Part shown: positions 1 to 64,000 of the stretch, piece after piece | Layout of the letters: each line of letters begins with the position of its first letter | How positions within the stretch are numbered: the stretch's first letter is position 1 | Source: Halobacteriovoraceae bacterium | GTDB taxonomy: Bacteria; Bdellovibrionota; Bacteriovoracia; Bacteriovoracales; Bacteriovoracaceae | DNA length: 64,000 nucleotides | NCBI GenBank assembly: GCA_963719505.1 | Contig: CAVRCF010000004.1 | Span: 220,458-284,457, forward strand | Reading direction: 5' to 3' | The notes under the pieces: generated by a model | What the model saw: only the letters and a program-made list of their open reading frames with translations | Database searches by the model: none | Told to the model about the DNA's origin: nothing | Position numbers and translations under genes: made by a program

Positions 1-1
1 A

Positions 2-418
2 TTAAAAAAAACTATTTGTCATAGAATTATTGAAAAACTTGAAGCGGACCTCGTGGGGATGAGTAATGCCCAAAAAGCTGCGACACAACAGGCGCAATCA
101 GAAGACTTTAAATCTGAGAGTAAGTGGGACACAAGGGCCATTGAGGCTGGGTACCTGGCCGGTGCACAAATTAAAAGAGTCAAAGAACTCGAAATTGAGA
201 TCGCGACTTTAAGATCTTTAAAAAACTCAGTGCGACAACTTGATGAGGTCAATATAGGGGCCTTAGTTGAAGCTAGTGGAAATATCTATTTTTTGACCTC
301 CCAGTCTGGAGGCTTTAAAGTAGAAGTTAAAGGCAAGATATACTCAGTCATAAGTATTAAATCGCCTATCGCAATCAAACTTATAGAAGAAGAGATTGAA
401 ATAACTAATATAAAATAG
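2..418 (+). CDS. GreA/GreB-related protein, 5'-truncated by the window edge
   Basis: Frame is open from position 2 (LKKTICHRIIEKLEADL...). ESKWDTRAIEAGYLA resembles the ENKYDTRxLEASYLA signature of Gre-like proteins; C-terminal ISIKSPIA resembles the Gre ISxxSPxG motif. Confidence 0.65.
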   Translation, partial: LKKTICHRIIEKLEADLVGMSNAQKAATQQAQSEDFKSESKWDTRAIEAGYLAGAQIKRVKELEIEIATLRSLKNSVRQLDEVNIGALVEASGNIYFLTSQSGGFKVEVKGKIYSVISIKSPIAIKLIEEEIEITNIK

Positions 419-435
419 ATTAGGGAGAAATAACC

Positions 436-729
436 ATGAGTGAAGACGTAGAATTTGATTTTTCCAATGAAATTCAAAAGGGAAGATGGGAGCTACTAGA
501 GGATCATTACAAAAGAGAAACTGTTTTTATTGTAAAAGATCCCCTTGATCTGCAAACTGTAGGGCATTGCCTTGCTAAAGATCAAGTCAATATTCTCAAA
601 ATTTGGCTCGATAATAAAGAGGTTGTTAAGTTAGAAGAAGATTCTATTGCGCCCCTTGTTAAAAATCCAAAGGCAGAGCTATTCGATTTTTTGATCGTTC
701 AACCTTTTATTTTAATAAAGTTTCATTAA
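436..729 (+). CDS. DUF2288-family protein
   Basis: 97 aa; WELLEDH, LDLQTVG...AKD and C-terminal LIVQPFIL pattern; GGAGA RBS. Confidence 0.7.
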   Translation: MSEDVEFDFSNEIQKGRWELLEDHYKRETVFIVKDPLDLQTVGHCLAKDQVNILKIWLDNKEVVKLEEDSIAPLVKNPKAELFDFLIVQPFILIKFH

Positions 730-859
730 CTTAGAGACTATAAGTCATTTTGGCTCCTTGCGATGCGACAAAATGTAAGTCTTCTAGACTTTACACACTA
801 GCTCCTACGTCATAAATATACCTGATTAGAATACTCATTCAAAGCACTAGGAGGCTAGT

Positions 860-3800
860 TTGATTAAGTTAACCGGTATTATTTTTGCCCTCATTTTTAT
901 TGTTAGTTGTGGAGGAGATGAAAGCTCTAAAACAAAGCTTGCAAAGGGAGGAAATGTTCAAGATATCAATGATACCCAAAGTGTTATTGAATCTCTCCAA
1001 GAAGAAGTTAAAACTCAAATTGTACAGCTTGAAAGATATCCCTCATTAACACTTATTCTTATGCCAAAGGGTGAACTTCAAGATTCAATCGAAAAGCTTA
1101 TTGCTGGTGGCGGAGAGTTAATTTACGATCCTAATAATGGCGCTTCAAATACAATCCCATTTTTTATAGCAACGCTGACTCCAGAACAAATCAATGACAC
1201 CAAATTCATGAAGAGTCTTAATTTAAAAGCGGCTTCCATTGAATCTCAAAAAAGTGAAGTAAAGCCAATAGAGACAAAAATTATCTCTGGTAATATCTCT
1301 CCTGAAAACTTCATTCCAACGCAAAGTGTTCAAATCTCTGAACTCGTTAGTGATGAATTCAAAAGAAATGAGCTAGGTGAAGGAATCACAGTTGCAGTTA
1401 TCGATACCGGTATTGATGCTAGCCATCCAGGTTTTAATGGGAGAGTTGATTATTGGTATGATGCTTCTGAAGAGGTTCAGGTTGAACTAAAACCTGTTAA
1501 ATTAACGGCAGAAGGTGAAGTTACTGTCGATAATAGTACTTTCAAAGCTCCTGTTGGAATCGCCAAAGGTGAGCTTTATGCAGCCGTTATGGATGAAAAA
1601 GATTTGTCAGCTCAACTCTCAGCTGACGGAAAAAACTCAACTCCTTACATGGATATAAACTTTTCAGAAAGTAGCTCGAAATTTTTAGTCATGGCTGTAA
1701 AGACAAAAGAAAAAACTTTGGTCTATTTTGATGCAGATGCAGATCTTGCTTTCAATAAAAAAGAATCGATTGCTCTGATCGACTATAATAAAACAACGAT
1801 AAAAAATAGAAATGATGCAATGGTTGAGTTTCCTTCAAGAAATTCAATCGTAAAATATCCTGTTCTTATTCAATCAAAAGAGAATTCTTTAATTGTTGGG
1901 CTTGGTAAAACAGGTGGAATGCATGGGACTCACGTTGCTGGAATTATCGCAGCAAATGACCCTTCAAATAATTTAGTTGGAGTGGCTCCAAAAGCAAAAC
2001 TTATGGCCTTAAAGGTTTGTACAGCAATCTCTTGTACAGATTCAGCAATTATAAAAGCCCTCTATAAAAGTTTTTACAACGACAAAGGCCTTATCCCTGA
2101 CGTTGTGAATATCTCTCTGGGCTCCCATGAAAAGTATAAAAAGGGAATCTATTCGTATATCCTTGATGATCTCTCAGCAAAGTTTGGAACAATCTTTTTT
2201 GTTTCAGCCTCAAACTCAGGTCCCGGATTTAGATCTTTAAATCATATCGGTAATACAGGTGCCGTTGTGACTGTTGGGGCAAATGTCTCTAAAAAAACAT
2301 TAGATGATCAATACAATCTTCCTTCAAGTGCCCAAGTGAATGATGAAAATCTTCTTTTCTTCAGCTCACTAGGACCAAGTTATACCTCTGAGATGAAGCC
2401 CAACATAATCGCTCCTGGAGCTGCTATATCGACGGTTCTGACTGCCGAAGGATACCTTTCTCAGGCCAATGGGACGAGTATGTCTTCTCCACTAGCAGCA
2501 GGAACAATGGCCGCAATTTTAAGTAGTCTTAAAAAAGAAGATCAGTCTCTTTTTGATATCATCGATTCACAAAGAAAGATTAATCTTGCTCGCTCAAACG
2601 TTTCTGAAAAAACACTTCTTCCGTATGTTTTTGGAATGAGAGATGCTCTTCAAGTAACGGCAACAGAACTTCCTGACTTAACAGCGGCTCAACAGGGTTA
2701 TGGATTAATATCAGCTGGTAAAGCAAGAGGTGAACTTTTAAAAATACTAACCGAACTCAATGATAATAGCAGAGACTACTTTGAAGTTGTTCTCAATAAT
2801 TACGCAAAGACATACGAGAGAGAAAGCATCTCAAAGGTAGTGAAGTTTGGATTAACGCCAGGTTTTGATGGAGAGAGACCTTTAAGGGATCTTGCTCCAA
2901 TTCTTGCTGGAGGTGTTGACGTTAAACTTTTTAAAGTTGAGACAATTGATTTTAAAGGAAAAGTTTCAAAGCTAAATGATGAAAAGATGCTTAAGTTCTT
3001 CTCCATTGTCGACCAAGGTAGCAAAGAGACAAAACTGACCCAAACACATGTTCGTTTCAGTAATGGCAGAACTAATGCTTTTTATTCAAGAAGGCACCTC
3101 AAGGCGATGAAAAAGGGAATGAGCTATATGGCCCACTATCAAATCATGCACAAAGGTGTCGTTGTTCAGAATATTCTGGATACGGTTCATATGGGTTACG
3201 AGTTGGAAAAAATAGAGGCTGATGTTCCTTCTATAGATCCAAGCATCAGTAACGTAAATTCAGGTTTTTTCAAAAAAAATGTAAAGATTGGAACAAATAC
3301 TTTTCATCGTTATCCGGTTGTTATTGATGATTCAGTTCAGTCGATAAATGTCAAAATTGCGATCGATAGATCTTCTGAAGGACTTCTCTATGTTCAACTT
3401 TATAATCCAATGGGCAAAGAGGTCGCTTTTCAATATGCAATGAATAACCCAATAAATGGATATAGCCAGGGAGACTTTGATGTCTCAACGATTGTGAAAG
3501 ACAAAGTTTTAGCGGGAGTTTGGGAACTAACTATTTCGACAAGTTCTTCAACGTGGATGGCAAACTCTCAATATGACCTTTTAGTTTCCACAAATGTTTT
3601 TGGTGCTATTAAGTCTTCTTACGATCTAAAAAAAGATGAGCAATTAAATGTTCCAATTTCTTTAGATGGAGAGTCGATCTCAAAAGTTTTAGTTCACGAG
3701 TTGATGGAGGTTGAAAAAGCAGAAGTTGAAGTTAAAAGTGGATTCTATAGTTTTTATCCTCTATCTCTTGATAAGGACTCACTTACAGTTTCTCTTAAAG

Positions 3801-4264
3801 ATGATGAGTCTGGCTTTTGGGGGAATTTGAGAGCGGTTCTTTTTAAGAAGGAAGATGGAGTCTTTAAAGCTTTTAAAGAAGGGTATAAGGTTAATTCCGG
3901 TGCTGAAGGTACAACTTTTTCAGGTTTGAAAAATCTCAAAGGTGAAGTTTTTATTGGTATTGATACTATTACAAATTATGCCGTGGAATCAATTAACTCG
4001 ACGGCAAAGAAAGTTGTCGTGGAATTTGTTTCAAAGTCTGAAGACAAAATCGATATCGATCATAAAATTAACTCATTTGTGGCCAATGATATCTCTGTTG
4101 TCCAGTTTGATCTGAAAACAGATCTGCCTCAAGGTAAGCATCTTCGCTCAAAGGTATCTATTTTTACAGGTCGTGTGTCTACGATTACTGACAGCCAAGG
4201 GAATATCTTGACGACCATGGAGCCAAAATCAAAATCAGATAGTTTTATTTTAAATATTAAATAG
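860..4264 (+). CDS. Large S8 (subtilisin) serine protease lipoprotein, tripeptidyl-peptidase II-like
   Basis: Lipobox IVSC; catalytic motifs VAVIDTGID, HGTHVAGIIA, NGTSMSSP; long insertion between the Asp and His motifs; GGAGG RBS before TTG. Confidence 0.9.
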   Translation: MIKLTGIIFALIFIVSCGGDESSKTKLAKGGNVQDINDTQSVIESLQEEVKTQIVQLERYPSLTLILMPKGELQDSIEKLIAGGGELIYDPNNGASNTIPFFIATLTPEQINDTKFMKSLNLKAASIESQKSEVKPIETKIISGNISPENFIPTQSVQISELVSDEFKRNELGEGITVAVIDTGIDASHPGFNGRVDYWYDASEEVQVELKPVKLTAEGEVTVDNSTFKAPVGIAKGELYAAVMDEKDLSAQLSADGKNSTPYMDINFSESSSKFLVMAVKTKEKTLVYFDADADLAFNKKESIALIDYNKTTIKNRNDAMVEFPSRNSIVKYPVLIQSKENSLIVGLGKTGGMHGTHVAGIIAANDPSNNLVGVAPKAKLMALKVCTAISCTDSAIIKALYKSFYNDKGLIPDVVNISLGSHEKYKKGIYSYILDDLSAKFGTIFFVSASNSGPGFRSLNHIGNTGAVVTVGANVSKKTLDDQYNLPSSAQVNDENLLFFSSLGPSYTSEMKPNIIAPGAAISTVLTAEGYLSQANGTSMSSPLAAGTMAAILSSLKKEDQSLFDIIDSQRKINLARSNVSEKTLLPYVFGMRDALQVTATELPDLTAAQQGYGLISAGKARGELLKILTELNDNSRDYFEVVLNNYAKTYERESISKVVKFGLTPGFDGERPLRDLAPILAGGVDVKLFKVETIDFKGKVSKLNDEKMLKFFSIVDQGSKETKLTQTHVRFSNGRTNAFYSRRHLKAMKKGMSYMAHYQIMHKGVVVQNILDTVHMGYELEKIEADVPSIDPSISNVNSGFFKKNVKIGTNTFHRYPVVIDDSVQSINVKIAIDRSSEGLLYVQLYNPMGKEVAFQYAMNNPINGYSQGDFDVSTIVKDKVLAGVWELTISTSSSTWMANSQYDLLVSTNVFGAIKSSYDLKKDEQLNVPISLDGESISKVLVHELMEVEKAEVEVKSGFYSFYPLSLDKDSLTVSLKDDESGFWGNLRAVLFKKEDGVFKAFKEGYKVNSGAEGTTFSGLKNLKGEVFIGIDTITNYAVESINSTAKKVVVEFVSKSEDKIDIDHKINSFVANDISVVQFDLKTDLPQGKHLRSKVSIFTGRVSTITDSQGNILTTMEPKSKSDSFILNIK

Positions 4265-4273
4265 TTTTTTTTT

Positions 4274-4301
4274 TAGCGGCACTTTTAATTAAGTGTCGCT
4301 A
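4274..4301. terminator. Stem-loop between convergent genes
   Basis: TAGCGGCACTT-ttaatt-AAGTGTCGCTA, 11-bp stem with one G-T pair. Confidence 0.6.
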
Positions 4302-4994
4302 CATTTTTCTCAAGTCGATATAGCTTCCGCTTTCAACGCGAAGGATAGCTTCTAGATTCTCATCAAATTTCTTGGCAAACTCAGCCGGCGTTGGCATATC
4401 TTTAGTACCGCGTGCCTCTTTCAATCTTTTCATATTGGAAAAACGTTGAGCTTTCTCGTCTTCGCACAGAACTTCTTGCATGGGGGTATCGACAAGGCCT
4501 GGGGCAAATGCTGTGAATTGAATGTCTCTATATTCATCGGCGTACAGCTGAAAAAGCATATTAAAAGCCGCTTTACTCAAACAGTAGCCACTCCAGCCGG
4601 TGTTGCCCTTAATCGCTTTGCCTGAAGATATACCTATTATCTTTTTAGTTGTTGTCGTTGCAATGAGAATATCTAAAATTTGTTTTTGTGCCCATAGATT
4701 TACATCCATTGTATGGCGTAAATCATCAAGCTTAGAATTTTCCATCGTTGAAATTTCACCTAGGATACCTGCATTTAAAATGGCCAAGTCTAACTCTTTA
4801 GGTAAAAAACCGTTGAGACTTTCAAGGTCTTCATTTTTGGATATATCAATTTGAGTGTGATGGATATTTTTGTGAGTATAGGGGAGTTCTCTTCTTGAGA
4901 TTCCGTAAACCTGAACACCCTTGTCAGCAAAATGCTTGGCCAAGCCTTGACCTGCACCGCTACTGATTCCGGTAATAAAAATATTTTTCATCAT
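4299..4994 (-). CDS. Short-chain dehydrogenase/reductase (sepiapterin/benzil reductase-like)
   Basis: TGISSGAG, NAG, YCLSK (YxxxK), PGLVDTPMQ. Confidence 0.9.
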   Translation of the reverse strand: MMKNIFITGISSGAGQGLAKHFADKGVQVYGISRRELPYTHKNIHHTQIDISKNEDLESLNGFLPKELDLAILNAGILGEISTMENSKLDDLRHTMDVNLWAQKQILDILIATTTTKKIIGISSGKAIKGNTGWSGYCLSKAAFNMLFQLYADEYRDIQFTAFAPGLVDTPMQEVLCEDEKAQRFSNMKRLKEARGTKDMPTPAEFAKKFDENLEAILRVESGSYIDLRKM

Positions 4995-5734
4995 TATTCC
5001 TCATCATCCATTAGGTCATCAGTAGGTCTTTCAACTTTATGAAAATTTATTTTTTCAACCCTAATACCTTCTTTTATTTTTAGCGAGATTCTCTCCATCG
5101 CTCTTGGATGGGCCGTAAGGTAGACGTGGAGAATTTTTCTATTTTTTCCTTGGTCAACGACCTCTTCATACATTTCATCGAGCTCAATTGCTTCTTTAAA
5201 AATACATTCGCTTGCAGTTCTTTTTGCACTTCCTCGTGAAAGAACCTCCAAATGATAGTACTTATTGGCTTTGACATTTTCGATAATATTATTGATTGGC
5301 TTTAACATTCTTAAAACAACTAATACGGTCAATGAGAAGATGGTTGCAGCGAACGGATAACCTGCTCCAATAGTGTAACCAATAGCAGCGACGACCCAAA
5401 TGGTTGCAGCTGTCGTTAATCCTATAACATTACCACGACCCTGGATGATAGCTCCTGCTCCAAGAAAACCGATACCACTAACAATCTGAGCTGCAACTCT
5501 ATTTGGGTCAACCATACCAGATGCATTTTTTGCTACTATCATAGATATCGTCGTGTACAGGCATGCCCCAATACAGATAAGAATATTTGTCTTCAATCCG
5601 GCCGCTTTCATCTTTTGTTCTCTATCTAGTCCTACCAGTCCACCCAAGATGAGTGCTGTTAAGACCTGAATACCGATCCCGACATAGATGTTGACTTGAC
5701 CGATGAGCTCTAAATTCATTTTTTCTACAAACAT
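4994..5734 (-). CDS. MgtC/SapB family membrane protein
   Basis: GLDRE...AGLKT, DPNRVAAQIVSGIGFLGAG, GLTTAATIW; AGGAGA RBS favours a start at 5734 rather than 5776. Confidence 0.92.
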   Translation of the reverse strand: MFVEKMNLELIGQVNIYVGIGIQVLTALILGGLVGLDREQKMKAAGLKTNILICIGACLYTTISMIVAKNASGMVDPNRVAAQIVSGIGFLGAGAIIQGRGNVIGLTTAATIWVVAAIGYTIGAGYPFAATIFSLTVLVVLRMLKPINNIIENVKANKYYHLEVLSRGSAKRTASECIFKEAIELDEMYEEVVDQGKNRKILHVYLTAHPRAMERISLKIKEGIRVEKINFHKVERPTDDLMDDEE

Positions 5735-5938
5735 TTTTTCTCCTAATGCGTTTATTATAACAAATTTGCTCGGCAAAAAAAATGAGGTAAATATTCGTTT
5801 TTACTGATTTTGAAACGAAATGTTCCAAAATTGCCCCAAATCATATTAATTTAGTCCACAACCAGGGTATCTTTTACAACTTTGCTATCACCAAATAGAA
5901 GCAAGGTGTAGAAAACTAAAAAAAACAAGGAGCTTTCG

Positions 5939-6421
5939 TTGAGAAAAATATTTCTAAGCGCTTTAATTTTTACACTGAGTTTTGCAGCTTTTGCAAAAGC
6001 TGATCTCGCTGAGGTTCGTTGTTCAGTTGAACTTCAAAGCGAGGGAATTTTAGGTCCAATGATACAGAGAAAAGAGCTCGTGAAAACGGTAAAAATTAGA
6101 AAAGCTCTTTTTAACGAAAATAAGCAAAGCGTAAAAATTGCTGAGATCGTAGAGTTTGATCGATCTTACTCGGTTAAGGTTGAGCTAAAAGAAACTTTAA
6201 ATGTTGAACTCGGTTCATCTTTGCTTGAGGTTCAAGGGACTTTACTCCGACATAGAGTTGGTAATGGAAAAATAGTTTTAGGTGAAAATTTTCAATCTTT
6301 TGACTCTGAGTCTTTTAGATTTTCGAATAATATTAATATAGCAGTAATGAATGATTATTTTAATATAACTAATGAATCCAGTGTTGTTAAAGGGGCATTC
6401 ATAGAATGTTCTACTCTTTAA
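5939..6421 (+). CDS. Hypothetical secreted protein
   Basis: Signal peptide ending AAFA; AAGGAG RBS; downstream terminator. Confidence 0.75.
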   Translation: MRKIFLSALIFTLSFAAFAKADLAEVRCSVELQSEGILGPMIQRKELVKTVKIRKALFNENKQSVKIAEIVEFDRSYSVKVELKETLNVELGSSLLEVQGTLLRHRVGNGKIVLGENFQSFDSESFRFSNNINIAVMNDYFNITNESSVVKGAFIECSTL

Positions 6422-6441
6422 CCTCTCTCAATTGTGTTGTG

Positions 6442-6475
6442 GCCCCGCAGGTCGTTCTGCGGGGCTCTTTTTTTT
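6442..6475 (+). terminator. Rho-independent terminator
   Basis: GCCCCGCAG-gtcgtt-CTGCGGGGC followed by a T-run. Confidence 0.8.
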
Positions 6476-7700
6476 AAGCATCAATCCCATGTTTCTTAGC
6501 AATTTTATCAAAGTAGTGCATAACTTTTTTTGCATTGACTCTTTTTTCGACGTAAGTTCCCGGAAAGAAACTTTTCTTAAAACCATAGGCAACAATATCT
6601 TTTAACCTTTTTATCGGTATATCAAAATTATCGACGGCCAAGCGGTATTCATCTGTGACAGTTGTGTTCGAGACAAGCCTGTTGTCAGTGCATATTGTTG
6701 TTGCCATCCTATTTTCCAACATATCTTTAAACTTATGTTCTTTGATATTTTTCAAATCTGGATTTGTTTGCATATTACTTGTAAGACAGACTTCTATCAC
6801 TGTTCTTTTGTCTGCAATAAACGAGGCAAGATTATCAATATATTCTTTTTTATTTGTGATCTCAGGATCGACAATAAGTTCGGGAATAAAGAGTGAATAG
6901 CCATGACCTATTCTATCTGCATAACAGTCGGTGATGGCTTGAAAGATACTTTCTGCTCCATAAGCCTCTCCGGCGTGAACCGTTTTGTGCATAAAGTGCT
7001 TGTGAGCGTATTCGTAGGCTTCTTTGAATTTACTTGGGGGATAACCTTCTTCTTGTCCGGCCAGATCAATTCCAACGATAGGCAGACCTAATTCATCTCG
7101 CAGTTTTACGCTTGAGCGGGCAAGTTCCATTGAAGCCAGTTGTATTACCTGCATAGGCTTAAAATATTTCATAACATTGAACAGGCTTGTGTAGTAGGGA
7201 GAGAAGCCATTTGGCCCAAACATTCTCATCGCACAAGAGATAATCCCATAATGAAATTGGGGTTTTCCTTCAATCTTAACTTGATCTGAATTATTGTATT
7301 CTTTTTGCGCCCTCTCAAGTCCTTTGTTGGCGGCAATGAGAACTTGATCCATCCCAAGACCAATTGAGGTGTTCATGAGAAGTTGAGGAGCGAAGCGAAC
7401 CTCTATGTAATTGACGTTCTCAGCAATATTATCCAAAGCTAACTCGTAGCTTGCTTGCTCAATATTTTCAGCATTTCTTAAAACACCACAGGTATACTTA
7501 AAACCTTCTAGATATTCGCCCAAGTTAGCATAAGAAGATTTAAAAACCTTCTCTCTCAAACCATCTTCGCTATAAGCTGGTAAATCAATCTTCATTCTTT
7601 TTGCCATCTCAATCATACTTTTTATTCTTAGAGATCCATCGAGGTGAAGGTGGAGGTCTGACTTGGGAATTTCTCGTAAAAAGTCTGTTGTGTATTGCAT
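6474..7700 (-). CDS. add: Adenosine deaminase family protein
   Basis: PKSDLHLHLDGS, EVRFAP, DLAGQE, TVHAGE, RIGHG, EVCLTSN, CTDN motifs. Confidence 0.9.
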   Translation of the reverse strand: MQYTTDFLREIPKSDLHLHLDGSLRIKSMIEMAKRMKIDLPAYSEDGLREKVFKSSYANLGEYLEGFKYTCGVLRNAENIEQASYELALDNIAENVNYIEVRFAPQLLMNTSIGLGMDQVLIAANKGLERAQKEYNNSDQVKIEGKPQFHYGIISCAMRMFGPNGFSPYYTSLFNVMKYFKPMQVIQLASMELARSSVKLRDELGLPIVGIDLAGQEEGYPPSKFKEAYEYAHKHFMHKTVHAGEAYGAESIFQAITDCYADRIGHGYSLFIPELIVDPEITNKKEYIDNLASFIADKRTVIEVCLTSNMQTNPDLKNIKEHKFKDMLENRMATTICTDNRLVSNTTVTDEYRLAVDNFDIPIKRLKDIVAYGFKKSFFPGTYVEKRVNAKKVMHYFDKIAKKHGIDA

Positions 7701-7786
7701 AATTTTTCCTTGTGAATTTATTTATTTTTGCATATACAAGGTCATTGCACAATTAGATTAGTAACGAACTCCACTTGAGCATAGAT

Positions 7787-8500
7787 ATGGAAAATAAAAA
7801 GTTTAGACAAAGACTTCTTTGTCACCTTAAAGGCGTGAATTTAAATTATAAAGAGCTTCAAGATTTTAGCTCATACTTTGACAAGACGCTTGGTTTTGAA
7901 ATTGAAAAAATTGAGAACAAACTCGTTAAAAAAGCTAAAGAGCTCTATCCTGGGGGTTGTTCAAGATCCTGGGGCAAATCTCTCTATCGTGGCAGTCAAA
8001 CATGGATCGGTCTAGATCCAGATCAATTACAGACAACTTATTGTGAGTTTTACGAAGCCATAAGTGTTTTGGAACCTAAACCTCGTGAAGTCTTTTGTGA
8101 TCTGGGGGCTGGCTATGGCAGACTTGGGATATTGATAGGACTTCTTTTTGAAAAGATAAACTTTGTGGGACTTGAAATTGTGAAAGAGAGAGTTGAAGAG
8201 GGTGCTCGCATTTATCAACAGCTTGATCTAGAGAATGTTAAGTTGTATTGCGAGCCCTTGGTCGCTGGAAAAATTGCAAAAGCCGATTATTATTTTATTT
8301 ACGATTTTGGAACTGTTGTTGAAATAGATGATGTCTTAAATAAGTTATCTAAATACGTTAAATATGGAACCATCAAAATTATAGCAAGGGGCAGAGGGGT
8401 GAGAACTTTGATCAATAATAAACATCCCTGGTTGAGTGATATTTATCAAAGTTTTGAAAACTCTTTTGTGATCTATTCTTCTGGTCCAAAATGTGCTTGA
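7787..8500 (+). CDS. Class I SAM-dependent methyltransferase (DOT1-like motif layout)
   Basis: FCDLGAGYGR (motif I) and GLEI (motif II). Confidence 0.75.
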   Translation: MENKKFRQRLLCHLKGVNLNYKELQDFSSYFDKTLGFEIEKIENKLVKKAKELYPGGCSRSWGKSLYRGSQTWIGLDPDQLQTTYCEFYEAISVLEPKPREVFCDLGAGYGRLGILIGLLFEKINFVGLEIVKERVEEGARIYQQLDLENVKLYCEPLVAGKIAKADYYFIYDFGTVVEIDDVLNKLSKYVKYGTIKIIARGRGVRTLINNKHPWLSDIYQSFENSFVIYSSGPKCA

Positions 8501-9003
8501 AATTCACTTTCGGTGAGGGCGTTTAGTTTCTTTTCGTTGGCCAAACTTATTTCTGTTGCCTGTTCAGGTGACAGATCGAGATCAGTAATACTTTGGACTT
8601 TTAAAAGATGGACAAGAGGATGAGGGGATCTGTTGACATAATTGGCTTTATCGTCGTGTTCTAGATTTTCAAAACAAAATTCAGGATGGAACCCCACCAC
8701 TTGAATGTCAGTTCCAAAACCAGCTTCTTCGAGGTTGTCATTGAGAGCACCGATAAAGTTATTAAAGTCAAAAAAATCACCGACAAAGTTGGGTGCGACT
8801 AAGAGAGTCGTTTCAAAAGTATCGAGCCTAATGAGGGAGTCGACTTCTTGAATGAACTCTTCGTAGAGATCTTCCAAATCGCTTGTTTCACAAATGTTAA
8901 GCTTTATCTTCTTGTTCTCAAATGGACTCTTCGCGTAAGGACACAGATCAAGCCCAATTATAGTCTTTTCTAACCAATCATTTATTATCTGTTCATAATT
9001 CAT
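8473..9003 (-). CDS. DUF1415-family protein
   Basis: WLEKTIIGLDLCPYA, ETTLLV, QVVGFHP, NYVNRSPHP. Confidence 0.88.
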   Translation of the reverse strand: MNYEQIINDWLEKTIIGLDLCPYAKSPFENKKIKLNICETSDLEDLYEEFIQEVDSLIRLDTFETTLLVAPNFVGDFFDFNNFIGALNDNLEEAGFGTDIQVVGFHPEFCFENLEHDDKANYVNRSPHPLVHLLKVQSITDLDLSPEQATEISLANEKKLNALTESEFQAHFGPEE

Positions 9004-9067
9004 GCTTATATCTTTACAGTTTTATTATACGAAGTCACAATAATTAAAACATTAATTAGGAGACCTT

Positions 9068-9952
9068 ATGACTTATTCTTTTAAAACCTCTTTGGTTCTG
9101 TTCTTGACCTTAGCTTTTATCTTTACTGGATGTGCATCAAACCGAACTTCAGGTTTCTTTAAATCAGGTGATAAAGTTTCTTTGTCTAATGAAGAAACAA
9201 AATCTCTCAAAAGCAAAGCTTTAGTCCTATGGAATAAAAGGCATGAAAAAGAGAGCCTCGAAAAAGCGATAGAAGCCTATCAAAAATTAGCGAACTCAAC
9301 AGAAAATAATTACGAATATCTATCTCGTTTGTCGAGAGCTCATTATTTTCTTGCAGATGCTCATTATGATGAAATGGAAAAAAAGAAAAAATATTGGGAG
9401 ATGGGAACAAGCTTTGGAGAAAAAGCGATGGCGACCAACTCTAAGTTTAAAGAGGCAATGGCAAAAGAAGGAGCAAAGGTTGAAGATCATTTAGATATCC
9501 TGGGTGCCGAAGAGATCGCAGCTATGTACTGGACAGCTTCAAACCTTGGGAAGTGGGCCAAAAACTCTGGAATTGCAACGACTTTAAAATACAAAACATT
9601 AATTAAAGCCCTTATCTCTAAAGTAGAGAGCTTAGATAGAACTTTCTTTTACTATGCACCTGATCGCTATTGGGGAGCCTTCTTTGCCATTGCTCCAGGA
9701 TTTGCTGGTGGAGATATGGATAAGAGTAAAAAGAGATTTGAAAGAAATCTTAAAGAGGCACCAAGTTACCTAGGAACAAAGGTTCTTTTTGCAGACTACT
9801 ATATGGTAAAAGAAGAAGATAAAGAGTCATTTAAAAGACTTTTAAATGAAGTTATCAATTCAAATGTAAATGATCCTAAGATTTTTTCAGAAAACTTTAT
9901 TGAAAAAATGAAAGCTAGGAAACTATTGAAAAATATGGATGAAATCTTTTAG
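9068..9952 (+). CDS. TatT-like TPR lipoprotein of a TRAP (TPAT) transporter
   Basis: Lipobox FTGC; helical TPR-like repeats; APGFAGGD motif; directly upstream of dctPQM. Confidence 0.75.
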   Translation: MTYSFKTSLVLFLTLAFIFTGCASNRTSGFFKSGDKVSLSNEETKSLKSKALVLWNKRHEKESLEKAIEAYQKLANSTENNYEYLSRLSRAHYFLADAHYDEMEKKKKYWEMGTSFGEKAMATNSKFKEAMAKEGAKVEDHLDILGAEEIAAMYWTASNLGKWAKNSGIATTLKYKTLIKALISKVESLDRTFFYYAPDRYWGAFFAIAPGFAGGDMDKSKKRFERNLKEAPSYLGTKVLFADYYMVKEEDKESFKRLLNEVINSNVNDPKIFSENFIEKMKARKLLKNMDEIF

Positions 9953-9960
9953 GAGAAATA

Positions 9961-10950
9961 ATGAAATACTTAATTGCACTGATTCTTATTTTAAACACAA
10001 ACTTGGCTTTTTCTAAAAAGGTTAAGTTTGGAACGGTAGCTCCTGCTGGAACGCCTTGGGCCCAGACACTCGAAGATATTAAAAAGAGAGTCAAGAAAGC
10101 GAGTGGAAATAAACTCAATATAAAAACCTATCTAGGTGGACAGCTCGGTGGTGAGTTGGAGATTCTTCAAAAAATCAGAAGAGGAAATATTCAAGGTGGA
10201 GGTTTAACTTCTGCTGCTATGGCCTCAGTTGTTCCAGAGCTAGATGTTTTAGAACTTCCTTACCTTTTCGATAGTTATGAAGAAGCTGATTATATTTTAG
10301 ATAATCATCTTTTCGAAGTCTTTGAGAAACTCTTTTTAGAAAAAGACTTAGTTCTTATCTCTTGGGCAGAAAATGGCTGGAGAAATATTGGGCATAAGTC
10401 AAAAGCTATCCTTGGACCAAAAGACTTAGAGGGTGAAAAAATGAGATCTCAGGAGTCGAAGGTTCATCTGGCTTTTTGGAAAGCTATTAAAGCATCTCCT
10501 CAAGCCATTTCTACAGCTGAAACTCTTCCGGCCCTACAGACAGGTGTTGTTCAAGGCTTTGATAACACACCTCTTTTTACTCTTGCAGCTGAATGGCATA
10601 CAGCGATTAAACACTTTTCTATGACGGGGCATATTTATCAGCCAGCGGCAATCATTTATAGCAAGCGTTTTTGGGATAAGGTCTCAGTTGAAGACAAAAA
10701 GATTTTGACGGATAGAGGTCGCGACCTTGCTCCAGAATCAAGAATTGCTGTCCGTGCTTTAGGCGAAGAGCTTGTCGGTGTACTCGAGGGTTCAGGAATA
10801 AAGGTCTACAAACTTTCAGAAGATCAAAAAGAAAGCTTTAAAAAAGTTTTAGTGCCTCTTCATTCTCAAATGGTGAAATCTATAGGATCTGAAGCTCAAT
10901 TAATTTACGACATCATAGTCAAAGCCAAAAAAGAGTTTAAAAACAAGTAA
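9961..10950 (+). CDS. dctP: TRAP transporter substrate-binding protein DctP
   Basis: Signal peptide; GTVAPAGTPW, GGQLGGE, ENGWR, DLEGEKMR, ALQTGVVQG. Confidence 0.92.
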   Translation: MKYLIALILILNTNLAFSKKVKFGTVAPAGTPWAQTLEDIKKRVKKASGNKLNIKTYLGGQLGGELEILQKIRRGNIQGGGLTSAAMASVVPELDVLELPYLFDSYEEADYILDNHLFEVFEKLFLEKDLVLISWAENGWRNIGHKSKAILGPKDLEGEKMRSQESKVHLAFWKAIKASPQAISTAETLPALQTGVVQGFDNTPLFTLAAEWHTAIKHFSMTGHIYQPAAIIYSKRFWDKVSVEDKKILTDRGRDLAPESRIAVRALGEELVGVLEGSGIKVYKLSEDQKESFKKVLVPLHSQMVKSIGSEAQLIYDIIVKAKKEFKNK

Positions 10951-11444
10951 TGAAAAAACTTATAAATATTATCTCTTATGTTGAGAAAAGAGTCGCGGCT
11001 CTGTGTATGGCAGTCATGACTGTTCTTATAATCTTTGATGTTCTCTCTAGAGAGATCTTTAATAAGGGAATTCCTTGGGCCCAGAAATCTGCCGTTTATC
11101 TTATGATTTGGGGAGGATTTATCGGTGCGATTCTTGTGGCAGAAAAAGCCGCGCATCTGCGTCCTGAGGTTGCCGATAAACTTTGGGGGGAGAATCGTAA
11201 AGCTCTTTTTATCAGAGTTCAAAACTTTGTGATGCTTATCTTTTGTGGAGTTTTTTTATTTTATAGTTATAAATATGTTGCCGAATCTCTGAGCTTTGGA
11301 GATAAGTCCGTTGTTCTTCAAGTTCCTCTTTGGTTTCTCCAATTGGTCATTCCCTATACTTTCTTTTCTATGGCCTTAAGGAATATCTATTTTATTTTTA
11401 ATCCCGACGAGCAGCTACTTCTAAAGAAGGAGTTTAGCGCATGA
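10950..11444 (+). CDS. dctQ: TRAP transporter small permease DctQ
   Basis: Four TM helices, WAQK...IWGGFIGA; start overlaps the dctP stop. Confidence 0.9.
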   Translation: MKKLINIISYVEKRVAALCMAVMTVLIIFDVLSREIFNKGIPWAQKSAVYLMIWGGFIGAILVAEKAAHLRPEVADKLWGENRKALFIRVQNFVMLIFCGVFLFYSYKYVAESLSFGDKSVVLQVPLWFLQLVIPYTFFSMALRNIYFIFNPDEQLLLKKEFSA

Positions 11445-12697
11445 TGACTGTCATTTGTTTATGTCTTTTGGTGGTACTTATTCTTTTAGGGCAACCACTT
11501 TTTGTCATTATGGGAACCATAGCTGCTTTTTGTTATCATTTTGTTTCTAACGAAAGTATTAGTATTGTTATTGGAGATATTTTCTACGCAGCTAATAAAG
11601 AAATCCTTTTGGCCATTCCACTTTTTGTTTTGGCCGGACAAATAATGACCAAAGGATCAATTGCAACTCGTCTCATAGATATAGCAAAAGCGGTTACAGC
11701 TCCGATTCCATCGGGACTCGCTATTGCATCAGTTCTTTCATGTGCTGTTTTTGCAGCGATCTCTGGATCAAGTCCAGTTACTCTTATTGCTGTTGGAAGT
11801 ATTCTTTATCCAGCTTTATTAAAAGCGGGATATGATAAGAAAATGGCAATGGGGATGTTAAGTGTTGGTGGTACTTTAGGTATTATCGTTCCTCCAAGTA
11901 TCCCTATGATCATTTTTGCCATTATGGCCGGAGTGTCTGTTGTTGATCTTTTTAAAGCGGGGATTGGTCCAAGTATCGTTCTGATCGGGCTCCTTTGTAT
12001 TTACGCATTTTTTAGAGCGCCAGCTGGAAGTAAAGGTGAATGGAATACTCAAGAGTTTATAGCTTCAGTGAAGCGCGGTATTCTTTCTGTTTTTATGCCT
12101 TTTGTTATATTGGGTGGTATTTACACCGGATTTTTTACAGCTACTGAATCTGCAGCCGTTGCTGTTCTATATGCCTTGATTGTTGAATTTCTTTTCCACC
12201 GAGAGTTGAAGCTCTCCGACATGGTTAGCTTATTCGAAGAGACCGCAGCACTTTTAGGAACTCTGTTTCTTATTCTTATTTTGGCCATGAGTTTTAATAA
12301 GTTTATGACCTATGAGGATATTCCCCAAGATCTTGTTGAATATATGTCTTCTTTGATTTCGAGCAAGGTGACTTTTATTATTGGAGTAAATATTCTTCTT
12401 CTCATCGTTGGGTGTGTTATGGATATTATGAGCGCTATTTTAGTCCTGGCGCCAATACTAACTCCTATGGCCATTCACTATGGTATGAATCCTGTCCACT
12501 TTGGTGTCATGATGATTGTTAATTTAGAGATTGGTTATATCACTCCACCTATAGGTATTAACTTATTTGTGGCCTCTGGTATTTTCAAAGAGAATTTAAG
12601 CTCGGTCATAAAATCAATAGTGCCTCTCCTTTTTGTTTTATTGATCGGACTTCTATTGATCTCTTTTATTCCAAGTATCTCGTTGTTTACGGTTTAG
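11441..12697 (+). CDS. dctM: TRAP transporter large permease DctM
   Basis: LAIPLFVLAG, FAAISGSS, LGIIVPPSIP, FTATESA, TPPIGINLF. Confidence 0.95.
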   Translation: MMTVICLCLLVVLILLGQPLFVIMGTIAAFCYHFVSNESISIVIGDIFYAANKEILLAIPLFVLAGQIMTKGSIATRLIDIAKAVTAPIPSGLAIASVLSCAVFAAISGSSPVTLIAVGSILYPALLKAGYDKKMAMGMLSVGGTLGIIVPPSIPMIIFAIMAGVSVVDLFKAGIGPSIVLIGLLCIYAFFRAPAGSKGEWNTQEFIASVKRGILSVFMPFVILGGIYTGFFTATESAAVAVLYALIVEFLFHRELKLSDMVSLFEETAALLGTLFLILILAMSFNKFMTYEDIPQDLVEYMSSLISSKVTFIIGVNILLLIVGCVMDIMSAILVLAPILTPMAIHYGMNPVHFGVMMIVNLEIGYITPPIGINLFVASGIFKENLSSVIKSIVPLLFVLLIGLLLISFIPSISLFTV

Positions 12698-13408
12698 TTT
12701 GTTGCTTTAAGTCCAAGCTCTGGACTCTCAATGAGATACGTCCCTTTTCTGACCTCTACATTTAAGGTCCATTTTTGAGACTCTGTGAAATGAACTTTAT
12801 CAAAGAGCTTTTCACCTTCAGAGTCGTATTTTGTTCCAAAATAGAGGCTATTGTTATCAAATGGCCAAACAGCTATATCCAGTTGCTATTTCATCAATTG
12901 TTCCTACACCCGTTTCAAATTCTTTAAAGATAACCTTCGTTCTTTTTCTCCCAATATTTGAGAAAATTCCATCATGGCCATCTGAACTTTTTAATGTTCC
13001 GTCAACTTGGGGGTAGCCCGTCCATGTTTTAAATGCTTCTACGAGGTAGGTCACTTCTTTACTATAAGGTTCGCTTTCTCCATCTTTAAATAACATGACA
13101 GTCTTTTTTACTCTTTGGATAAGAAACTTCTCTTCGATTGGACTTTCAATATTAGTAAAGAAAAAGTAGTACGCGCTGCCTTTTTCATATTTGCTCCAAA
13201 GAACTTCATCTTTAGGTCGGCTCAGGAGATCTAACCCTCGTTTTTGCATAATAGAGTTTAGATTTGTCTTTCTAAAGGCTTCAACTTTTTTATCGTAGTC
13301 CATCCACCAATATTTATGGAGAGATCCATTTTCTAGAGTTGGTGCAATAATATTAATAGCTGCAAATGCATTAAAGCAGATTGCAAGTGTGAGAATAATA
13401 AGTTTCAT
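12694..13408 (-). CDS. Hypothetical secreted protein, apparently split by one frameshift near 12880-12900
   Basis: ORF 13408-12857 has a signal peptide. A second frame runs open DIAVWPFDNNSLYFG...ELGLKATN* to 12694 and fills the gap to dctM exactly. Confidence 0.6.
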
Positions 13409-13500
13409 CTTTTATCCTTAGGGCTAAGTTAAAGATGTATTATCAAATCGATTTGAATTTTTTGCGAGGACGGTAGTAAAATATTCAATCTTGAACGGTA

Positions 13501-14823
13501 TTATAAATACTTAGAGTGGACATTCTTTACAATTTCAAAGGTATCTTTCGATTCCACCAACAGACTAAAGCTATTGTTGCTGGCACCCATGTTGATAGAG
13601 TAGGACATTTTAGAGTTTGAAAAAGAGAGGATATCGCACTTGAAGTTCTCTTCATCAGAGAAATTATTACCGACAAATGTGAGAAGGGATAGGTTTTTGA
13701 TGACTTTAACATCGGAGAATTTTCTTATCTCATCACCAATTTTTTCTTTCTCTAGAGGGACAGAAAGAGAGTAGGTGGTTTCTCCTATTTGAAGTGAATC
13801 AAGTGAAACTTTGTGTTTTTCAAAAAGAGTAATAAGCTTACTGAGAAATTCGCTTGTTCTGATAAGTTGTGTATTTGTAATTTTAAAAAGAATCTGATTC
13901 TCTCTTACAGCGATGGCCCTAAGTTTAGGTCGTTCAATGGGTGTCTTTTTTATCCAGGTTCCTTTTGAATTATCTAAAAGGGTAGAGCCCACAAAAATAG
14001 GAATAGCTTTTCTTTTTACGGGTTGAATGGTTATTGGATGAAGAATCTTTGCGCCGTAAAAAGCGAGCTCACTGGCCTCTTTGTAGGAGATCTCTTCAAT
14101 TCTTTTTGATTCTTTAATGAGCCTTGGGTCGCAGGTTGCGATTCCGTCGACATCCGTCCAGATCTCAAGAGTGTCTGCTTCAAGCGCTTCCGCAAAAAGT
14201 GCTGCAGTATAGTCGCTTCCACCTCTACCAATGGTTGTCGTTCTGCCATCCTCTGTGGAGCCTATAAAACCTCCAGCCACTAGTGTGGTAGCAAAGGACA
14301 AAGACTTTACTTTTTCTTTTATCATAATTGGTTTTGGTGAAGCCTGAGAGAAAAAATCATCTGTAATAAGAAAGTTTCTTGAATCTATATGTGTCGCTTC
14401 CTTTTTTGAAACTTGGCTTAAGACTTCTGTGAAAATGAGGCTTGATAGTCTTTCCCCAAAAGAGAGAAGTTGGTCGTAAATAGAGTTATTAAACTCTCTA
14501 AGAAGTAAAAGGCCTCTCGCGATTTGTTCAAGTTTTCTAAATTCTGAATTAAATTGAATTAAAAGGTCTTCATAACTATCAAGGGAATAAATGATATCTA
14601 AGTGTTTTTCTTTTATAGAGTAGAGGATTTTCTCTAATGAGTTTTCATGGGACTCTTTGGTGAGTTCAAACAGAGATATCAGATCATTGGTAATACCAAA
14701 AACTGCCGAGACAACAATGAGATTACTTTTTTGCCTTACGGCTATTTTAGCACTTCTGATCATGGTCTGGATGTTGGCCATGGAGCTTCCACCAAATTTT
14801 GAAATGATAATGTTTTGTGTCAT
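13501..14823 (-). CDS. lysC: Aspartate kinase
   Basis: KFGGSSMA, VVSA, GERLSS, TTTIGRGGSDYTA, IWTDVDG, GAKILHP, C-terminal ACT-like regions. Confidence 0.92.
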   Translation of the reverse strand: MTQNIIISKFGGSSMANIQTMIRSAKIAVRQKSNLIVVSAVFGITNDLISLFELTKESHENSLEKILYSIKEKHLDIIYSLDSYEDLLIQFNSEFRKLEQIARGLLLLREFNNSIYDQLLSFGERLSSLIFTEVLSQVSKKEATHIDSRNFLITDDFFSQASPKPIMIKEKVKSLSFATTLVAGGFIGSTEDGRTTTIGRGGSDYTAALFAEALEADTLEIWTDVDGIATCDPRLIKESKRIEEISYKEASELAFYGAKILHPITIQPVKRKAIPIFVGSTLLDNSKGTWIKKTPIERPKLRAIAVRENQILFKITNTQLIRTSEFLSKLITLFEKHKVSLDSLQIGETTYSLSVPLEKEKIGDEIRKFSDVKVIKNLSLLTFVGNNFSDEENFKCDILSFSNSKMSYSINMGASNNSFSLLVESKDTFEIVKNVHSKYL

Positions 14824-14908
14824 TGATCTCCTAAAATATGGAATTATACTAATATTTTAATTACTAAAAGTAATGCATAAGTTAGTCTTCTTGCAAGGGA
14901 GGAAGAGC

Positions 14909-15967
14909 ATGAAAACACTTGGTATTGTTGGCTTTAGGGGAATGGTTGGAAATACTTTAATGCAAAGAATGGCCCAGTCTGGGGATTTTGATCATTTTAA
15001 GACTATTTTGTTCTCTTCACAAAAAGAGATCACTTCTTTTATGCTTGGGAATCAAAGTTTCAATGTTCAAAACTCTTTCTCAATCGAAGCACTGCTTGCT
15101 TGCGATATTATCGTCACATGTCAGGGGGCGGAGTATACTCAAGAGACTCTACCAAAACTTCAACATTCAAACTGGCAAGGATTTTGGATTGATGCCTCCT
15201 CAGCCCTTAGGATGGAAGAGTCAAGTTTGATCTGTCTTGATCCCATTAATGAAAAAGCTCTCATCGAGGGGATTGAAAAAGGAATTAAAGTTTTTTGTGG
15301 AGGAAACTGTACTGTATCATTACTTTTGTTGGCCTTAGATGGTCTCTACAAAGAGAATCTCATTGATTGGGTTAGTTCTATGACCTATCAAGCAGCCTCG
15401 GGAGCTGGAGCATCTGCAATAGAGGAGCTTTACCATCAGTATACACAGACCGCGATGTTAACAACGACCGGTCTGATGGATCGAGAAAGACAGATCGCTG
15501 AAATCATCTCACAAAAGGAGATGCCTCTGGCCTACAACCTTCTCCCTTTTATTGACGGCCAGATGCCTGGTGGGGCAAGCAAGGAAGAGTGGAAGGCCAC
15601 AGTTGAGTCCTCTAAGATTCATGGGCGCCAAATACTTGTTGATGGAACCTGTGTAAGAGTTTCAAGCCTGAGGTGTCACGCTCAAGCCCTAACTATAAAA
15701 CTTAATAAAAACGTTAGCTTAGATAGTGTTGAAGAAATTTTGAAAAATAGCAATCAGTGGATAAAATACATACCTAATGACAAAAATAACACTTTGCGGT
15801 ATTTAAACCCTCATACTGTTGCCACAACTCTAGATATAGGTGTCGGTCGACTCAAGAAGATGACTTTTGGAGATGAATACTTAAACCTATTCACAATAGG
15901 AGATCAACTTTTGTGGGGAGCTGCAGAGCCTCTAAGAAGAATGGTGAGGCTTTTAGAAAAGGTGTAA
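14909..15967 (+). CDS. asd: Aspartate-semialdehyde dehydrogenase (proteobacterial type)
   Basis: GFRGMVG, WIDASSALRM, GGNCTVSL, TYQAASGAG, GDQLLWGAAEPLRR; GGAGG RBS before 14909. Confidence 0.95.
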   Translation: MKTLGIVGFRGMVGNTLMQRMAQSGDFDHFKTILFSSQKEITSFMLGNQSFNVQNSFSIEALLACDIIVTCQGAEYTQETLPKLQHSNWQGFWIDASSALRMEESSLICLDPINEKALIEGIEKGIKVFCGGNCTVSLLLLALDGLYKENLIDWVSSMTYQAASGAGASAIEELYHQYTQTAMLTTTGLMDRERQIAEIISQKEMPLAYNLLPFIDGQMPGGASKEEWKATVESSKIHGRQILVDGTCVRVSSLRCHAQALTIKLNKNVSLDSVEEILKNSNQWIKYIPNDKNNTLRYLNPHTVATTLDIGVGRLKKMTFGDEYLNLFTIGDQLLWGAAEPLRRMVRLLEKV

Positions 15968-15968
15968 A

Positions 15969-17147
15969 ATGAAAATTTTCTTGTCTTTGGTTTTCACGTT
16001 TAGTTTTATCTCGCAAGGGTTCGCGGTCGATAATGAACAAAGAATCATGAATGCTTATGAAAAGTCTGATAAGGCCTATGATTTAGAATGTTACTATTTC
16101 TCACCGGTTAAGAATCTCCTTATTCTTCCAAAGACCACGACGACCTATATCGATAAAAAGATCACAAGAGATTTCGATCTTAAGCTCAACGGTCAAGTCA
16201 CAGATATGAGAGTATCCTTTATTCAAAAAGAAAATGAAGACAAAAAAAGTGTCGGAAAATACAAGGTTAGCCTTGGAGATAAAAATTTTTCGGGCAACGT
16301 TTCTGATAATTTTTATAAAGGGTTTTACTTACAAAACTCTGGTTCAGATTTTGACAATAAATTTGAAGTCAATAAACTCTACTGCACATTCAATATTGCT
16401 CGGACGACTCCATTTAAATTAGAGAGCTCTCTTAGTGATCTTCATATCAATGTTCATCCCCATTTAAGTTATGACTACTTTAATGAAACAACTGAAAATG
16501 TTCAAAGAATACTGGATAAGAATATAGGAAAGAACATCGTTTTAATTGAAGAGCAAGATGATGTAAAAGGTCAGCTGGTTGATCTCACAAACTTTTTGGA
16601 AACCGGTATCGTCCCTGACCTTCCAAAAAATCCTTATGAAACTCCTCTTGATATTCCACTGACCACACAGCTTGTTGTCTCACCAGCTGGACATAACAGA
16701 TATGAATTTAAAAAAATGGACGGTGAAATAAACCTAACCTTTACCGGTGGCTTTCATAATTACTGTGTCTGGAACAATACAAGAAATATTTTGCGATCAT
16801 TATTTAGATCAGAAAGTAGAACAAAACTTAATATCAACTATAAACTTGATTCAATGATCGTTCAAAGATCAGGTATTATAGGGGGACTGTCTTTCAACTG
16901 GGCACAAGTGAGGAGAACAAGACTGTTATCCAATTTAGTTGAAAAAAATCCAAGTCATATGAAAAGCTATTTTAGAAACTATTTCCGTTTCTTCTCTGGA
17001 AGTTTTTTGACGGGCTCTACTTTTGGAAGTTTTACTTCAACCTTTAAAACACTGAAGATAAACTACAAGAGCCCTCTTTATGAGGACTCTGTTATTATTG
17101 AAGGTAACGGTGTTAGAAATCTCGAAGTTGACTTTAACTATCTATAG
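15969..17147 (+). CDS. Hypothetical secreted protein
   Basis: 392 aa with a signal peptide (…SQGFA), 1 nt after asd. Confidence 0.7.
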   Translation: MKIFLSLVFTFSFISQGFAVDNEQRIMNAYEKSDKAYDLECYYFSPVKNLLILPKTTTTYIDKKITRDFDLKLNGQVTDMRVSFIQKENEDKKSVGKYKVSLGDKNFSGNVSDNFYKGFYLQNSGSDFDNKFEVNKLYCTFNIARTTPFKLESSLSDLHINVHPHLSYDYFNETTENVQRILDKNIGKNIVLIEEQDDVKGQLVDLTNFLETGIVPDLPKNPYETPLDIPLTTQLVVSPAGHNRYEFKKMDGEINLTFTGGFHNYCVWNNTRNILRSLFRSESRTKLNINYKLDSMIVQRSGIIGGLSFNWAQVRRTRLLSNLVEKNPSHMKSYFRNYFRFFSGSFLTGSTFGSFTSTFKTLKINYKSPLYEDSVIIEGNGVRNLEVDFNYL

Positions 17148-18059
17148 ATTTTCGATATAGGCAGAAAGATCGTCAAAAGAGGCGAAGCATTTAATGTCGG
17201 AATCTGGTAGAGACACGCAGAAGTCATATGCTCCAACTAATATTTGCGTTTGTGGTGTGATGTACTGGGCAACCGTCTTGAGGTAGTTAGTACTTTGTTC
17301 TTGTGTAAATAGTCTCGAGTAGTTTATTCCTAGAAAAATATAGTCAGGTTTAAACTGAGAGCTGATTTGTCCAACAATCTCACTTTCAACATTCGTCCCG
17401 ATAAAATCAACATTTAGACCTGCATCTAAAAATAGAATTGTTGCAACCATAGTTCCAATTTCATTTAAGCTACAGTCTGGAGATGCAACGAGAATTTTCT
17501 TCTTGTTAACATTTTTTTGTTTGTAGGAAAGGTAGAGCTTTCTGTTTAAATGAGACTTTAAAATAACATAGATCTGTTGTCTTTGGTTTTCGGCCAAAAC
17601 TTGTTTGTCTTTCATCTCGAGAATTTGCTTCATCGCTGGTTGAATAATCTTTAGAGCAAATAATTTTGATGCAAGTGATTCAGCTGCTTTTTCTAACTCA
17701 TGGTTTAGAACATCAAGTTTAAAGAAATTTAAGGCCATCGTTATATTTTTTAATGATCCTTCAAAATCAAAGTTCTTGAACTCTTCTGCAGTATTGTCAT
17801 CGATACCAAAATGTTTAGAAATATCTTTAAGCTCTTCGTAAGGAAGAGAGGCAATATCAGATATACTGTTACCAAGTTTGACTAATTTGTTTAAGATGTG
17901 GAGTCTGTTTATTTCAAAGTTTGTGTAAAGTCTTCTCCCATTATTATCTCGCTGGGGTGTGATGGCATTATACCTTTTCTCCCAAGCTCTGATAGTATGA
18001 GGATTAATTCCAGTAATGTTTGAAACAAATTGAATGTTAAAAATTTGGTTGTCGCCCAT
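17142..18059 (-). CDS. MerR-family regulator with CarH/LitR-like C-terminal domains
   Basis: N-terminal TIRAWEKRY...PQRDNNGRRLY MerR HTH, then helical and Rossmann-like regions (LDAGLNVDFIGTNV). Confidence 0.85.
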   Translation of the reverse strand: MGDNQIFNIQFVSNITGINPHTIRAWEKRYNAITPQRDNNGRRLYTNFEINRLHILNKLVKLGNSISDIASLPYEELKDISKHFGIDDNTAEEFKNFDFEGSLKNITMALNFFKLDVLNHELEKAAESLASKLFALKIIQPAMKQILEMKDKQVLAENQRQQIYVILKSHLNRKLYLSYKQKNVNKKKILVASPDCSLNEIGTMVATILFLDAGLNVDFIGTNVESEIVGQISSQFKPDYIFLGINYSRLFTQEQSTNYLKTVAQYITPQTQILVGAYDFCVSLPDSDIKCFASFDDLSAYIENL

Positions 18060-18123
18060 GGGACATTCCTTTGTAGAAGGTTCTTCTAAGTTATAATGCG
18101 CTTGCCTATCTATTTCAATTTGA

Positions 18124-18146
18124 TAGACCTAAACAATATATAGACA
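18124..18146. promoter_or_regulatory. Candidate CarH-type operator (TnnACA direct repeats, 11-bp period)
   Basis: TAAACA at 18130 and TAGACA at 18141, upstream of the MerR gene. Confidence 0.35.
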
Positions 18147-18268
18147 GCCCTTTTGTAAAACCAATGTCTAGCTTTAAGTTGGACTTAAGTTGTGCAGATA
18201 TCTACACATTTGGCTAAGATATTGTTTTTACATTGGACGATTGCAACAAAGGTAAGTAGGTTAGGCTC

Positions 18269-18925
18269 ATGTTATTTAAAAATTTGTATGAAACGGAAGA
18301 TTTTCTCGTTGTTAATAAATTAAAGCCTTGTAGCTATCACAGTGATGAGGGAACGGGATTTTTTGAGCAAGTCAAAGCTGAATATCCTGCAGTGATTTCT
18401 GTCCACCGCTTAGATAAGCCAACTGTAGGTCTGTGTCTTTTTGCTAAAAATATTGAGGCCGCAAAGATATTTGGAGATCTTTTTTCTAGTCAAAAGGTAG
18501 AGAAGATCTATCTTGCCCTCAGTGATAAAAAGCCCACGAAAAAACAAGGGCTAGTGATGGGGGATATGGAGAAGTCTAGAAGTGGAAGTTATCGACTTTC
18601 AAAAACTAAAAAAAATCCGGCCATCACACAATTTTTTACCTATTCATTGGCTCCAGGGAAAAGACTTTTTATTCTAAAACCTCACTCGGGTAAAACTCAT
18701 CAACTGAGAGTGATGATGAAATCGATAGGTTCCCCAATTGTGGGTGATGATAGATATAAAGGCTCAATTTGTGAGAGTCTTTATCTTCAGGCTCACCAGT
18801 TAAAGTTCACCTTTAAAAATAAATACTTTATCTTCACTCTTAATAGTTTTTTTGACATCGAATCTGAAAAGGTTACTGAAAAAAGTTTAGAGGATCTTAT
18901 TTGGCCAGATCTAAAAAAGAGTTAA
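18269..18925 (+). CDS. RluA-family RNA pseudouridine synthase
   Basis: VHRLDKPT, GDMEKSRSG, PHSGKTHQLRV, PIVGDDRY. Confidence 0.92.
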   Translation: MLFKNLYETEDFLVVNKLKPCSYHSDEGTGFFEQVKAEYPAVISVHRLDKPTVGLCLFAKNIEAAKIFGDLFSSQKVEKIYLALSDKKPTKKQGLVMGDMEKSRSGSYRLSKTKKNPAITQFFTYSLAPGKRLFILKPHSGKTHQLRVMMKSIGSPIVGDDRYKGSICESLYLQAHQLKFTFKNKYFIFTLNSFFDIESEKVTEKSLEDLIWPDLKKS

Positions 18926-19538
18926 TAAAGTTTAATCCATTTGATTGCACCAAATTTATATCATGGGCATTAGCTTTTTTGATAAAAGATAAAGATGCCT
19001 CTGGATGTGCTTGAAGACTATAGTAGTTTGTCTTTTTTAGATGAAGAACATCGAACATCGAGTCTTTTGATGAAGCCAGCACATCAAAATCCTTTGTGAT
19101 TTTTTTTACCACTTGAGCATGAGAATAAGCGAGGCTTAAGCTTTCGTTTTTAGAGTGGCCTAAAGTCGATTTATTAAAGACAACATCTCTTACAATATCA
19201 AAGGTCTTTTTGCTTGAATCAATATAACCCACTTCACAACCGAGGTGATGGGCAATAAGTTGGTGTCCAAAACATATACCTAAGACAAATGCACCAGAGT
19301 GTATTTTAGGTATAATAAACTCAAGCAAATCTTTATGCCACTGTAGATTTTCATGCACATGAGAGGCACTACCCAAGATAATATAGTGAGTCGGTTTTGT
19401 AAGGGATGTTAATGATTCCATTCCGTACTTTGAGGGCATGTGATAAGTTGAAACGAGCTGCAACTTTTCGACGAGCTCATTAACACAGTGATTTACAGGA
19501 TCATTTATAAAACAATCAATAAAGGCGACATTTTTCAT
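18897..19538 (-). CDS. Class I glutamine amidotransferase (GMP-synthase-like GATase domain)
   Basis: LGICFGHQLIA nucleophile motif and QAHPE. Confidence 0.88.
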   Translation of the reverse strand: MKNVAFIDCFINDPVNHCVNELVEKLQLVSTYHMPSKYGMESLTSLTKPTHYIILGSASHVHENLQWHKDLLEFIIPKIHSGAFVLGICFGHQLIAHHLGCEVGYIDSSKKTFDIVRDVVFNKSTLGHSKNESLSLAYSHAQVVKKITKDFDVLASSKDSMFDVLHLKKTNYYSLQAHPEASLSFIKKANAHDINLVQSNGLNFINSFLDLAK

Positions 19539-19567
19539 AAAAAAAAGGAACTGTGAAAGTTCCTTTT
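19539..19567 (-). terminator. Rho-independent terminator after the 33-aa basic ORF
   Basis: AAAAGGAACT-gtgaa-AGTTCCTTTT with a U-tract on the minus strand. Confidence 0.7.
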
Positions 19568-19667
19568 ATTTTTTAGCGTTAATTTTTCTTTTGATTTTAG
19601 CTTTTTTCTTTGCTTGAGCTCTTCTTCTTTTCATTTTTAACTCAAGTTTCTTTCTTCCGTCACCCAT
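19566..19667 (-). CDS. Small very basic protein MGDGRKKLELKMKRRRAQAKKKAKIKRKINAKK (33 aa), not in the ORF track
   Basis: AAGGAG RBS upstream of ATG, own terminator, 17/33 residues K or R. Confidence 0.75.
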   Translation of the reverse strand: MGDGRKKLELKMKRRRAQAKKKAKIKRKINAKK

Positions 19668-19753
19668 ATAAATCTCCTTAAGATATTAAATATTTGAACC
19701 CCATTTTTACGCAATTTGGCGTTATCTGTAAAGAACTATTGAAGCGCTTGGCG

Positions 19754-20404
19754 TTATATTTTTCTGAAAGCCCGGTAGTTGGCCTCTATTTGATCGGCGA
19801 GTTGGTTTAGGTCAATTTTAAGAATTTTGGCACTCTCTGTGTAGACTTCTTCAATGCTATGAGTTGATTGGTCATCGGTCTCAAAGAAAAGACGATGCAA
19901 AGGAGTATTTATAAGACTTTCTTTGACTTTCTTGGAGTGAAATATGAGGTGTCCAAAGCTGTAGAAAGTCTTGAACTGAAGTAGCTGGGTTTGGATTTGT
20001 GGGTTTGCGCTAAATCCATGGATGAGAATATTTCCTTCAAATCTCGACTTCTTAAGAATTCTAATAAATTCATTAAAAGCTCCAACGATGTGAACAACAA
20101 TATTGAGATCTTTCTCCTTGGCGAATTCAATTTCGCTTTTAAGCACTTCAATTTGTTTCTCAATGGGGAAACTTATTTTTGTATCGAGGCCAATTTCTCC
20201 TAAGGCGAAGAACTTTGGATCTTTAAATGCGCTCTCTCTTTGCTTTTTATACTGGGAGATATCCATGGACTCAATAAACCAAGGGTGAAGGCCAAAACAA
20301 AAAGGAGTGGTTGGTGCGATCATTTTATTTCTTGGATCGAGGACCAGGACACTTTTCGGATTAGGATCCAAAGAGTGTGTGTGAATATCAATAAAATTAG
20401 GCAT
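19754..20404 (-). CDS. tatD: TatD-family hydrolase
   Basis: IDIHTH, GLHPW, GEIGLD, HGF, ETDD. Confidence 0.9.
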   Translation of the reverse strand: MPNFIDIHTHSLDPNPKSVLVLDPRNKMIAPTTPFCFGLHPWFIESMDISQYKKQRESAFKDPKFFALGEIGLDTKISFPIEKQIEVLKSEIEFAKEKDLNIVVHIVGAFNEFIRILKKSRFEGNILIHGFSANPQIQTQLLQFKTFYSFGHLIFHSKKVKESLINTPLHRLFFETDDQSTHSIEEVYTESAKILKIDLNQLADQIEANYRAFRKI

Positions 20405-21164
20405 TTTTAAATTCAGCTTGGGGATTTTTCATGAGGAGATCATTAATAACAAACCCTGCGGCCATAAAACCAAAAGTTCCAGTTACATGGGCCAGGGAAC
20501 CGACACCATTTTGACAGTTGGTAGACTTTGTCCCTTTATCAATTTGGGGCTCCGTCTTAAATTCTGGTGAAAAGACACAAGGAATATTAAAAGCAGCTTT
20601 CGTCTTAGGGAAGTTGTAAAATCTTTTTAGATTTGTTCGGACAATATGGAGAAGCTTATCATTATTGGTTTTATTAAGATCTTTTACAGTGACGTACCTT
20701 GGATCCATTTTTCCACCAGCACCACCGGTGGTTAGTATTTTTATCTCTCGTTTTTTACACTCTGCTATGAGCGTACATTTACTTTTAACTGAGTCAATAC
20801 AATCGATAACATAATCATATTTTTCAGTGAAAAAAGATTCACAGGAACTTTCGCTAAAAAAGTCTTCAATGAGATTGACTTCACATGAAGGATTGATGGC
20901 ATGAATTCGCTCTTTCATCGCGTGGACTTTAAGCTTGCCGTAATTCCCATCAAGGGCATGAATTTGTCTATTGGTATTACTTATACAAATATCATCGAGA
21001 TCGACCAAAGTAACTTTGCCCACACCAGATCGAGCTAAGGATTCGCACGCCCAAGTTCCAATGCCACCCAGACCAACGATAGCGATATGAGCATTTTGTA
21101 AAATTTCAAATGACGATGGTGAATATATTCTTTTTACCCCATCAAATCTGTCGTCTATTATCAT
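20397..21164 (-). CDS. tcdA: tRNA threonylcarbamoyladenosine dehydratase (ThiF-family)
   Basis: VGLGGIGTWACESLARSGVG, DDICISNTNRQIHA, DCIDS, GGAGGKMDP, VTGTFG. Confidence 0.92.
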   Translation of the reverse strand: MIIDDRFDGVKRIYSPSSFEILQNAHIAIVGLGGIGTWACESLARSGVGKVTLVDLDDICISNTNRQIHALDGNYGKLKVHAMKERIHAINPSCEVNLIEDFFSESSCESFFTEKYDYVIDCIDSVKSKCTLIAECKKREIKILTTGGAGGKMDPRYVTVKDLNKTNNDKLLHIVRTNLKRFYNFPKTKAAFNIPCVFSPEFKTEPQIDKGTKSTNCQNGVGSLAHVTGTFGFMAAGFVINDLLMKNPQAEFKNA

Positions 21165-21239
21165 TACGGTGGTGTACGACAAAAACTCAGATAAAACAAG
21201 TGAAAAAGTCATAGATTACAGTAGGTTACAAAATATGCT

Positions 21240-21266
21240 TAAGATAAGTATCTAAAATGTCGATAA
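21240..21266 (+). promoter_or_regulatory. Sigma28 (FliA)-like promoter
   Basis: TAAG-N15-GTCGATAA, ending 6 nt before the GTG at 21273. Confidence 0.6.
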
Positions 21267-21272
21267 AGATTT

Positions 21273-22973
21273 GTGAAAGCAATAAACTTCCTCCATTTAA
21301 TATTACTTTTTTCTTTTTCGATAAACTCGTTTGCAGGGGAGAATTCTGGATTTGAGTTTTGTGAAGAAGAACTTTCAAAAGAAATTGAAAAACTTCTTGG
21401 GGATGACCGTAAAAATATACTCGCAGAAGCCTTCAATTTGGCCAGCTATAAGCTTGCTTATAATATGCAAAATGATGAGGGTGTTAACAAGACCCTAGAG
21501 CAATACATTAAAGAGAAGGCAACCTATATCAAAGGTGAGGATAGAGACAATCTTATCAGGAGAGTTTCTCAACTTTATCAAAAGTTTGGTATTAATGAAG
21601 ACCTTGCAGAAATTACTAAGACAATTGATGGACTAAAAGATCATAATTATTTTCCGTCAGCGCAAAGACTTTCGAATAAAGAACACTCTGTTATATTGTT
21701 GGCTTTTAAAGAAATGCAACCTTGTACAAAAATTTGTATCACAGAAGATGACGCTGCCATCACTTGGTTTATGGACGAGGTCTCTGAAAAGGTAAAGACG
21801 GTTGAAAAGAGTTCCGCTAAAACCAATCTGATGGAGATGAGTGTGAAAGTTGCTCATTTAAATGGTGCTCTTGGAGATAAAAATGAGGTAAGCCTCAGTG
21901 ATTTAAAAAGCAAAATCGAATCTTCTGAGAACAAAGTCAAAGGAAGTATTGATAGAGTTAAAAGAGAATTTTTCAATAAATTTAATCAATGTAAGGATCT
22001 GTTGAGCAATAAGTGTTTTCAAAATGTGGTAGAAAATATTTTACCTAAAGCATTGAAAAATATTTTAAAAACTGTGAATGTCGATGCTATTAAAGGAATT
22101 GATAAAGACTTGAAAGTTAAATTATCAAGCTCGCTTGCGTTAAATTTAAAAAACTCATTGATTGTTCCAAAATCGCCAGCGACATTAGGATACCCCAATA
22201 GAGTGAATATTCCTCCAGAAATTGTAACTTCAGAAAAAGGACCCTTGGTCTGTAGTGGTGAAGCCTTTACACCAGAGTTAAAAGATATTGATCTATGGAC
22301 ATTCGATCCTTTGAAGGCTTTGGCCGTCAAAAATAACTATGGTAAAGCAGGAAAGCTTCCCGGAAGTCAAATTGGAATGCTTTGTGAACTTCTAAAACTA
22401 GGACCTATTCAATTCCATTGTACTCCTTGGCTTAAAAAGTTTGTACTTCGCAAAAAAGATGCGAAAGCAAAAGTTTGTTGTAATGACAATGTAAAATGGG
22501 AAGAGTTTACGAATCTTTTCGCTGCGATTAATGGAGGCCTTGACCTTAAGGCCTATCTTGGTGTTCCTTTTCTTTCAAAGGTTGGTGTCAATGCAGAAGT
22601 TGGAATTATTGGAGGCTTTGGAGCTGGTTTTAGCATCGGTGGTGGTGAAGTTCCTGAAGGATGTAGTTCAAAGAATTGTTTACAAGCAGCGGTCAGAACA
22701 AGTGTTTTTCTGGGAGGGTACTTGGATGTCGGCGTGAAGAGAAAGGTGAACAATGCCATTGGTGGTGAATTTAAGGTTTCATGGAAACCTTATTTGACGT
22801 CAAGACAATGCCTTTATCCTCAAAATAATCTTCCTCCTATGGAAGTTAAGTATACCGTAGGCTCTATTTGGCTGCATGGAACTGTTTATGCTGGTTGGGT
22901 CTTTACCTATGATTTTTATGAACCTATATACAAGAATAATGATGAAGACTCTCTTTCTATTCCTATCTTTTAG
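21273..22973 (+). CDS. Hypothetical secreted protein: helical N-terminus, Cys/Gly-rich beta C-terminal domain
   Basis: Signal peptide (…NSFA); 566 aa; eight Cys in the C-terminal ~240 aa. Confidence 0.75.
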   Translation: MKAINFLHLILLFSFSINSFAGENSGFEFCEEELSKEIEKLLGDDRKNILAEAFNLASYKLAYNMQNDEGVNKTLEQYIKEKATYIKGEDRDNLIRRVSQLYQKFGINEDLAEITKTIDGLKDHNYFPSAQRLSNKEHSVILLAFKEMQPCTKICITEDDAAITWFMDEVSEKVKTVEKSSAKTNLMEMSVKVAHLNGALGDKNEVSLSDLKSKIESSENKVKGSIDRVKREFFNKFNQCKDLLSNKCFQNVVENILPKALKNILKTVNVDAIKGIDKDLKVKLSSSLALNLKNSLIVPKSPATLGYPNRVNIPPEIVTSEKGPLVCSGEAFTPELKDIDLWTFDPLKALAVKNNYGKAGKLPGSQIGMLCELLKLGPIQFHCTPWLKKFVLRKKDAKAKVCCNDNVKWEEFTNLFAAINGGLDLKAYLGVPFLSKVGVNAEVGIIGGFGAGFSIGGGEVPEGCSSKNCLQAAVRTSVFLGGYLDVGVKRKVNNAIGGEFKVSWKPYLTSRQCLYPQNNLPPMEVKYTVGSIWLHGTVYAGWVFTYDFYEPIYKNNDEDSLSIPIF

Positions 22974-23817
22974 TCTATGCGGCTATGGCCAAAATATTCA
23001 AAATGAGAAAATTAAACTTCCAGCAGATTTGGCCGGAGTTAAGCTTTCAAAACCAGACGATAAGTTTGTCTCTTTGGACATTGAGTACATAATGTACAAT
23101 AAATTTGTGAACATAAAAAAATCGAACGAGAAGACTTTGACTTCTTTTTTTGAAAACCTGATGTGGATATATAAAAATAAAAAGAAAAGCGAGCTTCTTA
23201 CTCAATTTGATGCTGTTGCTCTAAAAAATGTAAGAGAGCTTAAAAACTTTGATGTTCAGTTTGAAGTAATGTCTCAGATTAGAAAACCCTTTCTTAAATC
23301 GATCCAATTTTTTAAAAATGGTTACCTCTTTAGGTGGACAGATGAGAGTTTCCTAGATGAGAGAAAAATTTTTGTTATTAAAGTTAAAGATGAATTTAAA
23401 ATTTCGACGATGAAAGTTGATAAAGACGACTCTTATTTTTGGAACACGAATCTCTTTTTCAAATATCAACGTTTTGAAAAGAAGAAACCGCTCATTGTTC
23501 AAAAATTTGATTCAATCACGGACTCACAGGTTAAGGAATTATCGGTCAGTTTAAAAAATGGTTTTTCTCATTTAAACATCTTCAAGACTTCAGATGAGAT
23601 CGTTAATCTCGTGGCTTTAGATAACTATGAATCTCCAAACTATCCGTTCAAAGATTATGATTCAAAAAAAGGTCGAATGACACTTAAGTTCTCTGGTAAA
23701 AACTTTAAGAAAGCGGGAGAACATAAACTCTATTTGATTCAAAGCACCTATCCTCTTGGAAAAATAGAGCCTCGTCATTTTAGGGATTCAACTTCTTTCA
23801 AGCTTATCAAGAACTAA
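22939..23817 (+). CDS. Hypothetical secreted protein overlapping the upstream gene
   Basis: MMKTLFLFLSFSLCGYG signal-like start at 22939, inside the ORF-track ORF 22876-23817. Confidence 0.7.
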   Translation: MMKTLFLFLSFSLCGYGQNIQNEKIKLPADLAGVKLSKPDDKFVSLDIEYIMYNKFVNIKKSNEKTLTSFFENLMWIYKNKKKSELLTQFDAVALKNVRELKNFDVQFEVMSQIRKPFLKSIQFFKNGYLFRWTDESFLDERKIFVIKVKDEFKISTMKVDKDDSYFWNTNLFFKYQRFEKKKPLIVQKFDSITDSQVKELSVSLKNGFSHLNIFKTSDEIVNLVALDNYESPNYPFKDYDSKKGRMTLKFSGKNFKKAGEHKLYLIQSTYPLGKIEPRHFRDSTSFKLIKN

Positions 23818-24432
23818 TTGTAGCTCTTTAGCTAAAGGGCATTCAATGGTGATAAAGACTCGCTCGATTGGGTGAAAGAAGACAAAGCGATGACAGTGCA
23901 GAAATAGTCTTTCAAGACCATAATGATCTTTATAGAACTCATTCATTGCTTTTTTGCCATATCTTCTATCGCCGACAACATGCTTTATTCGTCTATTGAA
24001 GTGTCTTCTGATTTGGTGTCGCCTGCCTGTAAAAATTTGAATCTCAACCAAGGTGCAGGTTTTAAAGTGCTCTAATGGTCTAAACTTGGTTCGTGCATCT
24101 TGATAAATACCCTTTTCTGATTTTAGGGGAAAGTCATAATCATCTGCTTGAAGGTCTATTGATTCAATGAGGGCAAGGTAGTATTTTTTGACTTGATCAG
24201 TGTTCCAAATCTCTTTTATATCTCTAACAAATTCTTTGGTCTTACCAAGAATGACAATCCCAGAAGTTTGTCTATCAAGTCTGTGGATGGGGTAGAGGTA
24301 CTGGTCAATTTGATCTCTTAAAGTGAATAGAAGATTTGTTTTTTCCGTCGACTCTTTACTGGGATGAGTAAGAAGGTTTGCCGGTTTATGGACGACAATA
24401 CAATGTTGATCTTCAAAAAGAATATCAATCAT
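23788..24432 (-). CDS. TruC/RluA-family pseudouridine synthase
   Basis: HKPANLLTH, YPIHRLDRQTSG, TGRRHQIRRH, VGDRRYG, RLFLH. Confidence 0.9.
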   Translation of the reverse strand: MIDILFEDQHCIVVHKPANLLTHPSKESTEKTNLLFTLRDQIDQYLYPIHRLDRQTSGIVILGKTKEFVRDIKEIWNTDQVKKYYLALIESIDLQADDYDFPLKSEKGIYQDARTKFRPLEHFKTCTLVEIQIFTGRRHQIRRHFNRRIKHVVGDRRYGKKAMNEFYKDHYGLERLFLHCHRFVFFHPIERVFITIECPLAKELQLVLDKLERS

Positions 24433-25325
24433 ATATGGCCTATAATAACTTCGATTCTTATATTGAAGGAGGGAGTACGCTGAAACCTTTGTTCACGAGG
24501 AAACTCTAAAACAGGACTTGCTGTCCAGAAAAACCATTCTTTGTAGAGGAGTTGTCGGTAGCCAATAGAGAGAATATAGTTGTTAACAGCTTGTGAAGGA
24601 GTGTTGGAGCTTGCAGCCCTGGCATTGTAGCTGAGAGCCGTTTTATCATTAACTTTTTGAAAGAGACTTGGTCCATTACTAAATTCAAAAATATAGTCTT
24701 GGTCATTCCATTTTGTAAAATTCGCAAATCGAAAAAGATAATCATCAGAGATTCTATAGTCAAAATCCAGGTCTAGTCGACTCACGGTTCCTTCAGTGTC
24801 GATCCAAAGGGTTTCACTCTCTGGTCTAAAAAGCCAGTTGCCAAAAGTTATATTTTGTTTCATACGAAGGCGAATAAAGGGAAGAGGTCTGACCTCTCTA
24901 AAAATGATTCCAGAGCCTAAACTTGATTTAAACTCTGTTTTGTCGAGAAAGAATTGAAGCCCTGCTTTTGTATCATTTCTTTGATCTAGCCTATTGTTTC
25001 GGCTCGTTTGATCAGCGATTTCATTCTCATCTAGTTTTTCATCTCTACTTTCTAAAATGAGCTGCAAAGACTTCTCAGTGCCGGGAAAATTGAGTTGAAC
25101 CTTTACGTCACCAGTTGTGTGTGGCTTTTTTGCTTCTCTAAAAATTGTATCTGTATAAAGTCTTACTCTGGACTTATTTTCATAGTTTAAAGCAGTGTCA
25201 TCGGCGAAGAACCTATCGATGGAGGTGGCGAAGGTTTCTATATTTTTAGAAAGCACTTCGTGGGTTTCATCGGATATATTGGCGTGAGCGGTTAGGGTGA
25301 GTAAAAAAAAAACGATAAATTGCAT
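24429..25325 (-). CDS. Hypothetical exported protein, possibly an outer-membrane beta-barrel
   Basis: Signal peptide (…LTAHA); IDRFF motif; alternating beta-strand pattern; YRQLLYKEWFFW near the C-terminus. Confidence 0.65.
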   Translation of the reverse strand: MQFIVFFLLTLTAHANISDETHEVLSKNIETFATSIDRFFADDTALNYENKSRVRLYTDTIFREAKKPHTTGDVKVQLNFPGTEKSLQLILESRDEKLDENEIADQTSRNNRLDQRNDTKAGLQFFLDKTEFKSSLGSGIIFREVRPLPFIRLRMKQNITFGNWLFRPESETLWIDTEGTVSRLDLDFDYRISDDYLFRFANFTKWNDQDYIFEFSNGPSLFQKVNDKTALSYNARAASSNTPSQAVNNYILSIGYRQLLYKEWFFWTASPVLEFPREQRFQRTPSFNIRIEVIIGHI

Positions 25326-26293
25326 CAGTACTTTGACCATCTTTCAACAATATCATCAAGATGATTTGGCTGCATTTTGTAACAATAGTTTCCTCGCCAA
25401 GGTGTATCCATTTTATAACTAGCGACAAGGAAATCTTTGTATTTCTTTCTATATTTTTTCCTAAATAATGATGAGGTTTCATTTTTTAAGTAAGCTAAAG
25501 CTATGGGAATATCTTTGTCACATTCCATCTCATGGGGATGGGTTAGATAGGTGACAATAAAGACATCCCAAGGAATAAAGCCTTTAGAATTTGGAAAAAA
25601 CTTCCAGATCCATCGCCATACGATGGAGTTTCTTGCCATCCACTTAGAAAGAGGGCCACCTTTTTTCATTTGTTTGAGGTGGCTTTTTGTGACAAATGCC
25701 TCTTTCATTATTTCAACTGGGAGCATTGTTATTTTGACTCCCGACTCCATCACAAATTTTAAGGATTCTAGATCATCATCAACATTCGTATCTGGCATGA
25801 TGACCTGTTGGCGTCCCACGCGAGTTTGGGTTTCAAGTCTTCGACCAGCGTTAATGATAATTTCAGAAATTTGTGGTTTTAGTTCAGGATAGTTCTTTAT
25901 CAAAGACGCCATATTGGTTAGTCTGCCCATGGCCATTATTTTGAGAGGATTCTTCTTGAGGGCCTTTGCTAAAGCTTCAGTGGCATCAGTTTTTTCATAT
26001 CTTTTGGACTTTAACCAGGCTCCATAAAAATAGGGAATATCGGTTTTATTCGTTCGTTTTAAAATTCTTCGGGTGGCTTTTGCCATGAAGTTTAAGTTTT
26101 TTAAATTACCAAAGCCAAGGCTTATGCCTTGAACCTCAAGGTCGGGGCTTTTGAGGGCCGTAATCAACGCCAGGCCATCATCTACATCTCGAATGACTTT
26201 GCCAAAAGCCACGTCATAGTCGACCCAAACTTTCTCAGCTGAAAATGTACAAAATGAGAATATAAGGAGGAATATTGATTTCATAAGATCCAT
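25325..26293 (-). CDS. Nucleoside hydrolase (IU-NH family) with N-terminal signal peptide
   Basis: DYD...DVDD Ca-binding motif, GRLTN, DTNVDDD, PWD. Confidence 0.85.
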   Translation of the reverse strand: MDLMKSIFLLIFSFCTFSAEKVWVDYDVAFGKVIRDVDDGLALITALKSPDLEVQGISLGFGNLKNLNFMAKATRRILKRTNKTDIPYFYGAWLKSKRYEKTDATEALAKALKKNPLKIMAMGRLTNMASLIKNYPELKPQISEIIINAGRRLETQTRVGRQQVIMPDTNVDDDLESLKFVMESGVKITMLPVEIMKEAFVTKSHLKQMKKGGPLSKWMARNSIVWRWIWKFFPNSKGFIPWDVFIVTYLTHPHEMECDKDIPIALAYLKNETSSLFRKKYRKKYKDFLVASYKMDTPWRGNYCYKMQPNHLDDIVERWSKY

Positions 26294-26373
26294 TCTTTAA
26301 GTAAGTGTGTAATAATCGTAATATATACATACTTATATTGATCTGTATGGGTTTTCCACTTAAACTTTAATTA

Positions 26374-26766
26374 ATGAAAATATTAGTCCTCATTTTGACA
26401 CTTTCAGCTTTTAACCTCTATGCTTGTAATTACGAGTTAAAGGTTAAAGTGAAGCCCATTATCAACCTCTCGACCTCGAGTTTACAGTTACTTAGAGATG
26501 ATTTTGTCTTGAAAATGGAATCATTGGGGTATAAAAACAATGGTGGAGCAAGTGAAGTTTCTCTGTTTTATACAACAGTAAATGATATTCACAATCCGCG
26601 CCTTACCCAAGCTAGAGTTGTTCTTAGTTATAAAAGAGATGGGGCTTTAGTTCACTACACTCATGGGCTTGGTAGTCCAAATCGAAACCGACATGATGCT
26701 ACAATTCAGGAAGAGTTCCAACTCGCTACTGAAATAGCGGTGTCTCATCTTCCCGAATGTAAATAA
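26374..26766 (+). CDS. Hypothetical secreted protein
   Basis: Signal peptide (…NLYA-C); Cys near both ends of the mature part. Confidence 0.65.
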   Translation: MKILVLILTLSAFNLYACNYELKVKVKPIINLSTSSLQLLRDDFVLKMESLGYKNNGGASEVSLFYTTVNDIHNPRLTQARVVLSYKRDGALVHYTHGLGSPNRNRHDATIQEEFQLATEIAVSHLPECK

Positions 26767-26767
26767 T

Positions 26768-28171
26768 TTAAGTATGGAGTGCTCTGTCCTCTGTTGCCGC
26801 TAAACAGGCTTCTTTCATCGCTTCACTGTAAGTTGGATGTGCGTGACAAGTTCTTGCTATATCTTCAGCAGAAGCTCTGTATTCCATCGCTAAAACGGCC
26901 TCAGCTATGAGATCGGCACATCTTGGGCCAATCATATGAACACCAAGAATTTCATCAGTTTCGGCGTCAGCTAAGACTTTGATTAAACCAGCACTTTCGT
27001 TACTTGCTCGTGCTCGTCCAAGTGCTTTAAAAGGAAAAGATCCTTTTTTAAACTTAGCTCCAGCTTTTTTTAATTCTTCTTCTGTCTTTCCAACGCTGGC
27101 AACTTCAGGCCAAGTATAAACGACCCCAGGGATGAGGTTGTAGTTGAGGTGAGGCTTTTGTCCTGCGAGGTACTCAGCTACAAAAACACCTTCTTCTTCG
27201 GCTTTGTGGGCAAGCATGACTCCATCAGTAACATCGCCTATGGCATAAATTCCTTCTACTTTTGTTTGTAATAAACCATTTGTTGGAATTCTTCCTCTAT
27301 CATCAACATCTAACCCTATATTTTTGAGACCTAAAGAGTCCGTATAAGCTTTTCTACCAACGGCTACAAGAGTGTAGTCTCCTTTGAGCTCAACTTCTTT
27401 ATCTTTTTTCATATCAAGAGCTACAACAATTGATTCTTTACCCTTTGTTTTTGCACTTTTAACTTGATGAGACATGTAGAATTCAATTCCATCTTTTTTA
27501 AGGACTCTTTGTAACTGCTTTCCAAGATCTTTATCCATCATGCCTATAATTGAATCAGCGTATTCAACCACCGATACTTCACTTCCAAGTCTTCTGTAGA
27601 CGCTACCGAGTTCAAGACCAATAACACCACCGCCAATAACGATGAGATGCTTAGGAACTTCTTTAAGCTTCAGGGCTTCAGTAGAGGTGATAATTCTTTT
27701 TTTATCGATATCCATTCCCGGAAAAGCCATCGGTTTTGAGCCCGTTGCGATAATTGTTTTATCGGCGTGAATTTTTATTGTTTCCTTTTCGGATTTAATT
27801 TGAATTGTATTTTTATCAATAAATGATCCATGTCCATGAAAGACAGTAATCTTATTTTTCTCCATAAGATATTTTACGCCACCGCAAGTCTGGTCGACGA
27901 CATCTTGCACTCTTCCCATCATCTTTTTAAAATCGAGCTTCACATCTTTAACATTAATACCGTGATCTGCATGAGAGTGAACTGTATCGTGGTATCTTTC
28001 TGAAGAATCCAAAAGTGCTTTCGATGGAATACAACCGACATTTAAGCAGGTCCCACCAAGAGTTGAGTATTTCTCTACGATGGCCGTTTTAAAACCTAAT
28101 TGAGCAGCACTAATCGCAGCAACATAACCACCTGGTCCAGAACCAATTATAACAACATCAAATTTATCCAT
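26768..28171 (-). CDS. lpdA: Dihydrolipoyl dehydrogenase (E3)
   Basis: GSGPGGY, GGTCLNVGCIPSK, GGGVIGLE, HAHPT. Confidence 0.98.
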   Translation of the reverse strand: MDKFDVVIIGSGPGGYVAAISAAQLGFKTAIVEKYSTLGGTCLNVGCIPSKALLDSSERYHDTVHSHADHGINVKDVKLDFKKMMGRVQDVVDQTCGGVKYLMEKNKITVFHGHGSFIDKNTIQIKSEKETIKIHADKTIIATGSKPMAFPGMDIDKKRIITSTEALKLKEVPKHLIVIGGGVIGLELGSVYRRLGSEVSVVEYADSIIGMMDKDLGKQLQRVLKKDGIEFYMSHQVKSAKTKGKESIVVALDMKKDKEVELKGDYTLVAVGRKAYTDSLGLKNIGLDVDDRGRIPTNGLLQTKVEGIYAIGDVTDGVMLAHKAEEEGVFVAEYLAGQKPHLNYNLIPGVVYTWPEVASVGKTEEELKKAGAKFKKGSFPFKALGRARASNESAGLIKVLADAETDEILGVHMIGPRCADLIAEAVLAMEYRASAEDIARTCHAHPTYSEAMKEACLAATEDRALHT

Positions 28172-28195
28172 TTTATTTTCCTTAATATGTAAAAC

Positions 28196-29465
28196 TTAAA
28201 GATCTAAGATCATTCTTAGAGGATCTTCAAGAAGATCTTTTACCGTTTTCAAAAAGCCCACAGAATCTTTACCATCGATAACTCTATGATCATAAGACAG
28301 AGCAATATACATAATTGGTCTGATCTTAATTTCTCCGTTCACAACCCAAGGTCTCTCGACAATATTATGCATTCCAAAAATCGCTGATTGAGGGATATTG
28401 ATGATTGGAGTTGAGAGCATGGATCCAAAGACACCACCATTAGTGATCGTAAAAGTTCCACCTGTCATTTCATCAATGGTAATCTTTCCGTCACGAGCTT
28501 TACCAGCAAGTCTTTTAATTTCTTTTTCAATTTGGGCAAGCCTCAAGTTTTCTGCATTTCTAACAACAGGAACAACGAGACCTTTTTCACTTGAAACAGC
28601 GATTCCCATATCGACATATTGAGGGATATGAAGGTTTTCACCATCGATCTGTGCATTAACAAGGGGATGGTTCTTCATGGCAATCGTACAAGCTTTTGTA
28701 AATAGAGACATAAAGCCCAATTTAATTCCGTGATTTTTTACAAACTCATCTTGGTATTTTTTTCTCATATCCATCAGTGGCTTCATATCGACTTCATTAA
28801 AAGTTGTAAGCATCGCTGTTGAGTTTTTGGCTTCAGTAAGCTTTGTAGCAATCGTTTTTCTAAGACGAGACATTTTTCTCGATATTAATTTCTCTTGAAT
28901 CCTGCAACCATTGGAGATGCAGTAGCTCTGAAGATTTACTTTGGAAGGAGCAGTCTTGTTTAGCGTTCAGTGCATCTTCTTTTGTTATTCGTCCATCTTT
29001 TCCAGAACCTTTTAGAGAGCTAGCATCAATACCTTTTTCGCTAAGAATTTTATTTGCCGCTGGTGAGGCGTGATGAACAGTCTTACTTGGAGATTGTGTT
29101 CCAACGTCTGGAATCATTGATTCTCTTGGCTCATTGCCTTTGTTCTCAGGGTTTGGTTTCGGTGGACTAGGTTTGTCATCAGTAGACTTTGATGACGTTT
29201 CTTCTTTTGAACTTGAACCAGATGGCTTTTCGCCTTCTTCTAATATCGCGATAACAGTCCCGACGGCAACCGTTTCGCCTTCTTCAACTTTGATTCTTAA
29301 AATTCCTGAACCATCAGCTGGAAGCTCCATAGTTGCTTTATCAGTTTCTAGTTCACAGACAATATCACCTGTCTCAACAAAGTCACCATCTTCTTTTAAC
29401 CAAGCGGCGAGTATACTTCTGTTACAGATTCACCAGATTGACGGTACTTTAATTTCAATGGCCAT
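28196..29465 (-). CDS. sucB: 2-oxoglutarate dehydrogenase E2, broken by frameshifts (~29415 and ~28870-28940)
   Basis: Lipoyl domain ([13 protein letters not shown]), E3-binding ASPAA...[13 protein letters not shown], catalytic [10 protein letters not shown]...[10 protein letters not shown], spread over different frames. Confidence 0.9.
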
Positions 29466-29475
29466 TTTTTATTCC

Positions 29476-32232
29476 TTATTTTTTAAATGAAGTTTTAATA
29501 ATATTTTCTTGTTCTTTTAGTGGACTTGGGAGTGCCCAGTTGCTGGAGTCGAACTCATCGGTCTTGCAATGACATTAAAGTTCATAAACGTTTTGTGCTC
29601 ACGTGTTAATGAGATGATCCCACGAACCCATATTCATTGGCTCTTCTTGCACCCAAATAAACTCTGGCTTTTGCCATAGCTCTTTAACCATCTTTGTCAA
29701 CTTGCTCTTTAGGAAAAGGGTAAAGCTGCTCAAGTCTAACAATTGCTATATCTTTAATTTTATTTTCTTCTCTTTGCTTTTCAATAGTTCGTAGTAGATT
29801 TTTCCTGTACAAAAGAGAACTCTTCTTGTCGATTTTCTTGTCACGACATTTGATCATCGATAAGCTTCTTGAAACTTTCCCTTAGCGTTAGATCTCAGAC
29901 TGTTGATGACACATTCACTACCTCGTAAGAAGTGACTTTGGAGTGACAAACTATAAGTGGTTTTCTAAATTCCCATTTTTGTTGGCGTCTTAGTGCATGA
30001 AACATATTTGCAGGTGTCGTACAGTTACAAACAACCATATTATCTTCGGCGCATAGTTGTAGGTATCTTTCTGGGCGACAACTTGAATGTTCTGGTCCTT
30101 GTCCTTCATATCCGTGAGGAAGAAGCATGGTGATGCCACTCATTCGCTCCCATTTAGATTCAGCAGATGAAATAAATTGGTCAATAACAACTTGAGCTGT
30201 ATTTGAGAAGTCACCAAATTGAGCTTCCCAAATATTTAAGCTTTTTGGACTTGCTAGAGAGTATCCATATTCAAAAGCTAAAACGGCATATTCAGAGAGG
30301 TGAGAGTTGTAGATTTTCATCTCACCTTGTTTCTCTTTGAGATGTGCCAGTCCACAATAAGGCTCTGCCGTTTTTTCATCAAAAACTTTTGCATGTCTGT
30401 GTGAAAATGTTCCTCTGATAACGTCTTGACCTGTGAAACGAACATTGTTTCCTTCTAGAAGAAGTGATCCATAGGCGAGAAGCTCTCCCATGGCCCAGTC
30501 AATTCTTCCCTCTTTATAGCGCTCTTTTCTATCTTGAATAATTTTTCCAGCTTTTTTAAGAAGATTAAAATCTTTTGGAGCTGAGGTAATTTTATCAAGA
30601 ATAAGATCTAAGTCCTTTTTAGCAACTTTCGTTTCAGGAGATTTTTCAAAGTCTTTATTTGTTGACCATCTTAAATCTAGCCATTCTGTATGAGGCCCTT
30701 TTGCTTTTTCTTTTGTGACCTTTTTCTCTCTTACATCATTTAGTCTGTCGGATAGCATCTTTGGTAAACTGATTCTCCATTTTTTCAGCAAGTTCTTTGT
30801 ATTCAGAATCTCTATTAGCTAAAAATTCATTATAAAGTTCTCTTGGATTTTTAGTTTTCTAAATCAGTCCGTAGAGCTGTGGTTGAGTAAACTTTGGTTC
30901 ATCGCCTTCATTGTGTCCGTGCTTTCTATAACAAACCATATCGATAAAAATATCTGTTTTAAATTTTTGTCTAAACTCCATGGCAAATTCCATGGCGTAA
31001 ACAACACTTTCTGGATCGTCACCATTGACGTGTAAAATAGGGGCATCAAGGGTTCTTGCGATTGAGGTACAGTAGTGACTTGATCGTGCATCTTGCCAGT
31101 CGGTAGTGAATCCAATTTGGTTATTAATGACAAAGTGAATAGCTCCACCACATTGATAAGCCGGTAAGGTCTGCCATCTGAAGTGTTTCATAAACAATAC
31201 CTTGCCCAGCAACAGCCGCATCTCCATGAATCATAATCGGCACAACTTGATTGACGTCTTTATTATAGCGAATATCAGATTGAGCTCTCGCATACCCAAG
31301 GGCCACTGGTCCAACACTCTCAAGGTGACTTGGATTATGCATAATTTTTAAAAAGACTTTATCGCCTTTGGAGTTTTTCTAATGGAAGAGAAACCTTGGT
31401 GGTATTTAACATCACCACCACCTGTATGCTCTATTTCGTCTCCTGGTTCAAATTCTTTAAAAATGAATTCATAAGATTTACCGATAATATTAGCAAGAAC
31501 ATTTAGTCGTCCTCTGTGGGCCATTCCAAAGACAAACTCTTTGGCACCAAGTTCAGCACCTTTAGTAATAAGAGCATCAAGACCAGGTATTGTTGTCTCT
31601 CCACCTTCAAGTGAGAATCTTTTTTGTCCAATATATTTTGATTGTAAAAACTCTTCAAACATCGTTGCTTCATTGAGTTTTTCTAGAATTCTTTTTTTCT
31701 TCTCCATAGGAAGATCAATTGTGTGTGCTTCAGACTCGAACTTATCTCTAACCCAGCGACGAATTTCAGTATTCATAGAGTGGTAATATTCAATACCAAT
31801 CTTGTAACAATATATTCTTCGCATATGGGTGATGATATCTTGAAGAGTTGAAGCGTTGTCTGGAAGACCGAGCATCTTTCCACACCAAAACGATTTAGAT
31901 AAATCTGATTCTTCTAAGTCGTAGTCAGCTAGATTTAATCTTGCATGTCTGTCTTTTCTTGGACGAATGGGATTTGTATCTGAAAGAAGGTGTCCTCTTG
32001 ATCTATAAGATTGAATAATTCTAAAAACATTAAATTCTTTTTTTAAGGTATTTTGATCAACATCACCTGAGCCTGCTTCATCAAACTTATATTCAAAACC
32101 TTGAAAAAACATTTTCCAGGATTCATCAACAGAATTGGGATCTTTTTTGAAGTCTTCATAGAGTGTATCGATGAAAACGGAGTCGGAGCTTGAGAGATGA
32201 GAGTAATCGGGTTTTGTTGTCATGATAGTCAT
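29476..32232 (-). CDS. sucA: 2-oxoglutarate dehydrogenase E1, broken by many frameshifts between ~29500 and 31350
   Basis: KRFSLEGGE, GMAHRGRLN, GDVKYH, NPSHLE, HGDAAVAGQG, NNQIGFTT, WEAQFGDF, LPHGYEGQGPEHSS in successive frames. Confidence 0.92.
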
Positions 32233-32395
32233 GCCTTTATAGTTTTTAAATTGATCTAAACACCTATAATTATATGGTTATTCCTAGCTTTAGACAAGTT
32301 TGAACCAAGTGGGAAAAAAGGTTTTCTTCTAAATCTAACGATTGTAAGATGCCCATGTTTTAACTGCTCATCGATAACTTATTAAAGGAATTTAT

Positions 32396-32791
32396 ATGAA
32401 GAAATTATTATTAATAATGCTGCTATGTGTATGTGCTTCAAGTTTTGGAAAAGAAAAATGTGACTTTGACTTTGAGAAGTACTGTGCCTCGGTAGAATTT
32501 GATAAAAAGCCTTCTAGGTCTTACTCTTCGGACTTTAAACTCACCTTTACCGATAAGAAAACTAAAAAGGTCGTGATTCCTAGCGAAAAAGTTTCAGCCT
32601 ACCTTTGGATGAAAATGGACGGTGGTCATGAGCATGGGTCTGATAAGGTTGAGATAGAAAAAAAGAAAGACCATTTTAAAGTGAAAAATGTTTGGTTTGT
32701 GATGGTTGGAAATTGGAAACTTTTTGTTTCGCTAAGCAGCAAAGAGGCTGATCAAGAAAAGAAGTCAATGATCGTCAATATTGGAAAATAA
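32396..32791 (+). CDS. YtkA/FixH-like secreted protein
   Basis: Signal peptide; LWMKMDGGHEHGS and FVMVGNW resemble the YtkA-family M-x(2-4)-H-G and M-x-G-x-W motifs. Confidence 0.65.
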   Translation: MKKLLLIMLLCVCASSFGKEKCDFDFEKYCASVEFDKKPSRSYSSDFKLTFTDKKTKKVVIPSEKVSAYLWMKMDGGHEHGSDKVEIEKKKDHFKVKNVWFVMVGNWKLFVSLSSKEADQEKKSMIVNIGK

Positions 32792-32805
32792 AAGGTTTTT
32801 AGTTT

Positions 32806-33321
32806 ATGAGTGAATTTATTGCAAAAAATCAGTTTGTTATTTTTACGGCTTTGGGTTTAGCCGTTTTTATTCTTTCCATTTATTTAGGTCTTATTATTAA
32901 CCAAGTGAAGAAACAGAAAGTTGTCTTTGAACGCCAAAGAAAAAAAGCTGTTGAAGCGGCCGTTAAAAGAGAGCTTTTTATTCTGGAGAGTATTGAAATT
33001 ATCTGTAAAGGTGTGATTCAAGATCAATGTGAAGTCTCTGAGGGAGTTTTAAGAATAAAGAACCTCAAGGATCAACTTGAGTACATGTCGATGGATATGG
33101 ATCTTCAAGTCTTTGACCAGATGTACAGCGAAATAGAGCAATTTGACACTCTTGAAGCAAGAAGTGAGCTCTCTAAACAAGAACGTTTTAATCAGGACAA
33201 GAAGAGATTCTCAATTGAAAATGAATACAAAGATAGAGTTGTTGAGTGTAGCCGAGACCTTCTTATCTATGTGAAACAAAAAATTCAGATGATTAACGAC
33301 ACCGAAAAACCCACAGTTTAA
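32806..33321 (+). CDS. DUF2489-family membrane-anchored protein
   Basis: N-terminal TM; ESIEIICK...QCEVSEGVLRI; ARSELSKQERFNQD. Confidence 0.8.
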   Translation: MSEFIAKNQFVIFTALGLAVFILSIYLGLIINQVKKQKVVFERQRKKAVEAAVKRELFILESIEIICKGVIQDQCEVSEGVLRIKNLKDQLEYMSMDMDLQVFDQMYSEIEQFDTLEARSELSKQERFNQDKKRFSIENEYKDRVVECSRDLLIYVKQKIQMINDTEKPTV

Positions 33322-33436
33322 TTGAGTTAAATTTTATAAGCCATCATGATGTACCTTTATGGATTAGATTTTTTTAAAGAAGTAACCAGGCATACTATTG
33401 CTTTTTGTTGTTATGATTTATGAAAGTTTATTTAAG

Positions 33437-33477
33437 TGTTCGATTCTATAAATGATTAGCATTTATAGAATCGAACA
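33437..33477. repeat. Perfect 18-bp inverted repeat between convergent genes
   Basis: TGTTCGATTCTATAAATG-attag-CATTTATAGAATCGAACA. Confidence 0.9.
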
Positions 33478-33484
33478 AAATATA

Positions 33485-34012
33485 TTATGGATTGTAAGGT
33501 AGTGAAGAGTCTTGGATCGTTATTTTGATCTCAGTTCCTCTTTTAATGAATCCTAAAGTATACTCTACTTTTGTTTCTTCACCATCTAGATTCGTGAAGA
33601 AGTAATGTCCCATTGCAATTCCTTTCATACCATAAGTGATGATATTATGGTTTTCAAAACGAACTTTTGTCCAAGGTGCAATTGCAAAGCCTTTATCCTC
33701 TGGGAAGTTAGCATTACCTCCTACGAAATACGATAAAGCACCTTCGACTGTAGGTCTAAACGGTATATCTGCAGCAAGAGTTGGTTTAAAAAGAACAGTT
33801 CCCTTCTCGTAGTCGTATAGACGCATGATCTGACTTTTTGCTTCAGCTGAATAGTCCCCACCGTTTGTGAATACTTTCCCAATTTTTACAATTGATTTTC
33901 CCCAGTCTTCTTGAGTGGTTTTTACTTCGTCGATTGTTATTCCATAAGACTGTGCGAATGCTGATGTCGTTAAAGTTAAAAAGAGTGCTGCTACTAAAGA
34001 TTTAATTTTCAT
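33485..34012 (-). CDS. COG4337 / iota-class carbonic-anhydrase-like secreted protein
   Basis: VLFKPTLA, FRPTVEGALSYFVGG, FPEDKGFA, PWTKVRFEN, KVEYT, SSLPY match the family as I recall it; signal peptide. Confidence 0.75.
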   Translation of the reverse strand: MKIKSLVAALFLTLTTSAFAQSYGITIDEVKTTQEDWGKSIVKIGKVFTNGGDYSAEAKSQIMRLYDYEKGTVLFKPTLAADIPFRPTVEGALSYFVGGNANFPEDKGFAIAPWTKVRFENHNIITYGMKGIAMGHYFFTNLDGEETKVEYTLGFIKRGTEIKITIQDSSLPYNP

Positions 34013-34632
34013 AATGTCTCCTATGACTATGTTTTTGGTAAGTAATCATGAAACTAAAATTAAAGAAAAACTTTTAGCAAATGTGTGGGTGATAAAAAAT
34101 ATAAGGAAAAATCTTAGCCATAAGTTAGACAGCAAGTCCGTATAGCTATCACTTTGGTGAGATAGATCGAATAGTTCTATAAAATCAAACGAAATCTAAA
34201 GATATGCTAACTTGAGTTCTTAATTGTCTAGAGTGTAGTTTTCTAATCGAAAAGGCTGTTCAATTTCTCTATTACTAGATTTACCTCTCATTTCTTCTCC
34301 GGTGGTAAAAAATGAAACTCGACTGAGGTACTAATTCTTTTGTTGCAATTCCATAGCCCTGCTTAGGTATCAATTGGAAGATTAATTTTCTCTTAGCCTT
34401 ATTTAAAGAGCTATTTAGAGCTTTAATCATAGCAAGCTCCAAATTCTAATAAAAGACATTTTTATGGTTTCCTATATCTAGGGCAAGAGATGCTTTCGTT
34501 TTTATTAGTAATGTTACTACGAGTTTTATCATAGTTAGATTCTTAAGATTGATATACAAAAGACTCTAAGCAGTACTCATGGATTAATTTTGAAAGTGAA
34601 GAAAAAAATCGATCGATTCAATTTTATGGCAA

Positions 34633-35352
34633 CTAATCAGCAAAAGCCTCATCGTCAAAACCCACGCGACCAATAAAGGGAAGTTTCAGCGCCAAGGGGT
34701 AAAAATCGAGACCAAAATTGAGGGCAAGAATATTTACCTCTACTCCTTCCTCTAAACCAACAGCTAGACCTAAAACCCCAAAAGCATTTGCTTGGACTCC
34801 GGTACCACTAGGAGTGAGACCAGCAAATTTATATTCGATGGGCCAGTCTTTTCCAATGGCGTGAGGGGGAAGCGTGATTTTAATCTCGTCTGTATTTTGA
34901 ATTAAGTAGGTCACAAATGTGTTGCTGTTTGGACCGGGATAGATTCGGTAAGTATCTGCATAAGGGTAAACTTTAATGAGTTCTTTAAATCTTTTAATTA
35001 TCTTGTCGGCTTTGTCTGCGCGCGCTTCAAAAATAACTTCGGGATCGCTCCCATACCATTTACGATCGGGTATATCTTGATCAACAGCAACAGCCGAGCC
35101 GGTAGATCTTAACCTCCAGCCGATGACTTGAGCCACAGTATAGGTTTTATCATCTTTCTTTTTCCATGCAACCCACGGGTGCACAGCAAAGTTTCCTCTC
35201 CAGCTAAAGGCGCGAGCGGTATAAATTTGAACTATAGATTCTTTAATATCATCAGTTAAAAGAGGAGCGAGCTTTGCACTATCGCGAGAAGCTGTTCTCC
35301 AGTTTTGATTACTACATGATAAAATAAGAAAAAGAAGGGCGATTGATTTCAT
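34633..35352 (-). CDS. DUF3750-family lipoprotein
   Basis: Lipobox ILSC; WRTASRDSA, ARAFSWRGNFAVHPW, YPY...YPGPNSNTF, AIGKD. Confidence 0.88.
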   Translation of the reverse strand: MKSIALLFLILSCSNQNWRTASRDSAKLAPLLTDDIKESIVQIYTARAFSWRGNFAVHPWVAWKKKDDKTYTVAQVIGWRLRSTGSAVAVDQDIPDRKWYGSDPEVIFEARADKADKIIKRFKELIKVYPYADTYRIYPGPNSNTFVTYLIQNTDEIKITLPPHAIGKDWPIEYKFAGLTPSGTGVQANAFGVLGLAVGLEEGVEVNILALNFGLDFYPLALKLPFIGRVGFDDEAFAD

Positions 35353-35418
35353 AGTGACAAGTATACCTTATATCAAAAATGAATGCTGACTTTTATCGAT
35401 ATCGGATAAAACGCAGTA

Positions 35419-36264
35419 TTAATACTTTAAAATCTTTCGAAGAATCTTATCCATGAGTTTATCAGGCAGATATTTAAAAATATTTTGCGTGATAAATGAG
35501 CTATTACCCATATAGTATCTTGTCTTTGGTTCTTTGGATGTTAAAGCGTGGAAGATGGCTGAGCAGACCACATCTGGTGATGCCGCATTTGCATCGGCAA
35601 AAGCAACTTTTTTCTCAATAGCTTTGGTTAGGTCTCCATACTTTACAGACACATCCTCGGGGTAGGCTTCTCTTGCGTCTTTTGCTACAGCTAATGACTT
35701 TGACCAGATTGGAGTTTTTATTTGACCCGGTTGAAGAAGGGAGACTGTAATTTGGGAATTGCCAAGGAGCTCTCTTCTAAAGCCATCAGCAATCGCCTCC
35801 ATGGCGTGTTTGGAGGCTGCATAGGGAGCATTTAGAGGTGTTGTAAAAACACCAGAGTTTGAACCTGTAAATATTATTTTCCCCGCATTTGATTGTCTAA
35901 GAAGTGGCAAAAACTTTTGAGTCACTCTTACTTGAGAGGTAACGTTTACTTCAAGCTGCATACTTAAGTCATCAATATCAATATGCTCTAGTGGCCCAGC
36001 TTTTACGATACCGGCATTGTTAATAAGGGCAAAATCATCATCTTGGGTGACAAGGTTTTCCATAAAGACGACGGCGTCCTCAATTGATTTCTTATTAGTA
36101 ATATCAATCTTGATGGCTTTCAAATTCTTCTCACTGCCATCAATTCGCTTAAAATCAACGTCTGATCTCACACCTGCAAAGACAGTAAAGTCTCTTTTAG
36201 CGAGATACTTGGCCGCTTCAAAACCAATCCCAGTTGATGCACCAGTTATGAGGACATATCTCAT
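35419..36264 (-). CDS. Short-chain dehydrogenase/reductase
   Basis: TGASTGIG, NNAG, YAASK. Confidence 0.92.
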   Translation of the reverse strand: MRYVLITGASTGIGFEAAKYLAKRDFTVFAGVRSDVDFKRIDGSEKNLKAIKIDITNKKSIEDAVVFMENLVTQDDDFALINNAGIVKAGPLEHIDIDDLSMQLEVNVTSQVRVTQKFLPLLRQSNAGKIIFTGSNSGVFTTPLNAPYAASKHAMEAIADGFRRELLGNSQITVSLLQPGQIKTPIWSKSLAVAKDAREAYPEDVSVKYGDLTKAIEKKVAFADANAASPDVVCSAIFHALTSKEPKTRYYMGNSSFITQNIFKYLPDKLMDKILRKILKY

Positions 36265-36596
36265 AATTTGTTGAATTCTTCTTCAACATAGCCAAAAGTT
36301 TTAACTTTACTATTTTTGACAACGATTGGTCTTTTTATTGCGGAGGTTGTCTCCATGAGAATTTTGTATTTAGCTGGGGCAGTTGCCGCTTCAAACTCTT
36401 CTTTTATCTTTCTGTAAGTGGGCCCCTTTCTATTAACAGGCCAGTCTCCAAATGCTTCTTTCCACAATTTGAGTTCATCTTTTGTAGGGGGTTGCTTCTT
36501 AAAGTTGATAAATTCGTATTTTGCCCCGATTTTGTCAAGGTGTGTCAAAGCTTTTTTTACCGTGTTACAGTTGGGTATTCCATAAATCTTGTACAT
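36261..36596 (-). CDS. ArsC/Spx/YffB-family protein
   Basis: YGIPNCNTVKKA and IKRPI. Confidence 0.9.
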   Translation of the reverse strand: MYKIYGIPNCNTVKKALTHLDKIGAKYEFINFKKQPPTKDELKLWKEAFGDWPVNRKGPTYRKIKEEFEAATAPAKYKILMETTSAIKRPIVVKNSKVKTFGYVEEEFNKL

Positions 36597-36656
36597 GTTT
36601 GATCCTTTAACAAATGTGAATTATAATTATAGAGTATTATATAAAAGGAGACCTAT

Positions 36657-38442
36657 ATGGCAAATTTTTACAGTGATGAATCTGAGTGGAAATGGCTTTT
36701 TCATAACGCAATCGATTGGGATAAAATTCTCCCTCTCTACTACCCAGAGTATCCAACTGCAGATGGTTTCAATAATAAAGAAGAAGTATTGCAGTTTATT
36801 GAAGAACTTGTAACAGCTACCGGAGAGTGGTGTGGAACTTCAGTAAAGGATAGAGCTAGGCGCTTGGACGAACAAGGTGCTGGTGAAGTGAAGGATGGAA
36901 AAACAATTCCTGGTGAAGCCCTTCAAGAGTTTTATAACGAGGCCCAAGAACTTGCACTTTCTGGAGTTGCAGCCGATCAAAAATTTGGTGGTATGGGAGC
37001 TCCTGTTATTACGGGACTTATCTCATTTGCTCAAATGAATCGTGCTTGTTTATCTTCAGCAACTCAGTTTGGATTTTATACATCAATCATAGATATGATC
37101 GAGAGATTCTGTCCGAAGAAGATCAAGAAAGACTTATTCCAAAAATTATTGCGGGAGAGTTATCGGGTTCAATGTGTTTAACAGAGCCAAGTGCAGGTAG
37201 TGATGTAGGAAGTGTGAAGACTTCAGCGACCCCTCAAGAAGACGGAACCTATCTTTTAAATGGTTCAAAGATTTTTATCACCAACGGTGGTGGAGGTCTG
37301 GGCTTTGTTCTAGCGAGAATCAAAGGCGCGCCAGAGGGTCTTCATGGAATTTCTCTTTTCCTCTGTGAGCAGGAGGGTCTCAGTGATGACAAGCCTCTTA
37401 ATTACACGATTAGTAAAAGTGAGCACAAGATGGGTCTGCATGGATCTTTTACTTGTGTTGTTAACTATGAGGACTCGATAGCGAAGCTTGTTGGAAAAGA
37501 AAATAAAGGTTTTCAACTTATGCTTCATTTAATGAATGAAGCTAGAATCGCTGTTGGACTTCAGTGTCTTGGCGGAATAGAAGCCAGCCTGGGGTATGCT
37601 AGAGAGTATGCGGCGGAGAGATCTCAATTTGGTAAAAATCTAATAGAGCATCCTCTTTATGCGAGAAATGTTAATGACTGGGAGACGGAAAGAGATGCCT
37701 TTAGAGCGTTAATGGTTGATACAATCACTTATTTTGATGAGTACCAAAAAATAGATATGAAAAAACGTCATGGTGAAGAAGTGACTCCTGAGATGGAGAA
37801 ATTATATAAAGAAGCCAAAAAATGGACGCGAAGAAGAACTCCTTTAGTTAAGATGTATGGTGCTGAGACGTTTACGACTCTTTCTCAAAGAGCAATTCAA
37901 GCTCTTGGTGGTTATGGTTTTATTGAAGAGTATGATGCAGCAAGATTTCATAGAGATTCTTTTGCGACTCTTCTTTATGAGGGAACAACTCAGATTCAAT
38001 CGCTGATGGCGATGAAAGACTTAATGAAGTTTATCATGAGAAGTCCTTCAAAATATTTTACATGGCTTGTGAACGCCAATCCAATTGCAAACTTTTTTGG
38101 TGCTAGTTCAGAAGCAGAAAGTATATTTAATTCAACTCAATATGAATTTAAGAAGAACTTTGTAAAACTTCTCATCAGAACATTAAAACCTGAAACGAAT
38201 ACGGATGATCCAAAAGCGCTTAAGAGGTTTTTTGATTCAAAAAAATGGCTTAAAGAAGAAAATGTTGAAAAGCTTATGATCCATGCTGAAACCATTGAAT
38301 GGCCTTATCATTTACTGAAACATTAAGAGTTCTGCAAAAGCACGCCAATAAAGATGCTTCTAGGCAAGAGCTTTTTGATAAGTATCATAAACTTGTAGCC
38401 CCTAGGTTCGCAGGCATTTATGAAGATTGGCGAAATTGGTAA
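36657..38442 (+). CDS. Acyl-CoA dehydrogenase, frameshifted near 37110 and 38300-38330
   Basis: GSMCLTEPSAGSDVG, NGSKIFITNGG, EHKMGLHGS, LMNEAR, GGYGFIEEY, YEGTTQIQ; the N-terminal ORF and a C-terminal frame ending YEDWRNW* join up. Confidence 0.88.
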
Positions 38443-38476
38443 AAGAAAAAATAAACATAAACTAAAAAAAGGGAGA

Positions 38477-39886
38477 CTAAGTCTTCCTTTTTTTATGTTT
38501 TGAGTTTGAGATTGAAAAATACAGAACAGTGATAAGGCAACTAGCGGCGCCGATATAGATTTCTTCTAAATTGTATAGATCCTTGTAACCTCCTAGTCTC
38601 CAAATCATCGTGGAGATAATTCCCACTCCAGAACTTGCAATAAACTGCATATCCTTAAGTTTTCCTGGATATAAATGTCCAAAAATAATAGGAACGAGTA
38701 AAGCTGCACTTGAAAGACTACCTAAGGTCTTCCATACATTTTTAATATTCCCCTCGAAAACTCCTGCGAGAACAATGGAGAGCAGTCCCACGAAAAGGAC
38801 TCCTATATGGTGGATACTGACTTTTCCTTTCCATCTTTTAGGAACAAGGTCATAGGCCAAGGTAGAGCCTGCTAAAAAGATATAAGAGTCTAAGGTGGAT
38901 AAAATGGTGGCCATGACACCGGCGAGAACAAAGCCTCTGAGACCTTCCGGAAGAAGTTGAATGGCATAAGTGAAATACGCATGACTTGAATCAGCTTGGG
39001 GAATGAGCGCTTTAGCATACATCGCTCCAAAGGTGAGGCTAAGATCAAAGATTATCCAAATACCAGTTGAAATAAGAATACCTTTTTTAGCGGTGTCAAA
39101 ACTCTCTGCTGCAAATGAGCGCTGATAAAAATTGGGATCCACCAAAGTTGATACGGCGATGAGACCCCAACTTAATGATTCGAGTATCCCATGGGTTCCC
39201 AGTGGATTAAAGTAGGAATCGGGTAGAGACTGAAGAGGGGCCAAACCATATTCGGAAAAGGAAAAGACAACAATGAGAACGACAGATGCACACATAACGA
39301 AAAACTGAATTATGTCTGAGAAAACGACGGCTCGAAAACCTCCAAATAAAGAATAACCAAGGACAAGAAAGACACCAGTTGCAATACAAGTTGTAAGCGC
39401 ATATCCAAACAGCATCTGTATTAGGAGACCGATACTGATAGCATAGACGATGGGAATAAGATTAAGAAGGTTTAAGACACCAACCAATTTTGATGATTTA
39501 GGACCAAACATTTGCCCTACAAGATCTGGGAGTGTTAAGGCTTTAAAACCTTTGAGTCTTTTAACGATAAAGAGAGCGAAGGTAATATAGGCAACATACC
39601 AAAAAAAACCTTGGGTGATAAAATTGTAGATCCCGTTTTCAAATGCAATTTGGGAGACACCAAAGATCCCTCCGTACCAAGTTGCAACTAGGGTTGCTAT
39701 AAACATTGGAAGGGTGAGGGTTCTTCCCATAAGCATGAGGTCAATAAAATTTTCTTCTTCAGATTTTGTTTTCTTTTTTAAAAGCTGGCCGCAGTAAACG
39801 AAGGCCATTGTTAAAAAAATAAAGAAAAAAAAGACGATCCAATCCAAGGTACTAAGATATCCTAAAATATCGATTTTATTTTTCAT
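38477..39886 (-). CDS. Sodium:solute symporter (SSS), likely a thiamine or thiamine-precursor transporter
   Basis: ATLVATWYGG, YSLFGGFRAVVFSD, QRSFAA, ATILSTLDS; directly downstream of a TPP riboswitch. Confidence 0.88.
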   Translation of the reverse strand: MKNKIDILGYLSTLDWIVFFFFIFLTMAFVYCGQLLKKKTKSEEENFIDLMLMGRTLTLPMFIATLVATWYGGIFGVSQIAFENGIYNFITQGFFWYVAYITFALFIVKRLKGFKALTLPDLVGQMFGPKSSKLVGVLNLLNLIPIVYAISIGLLIQMLFGYALTTCIATGVFLVLGYSLFGGFRAVVFSDIIQFFVMCASVVLIVVFSFSEYGLAPLQSLPDSYFNPLGTHGILESLSWGLIAVSTLVDPNFYQRSFAAESFDTAKKGILISTGIWIIFDLSLTFGAMYAKALIPQADSSHAYFTYAIQLLPEGLRGFVLAGVMATILSTLDSYIFLAGSTLAYDLVPKRWKGKVSIHHIGVLFVGLLSIVLAGVFEGNIKNVWKTLGSLSSAALLVPIIFGHLYPGKLKDMQFIASSGVGIISTMIWRLGGYKDLYNLEEIYIGAASCLITVLYFSISNSKHKKRKT

Positions 39887-39889
39887 TCC

Positions 39890-39968
39890 GCTCTCCTTAC
39901 GCTCGCATTACCGAGATCAAGTTTTAGGGTATTTCTCAGCCGAAAAAGTTTTCGGCACCCCTGACGTT
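39890..39968 (-). ncRNA. TPP (THI-box) riboswitch
   Basis: Minus strand reads AGGGGTGCCGAAAA-ct-TTTTCGGCTGAGAAATACCCTAAAACTTGATCTCGGTAATGCGAGCGTAAGGAG, matching GGGUG..GCUGAGA..ACCC..AAcYUGAU..GnUAAUrC..GCGnArG. Confidence 0.9.
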
Positions 39969-40970
39969 ATCTATTACTTTTGCTAATTGTTGGTTTAAAT
40001 AAAAGACTTCTCTCTCCCAGTACTGAGAGGAGTTAAAGGTTGGAAAAGCCCTTTTAAAAGATTCATCTTCATAGCGGTGACCTATCCAGCTTGAGAAGTG
40101 AATCATGCGAAGTGCCCTTAAAGTTTCGATGAGTTTAATTTCTCTGTAGTCAAATTCACGCATATCCTCATAGCCATCAAGTAGGATATTGCGTTGATTG
40201 ATTGAGTACTCATCATCACCAGGTGTTACCATCCAAATATCTTGAACGGTAGGAGCGTTGACCATATCGTCAAAGTCGATGAGAAAAGGCCTGTCGTTTG
40301 ACAATAACGTATTGCCGTGATGACAGTCACCGTGAACTCTTTGAAAATTGATTCCCTTAAAGAGGCTCTCTGACTCTTTAAAAATACTTTCAGATACGGT
40401 GGCAAAGCTTTTTTCAAAGTCTAAAGGTATAGTCTTTGAACTTATAAGATATTCTAAATTCTTTTCTCCATAGGTTTGAATATCAAGAGTAATTCTATGC
40501 TTGGCTTTTTTACTCTCACCGATATTATGAAGTCTCGCTAATAGTCTTCCCATTTGAGTTAACAAAGGTTCCGTCCATTCATCAGCCGCTCTTCCCCCTT
40601 TTTTAGGAAAAAGACAAAACCACAGGCCTTGGGAATCTTTGAAAACACTTTCACCATTAAATTTAAGGGGGGCTATTGCAGGTATTTCTTGGTCTATAAG
40701 ATCGAATAAGAACTCGTGCTCTTCAAGAATTTGCTCTTTTGACCATCGACCGGGACGATAAAACTTTATAATTTTAAAGCGGTCGCTGGGGTTTTCAAAA
40801 ACCTCATCCGTCTCTAGCTCTACTTCGTAAACTCTATTTTCCATAGAGTTCATCTGCATTACTCTGCCTGATGATTGGAGCCCTGTACTTTCAAAACTAT
40901 TGAGGACGTGATCAGGAGTTAATGTGTGAAAGTGAATTGTGTCTGCATTTCCCCAGGCACTTTGGGTCAC
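39936..40970 (-). CDS. srkA: Stress-response Ser/Thr kinase SrkA (RdoA/YihE)
   Basis: [52 protein letters not shown]...AFP. Confidence 0.95.
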
Positions 40971-41455
40971 GCTTTACCACAACACTTTTTAAACTTCTTT
41001 CCACTTCCACAGGGGCAAGGTTCATTTCTCCCAACTTTGGGTGTCGCTCTTTTCAGGGGACCTGCTCCAACAATCTTTCCGTCACTATAAAACCATTTGT
41101 CTTCAATTTTTACAAAGTCTGAAACCTCATGGTGAATGATGTCGTTGTCTTCTTTGTCGGAGTATTTTGCCTTAAATTCAACGATTCCCGTTTTATCGTC
41201 AGCTTCTCCGCCTTTTGTATTAACGATCTCAAGACCTTTCCAGGTTGAGGTTGTCGCCCACTGCTTTGCTTCTTCTTTGTTAAAGTCGACCGTTCCAGGC
41301 TTGTGGGAGTCAGCGATAAAATCTATTTTATTTTTACAAAATGCACTGTAGCGTGCTCTCATTAATTTTTCAGCCGTTTCTGGATTTTTACCTTCGTGAT
41401 ATTGACCACAACATGCTTCGTATTCTTTTTCACTCTGACAAGGACATAGCGACAT
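40967..41455 (-). CDS. ychJ: YchJ-family SEC-C motif protein
   Basis: [49 protein letters not shown]. Confidence 0.93.
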
Positions 41456-41466
41456 AGAGTTTTCCT

Positions 41467-42696
41467 TTATTTTAATTTTAACGGATAAGACTTGTTAATC
41501 TGTTTTCCGTTAATCGATTTTATTTTAATTGTTCCGCTTTGATTTGTTGGTTTAAGTTCTTGAGAGGAGATATCAATTGTTCCTTGGTAATCTGCTTCAA
41601 ACGAGACTGTATTTTTTGAACCAATAGCAGAGCCATTTTTCATATTTAATTTTACAACCGGTTTCATGCCATAGTCTAACTTTATAAGAAAGTTGAATTG
41701 AACTTTATTGAACTCAGGCACATTTCTAACATCAAGCTTAACCGGAAAAAGGACTCCTTTTTTAGGTGTATAACTTCCTTTTAGGTCACATTTATCAGTG
41801 TATTCAAGTTTTTCAGTAAAAGAGTTTCCAGAAAGCAAAAGAACAAGCCACTTCGCTTTGTCAAAAGGACAAGAGTCAATCTTAGCTTTGATTTTCTGCG
41901 TTTTTACAGACGCGATGAAGCTTCTGATAAAGTCAGCACTTGCATCAGCTGCGGCATTTTGTTCTTTAGTGATAGCGGAAGCATTGGTTACCACGAGGGC
42001 AAATATTAGAACTTTAAGCATTTTCATTCTTTTTGGGTTGAGTTGAGGGTTAATTTCAATAAACTTAAAGACACCACCACCGATGGCCTTAATAGTGAAG
42101 TTTTCTTTTTTCAATTTTCTTCTAAGGTTATAGATATGAACGTCCAGAGTATTGGGGTGAATGGTAACGTTTTTCCAGATAATATTCACGATATCGCTTC
42201 TATGAAGGGACTTCTCTTTGTTGGCATTAAAGCTTTCAATGATTCTGACTTCTTTATTTGTAAAAGCATCAAGGTTTAAATTAAGAGCTTCTAGAGATTT
42301 TGAGATCTCTTGATTTTGATCTTCTATCGTTTTGAGATGACGTTCAACCTTTGCAAGTGTTTCATTGTAGTTAAATGGTTTTAAAAGATAATCGATAGCA
42401 CCGGCTTCAAAAGCTGTTCTTATCGTTTCGATATCATCAGATGAGGAAATAACGAGATAGGGGGTATTGAGTGTGATATCTGAATCATTTAGGAGTTTTA
42501 TAAAATGTCCATCTTTCAACATAATATCGGCGATGATTAACTCGGGAAGTTGATCATCCTTGAGTCTTACATATTCACTTTTAAATTCATCGAAAGCCTC
42601 AAAAAAAGTAATTGAATAAATTTCTTCATCAAAAATATTTTGATAAACCGGTTGGAGGTCCACCATATCTTCAATAATCCATAATGTTCTTTTCAT
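41467..42696 (-). CDS. OmpR-like response regulator read in frame into a signal-peptide-bearing hypothetical protein (possibly two genes)
   Basis: REC (IIED, DIML, DYLLKPF) plus wHTH ([14 protein letters not shown]), then [18 protein letters not shown] at ~42027 and a ~180-aa unrelated domain. Confidence 0.75.
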
Positions 42697-42718
42697 CTTT
42701 GTTCCTCGTTAGCAATTT

Positions 42719-43315
42719 CTATTCAGTGGCTGGTGGAGTTATAAAATTTAATTCATTTAATACATTTGCGAGTTCAATTAGAGGCAGCCCTACTATTGCG
42801 CTGTGATCAGTGGTTTCGATCTTTTCAAACAGACTGATTCCGTGGAGCTCAAGTTTGTAACTGCCAGCACAGTCATAGGGTTCATCTTTATTGATATAGT
42901 GCTCAAGTTGAGAGTCACTTAATTGTCTCATTGTCAGCGTCGTTATATTTGTTTTCGTGATAGATTTTCCCTTAAAGAATACAGTGAAGCTTGTAACGAG
43001 TCTATGCTCCTTTCCATTAAGAAACCTTAATTGTTTGAGCGCGTTATCAAAATTTTTGGGTTTGCTAAGAAAGAGGCCTTCACATTCAGCCAACTGATCG
43101 GATCCTATTACAATCGATTCAGGATATTTCGTTGCAATGGCTTTGGCTTTCTCTAATCCTAGTCGCTGTGCTAACTCAATGGGATCTTTTATGATTGCTT
43201 TAAACTGGTCTTCATCTACCATCGGAGCAAGGCATTCAAACTTATGACCAAGCCTCAAAAGAAGCTCTTTGCGATACTTTGATGTACTTGCTAGAATCAG
43301 ATTTTTCATACACAA
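42719..43315 (-). CDS. maf: Maf-family nucleotide pyrophosphatase (YceF-like)
   Basis: LILASTSKYR, IVIGSDQ, SKP, PYDCAGSYK, GLP. Confidence 0.92.
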   Translation of the reverse strand: MCMKNLILASTSKYRKELLLRLGHKFECLAPMVDEDQFKAIIKDPIELAQRLGLEKAKAIATKYPESIVIGSDQLAECEGLFLSKPKNFDNALKQLRFLNGKEHRLVTSFTVFFKGKSITKTNITTLTMRQLSDSQLEHYINKDEPYDCAGSYKLELHGISLFEKIETTDHSAIVGLPLIELANVLNELNFITPPATE

Positions 43316-43338
43316 AATTGTAAATCAAAGAGGCATCC

Positions 43339-43866
43339 ATGGCAATTTTTCGCTTTAAAAACTTTACTCCACAAATTCAAGATTCTTGTTTTGTGGCTCC
43401 AGGAGCTCACTGTATTGGTCATATTATTTTAGAAGAAAATGTAAGTGTTTGGCACAACTGTGTTCTTAGAGGGGATGTCAATCAAATCTCCATCGGGGCG
43501 AATTCTAATATTCAAGATCTGTCGATGCTTCATGTGACAGAAAAGCTTAAACTCACAGTCGGTCGAAATGTAACAGTTGGACATAGCGTTACACTCCATG
43601 GCTGTGAAATTGGAGATCATTCTTTGATAGGAATGGGGGCAACAGTTCTAGATGATGCAAAGATTGGAGAGTATTGCATCGTCGCTGCCGGAAGTGTGGT
43701 TACGCCAGGAAAAGTTTTTCCAGCAAAGAAAATGATTATGGGAGCTCCGGCGAAAGTTGTGCGCGATCTTACTGACAAAGAAATACACATGCTCAATCTT
43801 CATTACAAGTCCTATGTGGGCTATGCTAAAGAATTTAAGGATGCTAAAATCGTCGAGCAGCTATAG
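43339..43866 (+). CDS. Gamma carbonic anhydrase family protein
   Basis: Hexapeptide repeats; LRGD, NIQD, and three His (LHV, GHS, LHG). Confidence 0.93.
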   Translation: MAIFRFKNFTPQIQDSCFVAPGAHCIGHIILEENVSVWHNCVLRGDVNQISIGANSNIQDLSMLHVTEKLKLTVGRNVTVGHSVTLHGCEIGDHSLIGMGATVLDDAKIGEYCIVAAGSVVTPGKVFPAKKMIMGAPAKVVRDLTDKEIHMLNLHYKSYVGYAKEFKDAKIVEQL

Positions 43867-45783
43867 GTCGTCTAGGTATGTGTAGCCGTGAATAACGGCT
43901 TCATAGAAGTCATTTAAGGCCACTCCAACTCTTGGCTTAATATTTCCAGACTTTATCTTTTTATCGATTTCACCTTTAATTTTTAAACACATCATCTCTG
44001 GTGAATACTGCATAATATTGAGAACATCAGCGGCAGAATGTCCATGAATGACTTCTTCTATGTAAAATCCACTTTCATCTTCAAGATCGGTGTAGACGTG
44101 AACTTCATTCAGTCTACCAAAGAGGTTGTGCATATCTCCCATAATATCTTGGTAGGCACCAGTGAGAAAAAGTCCTATGGGGTAGCTTTCGCCTTTTTTA
44201 ATTTCGTGAAGTGGGAGAGTTGAGCAATTACCTGAAGGGGACAAAAAGTTATTTATCTTTCCATCTGAATCACAGGTAATGTCTGCTATTGTCGTCTCTT
44301 TGGTGGGTCTCTCATCGAGACGTCTTAGAGGAACAACGGGAAGAATTTGGTTTATCGCCCAAGAGTCAGGTGCAGATTGGAAAACACTAAAGTTACAGAG
44401 ATATTTAGAGGCCAGAGTATACTTTAGTTTTTTTATTTCACTTGGAACGTATTTTTCATTCTCTGTCATTGAGATAATCTGATGATTGATATTCCAAAAA
44501 AGTGTTTCTACTTTACTGCGTTGTTTTAAATCAATAATACCAAGCTTATAAGCTGAGATCGCTTCATCCTTCAAGATACAAGCATCGTTATAAACATCTT
44601 GAAAGTTAGCATGGTTTAATTCTTTGAGAAGAAGTTTGATGTTTCTTAAAATGAGATGGTCAGCCTCATCGCTTGTCAGATCAACGTCTTTACTTTTTGC
44701 CAGATCAACACTTCCAAAGACATTGGTGACAACACATGAGTGATGGGCACAAACAGCGCGCCCTGTTTCAGTCACAATATTAGGATGATCAACCTTTGCA
44801 TCATCGCAAATATCTCTGAGGATATAAACGACATCTCCAATATAGTCTTGAAGGGTGTAGTTCGTTGAAGACGAACAATTTGAGCGTGAGCCATCATAGT
44901 TTAATCCAACGCCGCCTCCAGCATCGAAAAACTTTATAGGTGCTCCCAACTTAACAAGATCTGTATAGATTCTTGCCCCTTCAGTTAGGTTCTCTTTGAT
45001 CGTTCTAATATCTGGTATCTGACTTCCAATATGAAAGTGAAAAAGTTCAAGGAGGTGGAGCTTTTTATTATTTTCAAGGATCCCGACAAGCTCTAAAATT
45101 TCTGTGATGGAGAGGCCAAACTTTGCCCCTTCACCAGCAGACTCTGCCCATTTCCCCGCACTTTTAGAACCAAGCTTTGAGCGAACTCCAATCTTGACTT
45201 CAACGCCCATTTTGTCGATCACTTCCATCAGAAGATGAACTTCCGAGAGTTTTTCAATAACGACAACACATTTTTTTCCAATTTGTGTTCCAAGGGCAGC
45301 CAACTGCATAAACTCACGGTCTTTGTAACCATTGAGAACGGTAAGAGAATTGGGATTATCATTATAGGCCAAGACTGTGAGAAGCTCTGCTTTACTTCCG
45401 GCTTCAAGTCCATAGTTGTAATTCATTCCCACATCAGTAATTTCTTCAACGACTTCTCTTAGTTGATTAACCTTTATAGGAAAGACGCCAAAATACTGGC
45501 CTTTAAAGCCGGCGCTGGCAATCGTAGAATTAAAAGATTCGTTGAGTGTTTTAACTTGTGATCTCAAGATATCGTGAAAACGAATAACGGCAGGAAATTG
45601 AATTCCTTCTTTTTTCATCTCATCAATAATCTTAATGAGACTTATGCTTCCAAGAGCTTGATCTTTTTCAGGCACAGCTACAACTTCACCGCTTGAGTTG
45701 ACAGAGAAATAACCCTCGCTCCAGCGATCAATTTGGTAAGTGTGAATAGCTTCGTCAATAGACCAGTTCTTTGATTTGTTCAT
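43861..45783 (-). CDS. speA: Biosynthetic arginine decarboxylase
   Basis: FPIKVNQ, GLEAGSKAEL, HFHIGSQI, YDGS, NFSVFQSAPDSWAI, DITCDSDG, GAYQDIMGDMHNLFG. Confidence 0.97.
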   Translation of the reverse strand: MNKSKNWSIDEAIHTYQIDRWSEGYFSVNSSGEVVAVPEKDQALGSISLIKIIDEMKKEGIQFPAVIRFHDILRSQVKTLNESFNSTIASAGFKGQYFGVFPIKVNQLREVVEEITDVGMNYNYGLEAGSKAELLTVLAYNDNPNSLTVLNGYKDREFMQLAALGTQIGKKCVVVIEKLSEVHLLMEVIDKMGVEVKIGVRSKLGSKSAGKWAESAGEGAKFGLSITEILELVGILENNKKLHLLELFHFHIGSQIPDIRTIKENLTEGARIYTDLVKLGAPIKFFDAGGGVGLNYDGSRSNCSSSTNYTLQDYIGDVVYILRDICDDAKVDHPNIVTETGRAVCAHHSCVVTNVFGSVDLAKSKDVDLTSDEADHLILRNIKLLLKELNHANFQDVYNDACILKDEAISAYKLGIIDLKQRSKVETLFWNINHQIISMTENEKYVPSEIKKLKYTLASKYLCNFSVFQSAPDSWAINQILPVVPLRRLDERPTKETTIADITCDSDGKINNFLSPSGNCSTLPLHEIKKGESYPIGLFLTGAYQDIMGDMHNLFGRLNEVHVYTDLEDESGFYIEEVIHGHSAADVLNIMQYSPEMMCLKIKGEIDKKIKSGNIKPRVGVALNDFYEAVIHGYTYLDDL

Positions 45784-45819
45784 AGTTGTTCCGTTTTGCG
45801 TTTCTGTTGAACAACTATA
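45781..45819 (-). promoter_or_regulatory. Leader hairpin covering the speA start codon
   Basis: ATAGTTGTTC (45782-45791) and GAACAACTAT (45809-45818) are perfect complements; the stem includes the AUG. Confidence 0.55.
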
Positions 45820-45864
45820 GGTCTTTTCACAACAAATGTGAAAATAAAATAAAGCTAGACAGTA

Positions 45865-45893
45865 AAAAGTATCAGAATAAGGCTGATACTTTT
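45865..45893. terminator. Terminator-like hairpin after the 52-aa lipoprotein gene
   Basis: AAAAGTATCAG-aataagg-CTGATACTTTT. Confidence 0.7.
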
Positions 45894-45906
45894 AAGAGCT
45901 TAATTT

Positions 45907-46065
45907 TTAAAAATCTTGATCTAGTCGCTTGATCGCTCCGGGAGAGTGACCTGACATGTTTTCAAAACTCAAATTTTGGTCCGTTCTACCGTCGAGAGTT
46001 TCAACTTGGCTTGTGCTTGCACAACTGGCAACGAACAAACAAGATAGGATTAAAAGTAATTTCAT
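45907..46065 (-). CDS. Small lipoprotein MKLLLILSCLFVASCASTSQVETLDGRTDQNLSFENMSGHSPGAIKRLDQDF (52 aa), not in the ORF track
   Basis: AGGAGG RBS, lipobox VASC, upstream sigma54-like site, downstream terminator. Confidence 0.8.
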   Translation of the reverse strand: MKLLLILSCLFVASCASTSQVETLDGRTDQNLSFENMSGHSPGAIKRLDQDF

Positions 46066-46129
46066 CACAAAAACCTCCTGTTAAATTTACGTCCGATGAT
46101 CCCTTCCATAAGATCTACACCTTATAAGA

Positions 46130-46145
46130 TGCGAATCTTATGCCA
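46130..46145 (-). promoter_or_regulatory. Sigma54 (-24/-12) promoter candidate
   Basis: TGGCATAAGATTCGCA = GG-N10-GC. Confidence 0.55.
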
Positions 46146-46244
46146 AGTTCATTATAGCATATTCGGGGGTTAACAGTGGATTATCGGCTTTTTCAGTGCC
46201 ATCTTAGCTTTTAGTCGAACCGATGTCAGGGTCAAAATGCACGA

Positions 46245-46667
46245 TTACTTTACTAGTAAACTGTAGTAATGCCTTTGTTCATCGATAGTTAAAGGCTTTA
46301 CTGCAGACTTTTGCTTTTTAATTCCTTTAGTTCTTATGACTTGATCCATAAGCCTGAGCTTTTGAGTCATGCTTCGTGCAGTTTTTAATAACCAATCGGG
46401 AAATTGAGACTTTAAGGCAGAGTCGGGAATTTTTATTAAGGTGCTTGGCTCCAGCGCTATAACATCTGCTGATCTATCTAGGCCATCGAAAAAAGAGAAC
46501 TCCCCAAAGTAGTCACCTGGCTCCAAATAGGCCAGAGCGGTGACCATAGAGTTATTTCTGGAACAGATGAGAAGCTTTCCTGAAACTAATTTAAAGAGGT
46601 CTCTACTTTTTTGACCCTCTAAGCAAATGACTTGATCTTTGATGGCCTTCACTAATAATTCACTCAT
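46245..46667 (-). CDS. Stand-alone cyclic-nucleotide-binding (Crp-like) domain protein
   Basis: PGDYFGEFSF...RSADVIA phosphate-binding cassette; no HTH. Confidence 0.85.
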   Translation of the reverse strand: MSELLVKAIKDQVICLEGQKSRDLFKLVSGKLLICSRNNSMVTALAYLEPGDYFGEFSFFDGLDRSADVIALEPSTLIKIPDSALKSQFPDWLLKTARSMTQKLRLMDQVIRTKGIKKQKSAVKPLTIDEQRHYYSLLVK

Positions 46668-46675
46668 TGCCTTCC

Positions 46676-47797
46676 TTAAAGTTTTAATAAACTCTTAATT
46701 TTATCTGACAAAATTTTTGCTACTTTTTCTATGTAGAGATTTTGCGGGTAAATATTATCGGAGAAGACGGTGTTCACTTCTTTCTCTTTCACTAAGAATC
46801 TATCAAAGTCAAAAAGAACAACTTCGTTTTCTCTGGCCACCTTTTTGATGATGACATTATGAACAGGAGTTCCTCTCCACTGTTCGCAGTCAAGAGAGAT
46901 ACCCATCTCTAGGCTTCTTTGGCTCTCTCTTTGATGCCCAAGACTTTCGGCGACCTGTCCATGGATATAGAAAATCTTTGCATTATTATTTGCAATCAAA
47001 ATGAGATCTTTAGTAATGCTATAAGCTTTTTTAAAGTCTTTTATTTTTATAAGTTCCACAGCCTCGTCAATGCGTTTGGATGTGAACTCATCTAAAGAGC
47101 CATCACAAGACTTTCTTGGGGGCGTATCATAGTTAAGAGGAGTCGTCAGTGCGAACACATAACTTCCTCGATCTTTTAAATATGAAAAGAGCTCACGCAG
47201 TTCTTCTTCAAAGATTTTAAACCCTATTATTTTTCTTTTAAGAATAATGGTGTCTGTATAGTCCGTGTCATCTTTGACAACTTTTTGGTCAAAGACCCTG
47301 TAGGTAACAGGCTCATAGATGAGTTTTGAAAGGTAAGGGAAGATGATAAGAAGTGTTTTTACGCGATCATCCGAGAAGAGTTTTAAATTATTTTCAATCG
47401 TCTCAAGGTCTCGACTCAAAAATTTTTTCTCATAAAATTCTTCACTTGCACCTAGATAAATGGTGATTAAGGGCAGCTTATTTAGTCGTTTAATTTTTTG
47501 CACAGTTCTGTGAAGCGCTTCGCCTTTTTGTGCCAACGAAAGTATTTTCACTTTTTTAGTGAGGTTGATCGATATCTTTTCTTCGAGATAGTTTTTTACA
47601 CTTGCCAGTTTAAAGCCCATTCGGTCGCCAATGATGAGAATGGGGATACTTTCACTGTCAATTTGGGTGTCTAGACTTGGAGCAAATTTATAGGGAAAAG
47701 GAATAAGTGAGACTGGATTTTTGGTTATCCTTTCATAGGTAAAAACACCCGCGGCGCCAAAAATTGTAATAAGAATTAAAAACAGTACTTTTTTCAC
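46676..47797 (-). CDS. Hypothetical membrane-anchored protein (possible SGNH-like fold with a TPR insert)
   Basis: N-terminal TM; LIIGD near the N-terminus, DNIYP near the C-terminus, and a TPR-like helix pair. Confidence 0.55.
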   Translation of the reverse strand: MKKVLFLILITIFGAAGVFTYERITKNPVSLIPFPYKFAPSLDTQIDSESIPILIIGDRMGFKLASVKNYLEEKISINLTKKVKILSLAQKGEALHRTVQKIKRLNKLPLITIYLGASEEFYEKKFLSRDLETIENNLKLFSDDRVKTLLIIFPYLSKLIYEPVTYRVFDQKVVKDDTDYTDTIILKRKIIGFKIFEEELRELFSYLKDRGSYVFALTTPLNYDTPPRKSCDGSLDEFTSKRIDEAVELIKIKDFKKAYSITKDLILIANNNAKIFYIHGQVAESLGHQRESQRSLEMGISLDCEQWRGTPVHNVIIKKVARENEVVLFDFDRFLVKEKEVNTVFSDNIYPQNLYIEKVAKILSDKIKSLLKL

Positions 47798-47903
47798 ATA
47801 TTTCCTAAAAAAATCAAGGTTTTAGATATTTACAGTTTAACTTATTATAAAGTTTTGGTAAATCAAGGGCATCAATTACTTAAGTGTTTATAAGGAAGGT
47901 TTT

Positions 47904-49112
47904 GTGTCACGATTCACACCAGAGCTACTTGCTCCTGCCGGTAGCCTAGATAAGTTAAAAGTTGCCATCAGCTATGGTGCTAACGCCGTCTATTTGGGAG
48001 GATTAAAATTTGGCCTGCGCTCTGCAGCAGAGAATTTCACCCAAGAAGAACTTACTGAGGGTGTTGAGTTTGCTCATGCAAAAGATGCAAAGGTTTACGT
48101 CGTTCTCAATGGCTTTTTACACGATAATGATTTGGATGAGCTTCCAGAATTTGTAGAGTTTTTGGATTCGATAAAAATTGATGCCGTTATCGTTTCAGAT
48201 TTAGGTGTTATTAAAACTGTTCTTGAAAATTCTTCGATACCTGTTCACCTGTCTACTCAGGCAAGTTGTTTAAATACAAGTGCCGCTAAACTTTGGAAAA
48301 AAATGGGAGTGGAGAGAATCGTTGTCGGACGAGAAACATCCATTGCTGAAGCTGGAAAAATTAAAAGAGAAGCGGGAATTGAAGTTGAGATGTTTGTGCA
48401 CGGTTCAATGTGCATGGCCTATTCGGGAAATTGTACAATTTCAAACTTCACCCAAGGTAGAGATTCAAATAGGGGCGGATGTGCTCATAGCTGTCGCTTC
48501 GAATACAGTATCGATTTTGACCACCTCGATTCGACGCAAAAGAAAAACGCCTACTTTATGAGTTCAACAGATCTCAATGGAATAAAAGTCTTACCTGAAT
48601 ATATTGACCAGCAAATAGATTCTATTAAAGTTGAAGGACGCATGAAGTCTCATCTCTACGCGGGAACCATTTCTAAAACCTATTCTGAAGCTCTCAACTA
48701 TTATAAAGAGCATGGAGATTTTCTATCCGATAGTTTAAAAACTTGGGATAATGAACTCAAAAAGGTTACCCATAGAACTTATGCACAGGCCAATCTTATT
48801 GATATCGCTGGTGATGAAACTATTTTTAATGAAAGAGAAGTTTCAACGGAAAACGACTACGTTCTCGTCGGTCGTGTTATCGATGTGAATCCAGGAGACT
48901 CAATTATCATTGAAGTGCGAAATGCATGGAATAGTGGTGAAGAGCTGGAGATTCTGCCATTTAAAGGTGATCCGATCCTTTTTAACGCGACAAAATTTTC
49001 GACACTTCTAGGAGAAGAATTAACGAGAACAAAGCCCACAAGTCTTGTCAAAATTCCCTTCTTTGAAAATGTAGAAATAAATAATATTTTAAGAAAAAGA
49101 GTCCTGCAGTGA
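47904..49112 (+). CDS. U32-family protein (TrhP/YegQ-like tRNA hydroxylation, Fe-S)
   Basis: ELLAPAG, HLSTQ, HGSMCMAYSGNC, NRGGCAHSCR, KVEGRMKS. Confidence 0.92.
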   Translation: MSRFTPELLAPAGSLDKLKVAISYGANAVYLGGLKFGLRSAAENFTQEELTEGVEFAHAKDAKVYVVLNGFLHDNDLDELPEFVEFLDSIKIDAVIVSDLGVIKTVLENSSIPVHLSTQASCLNTSAAKLWKKMGVERIVVGRETSIAEAGKIKREAGIEVEMFVHGSMCMAYSGNCTISNFTQGRDSNRGGCAHSCRFEYSIDFDHLDSTQKKNAYFMSSTDLNGIKVLPEYIDQQIDSIKVEGRMKSHLYAGTISKTYSEALNYYKEHGDFLSDSLKTWDNELKKVTHRTYAQANLIDIAGDETIFNEREVSTENDYVLVGRVIDVNPGDSIIIEVRNAWNSGEELEILPFKGDPILFNATKFSTLLGEELTRTKPTSLVKIPFFENVEINNILRKRVLQ

Positions 49113-50263
49113 AATCGATTTTTTATTATTCAGACGATTTAGATTTATCTCTTTTTAGTAAAGGCTCTGAGTTTATTTTAGAGCACGCACAGCTGTCTCG
49201 CTTTGGACAAATGGATACCTCTCAGATTAATCACGCTGCAGCTTTATTGAAAGACAGTGGATTCAATGTCTCTTTAGAGTGGGATATTCTGATGTCCGAG
49301 ACTCTGTTTGATAAAAAAATAGATGTTCTTAAGGCAATAGATCTTTCTCATTTTGACTCTATAAGAGCACAAGACCCAGGAGCGATTGAGTTTGTTCTGA
49401 ATCACCTTGAATGTCATCTCTCTTTAATTCTTGAAACAGGTAATCACAATCTAGTCGGTATCAAAAACTGGATTGCCCACTGTCAGGGAAGAGTAGATAG
49501 AGTGATTTTAAGTGTAGAGTTGGATAAAAAGACACTTAGTCATTACAGCCAAAATCTAGAGACTCCTGTAGAGTTTTTAGGACTTGGAAGAATTCTCATT
49601 TTTTATACCCCAAGAAATCTCCTTTCAGCTCTTTTACCCGAAGACGATGAAAAGAAGAAGGTGAGACTTATTTCCAATGAGTTTCTAACGGCGACAGGGG
49701 AGAGTGAAGAATCTCCTCATAAAGGTTTTCCTTTAGTTGAAAATAGACATGGGACTTTTATGTTTCATATTAAAAGGCTGAACCTTCTGGATTCCCTCAA
49801 AGATCTTGAGGATTGTGGAATCTCTTTTGTCAGAGTTGATACCCGCTTTGATGAAAAGAATCATCTTGATCTCATTTTAAAAACCTTTGAATCAAAAGAT
49901 GCATCTGAATTTAAAGCGGCTTATGGCTTTGACAGCATCAGAGGATATTTTAATATCAATAAGACAGATGTTCTTTTTAAAAAGTTAAAAAATTCCCGCC
50001 TGCAAAGAAAAGATGAATCTTATATAGGTGAAGTTCTTGAAACGAATAAAGGCAATTATATGGCCATTATCGTGAAGAAAAACACCTTGAGTCTTGGTGA
50101 TGAATTAAAGTTTGTAACCCCAGAGGGCAAAGAGATGAGCTGCAAGGTGTTTGAACTAAAAAACTCTAAAGGTGAATCTATTGAAAAGTCTAGTAAAGGT
50201 GAACTTTGTTTGATGAATTACTTTGGAAGTGTTTGGCCTAAATCTCAAGTCTATTTAAAATAA
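49109..50263 (+). CDS. Second, degenerate U32-family subunit lacking the Cys cluster
   Basis: GTGA overlap with the upstream U32 gene; QDPGA, FYTPRNLL, ENRHGTFMF; C-terminal beta-barrel. Confidence 0.75.
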   Translation: MKSIFYYSDDLDLSLFSKGSEFILEHAQLSRFGQMDTSQINHAAALLKDSGFNVSLEWDILMSETLFDKKIDVLKAIDLSHFDSIRAQDPGAIEFVLNHLECHLSLILETGNHNLVGIKNWIAHCQGRVDRVILSVELDKKTLSHYSQNLETPVEFLGLGRILIFYTPRNLLSALLPEDDEKKKVRLISNEFLTATGESEESPHKGFPLVENRHGTFMFHIKRLNLLDSLKDLEDCGISFVRVDTRFDEKNHLDLILKTFESKDASEFKAAYGFDSIRGYFNINKTDVLFKKLKNSRLQRKDESYIGEVLETNKGNYMAIIVKKNTLSLGDELKFVTPEGKEMSCKVFELKNSKGESIEKSSKGELCLMNYFGSVWPKSQVYLK

Positions 50264-50279
50264 GTTTTCATTTTTAAGC

Positions 50280-50317
50280 AAAAAAAAAGCGTGGACAAAG
50301 AGCTTAAGTCCACGCTT
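50280..50317 (-). terminator. Rho-independent terminator of the 50406-50957 gene
   Basis: AAGCGTGGAC...GTCCACGCTT with a 9-nt U-tract on the minus strand. Confidence 0.75.
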
Positions 50318-50405
50318 CTTAGAGAGAGAGCATCAGTACTCCTTACACTTTTTCAAGGTTCGAAGCACAGATGTGAGATTGTATTAGTTAAACGTTTTTT
50401 ACTGA

Positions 50406-50957
50406 TTAGTACTGATAGTTAGTACAAAGTTGTGAGTTTCTATATCCAGGGATGTGGATTGGTGTGAAGATTACACCGAAGCCTGCTCCTGCGACATTTA
50501 GTACTGTTGGTCCTGATGTAATTTGTGAAACAGGACAGTTTTGACTTGTTTCTAGTATATATCTATTTATTTGCTGAGCTGACTGTGCAAACTGTCCAGC
50601 TCTTGGACATGCATAAACCTGAACAATATTTCCACTAGTCACTGCAATATCACCAAAAGATGATACTCCAAAGTGAACAGCTCCTGCATTTACTTGCTGA
50701 TTTAACTGCAACTGGACTATTTGTCTTTGTCCACCTTCAAGACATTGTCTCTCAGACCCAATAACTTGTAATGCTTGGTCAAGAGTAACTCCACCATTGG
50801 TTCCGTAAGCTCCGAAGCCTCCGACACCAATACCGTTGTTATTACCTGATTTTCCACTTGTGTTGTCTTGTCCACAAGAAACTGCGATCATTGCCACAGA
50901 TAAAATTAATAAAAGGTTTTTAAGGACCTTCGAACCTGCTCTTTGTGTTTTCATCAT
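50406..50957 (-). CDS. Hypothetical Gly/Gln/Asn-rich lipoprotein
   Basis: Lipobox AVSC; AGGAGA RBS; four further Cys. Confidence 0.8.
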   Translation of the reverse strand: MMKTQRAGSKVLKNLLLILSVAMIAVSCGQDNTSGKSGNNNGIGVGGFGAYGTNGGVTLDQALQVIGSERQCLEGGQRQIVQLQLNQQVNAGAVHFGVSSFGDIAVTSGNIVQVYACPRAGQFAQSAQQINRYILETSQNCPVSQITSGPTVLNVAGAGFGVIFTPIHIPGYRNSQLCTNYQY

Positions 50958-51000
50958 TCTCTCCTAATAAAAACTGTTATTATCTCTCTACCCTATATGA

Positions 51001-51016
51001 AGCAAAGGCCGTGCCA
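51001..51016 (-). promoter_or_regulatory. Sigma54 promoter
   Basis: TGGCACGGCCTTTGCT is a consensus match to TGGCACG-N4-TTGCW. Confidence 0.8.
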
Positions 51017-51119
51017 GTTTTATTTTTGAGATAACAGTGGTTTACACAGGTGAATTGACATTATAAACTGTATAAAAGATTACAAGTGTAAAAATAATAG
51101 ACAAAAAATAGGCGGTTGT

Positions 51120-51551
51120 ATGAAAAAAATAAACACAATGTTGGAGGAGTATTCTGAAAGTCATCAGAATAGAACTAATCAGATAGTCCACAAAATCTGT
51201 GTTCCTCTTATTATGCTAAGTCTCTTAGGCCTTCTATGGTGTATTCCAAGTAGGCAGTATAATATTGCGATTATTTTCTCTGGATTGGCCTTGGTTTATT
51301 ACGCTTTTTTAAGCTTAAAGTACTTCTTCTTAATGATTCCGCAGATAATAGCGATGATGGCCGCTCTTTGGTGGCTGGATAGGCTAGGGATCCTTTTAGA
51401 GTTCTCTATTATAACTTTTATCTTGAGCTGGGTGCTTCAAATTTGGGGGCATAAGGTTGAGGGGAAAAAACCAAGTTTTTTAAAGGATATTTTCTTTCTC
51501 TTAATAGGACCTCTTTGGGTGACGAAAGCACTTTTAAAAATAGAGGACTAG
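51120..51551 (+). CDS. DUF962/Mpo1-like membrane protein
   Basis: YSESHQN..N..VHKICVP, QIWGHKVEGKKPSF..D..FLLIGPLW. Confidence 0.92.
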   Translation: MKKINTMLEEYSESHQNRTNQIVHKICVPLIMLSLLGLLWCIPSRQYNIAIIFSGLALVYYAFLSLKYFFLMIPQIIAMMAALWWLDRLGILLEFSIITFILSWVLQIWGHKVEGKKPSFLKDIFFLLIGPLWVTKALLKIED

Positions 51552-53812
51552 AAGTTTCCTTCGAAGACCCTGTTTGGTGCTCCTTTGATAGGCTGAAATT
51601 GCTTTCTTTGCCTAAGAGCAGGGTTTCTATTATTCTGCACCGGTGGCGCCGTTGATTCAGCTATCGTTGGCACTTGCAAAATATTTGAGTCTTGAACCTC
51701 TTTTGAATCATTCTTCGTTGCTTTAACATAGACATCGTATTTCTCTTTTTGTTTTGGAAGTACAATAGAGTCACCCTCTCCCTCGCTAACTTCTTTATCT
51801 GAAGCTATAGTGTCAGCTATATCTTTCATGCCAGCGTCCTTGCCAATTTTTTCCTTATCATCATCGACAAGTTGAGCTGTTTTTCCCACTGAGAACCAAG
51901 AAAAACTAAAATCTGCCATGTTTTTAATTTCAACACCATCTTTGTCTGTCAACTTTTCAATCGAGAAGGTGGCAGTTTTATCTTTTTCTTCTTTAAGTTT
52001 AATAGCAACCTTAAAACCTAGTTTATCGTTCTCACGCTCAATCTCGATTTTAGAGTGGGGAATTACTTTTTTACAACTTTCTCCGTACATCACTAAGTCT
52101 ATATCAACGGGAGAAATTGGTTGGTTTTTATCATTTTTAGAAATCTTTAACAAAGAGACTCCGTGGTCTAGAGTTACCTCTTTGCCTTGATCTTTATCAA
52201 TATAATACTTGTAACTTTCATCTTCTGTTTCAACTTTTTGGAAGCCTTTCAAATCTGAAGAATTAACATGATTTATCTCAAATCTTTTTCCTGTGTACTC
52301 AGGTCTTACAGTGACATCGACGATGAAACCGATTTTTCCCTCCGGTATACCTTCCTTAACCTCACTTATGGTGCAACTAATTGGACGTTGAGTTCTTGAA
52401 CCAGGAACTGTAGCCCTGCACAAAATACCATCTCCATCGTGCTTTCCTCTAATAATAAATGTTTTATCTTCCTTAGGTTCTGGAAAAGTATATAAAGTAG
52501 AGCTTTCTGATTTTTCAATACCATACCTTTTTAAATCTTCCGGATCAAAAGAAAATTTATTATTCAGCTTTCCAAGAGTTATCTCTTGTCCTTTAATCTG
52601 GAACCTCATTTCACCCTTTCCATCCTTATATTCTTGAGCAATAACTATTTCACATACTTTTTCTATGGGTTCTTCTTCAGGATCGTCCCAAAGTGCTTTG
52701 CACTGGTTTACGTTGTTCCGATACTGATTCTCCCTGTATATCTTCCAATTTTGTTGTCTTGCATAAACATCGTTACCTTTTCTCACAGACTTTCTAAACT
52801 CAGCTTCTGTAATTTTATTTGTTCTTAGTTTTTCAAAGTACAATGCATTGGTATCGTCTTTAGGCTCAAGAATCTCTTCAAGATTCTTGTCGGTTTTGAC
52901 TAACCATTTAAAGAGATTTTTAAATTCAGTATTACTGGGTTCTACTTCTCGTATTTTCTCACAAGCATACTTTTGACTGAACTCACTCATAATGAGTTGG
53001 CTCTGCTTCATCCAAGAGTAGCATGTCCTTTGTTCAAACATCCTATCAGAATATGTCTTTTCAATAAAATTACTTTGGCCTTTGCAGGCGCAAATATCGT
53101 AAAATACCTTAAAGATATCAACCAATGGAGAAATGTCTCCCTTTTGGGTTTGTTCCTCAATAATGTTTAAGTAGTTCTGCGCCTGTTCAGACTCTGTTAA
53201 TTTGGCCACTTGCCTTGAGCAATCCATTGATGCATTGTATGGACTCGTTTGCTTTTGACCACAAAAAGGCTCTTTTTTTCCATTTGTAATGCTTTTGTAT
53301 CCATATAAATGCGGTGCACACACTAGGCTCTTACCGACACATTTGGTTGTAAAAGAGCCCTCTTGATGAGCTTTTACAGTTTTCATTAGCAATGTTTTTA
53401 CTCTGGGATCTATATTCGTTTTATTTTCAAGAGACTTATTTAGATTCTTTGGGTTCGTGCAAACTGTTTTGTTACCAACCTTACCGCTAATAATGCTAAT
53501 CCACCCACCGTATATACATAATTCAGCATCCCTAATATGTTTATCTGTAATTTGCGCATGGGCTGAATTAACCATTAGATCCATTATAGTTTTGATGTTT
53601 TTGTAGTAACTGTTGTATGTTGAAGACTCGGGGGATTCTTTTAATCGTTCTTCAATCTCTGAAGCGAGTTCTCTTGCACTATCTATTAATCTTATTTGCT
53701 CTTTTTTATCCATATGAGCAAAAGAATTGGCATCAACGAAAGTTGATGCTTTTATAGGCGTAAAAGCGACCATAATTGAGAATAGAAAGATGCCTCTTTT
53801 TAAATAATTCAT
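51548..53812 (-). CDS. Large Cys-rich secreted hypothetical protein
   Basis: Signal peptide; CIYGGWIS and CAPHLYG Cys motifs; beta-rich C-terminal half; low-complexity tail. Confidence 0.75.
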   Translation of the reverse strand: MNYLKRGIFLFSIMVAFTPIKASTFVDANSFAHMDKKEQIRLIDSARELASEIEERLKESPESSTYNSYYKNIKTIMDLMVNSAHAQITDKHIRDAELCIYGGWISIISGKVGNKTVCTNPKNLNKSLENKTNIDPRVKTLLMKTVKAHQEGSFTTKCVGKSLVCAPHLYGYKSITNGKKEPFCGQKQTSPYNASMDCSRQVAKLTESEQAQNYLNIIEEQTQKGDISPLVDIFKVFYDICACKGQSNFIEKTYSDRMFEQRTCYSWMKQSQLIMSEFSQKYACEKIREVEPSNTEFKNLFKWLVKTDKNLEEILEPKDDTNALYFEKLRTNKITEAEFRKSVRKGNDVYARQQNWKIYRENQYRNNVNQCKALWDDPEEEPIEKVCEIVIAQEYKDGKGEMRFQIKGQEITLGKLNNKFSFDPEDLKRYGIEKSESSTLYTFPEPKEDKTFIIRGKHDGDGILCRATVPGSRTQRPISCTISEVKEGIPEGKIGFIVDVTVRPEYTGKRFEINHVNSSDLKGFQKVETEDESYKYYIDKDQGKEVTLDHGVSLLKISKNDKNQPISPVDIDLVMYGESCKKVIPHSKIEIERENDKLGFKVAIKLKEEKDKTATFSIEKLTDKDGVEIKNMADFSFSWFSVGKTAQLVDDDKEKIGKDAGMKDIADTIASDKEVSEGEGDSIVLPKQKEKYDVYVKATKNDSKEVQDSNILQVPTIAESTAPPVQNNRNPALRQRKQFQPIKGAPNRVFEGNF

Positions 53813-53819
53813 CACTTCC

Positions 53820-53846
53820 TTATCGTCATGTGTATCTATAACTTTA
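53820..53846 (-). promoter_or_regulatory. Sigma28 (FliA)-like promoter
   Basis: TAAA-N15-GACGATAA, ending 7 nt before the ATG at 53812. Confidence 0.6.
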
Positions 53847-53993
53847 ATATATTGTGTATTTGAGTGAAATCATTTCTTCAATACAAATGTGATTTTCAAT
53901 AGATAGACAGTTCTTAACTTTCTTTATAGCCAAAAATAAGTGCCAGCTTTGCCCATTTCTTACGCTAAAAATTTGTTTGAGACTCAATTACCT

Positions 53994-54020
53994 TAAACTT
54001 TTTCATTCTCTATCCGATAA
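53994..54020 (+). promoter_or_regulatory. Sigma28 (FliA)-like promoter
   Basis: TAAA-N15-TCCGATAA, ending 7 nt before the in-frame GTG at 54028. Confidence 0.65.
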
Positions 54021-54027
54021 TAAAGCT

Positions 54028-55713
54028 GTGAAAAATTTATTTTTATTTTTTATCTTTTTTCATTTTTATTCTCATGCTGATGCGTGCGAGGACGTCAACC
54101 TTCTCAAGAGAAACTCTAGTGGAAAGCCTATAATTCCCACTTATCACGGAATGATTGAGAGCTCTCAAAATCAAACAGCTACGTGTGGCGTTCACTCCGG
54201 TATGAAACTTGTTAATAGTGCCTTAATTATTGATTCTGTAATTAATTCTGAAAAAGGAGATACTGATAGTTTAATGAAGAAAATAATGAACGAAAATTCC
54301 AAGCCCGTATCAACGATAAGCTATATCTATAACTTGGGCAAAGGAAAATGGGGAGAGTATGGCGATGAAGAAAAAGGTATTTCCTCTGCTTGTGCGGTTT
54401 TTGCATCACCGCAAAAAAGTTTGGATGAATATACGGACGATCTTTTTAAATTCAAATATTGCCGAGATTCTTTATCATCTGCATTTAACTATTTAAACCC
54501 TGAAGAATTCAGCTACGTTGGGGAAGAGTTTGGAATGTGTTCGATAGACATATTTGCAGATAATTATTCTCCCCTAGCTTTTGCAGAACTTGAAGCAACA
54601 ATTGAGGGTCTCGACTCAAAGGCAAAATTATCAATCGTCAAACCAAGATTTGATAAAATAGCCAAAGGTGCATTGAAGGCAATCTTTTCATCTGGGTCAG
54701 GCAATAAGATTTTTGATCATAAAAAGGAAATAATAAAAGATAAAATTTTATCAGAACCAAATCTTTATTTTCCAAAACTTTATGAATACTTAACTAATAC
54801 GATAGTAGAGTCTACTTCTGATGATGGACTGAAAAAGATGTTAAGAAGTAAAGTCTTTTTAACTCAGTCAAGAGAACTTTTTTTTGAAGATTTTTTTAAA
54901 ATTACTTGCCCAGAAGAAAATTTAGTTCGGTCGTCATTATCGAGAGACTCTGTTGATGTGATCGATACACAAAAAAATTATAGTGAAGCCAGTAGAGGGA
55001 TGACAACTATAAAAAATCATTTTTCAAAAAAGAAGTATCCCATGCCAATTAGAATCGGGATTATCCCTGAAAAACTATTCGGAGTTACACAAAAAGGAGG
55101 GCATGCAATTAACATTATCGGGACAAAAATGAATAAAACTAATCGCCAGTGTCAGGTATTGCTCGATAATTCCTGGGGGAATGAGTGGGCGAACAGTTTT
55201 TTAAAAAATTGTGCGAGCTGTGAGTCGATAGAAGGTGGTAAGTATATGTATATTGACATGGCAGAGCTTTGTTATGGGCAGAAGGATAAGAAAACTGGTG
55301 GATGTGGGGCTCTAACGGGTGTATCTATAGTTGATCATGAAAAAGAAGAAAAGATTGCGAGCTCCAACGGTTTTCAGCCCAAAGATACTACTTTAACTCT
55401 AGGATTAACTGATTACGATAAAAGAGAGAGTTTGTTTGAACTGGGATTTTCTGAATCAAAGCTTGAGGAAGGTCTCTTTTACGTAGACTTGAGTAAAATG
55501 ACTGACCTGGCTTCTCAGTCAAAGTCTAAAGAGGTGGTAGTAAAAGCTAGCGAATTAAGTGCTCTGCAAGTAACAGAATTGTTTAGTTTAGGTTTTGAAA
55601 TCAATAAAGACGGTACTGAATACTCACTTAAATTTAAAAACTATATTAAAAAAAATGATAAAAATCCAAATTTTCAAAAATTAAGCGATACTTTTTATGG
55701 TCTCATAGATTAG
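54028..55713 (+). CDS. Secreted papain-like (C1) cysteine peptidase
   Basis: Signal peptide from GTG 54028; oxyanion Q and catalytic C in SQNQTATC; GGHAINIIG (His); DNSWG (Asn). Confidence 0.8.
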   Translation: MKNLFLFFIFFHFYSHADACEDVNLLKRNSSGKPIIPTYHGMIESSQNQTATCGVHSGMKLVNSALIIDSVINSEKGDTDSLMKKIMNENSKPVSTISYIYNLGKGKWGEYGDEEKGISSACAVFASPQKSLDEYTDDLFKFKYCRDSLSSAFNYLNPEEFSYVGEEFGMCSIDIFADNYSPLAFAELEATIEGLDSKAKLSIVKPRFDKIAKGALKAIFSSGSGNKIFDHKKEIIKDKILSEPNLYFPKLYEYLTNTIVESTSDDGLKKMLRSKVFLTQSRELFFEDFFKITCPEENLVRSSLSRDSVDVIDTQKNYSEASRGMTTIKNHFSKKKYPMPIRIGIIPEKLFGVTQKGGHAINIIGTKMNKTNRQCQVLLDNSWGNEWANSFLKNCASCESIEGGKYMYIDMAELCYGQKDKKTGGCGALTGVSIVDHEKEEKIASSNGFQPKDTTLTLGLTDYDKRESLFELGFSESKLEEGLFYVDLSKMTDLASQSKSKEVVVKASELSALQVTELFSLGFEINKDGTEYSLKFKNYIKKNDKNPNFQKLSDTFYGLID

Positions 55714-55849
55714 GTAGAAAAAAAGGAACTTATTTTGTACTCAGGTTTTCATGATACATTCTTTCTATAGATATTGGGAAGTAAATCACTGCTTCTAGAA
55801 TTTTAGAGCTACACCTTAGTGACTATGCAATAATTATTTTTCGAGATTT

Positions 55850-56392
55850 TTAATGTCCAGACCATTCCATGTAGTCTGAATGTTGTAGTTCCTTAAATAA
55901 TTGGTCTGTCGTACTATAACCCGACCATGATACATCATTGTCATGGCAATTATTCTTCTCAGCTTCTTCAAAGTCCTTATAATTACCTGCACCTTCAATA
56001 TATTCATCACTATCGTCTATGTGACTGCAGCCGGATTGAAAATACTGGATTTGAGATCCCAAGAAGTGGTTATCCTCTGAAAAATATAGATCGGCAGATA
56101 CTTGTAAGTTTCCTACCGTCGCGTACATATCGTCATAAACTTCAGTATTTAGATTTGTTTCAAAATATGTAAGATTCTTGTAAATATCTCCAATCTTCGT
56201 TTTTGCAATCTCGAGTCTCGCAGAGTTTAGCCTAGAGTGCGTAATGGTCCCACTTTGTAACAGGATATCAATGTCGCTTAAATTGTCAGACATGTAATTT
56301 ATTTTTTGCTCTGCTGAATAACTTTTCCATCCTTCAAGTGTAACGGCAAAAGATTTGAACGCCATTATTGATAAAAGCAAACATTTTTTCAT
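55850..56392 (-). CDS. Hypothetical acidic secreted protein
   Basis: Signal peptide (…KSFA); ends HSDYMEWSGH. Confidence 0.75.
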   Translation of the reverse strand: MKKCLLLSIMAFKSFAVTLEGWKSYSAEQKINYMSDNLSDIDILLQSGTITHSRLNSARLEIAKTKIGDIYKNLTYFETNLNTEVYDDMYATVGNLQVSADLYFSEDNHFLGSQIQYFQSGCSHIDDSDEYIEGAGNYKDFEEAEKNNCHDNDVSWSGYSTTDQLFKELQHSDYMEWSGH

Positions 56393-56409
56393 GTGACCTC
56401 AATTCAATG

Positions 56410-56449
56410 TAGTGGTTTTTTAGAACCGTTTATCTTATTAATTCTTTGT
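56410..56449 (-). repeat. Copy C of the conserved leader motif
   Basis: Minus strand ACAAAGAATTAATAAGATAAACGGTTCTAAAAAACCACTA, upstream of the ATG at 56392. Confidence 0.7.
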
Positions 56450-56538
56450 TTTTTTCGTCTGCTCAGTAGGCCTAGTTTCTTGCACAATATCTCATTCTGT
56501 TTTTCTTTGCTCGCTACTGTAACTTTAGCGTATATTTG

Positions 56539-57108
56539 TTATTTGCTGCTATCCAGCCCAGGAACAAAATAGTAACACCGCAAATCTTCAAAATGGTCTT
56601 CATTTGAGTGTGTGATTTTCTCTATCAGGTACCTTCCTGAGGCTTTAAGGATCGATTTCTTACTCTCATTAATAGCGATTTCTATTGAATCTTTCTTGAT
56701 TTTTACATTTGTTGCCCTTAGATTTGGAAGGACTTGGAAAATTTTTTCAGCATTCATTGTATCAAAATAATTGGGTGCCACTGATGGGCGCCAATAGGAA
56801 AAAGCCTCGTAAGCTTCGGTGGTCAAAGATACTAAAGCGGCCTCATTCCTAAGTGGTCTAAAAAGATAGCCAGCATTTATTGGTCCACTTGAGTCATGTT
56901 TTAAAAAACATCTTCCAGACAAAGCGATATTAGATATTTTTTTTAAATTCGGCCGCACACCTGTTTTAAAAAGATCACCCAAATGTTCATATTCGTGTTG
57001 CCCACTACTTATGTTAAAGTTAATGTGTCTTGTCCCATCGTTATCTAAGGCTGATGCCTGAGTTAACATTGAGCTTGTCATCAGAATGCCGATAAGTTTT
57101 TTTTTCAT
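56539..57108 (-). CDS. Hypothetical secreted protein
   Basis: Signal peptide (…QASA); LSGRCF and C-terminal CYYF Cys pair. Confidence 0.75.
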   Translation of the reverse strand: MKKKLIGILMTSSMLTQASALDNDGTRHINFNISSGQHEYEHLGDLFKTGVRPNLKKISNIALSGRCFLKHDSSGPINAGYLFRPLRNEAALVSLTTEAYEAFSYWRPSVAPNYFDTMNAEKIFQVLPNLRATNVKIKKDSIEIAINESKKSILKASGRYLIEKITHSNEDHFEDLRCYYFVPGLDSSK

Positions 57109-57815
57109 ATTTTTATCCCGTGTTCCTTCTAATTTTTAACCCTTGCTGGTAGATTTACTTTTATTGACTAATGACAAACAGAGAAAACCTTCAATTTTTG
57201 CGTCCCAGATTTTGTCTCCTTGGTCATAATTTTTCTTCTGCTATAAACTCTATAGAGCCGAGTCAGACCCAGTATATTAAATTCGAAATATCTAAAGCTA
57301 TGCCTTTTATGTTCATTAGTTTTTTCAAAGCATTTTGCATCACTCATATGATATACCTAAACGATGTTCTGTTTTTGAAGGACCTTGCTGACTTATTGCT
57401 GATAAACACCTTTGCTTTTGAATATAAAAAGAACAATCTTTTTCCGTAGCAAAGCTTGATGGGCTTGGTAAAAAAAGCAACACGTCATATATTTTCGTCA
57501 TTTTAACAACACCATATATTTCGATTGCAACTTTAACTATTCTTGCCATTATCGTTATTTTTTTAGTATTACTAAAGTATCAAGGTTTTGAACTTATTTA
57601 AAGATAGAGTGAAAAAATTACGCGCTATATAGACAATTGATTCATAACTACTTAATAATATTAAGCAGCGTGATTGTATTAATGTGCTAAGGTATGGAAT
57701 TGCTTCTTATTTTAAAATTTGATCTTTTATATGTCTCTAAAGGCTGAGGTTTAGTTTCCGGCAAGTTGATGTAAGAAACAGCAGTAAAACCCAAGACTCT
57801 ATTCCTTTCGTCGAT

Positions 57816-58640
57816 TTATTTTAAAGGGATTTTTTTTGCTCTCTCTCGAATATAGCTTTTACAAAGGTTATTGTGCAGAGGCAATCGATGATATTTCAAA
57901 AATAAAGGAAGCTTGCTTTTATTCTTTTTAGTTCTCAATAATTGAACATCAAGTATTTTGACCATCGTTTTAAGTGATGTAATCCTATCGAACTTTCTGC
58001 GTATTCTTAAATCATTACTCGGGTTCGCTCTAGATCTTTTCATATGTTTGTAAAAAGACCTCCAAGGATTAACCAAATGATCAAGAGTTTCACTTTCAAT
58101 TCTTTTTAAAACTTCAGTCAGTTTATACTTTCGTATTTCGTGTACCCAGCATAACTGATGATTTTTTATTAAACTTGTGAAGTTTGTTCCATCATCGTAC
58201 ACAAAAAACCTTAGAGGAGGTCCAATAGACTTCTTCACACTCAGTGCAAAAGCTGTTCCTAAAATATCCCGTTGTTTTTTTGTAACACCATGAAAGACAG
58301 GATCTTCAAATACCTTTTTTAGCTCCTCTTTAGTATAAACTCTATTGCTCTTTTTTTTAATAAAAAACTGTCACTTTAGATCGTTTGAGCTTTGTTGCCG
58401 CAAACCTCATAGCCTTATCATCGATAAAAAAACCTGCTCTCCAACATATAAAGCTCCAAGAAAAGACCACCTATTTTTTAGTCAAATCTAGAAGTTGTAA
58501 CGAATTTATGACTAACACCAAGGGTGTAAGCCTTAATTCTTGCTCCGGTATCGTCCAAATGAACAATTTTTTCTCTCTTGATTCATGCCTTTCGAGCCGA
58601 ATATAAATCTCCTGAGAATTCAAAAATTAGATTGTTAAAA
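57816..58640 (-). pseudogene. Degraded IS66-like transposase remnant
   Basis: VHLDDTGAR near 58550, then HQLCWVHEIRKYK and LPLHNNLC, with internal stops and frameshifts; paralogous to 62063-62735. Confidence 0.8.
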
Positions 58641-59291
58641 ATATTACTTATCAAACCTGCACTATTTATAAATCAAAAATCCAGCATTAATATATGTGGT
58701 ATTCGATTGTACATCCAACATTTTACATCTAATTGTGAGGCTCAATAAAAAATAAGATTGAAACGGTCCTCAAAAAACTAGATTTTTGAGTAGAAAGAAA
58801 AAGTAAAAAACATGATACAAGCGCCTTTTAAAAAACGATTTGGTTTTATGTAGAAGACTTTGGGGGGAAGAGGCGTAAAAGTGTCATTAATTGGGTTGTT
58901 AAGCCAAAGAATAAACATGCTTCATAAAAATATGGCGAAATTTAAACTCGGTCATGCGACTTTTTTTGAAAACAGCGAAACTTTTGAAGAATTTCAATTA
59001 AGTTCCAATATTGATTGCAAGTCAATGAAAGCTGAAACTCTACTTTTCAACGAAAACTGATAATGAGTTCTCAAAAAAAACAGCTTAATCCTCTGTGTGC
59101 CAGAGAAAGATTATTCTTTTAAAAATGAAAATTCTCTATGCCCATAACTCATCGGTATCATGCTAAAACACTCAGATCTAATAAATCGACCTCTTACTCG
59201 CCAATACTTATAAACGTAAAAAAAACTGACAGATGTAAAAAAAATTGACGAATATTTTTTAGTGTCACTAAATATAATCTGGTTTTTTGAG

Positions 59292-59307
59292 TGGCATCAT
59301 TCTTGCT
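59292..59307 (+). promoter_or_regulatory. Sigma54 promoter candidate
   Basis: TGGCATCATTCTTGCT = GG-N10-GC with TTGC, upstream of the ATG at 59342. Confidence 0.7.
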
Positions 59308-59341
59308 TTTAGTAATACAAATAAATAGAAGGAGAACAACG

Positions 59342-59614
59342 ATGAAAAACTTAGTCTTAGGCGTTTTAGTACTTTCAAGCACAATATCACAGGCAACAAT
59401 AATAACAACAAGCAACTCCACTGACAGTGTGAAACTTGTAGCAAGCTCACAGAGTTTTGAAGGAAGAGATAGCTGCAACGATATGCTTGATAGAATCTCA
59501 AGGGAGCTTGAAGAAAAAGGGAAGGTCATTTTAAATAAAGACAGTATCTGTTCAAAGGATTTTGAAGATGTACGTGGTGGGTTTATTGGGACAATAACAA
59601 TTTTAAAACACTAG
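59342..59614 (+). CDS. Small secreted hypothetical protein
   Basis: AAGGAG RBS; MKNLVLGVLVLSSTISQA signal; two Cys. Confidence 0.8.
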   Translation: MKNLVLGVLVLSSTISQATIITTSNSTDSVKLVASSQSFEGRDSCNDMLDRISRELEEKGKVILNKDSICSKDFEDVRGGFIGTITILKH

Positions 59615-59622
59615 AAAAATAA

Positions 59623-59653
59623 TTATGCCTTAGTCAAAAAAGCTAGGGCATAA
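59623..59653. terminator. Stem-loop after the 59342 gene
   Basis: TTATGCCTTAG...CTAGGGCATAA; the U-tract is on the minus strand only. Confidence 0.55.
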
Positions 59654-59704
59654 AAAATAAGATTGGAATATTGTTCAGAAAACTATGTTTGATGAGTGAG
59701 AAAT

Positions 59705-59749
59705 ATAAAGACAAACAATTTTAATATAAACGGTTTTAAAGAACCATTA
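59705..59749 (+). repeat. Copy A of the conserved leader motif
   Basis: ATAAAGACAAACAATTTTAATATAAACGGTTTTAAAGAACCATTA. Confidence 0.85.
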
Positions 59750-59782
59750 CTTAAGTAAGTAACTTACCCCAAGGAGAATAGA

Positions 59783-60127
59783 ATGAAAAAATTATTAGTA
59801 GGATTGTTAGTATTAGGAAGTGTTTCTTCATATGCAAAAATTGGTTGTGATGTAGAGTACTTTACAAATAGTATGTCTGGAACTTATAGCTTTTCGGTTA
59901 ATGCAACTGAGTCTTGGGTATCCGGAGGCGGTATAGTCGCAATTAAAAGATCTGTTTTGGGACTAGGCAAAGTTAAGGTATATGCCCAAGATAGAGATAA
60001 ATATGGTCAGTATAGCGATAAATATTTGGAAGGTAAGTTTAAAGTTCAGGATTTACTCGATGGAAAAGTTGCTAAAATAGAAACTGGAGATCTTTTTATT
60101 GAAGTTAAAAACTGTGTAGAACTCTAG
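59783..60127 (+). CDS. Small secreted hypothetical protein
   Basis: AAGGAG RBS; MKKLLVGLLVLGSVSSYA signal; Cys at both ends of the mature part. Confidence 0.82.
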   Translation: MKKLLVGLLVLGSVSSYAKIGCDVEYFTNSMSGTYSFSVNATESWVSGGGIVAIKRSVLGLGKVKVYAQDRDKYGQYSDKYLEGKFKVQDLLDGKVAKIETGDLFIEVKNCVEL

Positions 60128-60215
60128 GTTGAGAGAAAGTCCTTGCTCGAAAGAGCTGGGACTAAAAAAGAAAAGTAAATATTGATCGATAAAGATAACT
60201 TTTTCGACCATGAAC

Positions 60216-60259
60216 ATAAAGACAAAGATTAAAATATAAACGGTTTTAGAGAACCATTA
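60216..60259 (+). repeat. Copy B of the conserved leader motif
   Basis: ATAAAGACAAAGATTAAAATATAAACGGTTTTAGAGAACCATTA. Confidence 0.85.
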
Positions 60260-60282
60260 GTAAAACTTAGAAGGAAACTATC

Positions 60283-60651
60283 ATGAAAAAATTATTACTG
60301 TCATTGATTTTATTAATATTAAGTTCTCAGGCATTTTCTTCGGTGGTGCTACTGTGTGCTCAAGATGATGGAGCTGCATATTTAGGCTTGAACGACCGAT
60401 CGTACTTTGAATGTACTAGTTTAAGGTTTAAAGGGGTTGATCTCGACCATAATCATTCAGGAATAGTGGTTGATCAAGAAGACTATTCTGTTTCTTTCGA
60501 AGGGGTTGGTGTCGGAGCTTTTGCTGGAATGGGTGCGCTTATGATTAATTGTCCAACTGTTAGAAGAAAAGCTTTGGGTGTTGAAAGTTTTATCAATAAG
60601 AAAGGTAAGAAGAAGAAAGGTGTACAAAAATTCGTGGGAGTGAAAGCCTGA
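60283..60651 (+). pseudogene. Secreted hypothetical protein truncated by IS3 insertion
   Basis: Signal peptide; the stop codon TGA (60649-60651) is the first three bases of the IS3 left end. Confidence 0.75.
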
Positions 60652-61882
60652 TCTTCCCCTCAAAAAACGGACACTCTTTTAACAGCACAACTTATGTGAT
60701 AGGAGTGCGTTATGAAAAAGAACAACAAAAAACAAAGACAGAATTATTCCCCTGAATTCAAGGCAAATGCTGTTGAACTGGCCGAAGAAATTGGACCAAA
60801 AGAAACCGCTCAAAAGCTAGGTATCAAAAATCTTCAAACTCTCACAACTTGGATAAAACATTCAAATAAAATGGAGCTCGACGATGAATATCGAGATATG
60901 GAGCAGCTCAAAGCAGAAGTAAAGCAACTCAAAAAAGAACTCCTAAAAGAGAAAAAAGTTACAGCAATTCTAAAGGATGCCACGGCTTTTTTTTGTCAGG
61001 ATCAGCTGAAGTGAAATTCAGAGGAATTGTTCTTTTAAAAGAAGAGGGCCATGCTTTAAAAAGCTGCTGTGAGCTCCTCAGAGTCTCTTGTTCTGGTTTT
61101 TATTATTGGAGACGAAGGTTGCCGTCAAAAAGAGCTCTGAGCGATCTTAAGCTCTCTGAAAAGGTTAAAAAGGTTTTTGACAAAAACAAAGGACGCTATG
61201 GTTCTCCAAGGATTCAAAAAGCTCTTGAGAACCAAGGTGATAAAGTCAGTAAAAATAAAGTCGCAAAACTCATGCAGCAAGGGGAATTGAGAGCAAAGGG
61301 CAAGAAGGCTTTTCGTCCAAAAACAACGATTAATAATCCTAGTGATCAAAAATCTCCTAGAGTTTACAAGATTGAAGACTACAAGGTTAAAAGAGAAAAT
61401 GAAGTTTGGGCATCTGATTTGACTTATATAAGAACTAAAGAGGGTTTTTGTTATTTAACGGTGGTGATGGATCTTTGGAATCGAGAAATCAAAGGAGTAA
61501 ATCTTTCGGATAACATGACCGCAAAAAACACTAAGGATTCCTTTTTAGCAGCTGTGAAGAATAGTTCCGGCAGACTAAATAGAACGATTTTTCATTCGGA
61601 TCAAGGAGTGCAATATTGTTCAAGAGAAGTGAGGGATAAACTGAAGTTCCTTGAGCTAACTCAATCGATGTCGAGGAAGGGAAACTGTTATGACAATGCC
61701 TTTGTAGAGAGTTTCTTTCATAGTTTAAAGACGGAGCTTGGGCATAAGGTTTTTGAAAGTTTTGAAGAAGCGAAAAAAGAAATATTTGAATATATAGATT
61801 GGTACAATAAAGAAAGATTACATTCTTCACTTGGCTATTTGAGTCCGAAGGATTATGTTAAACAAGACAATCGTCAAGCTGC
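60649..61882 (+). mobile_element. IS3-family element, copy 1 (right inverted repeat missing)
   Basis: Left IR TGATCTTCCCCTCAAAAAACGGACACTCTTTTAA, then orfA and orfB; identity to copy 2 stops at ...TCAAGCTGC, ~35 bp short of the end. Confidence 0.93.
60712..61014 (+). CDS. IS3 OrfA (HTH)
   Basis: YSPEFKANAV HTH, coiled coil, ILKDATAFF; ends over a T8 slippery run. Confidence 0.92.
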   Translation: MKKNNKKQRQNYSPEFKANAVELAEEIGPKETAQKLGIKNLQTLTTWIKHSNKMELDDEYRDMEQLKAEVKQLKKELLKEKKVTAILKDATAFFCQDQLK

Positions 61883-61973
61883 AGTAGTCACGACTTGCGT
61901 TTACAAAACGCTCTCAGTCAAAGCTAATTTTTATTGTACAGAGATCTCATCACCTGTACTTTTGTTATCGTAA
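60993..61973 (+). CDS. IS3 OrfB DDE transposase (-1 frame), extended past the lost stop
   Basis: YGSPRI, WASDLTY, FHSDQGVQY, SRKGNCYDNAFVESFF, YNKERLHSSLGYLSP. Confidence 0.93.
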   Translation: MSGSAEVKFRGIVLLKEEGHALKSCCELLRVSCSGFYYWRRRLPSKRALSDLKLSEKVKKVFDKNKGRYGSPRIQKALENQGDKVSKNKVAKLMQQGELRAKGKKAFRPKTTINNPSDQKSPRVYKIEDYKVKRENEVWASDLTYIRTKEGFCYLTVVMDLWNREIKGVNLSDNMTAKNTKDSFLAAVKNSSGRLNRTIFHSDQGVQYCSREVRDKLKFLELTQSMSRKGNCYDNAFVESFFHSLKTELGHKVFESFEEAKKEIFEYIDWYNKERLHSSLGYLSPKDYVKQDNRQAAVVTTCVYKTLSVKANFYCTEISSPVLLLS

Positions 61974-62027
61974 ACCATCTCTCCATACTTTAGAACTCCT
62001 TCGGTAAAAGTTTCATAAGGAGTTCTC
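61880..62027 (-). mobile_element. IS481-like right-end remnant
   Basis: Minus strand encodes RTPYETFTEG...ISVQ*, resembling IS481-type transposase C-termini, followed by a terminus-like TGTAAACGCAAGTCGTGACTACTGCA. Confidence 0.45.
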
Positions 62028-62735
62028 GTAACTGCTCAATATTGTGTTTAAATTTATAGGATTTAAATAGCTTGAACTAGCTTGCCCAGGTATGGAATTT
62101 CTTCTCGTTGGGAGATTCGATCTTCTAAATATCGCCAAAAACTCAAATTTATTTTTCTACAAGTTGAGGCCAAGTGAAAGCATCAAGTCCCAAGACTTCA
62201 TTCCTTTCAATGAGCGGTTTTGAAGTGAGATTTTTCTTTTTATCACTCGTTCTCGAAGGTCTCTTTCGCAAAGGTTATTATCCAGAGGAAGTTGTGGGTA
62301 TTTCAAAAATAGTAAAAGTTTATCTCTATTCTTTCTTGTTCTTCCAAGCTGTGCATCCAGTGGTTTAACTAATGTTTTTAAAGACGTGATCCTCTCAAAT
62401 TCTGATCGAATCTGTATTCTCTTAACGGTGTCAGGATTATTCCTGTACCTCTTCATGAGCTTATAAAAAGCTCTCCACTGACGAACCAATTTCTCAAGGG
62501 TTTCACTCTCTATTCTTTTGAAAACCTCACATAGCTTATATTTACGAATCTCATGCACCCAACAAAGCTGATGGTTCCTATGAAGCCCATTAAAATTTGT
62601 CCCTTCATCTGAGATTAAAAATCTTATTGGTGGTCCATTCGCTCTAGAGTTCGCATAACTAAGTGCACCAGCAGTTCTAACGATATCTTTTTGTTTTTTA
62701 GTTACATCTGAGAAAGTAGAATCTTCAAAAAAGAC
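62028..62735 (-). mobile_element. IS66-family (ISBst12-like) element, right part, cut by IS3 copy 2
   Basis: Terminus GTAACTGCTCA at 62028; transposase HQLCWVHE, LPLDNNLCERDLRERVIKRKIS and, after a frameshift near 62170, STCRK...YLEDRI...* at 62063. Confidence 0.8.
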
Positions 62736-62766
62736 TGATCTTACCCTCGTTTAACGGACACTCTTT

Positions 62767-63658
62767 TAAGCAGCTTGACGATTGTCTTGTTTAACATAAT
62801 CCTTCGGACTCAAATAGCCAAGTGAAGAATGTAGTCTTTCTTTATTGTACCAATCTATATATTCAAATATTTCTTTTTTCGCTTCTTCAAAACTTTCAAA
62901 AACCTTATGCCCAAGCTCCGTCTTTAACTATGAAAGAAACTCTCTACAAAGGCATTGTCATAACAGTTTCCCTTCCTCGACATCGATTGAGTTAGCTCAT
63001 GGAACTTCAGTTTATCCCTCACTTCTCTTGAACAATATTGCACTCCTTGATCCGAATGAAAAATCGTTCTATTTAGTCTGCCGGAACTATTCTTTACAGC
63101 TGCTAAAAAGGAATCCTTAAGGTTTTTTGCGGTCATGTTATCCGAAAGATTTACTCCTTTGATTTCTCGATTCCAAAGATCCATCACCACCGTTAAATAA
63201 CAAAAACCCTCTTTAGTTCTTATATAAGTCAAATCAGATGCCCAAACTTCATTTTCTCTTTTAACCTTGTAGTCTTCAATCTTGTAAACTCTAGGAGATT
63301 TTTGATCACTAGGATTATTAATCGTTGTTTTTGGACGAAAAGCCTTCTTGCCCTTTGCTCTCAATTCCCCTTGCTGCATGAGTTTTGCGACTTTATTTTT
63401 ACTGACTTTATCACCTTGGTTCTCAAGAGCTTTTTGAATCCTTGGAGAACCATAGCGTCCTTTGTTTTTGTCAAAAACCTTTTTAACCTTTTCAGAGAGC
63501 TTAAGATCGCTCAGAGCTCTTTTTGACGGCAACCTTCGTCTCCAATAATAAAAACCAGAACAAGAGACTCTGAGGAGCTCACAGCAGCTTTTTAAAGCAT
63601 GGCCCTCTTCTTTTAAAAGAACAATTCCTCTGAATTTCACTTCAGCTGATCCTGACAA
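62767..63658 (-). pseudogene. IS3 OrfB with a 1-nt deletion near 62925
   Basis: CATAGTTAAAG versus CATAGTTTAAAG in copy 1 gives a premature stop after FFHS. Confidence 0.85.
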
Positions 63659-63939
63659 AAAAATGCCGTGGCATCCTTTAGAATTGCTGTAACTTTTTTC
63701 TCTTTTAGGAGTTCTTTTTTGAGTTGCTTTACTTCTGCTTTGAGCTGCTCCATATCTCGATATTCATCGTCGAGCTCCATTTTATTTGAATGTTTTATCC
63801 AAGTTGTGAGAGTTTGAAGATTTTTGATACCTAGCTTTTGAGCGGTTTCTTTTGGTCCAATTTCTTCGGCCAGTTCAACAGCATTTGCCTTGAATTCAGG
63901 GGAATAATTCTGTCTTTGTTTTTTGTTGTTCTTTTTCAT
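63637..63939 (-). CDS. IS3 OrfA
   Basis: Protein identical to 60712-61014. Confidence 0.92.
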   Translation of the reverse strand: MKKNNKKQRQNYSPEFKANAVELAEEIGPKETAQKLGIKNLQTLTTWIKHSNKMELDDEYRDMEQLKAEVKQLKKELLKEKKVTAILKDATAFFCQDQLK

Positions 63940-64000
63940 AACGCACTCCTATCACATAAGTTGTGCTGTTAAAAGAGTGTCCGTTTTTTGAGGGGAAGAT

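What the first reader, a model, noticed from the sequence alone, without database searches (positions are those of the whole stretch)
39886..39968. TPP riboswitch written into the end of srkA; its conserved UGAGA is the kinase stop codon
Seen: the last srkA codons ([13 protein letters not shown]; GTC AGG GGT GCC GAA AAC TTT TTC GGC TGA) also form the aptamer's P2/P3. The TGA stop is the UGA of the GCUGAGA motif. The aptamer's 3' end contains the AAGGAG Shine-Dalgarno of the SSS transporter a few nt before its ATG, so there is no separate expression platform. Known: UGAGA in J2/3 binds the pyrimidine of TPP, and TPP switches control SSS-family thiamine-related transporters. Inference: ribosomes terminating on srkA would melt the sensing pocket, coupling thiamine sensing to upstream translation (ychJ-srkA also overlap), unless a promoter lies inside srkA.
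Basis: partly seen in the sequence, partly recalled or inferred. Interest (0 to 1): 0.72.

Follow-up and report, generated by a model that had tools for sequence, protein, structure and literature searches.

The report
Thiamine riboswitch overlapping a kinase gene
The last ten codons and the stop codon of a kinase gene double as half of a vitamin-B1-sensing RNA switch placed in front of a likely thiamine importer, an overlap that arose twice in one bacterial clade and that would make every ribosome finishing the kinase briefly unfold the sensor, though it looks more like tolerated compaction than a selected coupling.

Summary
Observation confirmed: RF00059 hit at 39972-39876 (62.8 bits, cut-off 54.3); srkA's TGA is the UGA of GCUGAGA; AAGGAG lies 6 nt before the SSS ATG. 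Stems covary (0/500 shuffles). The stop-in-UGAGA detail is not conserved. Of 22 distinct srkA-sss junctions (one Bacteriovoracaceae clade), 12 carry the switch: 4 overlap srkA (two origins, AU p 3e-15), only 2 stop at UGAGA, and 8 stop 9-21 nt upstream. Ten have no switch, with sss starting at the srkA stop. The overlap is a derived short deletion that keeps the kinase tail at normal length. It is rare: 0 of 98 other TPP loci overlapped a Pfam-supported upstream gene. SD-in-aptamer control is known and family-wide. Folding models show no direct SD opening, and no RNA run was listed. The scan noted genes inside glutamine riboswitches elsewhere, not this case. New variant; moderate interest.

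The parts
39876..39972 (-). TPP riboswitch aptamer (RF00059), SD-embedded type
   Evidence: 62.8 bits, E 5.8e-10; covariation over 8 linked aptamers
39936..40970 (-). srkA/YihE serine/threonine kinase, 344 aa; its last 10 codons and stop lie in the aptamer
   Evidence: PRK11768 above cut-off; E. coli YihE 1zyl, E 1e-61
39957..39967 (-). 5' strands of P1 and P2, read as srkA codons N-V-R-G
   Evidence: sequence
39939..39956 (-). P3 hairpin (7 bp, 4-nt loop), read as srkA codons A-E-N-F-F-G
   Evidence: compensatory G-C to A-U change in L061
39934..39938 (-). UGAGA of J2/3; its UGA (39938-39936) is the srkA stop
39896..39921 (-). P4/P5 arm (pyrophosphate-sensing side by established TPP structure), downstream of the stop
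39893..39898 (-). Shine-Dalgarno AAGGAG of the transporter, inside P4-J4/1-P1, 6 nt before ATG
38477..39886 (-). sodium:solute symporter (SSF), 469 aa, likely thiamine importer
   Evidence: PF00474, 85 bits against 22.8; substrate inferred from the switch
40967..41455 (-). ychJ-family gene, overlaps the srkA start by 4 nt; conserved upstream partner
38463..38495 (.). 15-bp terminator-like hairpin over the sss stop, likely the end of the message
   Evidence: scored on the + strand; A/T tracts flank both sides

Best explanation
This is a TPP riboswitch whose 5' half is also the end of srkA; it likely represses the downstream SSS transporter by burying the Shine-Dalgarno when TPP binds, likely from inside a ychJ-srkA-sss message, and the overlap likely arose as a tolerated short deletion rather than as a selected coupling device. 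Shown: the aptamer, its covariation, the SD position, the overlap, its patchy distribution and two origins. Inferred: (1) TPP binding stabilises P4/P1 and blocks initiation; (2) the ancestor of the clade had srkA ending 9-21 nt before the aptamer; a deletion of about 33 nt relative to G003 removed the old tail, stop and spacer, so srkA runs on to the first in-frame stop; (3) this was tolerated because the tail varies in sequence and kept its usual length (26-28 residues after the YW motif) and an aromatic end; (4) each ribosome finishing srkA would unfold P1/P2/P3 and release TPP, so repression would be leakier or need more TPP, as a side effect.
For: Aptamer. Covariation: 93.8% of cells paired and covariation score 0.293, each 0/500 shuffles, with slid controls at 38-62% (8 of the 12 linked aptamers given). 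Distribution: 22 distinct junctions; 12 with a switch, of which 4 overlap (G000 -23, L061 -23, G002 -17, G104 -15 nt, stop relative to the P2 GGGG) and 8 stop upstream (9, 9, 9, 10, 10, 16, 21, 21 nt); 10 without. The SrkA tree puts all 22 in one clade (100/99) and G000+L061+G002 together (99/94), sister to non-overlapping L063/L064. One origin of the four overlaps is rejected (p-AU 3e-15). Tails in the clade run 23-30 residues after YW and the overlapping ones 26-28; 75 of 107 distinct SrkA tails have an aromatic residue in the last three, as do all four overlapping tails. Operon: ychJ-srkA-sss order in 17 of 19 loci given (L165 lacks upstream DNA, L170 ends early). In the 10 switch-less junctions sss starts between about -26 and +10 nt of the srkA stop. 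Promoter-like score of 6 or more just upstream in 22/36 free-standing switches against 1/12 linked. No thiC or thiE over cut-off in 5 genomes.
Against: Two independent overlaps in 12 loci, against 0 of 98 Pfam-supported overlaps elsewhere, may be more than tolerance; the tight spacer makes such deletions easy, so this is not decisive. Linked switches score higher for a promoter than switch-less junctions (median 4.0 against 0.9, p 0.002), and G104 has a strong candidate (9.9), so some may have an internal promoter. Against unlinked srkA ends the difference is p 0.09. Pairs with a two-sided change were not above shuffles (6 against 4.4, 58/500), and the whole-aptamer folding z-score is only -0.9. 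TPP binding, the transcript and the substrate were not measured.
Confidence: 0.55

Rival explanations
1. Ribosome-reset switch: srkA translation is a working second input. Each terminating ribosome strips TPP, so the interval between ribosomes, not an RNA-polymerase pause, would set the time available for binding and so the TPP threshold. Selection would keep the aptamer within reach of the stop.
For: The srkA stop lies inside the aptamer or within 21 nt of the P2 GGGG in 12 of 12 linked switches, and within 10 nt or inside in 9 of 12; 2 of 36 free-standing family switches have an upstream stop within 21 nt. Two independent overlaps. The proximal promoter signal is mostly lost. With published kon values (2.2e4 and 2.2e5 per M per s) and the rule threshold = 1/(kon x t) (PMC4841613, passages), a 10-s interval gives 4.5 or 0.45 uM and a 60-s interval 0.76 or 0.08 uM, so the effect could fall in the working range.
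Against: 10 of 22 junctions have no switch (5 changes on the tree), and none of 9 such genomes searched has an RF00059 match (81-99% complete), so the device looks dispensable. The stop position varies. Masking the ribosome-covered RNA lowered the cost of opening the SD in 0 of the 4 overlap loci at +7 nt and in 2 of 4 at +12 nt. At 300-s intervals the predicted threshold is only 0.02-0.15 uM. No link between SrkA and thiamine was found.
Confidence: 0.22
2. Ordinary 5' leader: a promoter (or a processing site) inside srkA makes a separate riboswitch-sss message, so the overlap exists in DNA only and srkA ribosomes do not matter for most sss expression.
For: Free-standing family switches have a promoter signal right before the aptamer (22/36, combined p 2e-11), so this is the family default. 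G104 keeps a 9.9-scoring candidate in srkA and G002 a 5.7 one. Linked switches outscore switch-less junctions (p 0.002). G000 has consensus matches about 480-830 nt upstream inside srkA.
Against: G000 scores 1.3 at the proximal position, matched or exceeded by 55% of 40 windows of its own srkA. The 23 promoter-like matches in the region equal chance (18.9 +/- 3.6). The two best-conserved promoter-like positions in srkA are shared with switch-less loci, and none of the top 12 is in the last 55 codons.
Confidence: 0.17
3. Decaying switch: the overlap has disabled regulation and the aptamer is on its way to being deleted, as in the switch-less relatives.
For: Repeated absence (10 of 22); G107 and G109 keep only TAAGGA at the junction, like the last bases of the aptamer. 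P1 in G000 is weak (two pairs, a bulge, two pairs).
Against: Conserved bases are intact in all four overlap loci. G000, L061 and G002 differ by compensatory changes in P3 and P5, and a synonymous Asn codon change (AAC/AAT) tracks its P1 partner base (read by eye). The overlap has lasted across 70% SrkA identity.
Confidence: 0.06

Closest known systems
TPP riboswitches acting by direct translation attenuation (Barrick and Breaker 2007, PMC2258182; section 9 and passages read)
   Same: The purine-rich 3' end of the aptamer serves as the ribosome-binding site, with no separate platform; the paper names TPP among the classes where this is most common.
   Different: The passages read describe no overlap with the end of an upstream gene; overlaps of more than 60 nt were screened out as annotation errors. 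Here 37 nt are shared with a real kinase gene.
TPP switch in front of thiV/SSSP sodium:solute symporters (PMC11452348; passages read)
   Same: TPP riboswitch upstream of an SSS-family transporter in a marine organism lacking full thiamine synthesis.
   Different: ThiV carries HMP. Here thiE was not found over cut-off and a thiN-like gene is present, which points to thiamine itself. Orthology to ThiV was not tested.
Translated uORF inside the M. tuberculosis metE B12 aptamer (PMC11260477; abstract and section 19 read)
   Same: Translation runs inside a ligand-sensing aptamer of a translational OFF switch; blocking it raised downstream expression more than 10-fold while B12 sensing was kept.
   Different: That is a short dedicated uORF in a 5' leader. 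Here it is the 3' end and stop of a full-length conserved gene inside a likely operon.
Ribosome-sensing 3'-UTR of turnip yellow mosaic virus (PMC6265322; abstract only)
   Same: An RNA structure next to a stop codon changes conformation when ribosomes translate the upstream frame.
   Different: Eukaryotic virus, no metabolite aptamer.

Membership tests
TPP riboswitch (RF00059) | Covariance-model score above the gathering threshold | tested here: met
   62.8 against 54.3 bits
TPP riboswitch (RF00059) | P1-P5 fold with conserved UGAGA and the P4/P5 core | tested here: met
   P1 is weak in G000
TPP riboswitch (RF00059) | Upstream of a thiamine-related gene | tested here: inconclusive
   SSF transporter; substrate inferred only from context and missing synthesis genes
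TPP riboswitch (RF00059) | Binds TPP and changes expression | not testable with these tools
   needs probing and reporters
Direct translation attenuation (SD in aptamer) | SD within the aptamer's 3' end at initiation distance, no terminator before the start | tested here: met
   AAGGAG 6 nt before ATG; no terminator-like site between; same layout in most family switches listed
SrkA/YihE kinase (PRK11768) | Score above the NCBIfam cut-off over the full model, normal C-terminal length | tested here: met
   373 against 194 bits; tail 28 residues after YW, clade range 23-30
ThiV/SSSP HMP-thiamine symporters | Orthology to SAR11 ThiV | not tested
   no ThiV sequence was compared; only SSF membership shown
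Translation-coupled riboswitch (uORF-modulated type) | A translated frame overlaps the aptamer on the same RNA | tested here: inconclusive
   DNA overlap shown; same-transcript status inferred from gene order and promoter scores
Translation-coupled riboswitch (uORF-modulated type) | Translation of that frame changes downstream output | not testable with these tools
   the folding model shows no direct SD opening; an effect through ligand release needs experiments

The most novel reading that the evidence does not exclude
A ribosome-reset riboswitch: in this clade the TPP switch has lost its own promoter, sits inside an operon within reach of the srkA stop, and is wiped clean by every terminating ribosome, so translation traffic on an unrelated kinase gene acts as the kinetic timer that sets the thiamine threshold. 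The overlap in G000 is the extreme form, and relatives supply a natural series (overlap, 9, 10, 16, 21 nt, no switch).
Probability: 0.22. Interest if true: 0.72.

Novelty: new variant of a known kind. Interest (0 to 1): 0.45.

Why it matters
Riboswitches are treated as non-coding leaders, and a large survey discarded long overlaps with reading frames as annotation errors. This is a well-supported natural case in which a metabolite-binding pocket is also the end of a full-length conserved protein gene, with one short stretch keeping both base pairs and a normal kinase tail, and it happened twice. If the switch works from inside the operon message, the clade offers a ready-made series of stop-to-aptamer distances for asking how upstream translation affects ligand sensing. 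If the ribosome sets the threshold, that is a new kind of timer for kinetic riboswitch control. If not, it is a neat example of compaction with a known mechanism.

Tried and rejected
RNA evidence: no RNA holder was listed for window 38400-42800; this says nothing about expression. Suppressed synonymous change: G000 against L061 shows 10/12 identical codons in the last bin against 130/281 elsewhere, but switch-less pairs show 9/11 and 11/11, so it is not specific. Direct opening of the SD by the terminating ribosome: not seen consistently in ViennaRNA at 20 C with 7- or 12-nt masks (G000 5.7 kcal/mol free, 6.2 and 4.9 masked; lower at +7 in 4 of 12 loci); the model has no ligand or tertiary term and the mask lengths are recalled values. 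Conserved internal promoter in srkA: none specific to switch loci. Frame bias of UGAGA with srkA (9 of 12; 5 of 8 non-overlapping, two of them sisters): too few to call. Switch moved elsewhere in switch-less genomes: 0 of 9 searched had RF00059. The SSS tree finished only as a quick tree; it also keeps G000+L061+G002 together and apart from G104 but does not recover the linked loci as one clade. Literature: ten searches listed no paper describing a riboswitch that overlaps the end of an upstream full-length gene; most listed papers were seen as listings only, the searches match exact words, most subscription papers are missing, and no supplements were read. A link through YihE binding Rho (PMC9663540, passages) was looked at and dropped: nothing ties it to this switch.

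Full report
What is there. The window holds one Rfam match, a full-length TPP riboswitch at 39972-39876 on the minus strand (62.8 bits, cut-off 54.3, E 5.8e-10), the only one in the genome G000 (83.5% complete). Upstream is srkA (40970-39936, PRK11768 above cut-off; homologous to E. coli YihE), and downstream a 469-aa sodium:solute symporter. The last ten srkA codons form the 5' strands of P1 and P2 and the whole of P3, and the stop TGA is the first three bases of UGAGA. That UGAGA binds the pyrimidine of TPP is established knowledge, recalled. AAGGAG lies across P4, J4/1 and P1, 6 nt before the ATG. Record titles of the closest titled relatives name Bacteriovoracaceae/Halobacteriovoraceae.

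Is the aptamer alive? Over 8 of the 12 linked aptamers (four left out: two with long insertions, and L063, L064), 93.8% of cells pair and the covariation score is 0.293, each reached by 0 of 500 shuffles; slid controls give 38-62%; the count of pairs with a two-sided change is not above shuffles (58/500). Inside the coding part, G000 and L061 differ by a G-C to A-U swap in P3 that leaves Phe unchanged on one side, and G002 builds a different P3 that reads A-Q-Y-Y-stop. thiC and thiE were not found over cut-off in 5 genomes, nor thiL. Pfam TPK found nothing in 5 genomes, but a weak thiN-like match exists in G000 (E 8.5e-5, below cut-off; no Pfam hit). A thiamine importer under TPP control is therefore likely, as for thiV (PMC11452348, passages), but the substrate is inferred.

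How relatives look. srkA was found in 45 of 61 genomes and the transporter in 164 of 237 family genomes. I examined the upstream region of 108 distinct transporter loci, including metagenome contigs, not all 164. srkA lies directly before the transporter in 22 distinct junctions after merging duplicates (L170 is a cut duplicate of L078). These form one clade on the SrkA tree (100/99). Twelve carry the switch. Four overlap: G000 and L061 stop at UGAGA, G002 and G104 stop two codons earlier in P3. Eight stop 9-21 nt before the P2 GGGG. Ten have no switch, with the transporter start at or overlapping the srkA stop; 0 of 9 such genomes searched had a TPP match elsewhere. G000+L061+G002 are one clade (99/94) whose sister does not overlap; G104 is far away and uses another frame across P2; a single origin is rejected (p-AU 3e-15; 2 changes for overlap, 5 for switch presence). 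Change counts give no direction. Loss of the switch is the simpler reading because free-standing transporter genes often carry it (36 of 86 by a motif search that misses some cmscan hits) and two switch-less junctions keep TAAGGA.

How it arose (inference). Compared with G003, G000 lacks about 33 nt between the D-N codons and the aptamer: the old tail, stop and spacer. srkA then runs to the first in-frame stop. The result is a tail of normal length (28 residues after YW; clade 23-30) that still ends aromatic, as 75 of 107 distinct SrkA tails do. So the stop in UGAGA is the nearest stop after a small deletion, not a conserved design. It is still uncommon: of 102 TPP loci from four phylum samples (G000 and hits without a locus left out; five are unlinked family members), 98 had enough upstream DNA; 6 had a long overlapping frame, all in DNA of 63% G+C or more and none with a Pfam match; 4 had a stop within 1-21 nt, one with a Pfam match. 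A missing Pfam match does not prove a frame spurious.

Same message or not? ychJ-srkA-sss is conserved (17 of 19 loci given). In the window, seven minus-strand frames from a speA-like gene (name recalled) to sss follow with gaps of 23 nt or less until the switch, and a 15-bp hairpin covers the sss stop. Using approximate sigma-70 weights from memory, the 62 nt before the aptamer score 6 or more in 22 of 36 free-standing switches (combined shuffle p 2e-11), 1 of 12 linked (p 0.13), 0 of 10 switch-less junctions and 1 of 22 unlinked srkA ends (the cut of 6 was chosen after seeing the scores; kin are not independent). G000 scores 1.3. Against this, linked switches outscore switch-less junctions (p 0.002) and G104 has a strong candidate. 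An operon-internal switch is likely for G000 but not shown.

Mechanism. The SD-in-aptamer layout is the known direct translation attenuation class, said to be commonest for TPP, preQ1 and SAM-I (PMC2258182, section 9 read), and it is family-wide here. If srkA and sss share a message, a ribosome finishing srkA must pass through the pyrimidine-sensing arm and would release TPP. It does not appear to open the SD directly: the P4/P5 hairpin lies beyond the masked part and the opening cost does not fall consistently. Any effect would be kinetic. With kon of 2.2e4-2.2e5 per M per s and a switch point near 1/(kon x t) (PMC4841613, passages, E. coli values at 37 C), ribosome intervals of 10 s give 0.45-4.5 uM, 60 s 0.08-0.76 uM and 300 s 0.02-0.15 uM. 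So the effect matters only if srkA is translated often; its rate is unknown. The closest tested precedent, a uORF in the metE B12 aptamer, changed expression more than 10-fold while sensing was kept (PMC11260477, section 19 read).

Verdict. Real, rare and twice evolved, but patchy and often deleted. Most likely a standard SD-burying TPP switch squeezed into an operon, with the overlap tolerated (0.55). A ribosome-reset timer is not excluded (0.22); a separate leader from an internal promoter (0.17) and decay (0.06) are the other rivals. Ten paper searches listed no description of a riboswitch overlapping the end of a full upstream gene; coverage is partial and no supplements were read. Earlier notes of this scan describe small genes nested in phage glutamine riboswitches (unchecked), and none this locus type. 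Novelty: new variant of a known kind; interest 0.45.

Noticed in passing
window 41467-42696 (-): A 409-aa frame joins a response regulator (about residues 1-215) to an unrelated downstream protein; G002 (L168) and L061 have a stop between the two, so G000 has either a recent fusion or an assembly error.
   Followed up: partly
L067 2673-2774 (-) and 2890-2992 (+); also L066, L069, L074, L075: Two TPP riboswitches back to back on opposite strands, about 115 nt apart in L067 and L066 and further apart in the others, one before the transporter and one before a divergent gene.
   Followed up: no
L006 (G001) and L037 (G110), srkA-sss junction: TPP aptamers with long insertions: about 105 nt after UGAGA in G001 (30.2 bits, below cut-off) and about 125 nt in P3 of G110 (not listed by cmscan).
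   Followed up: partly
L035 (G107) and L036 (G109), srkA stop: The srkA stop TAA is the start of TAAGGA, the SD, as if the whole aptamer had been deleted between two TAA words.
   Followed up: partly
SrkA C-termini, 107 distinct tails: 44 end in Tyr and 12 in Phe; 75 have an aromatic residue in the last three positions although the rest of the tail varies. Function unexamined.
   Followed up: no
G000:C3:270091-270537 (L250 1405-2001): Divergent thiamine-pyrophosphokinase-like frame (TIGR01378 E 8.5e-5, below cut-off; no Pfam hit); not found with this model in G002, G104 or G013.
   Followed up: partly
window 38463-38495: The terminator-like hairpin overlaps the last codons and stop of sss, so the transporter gene has structured RNA at both ends.
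   Followed up: no
window 36657-38326 (+): An acyl-CoA dehydrogenase-like region appears as two overlapping frames (174 and 426 aa), suggesting a frameshift or an assembly error.
   Followed up: no
12 switch-bearing srkA-sss junctions: The UGA of UGAGA is in frame with srkA in 9 of 12, including 5 of 8 that do not overlap; possibly a backup stop, too few to test.
   Followed up: partly
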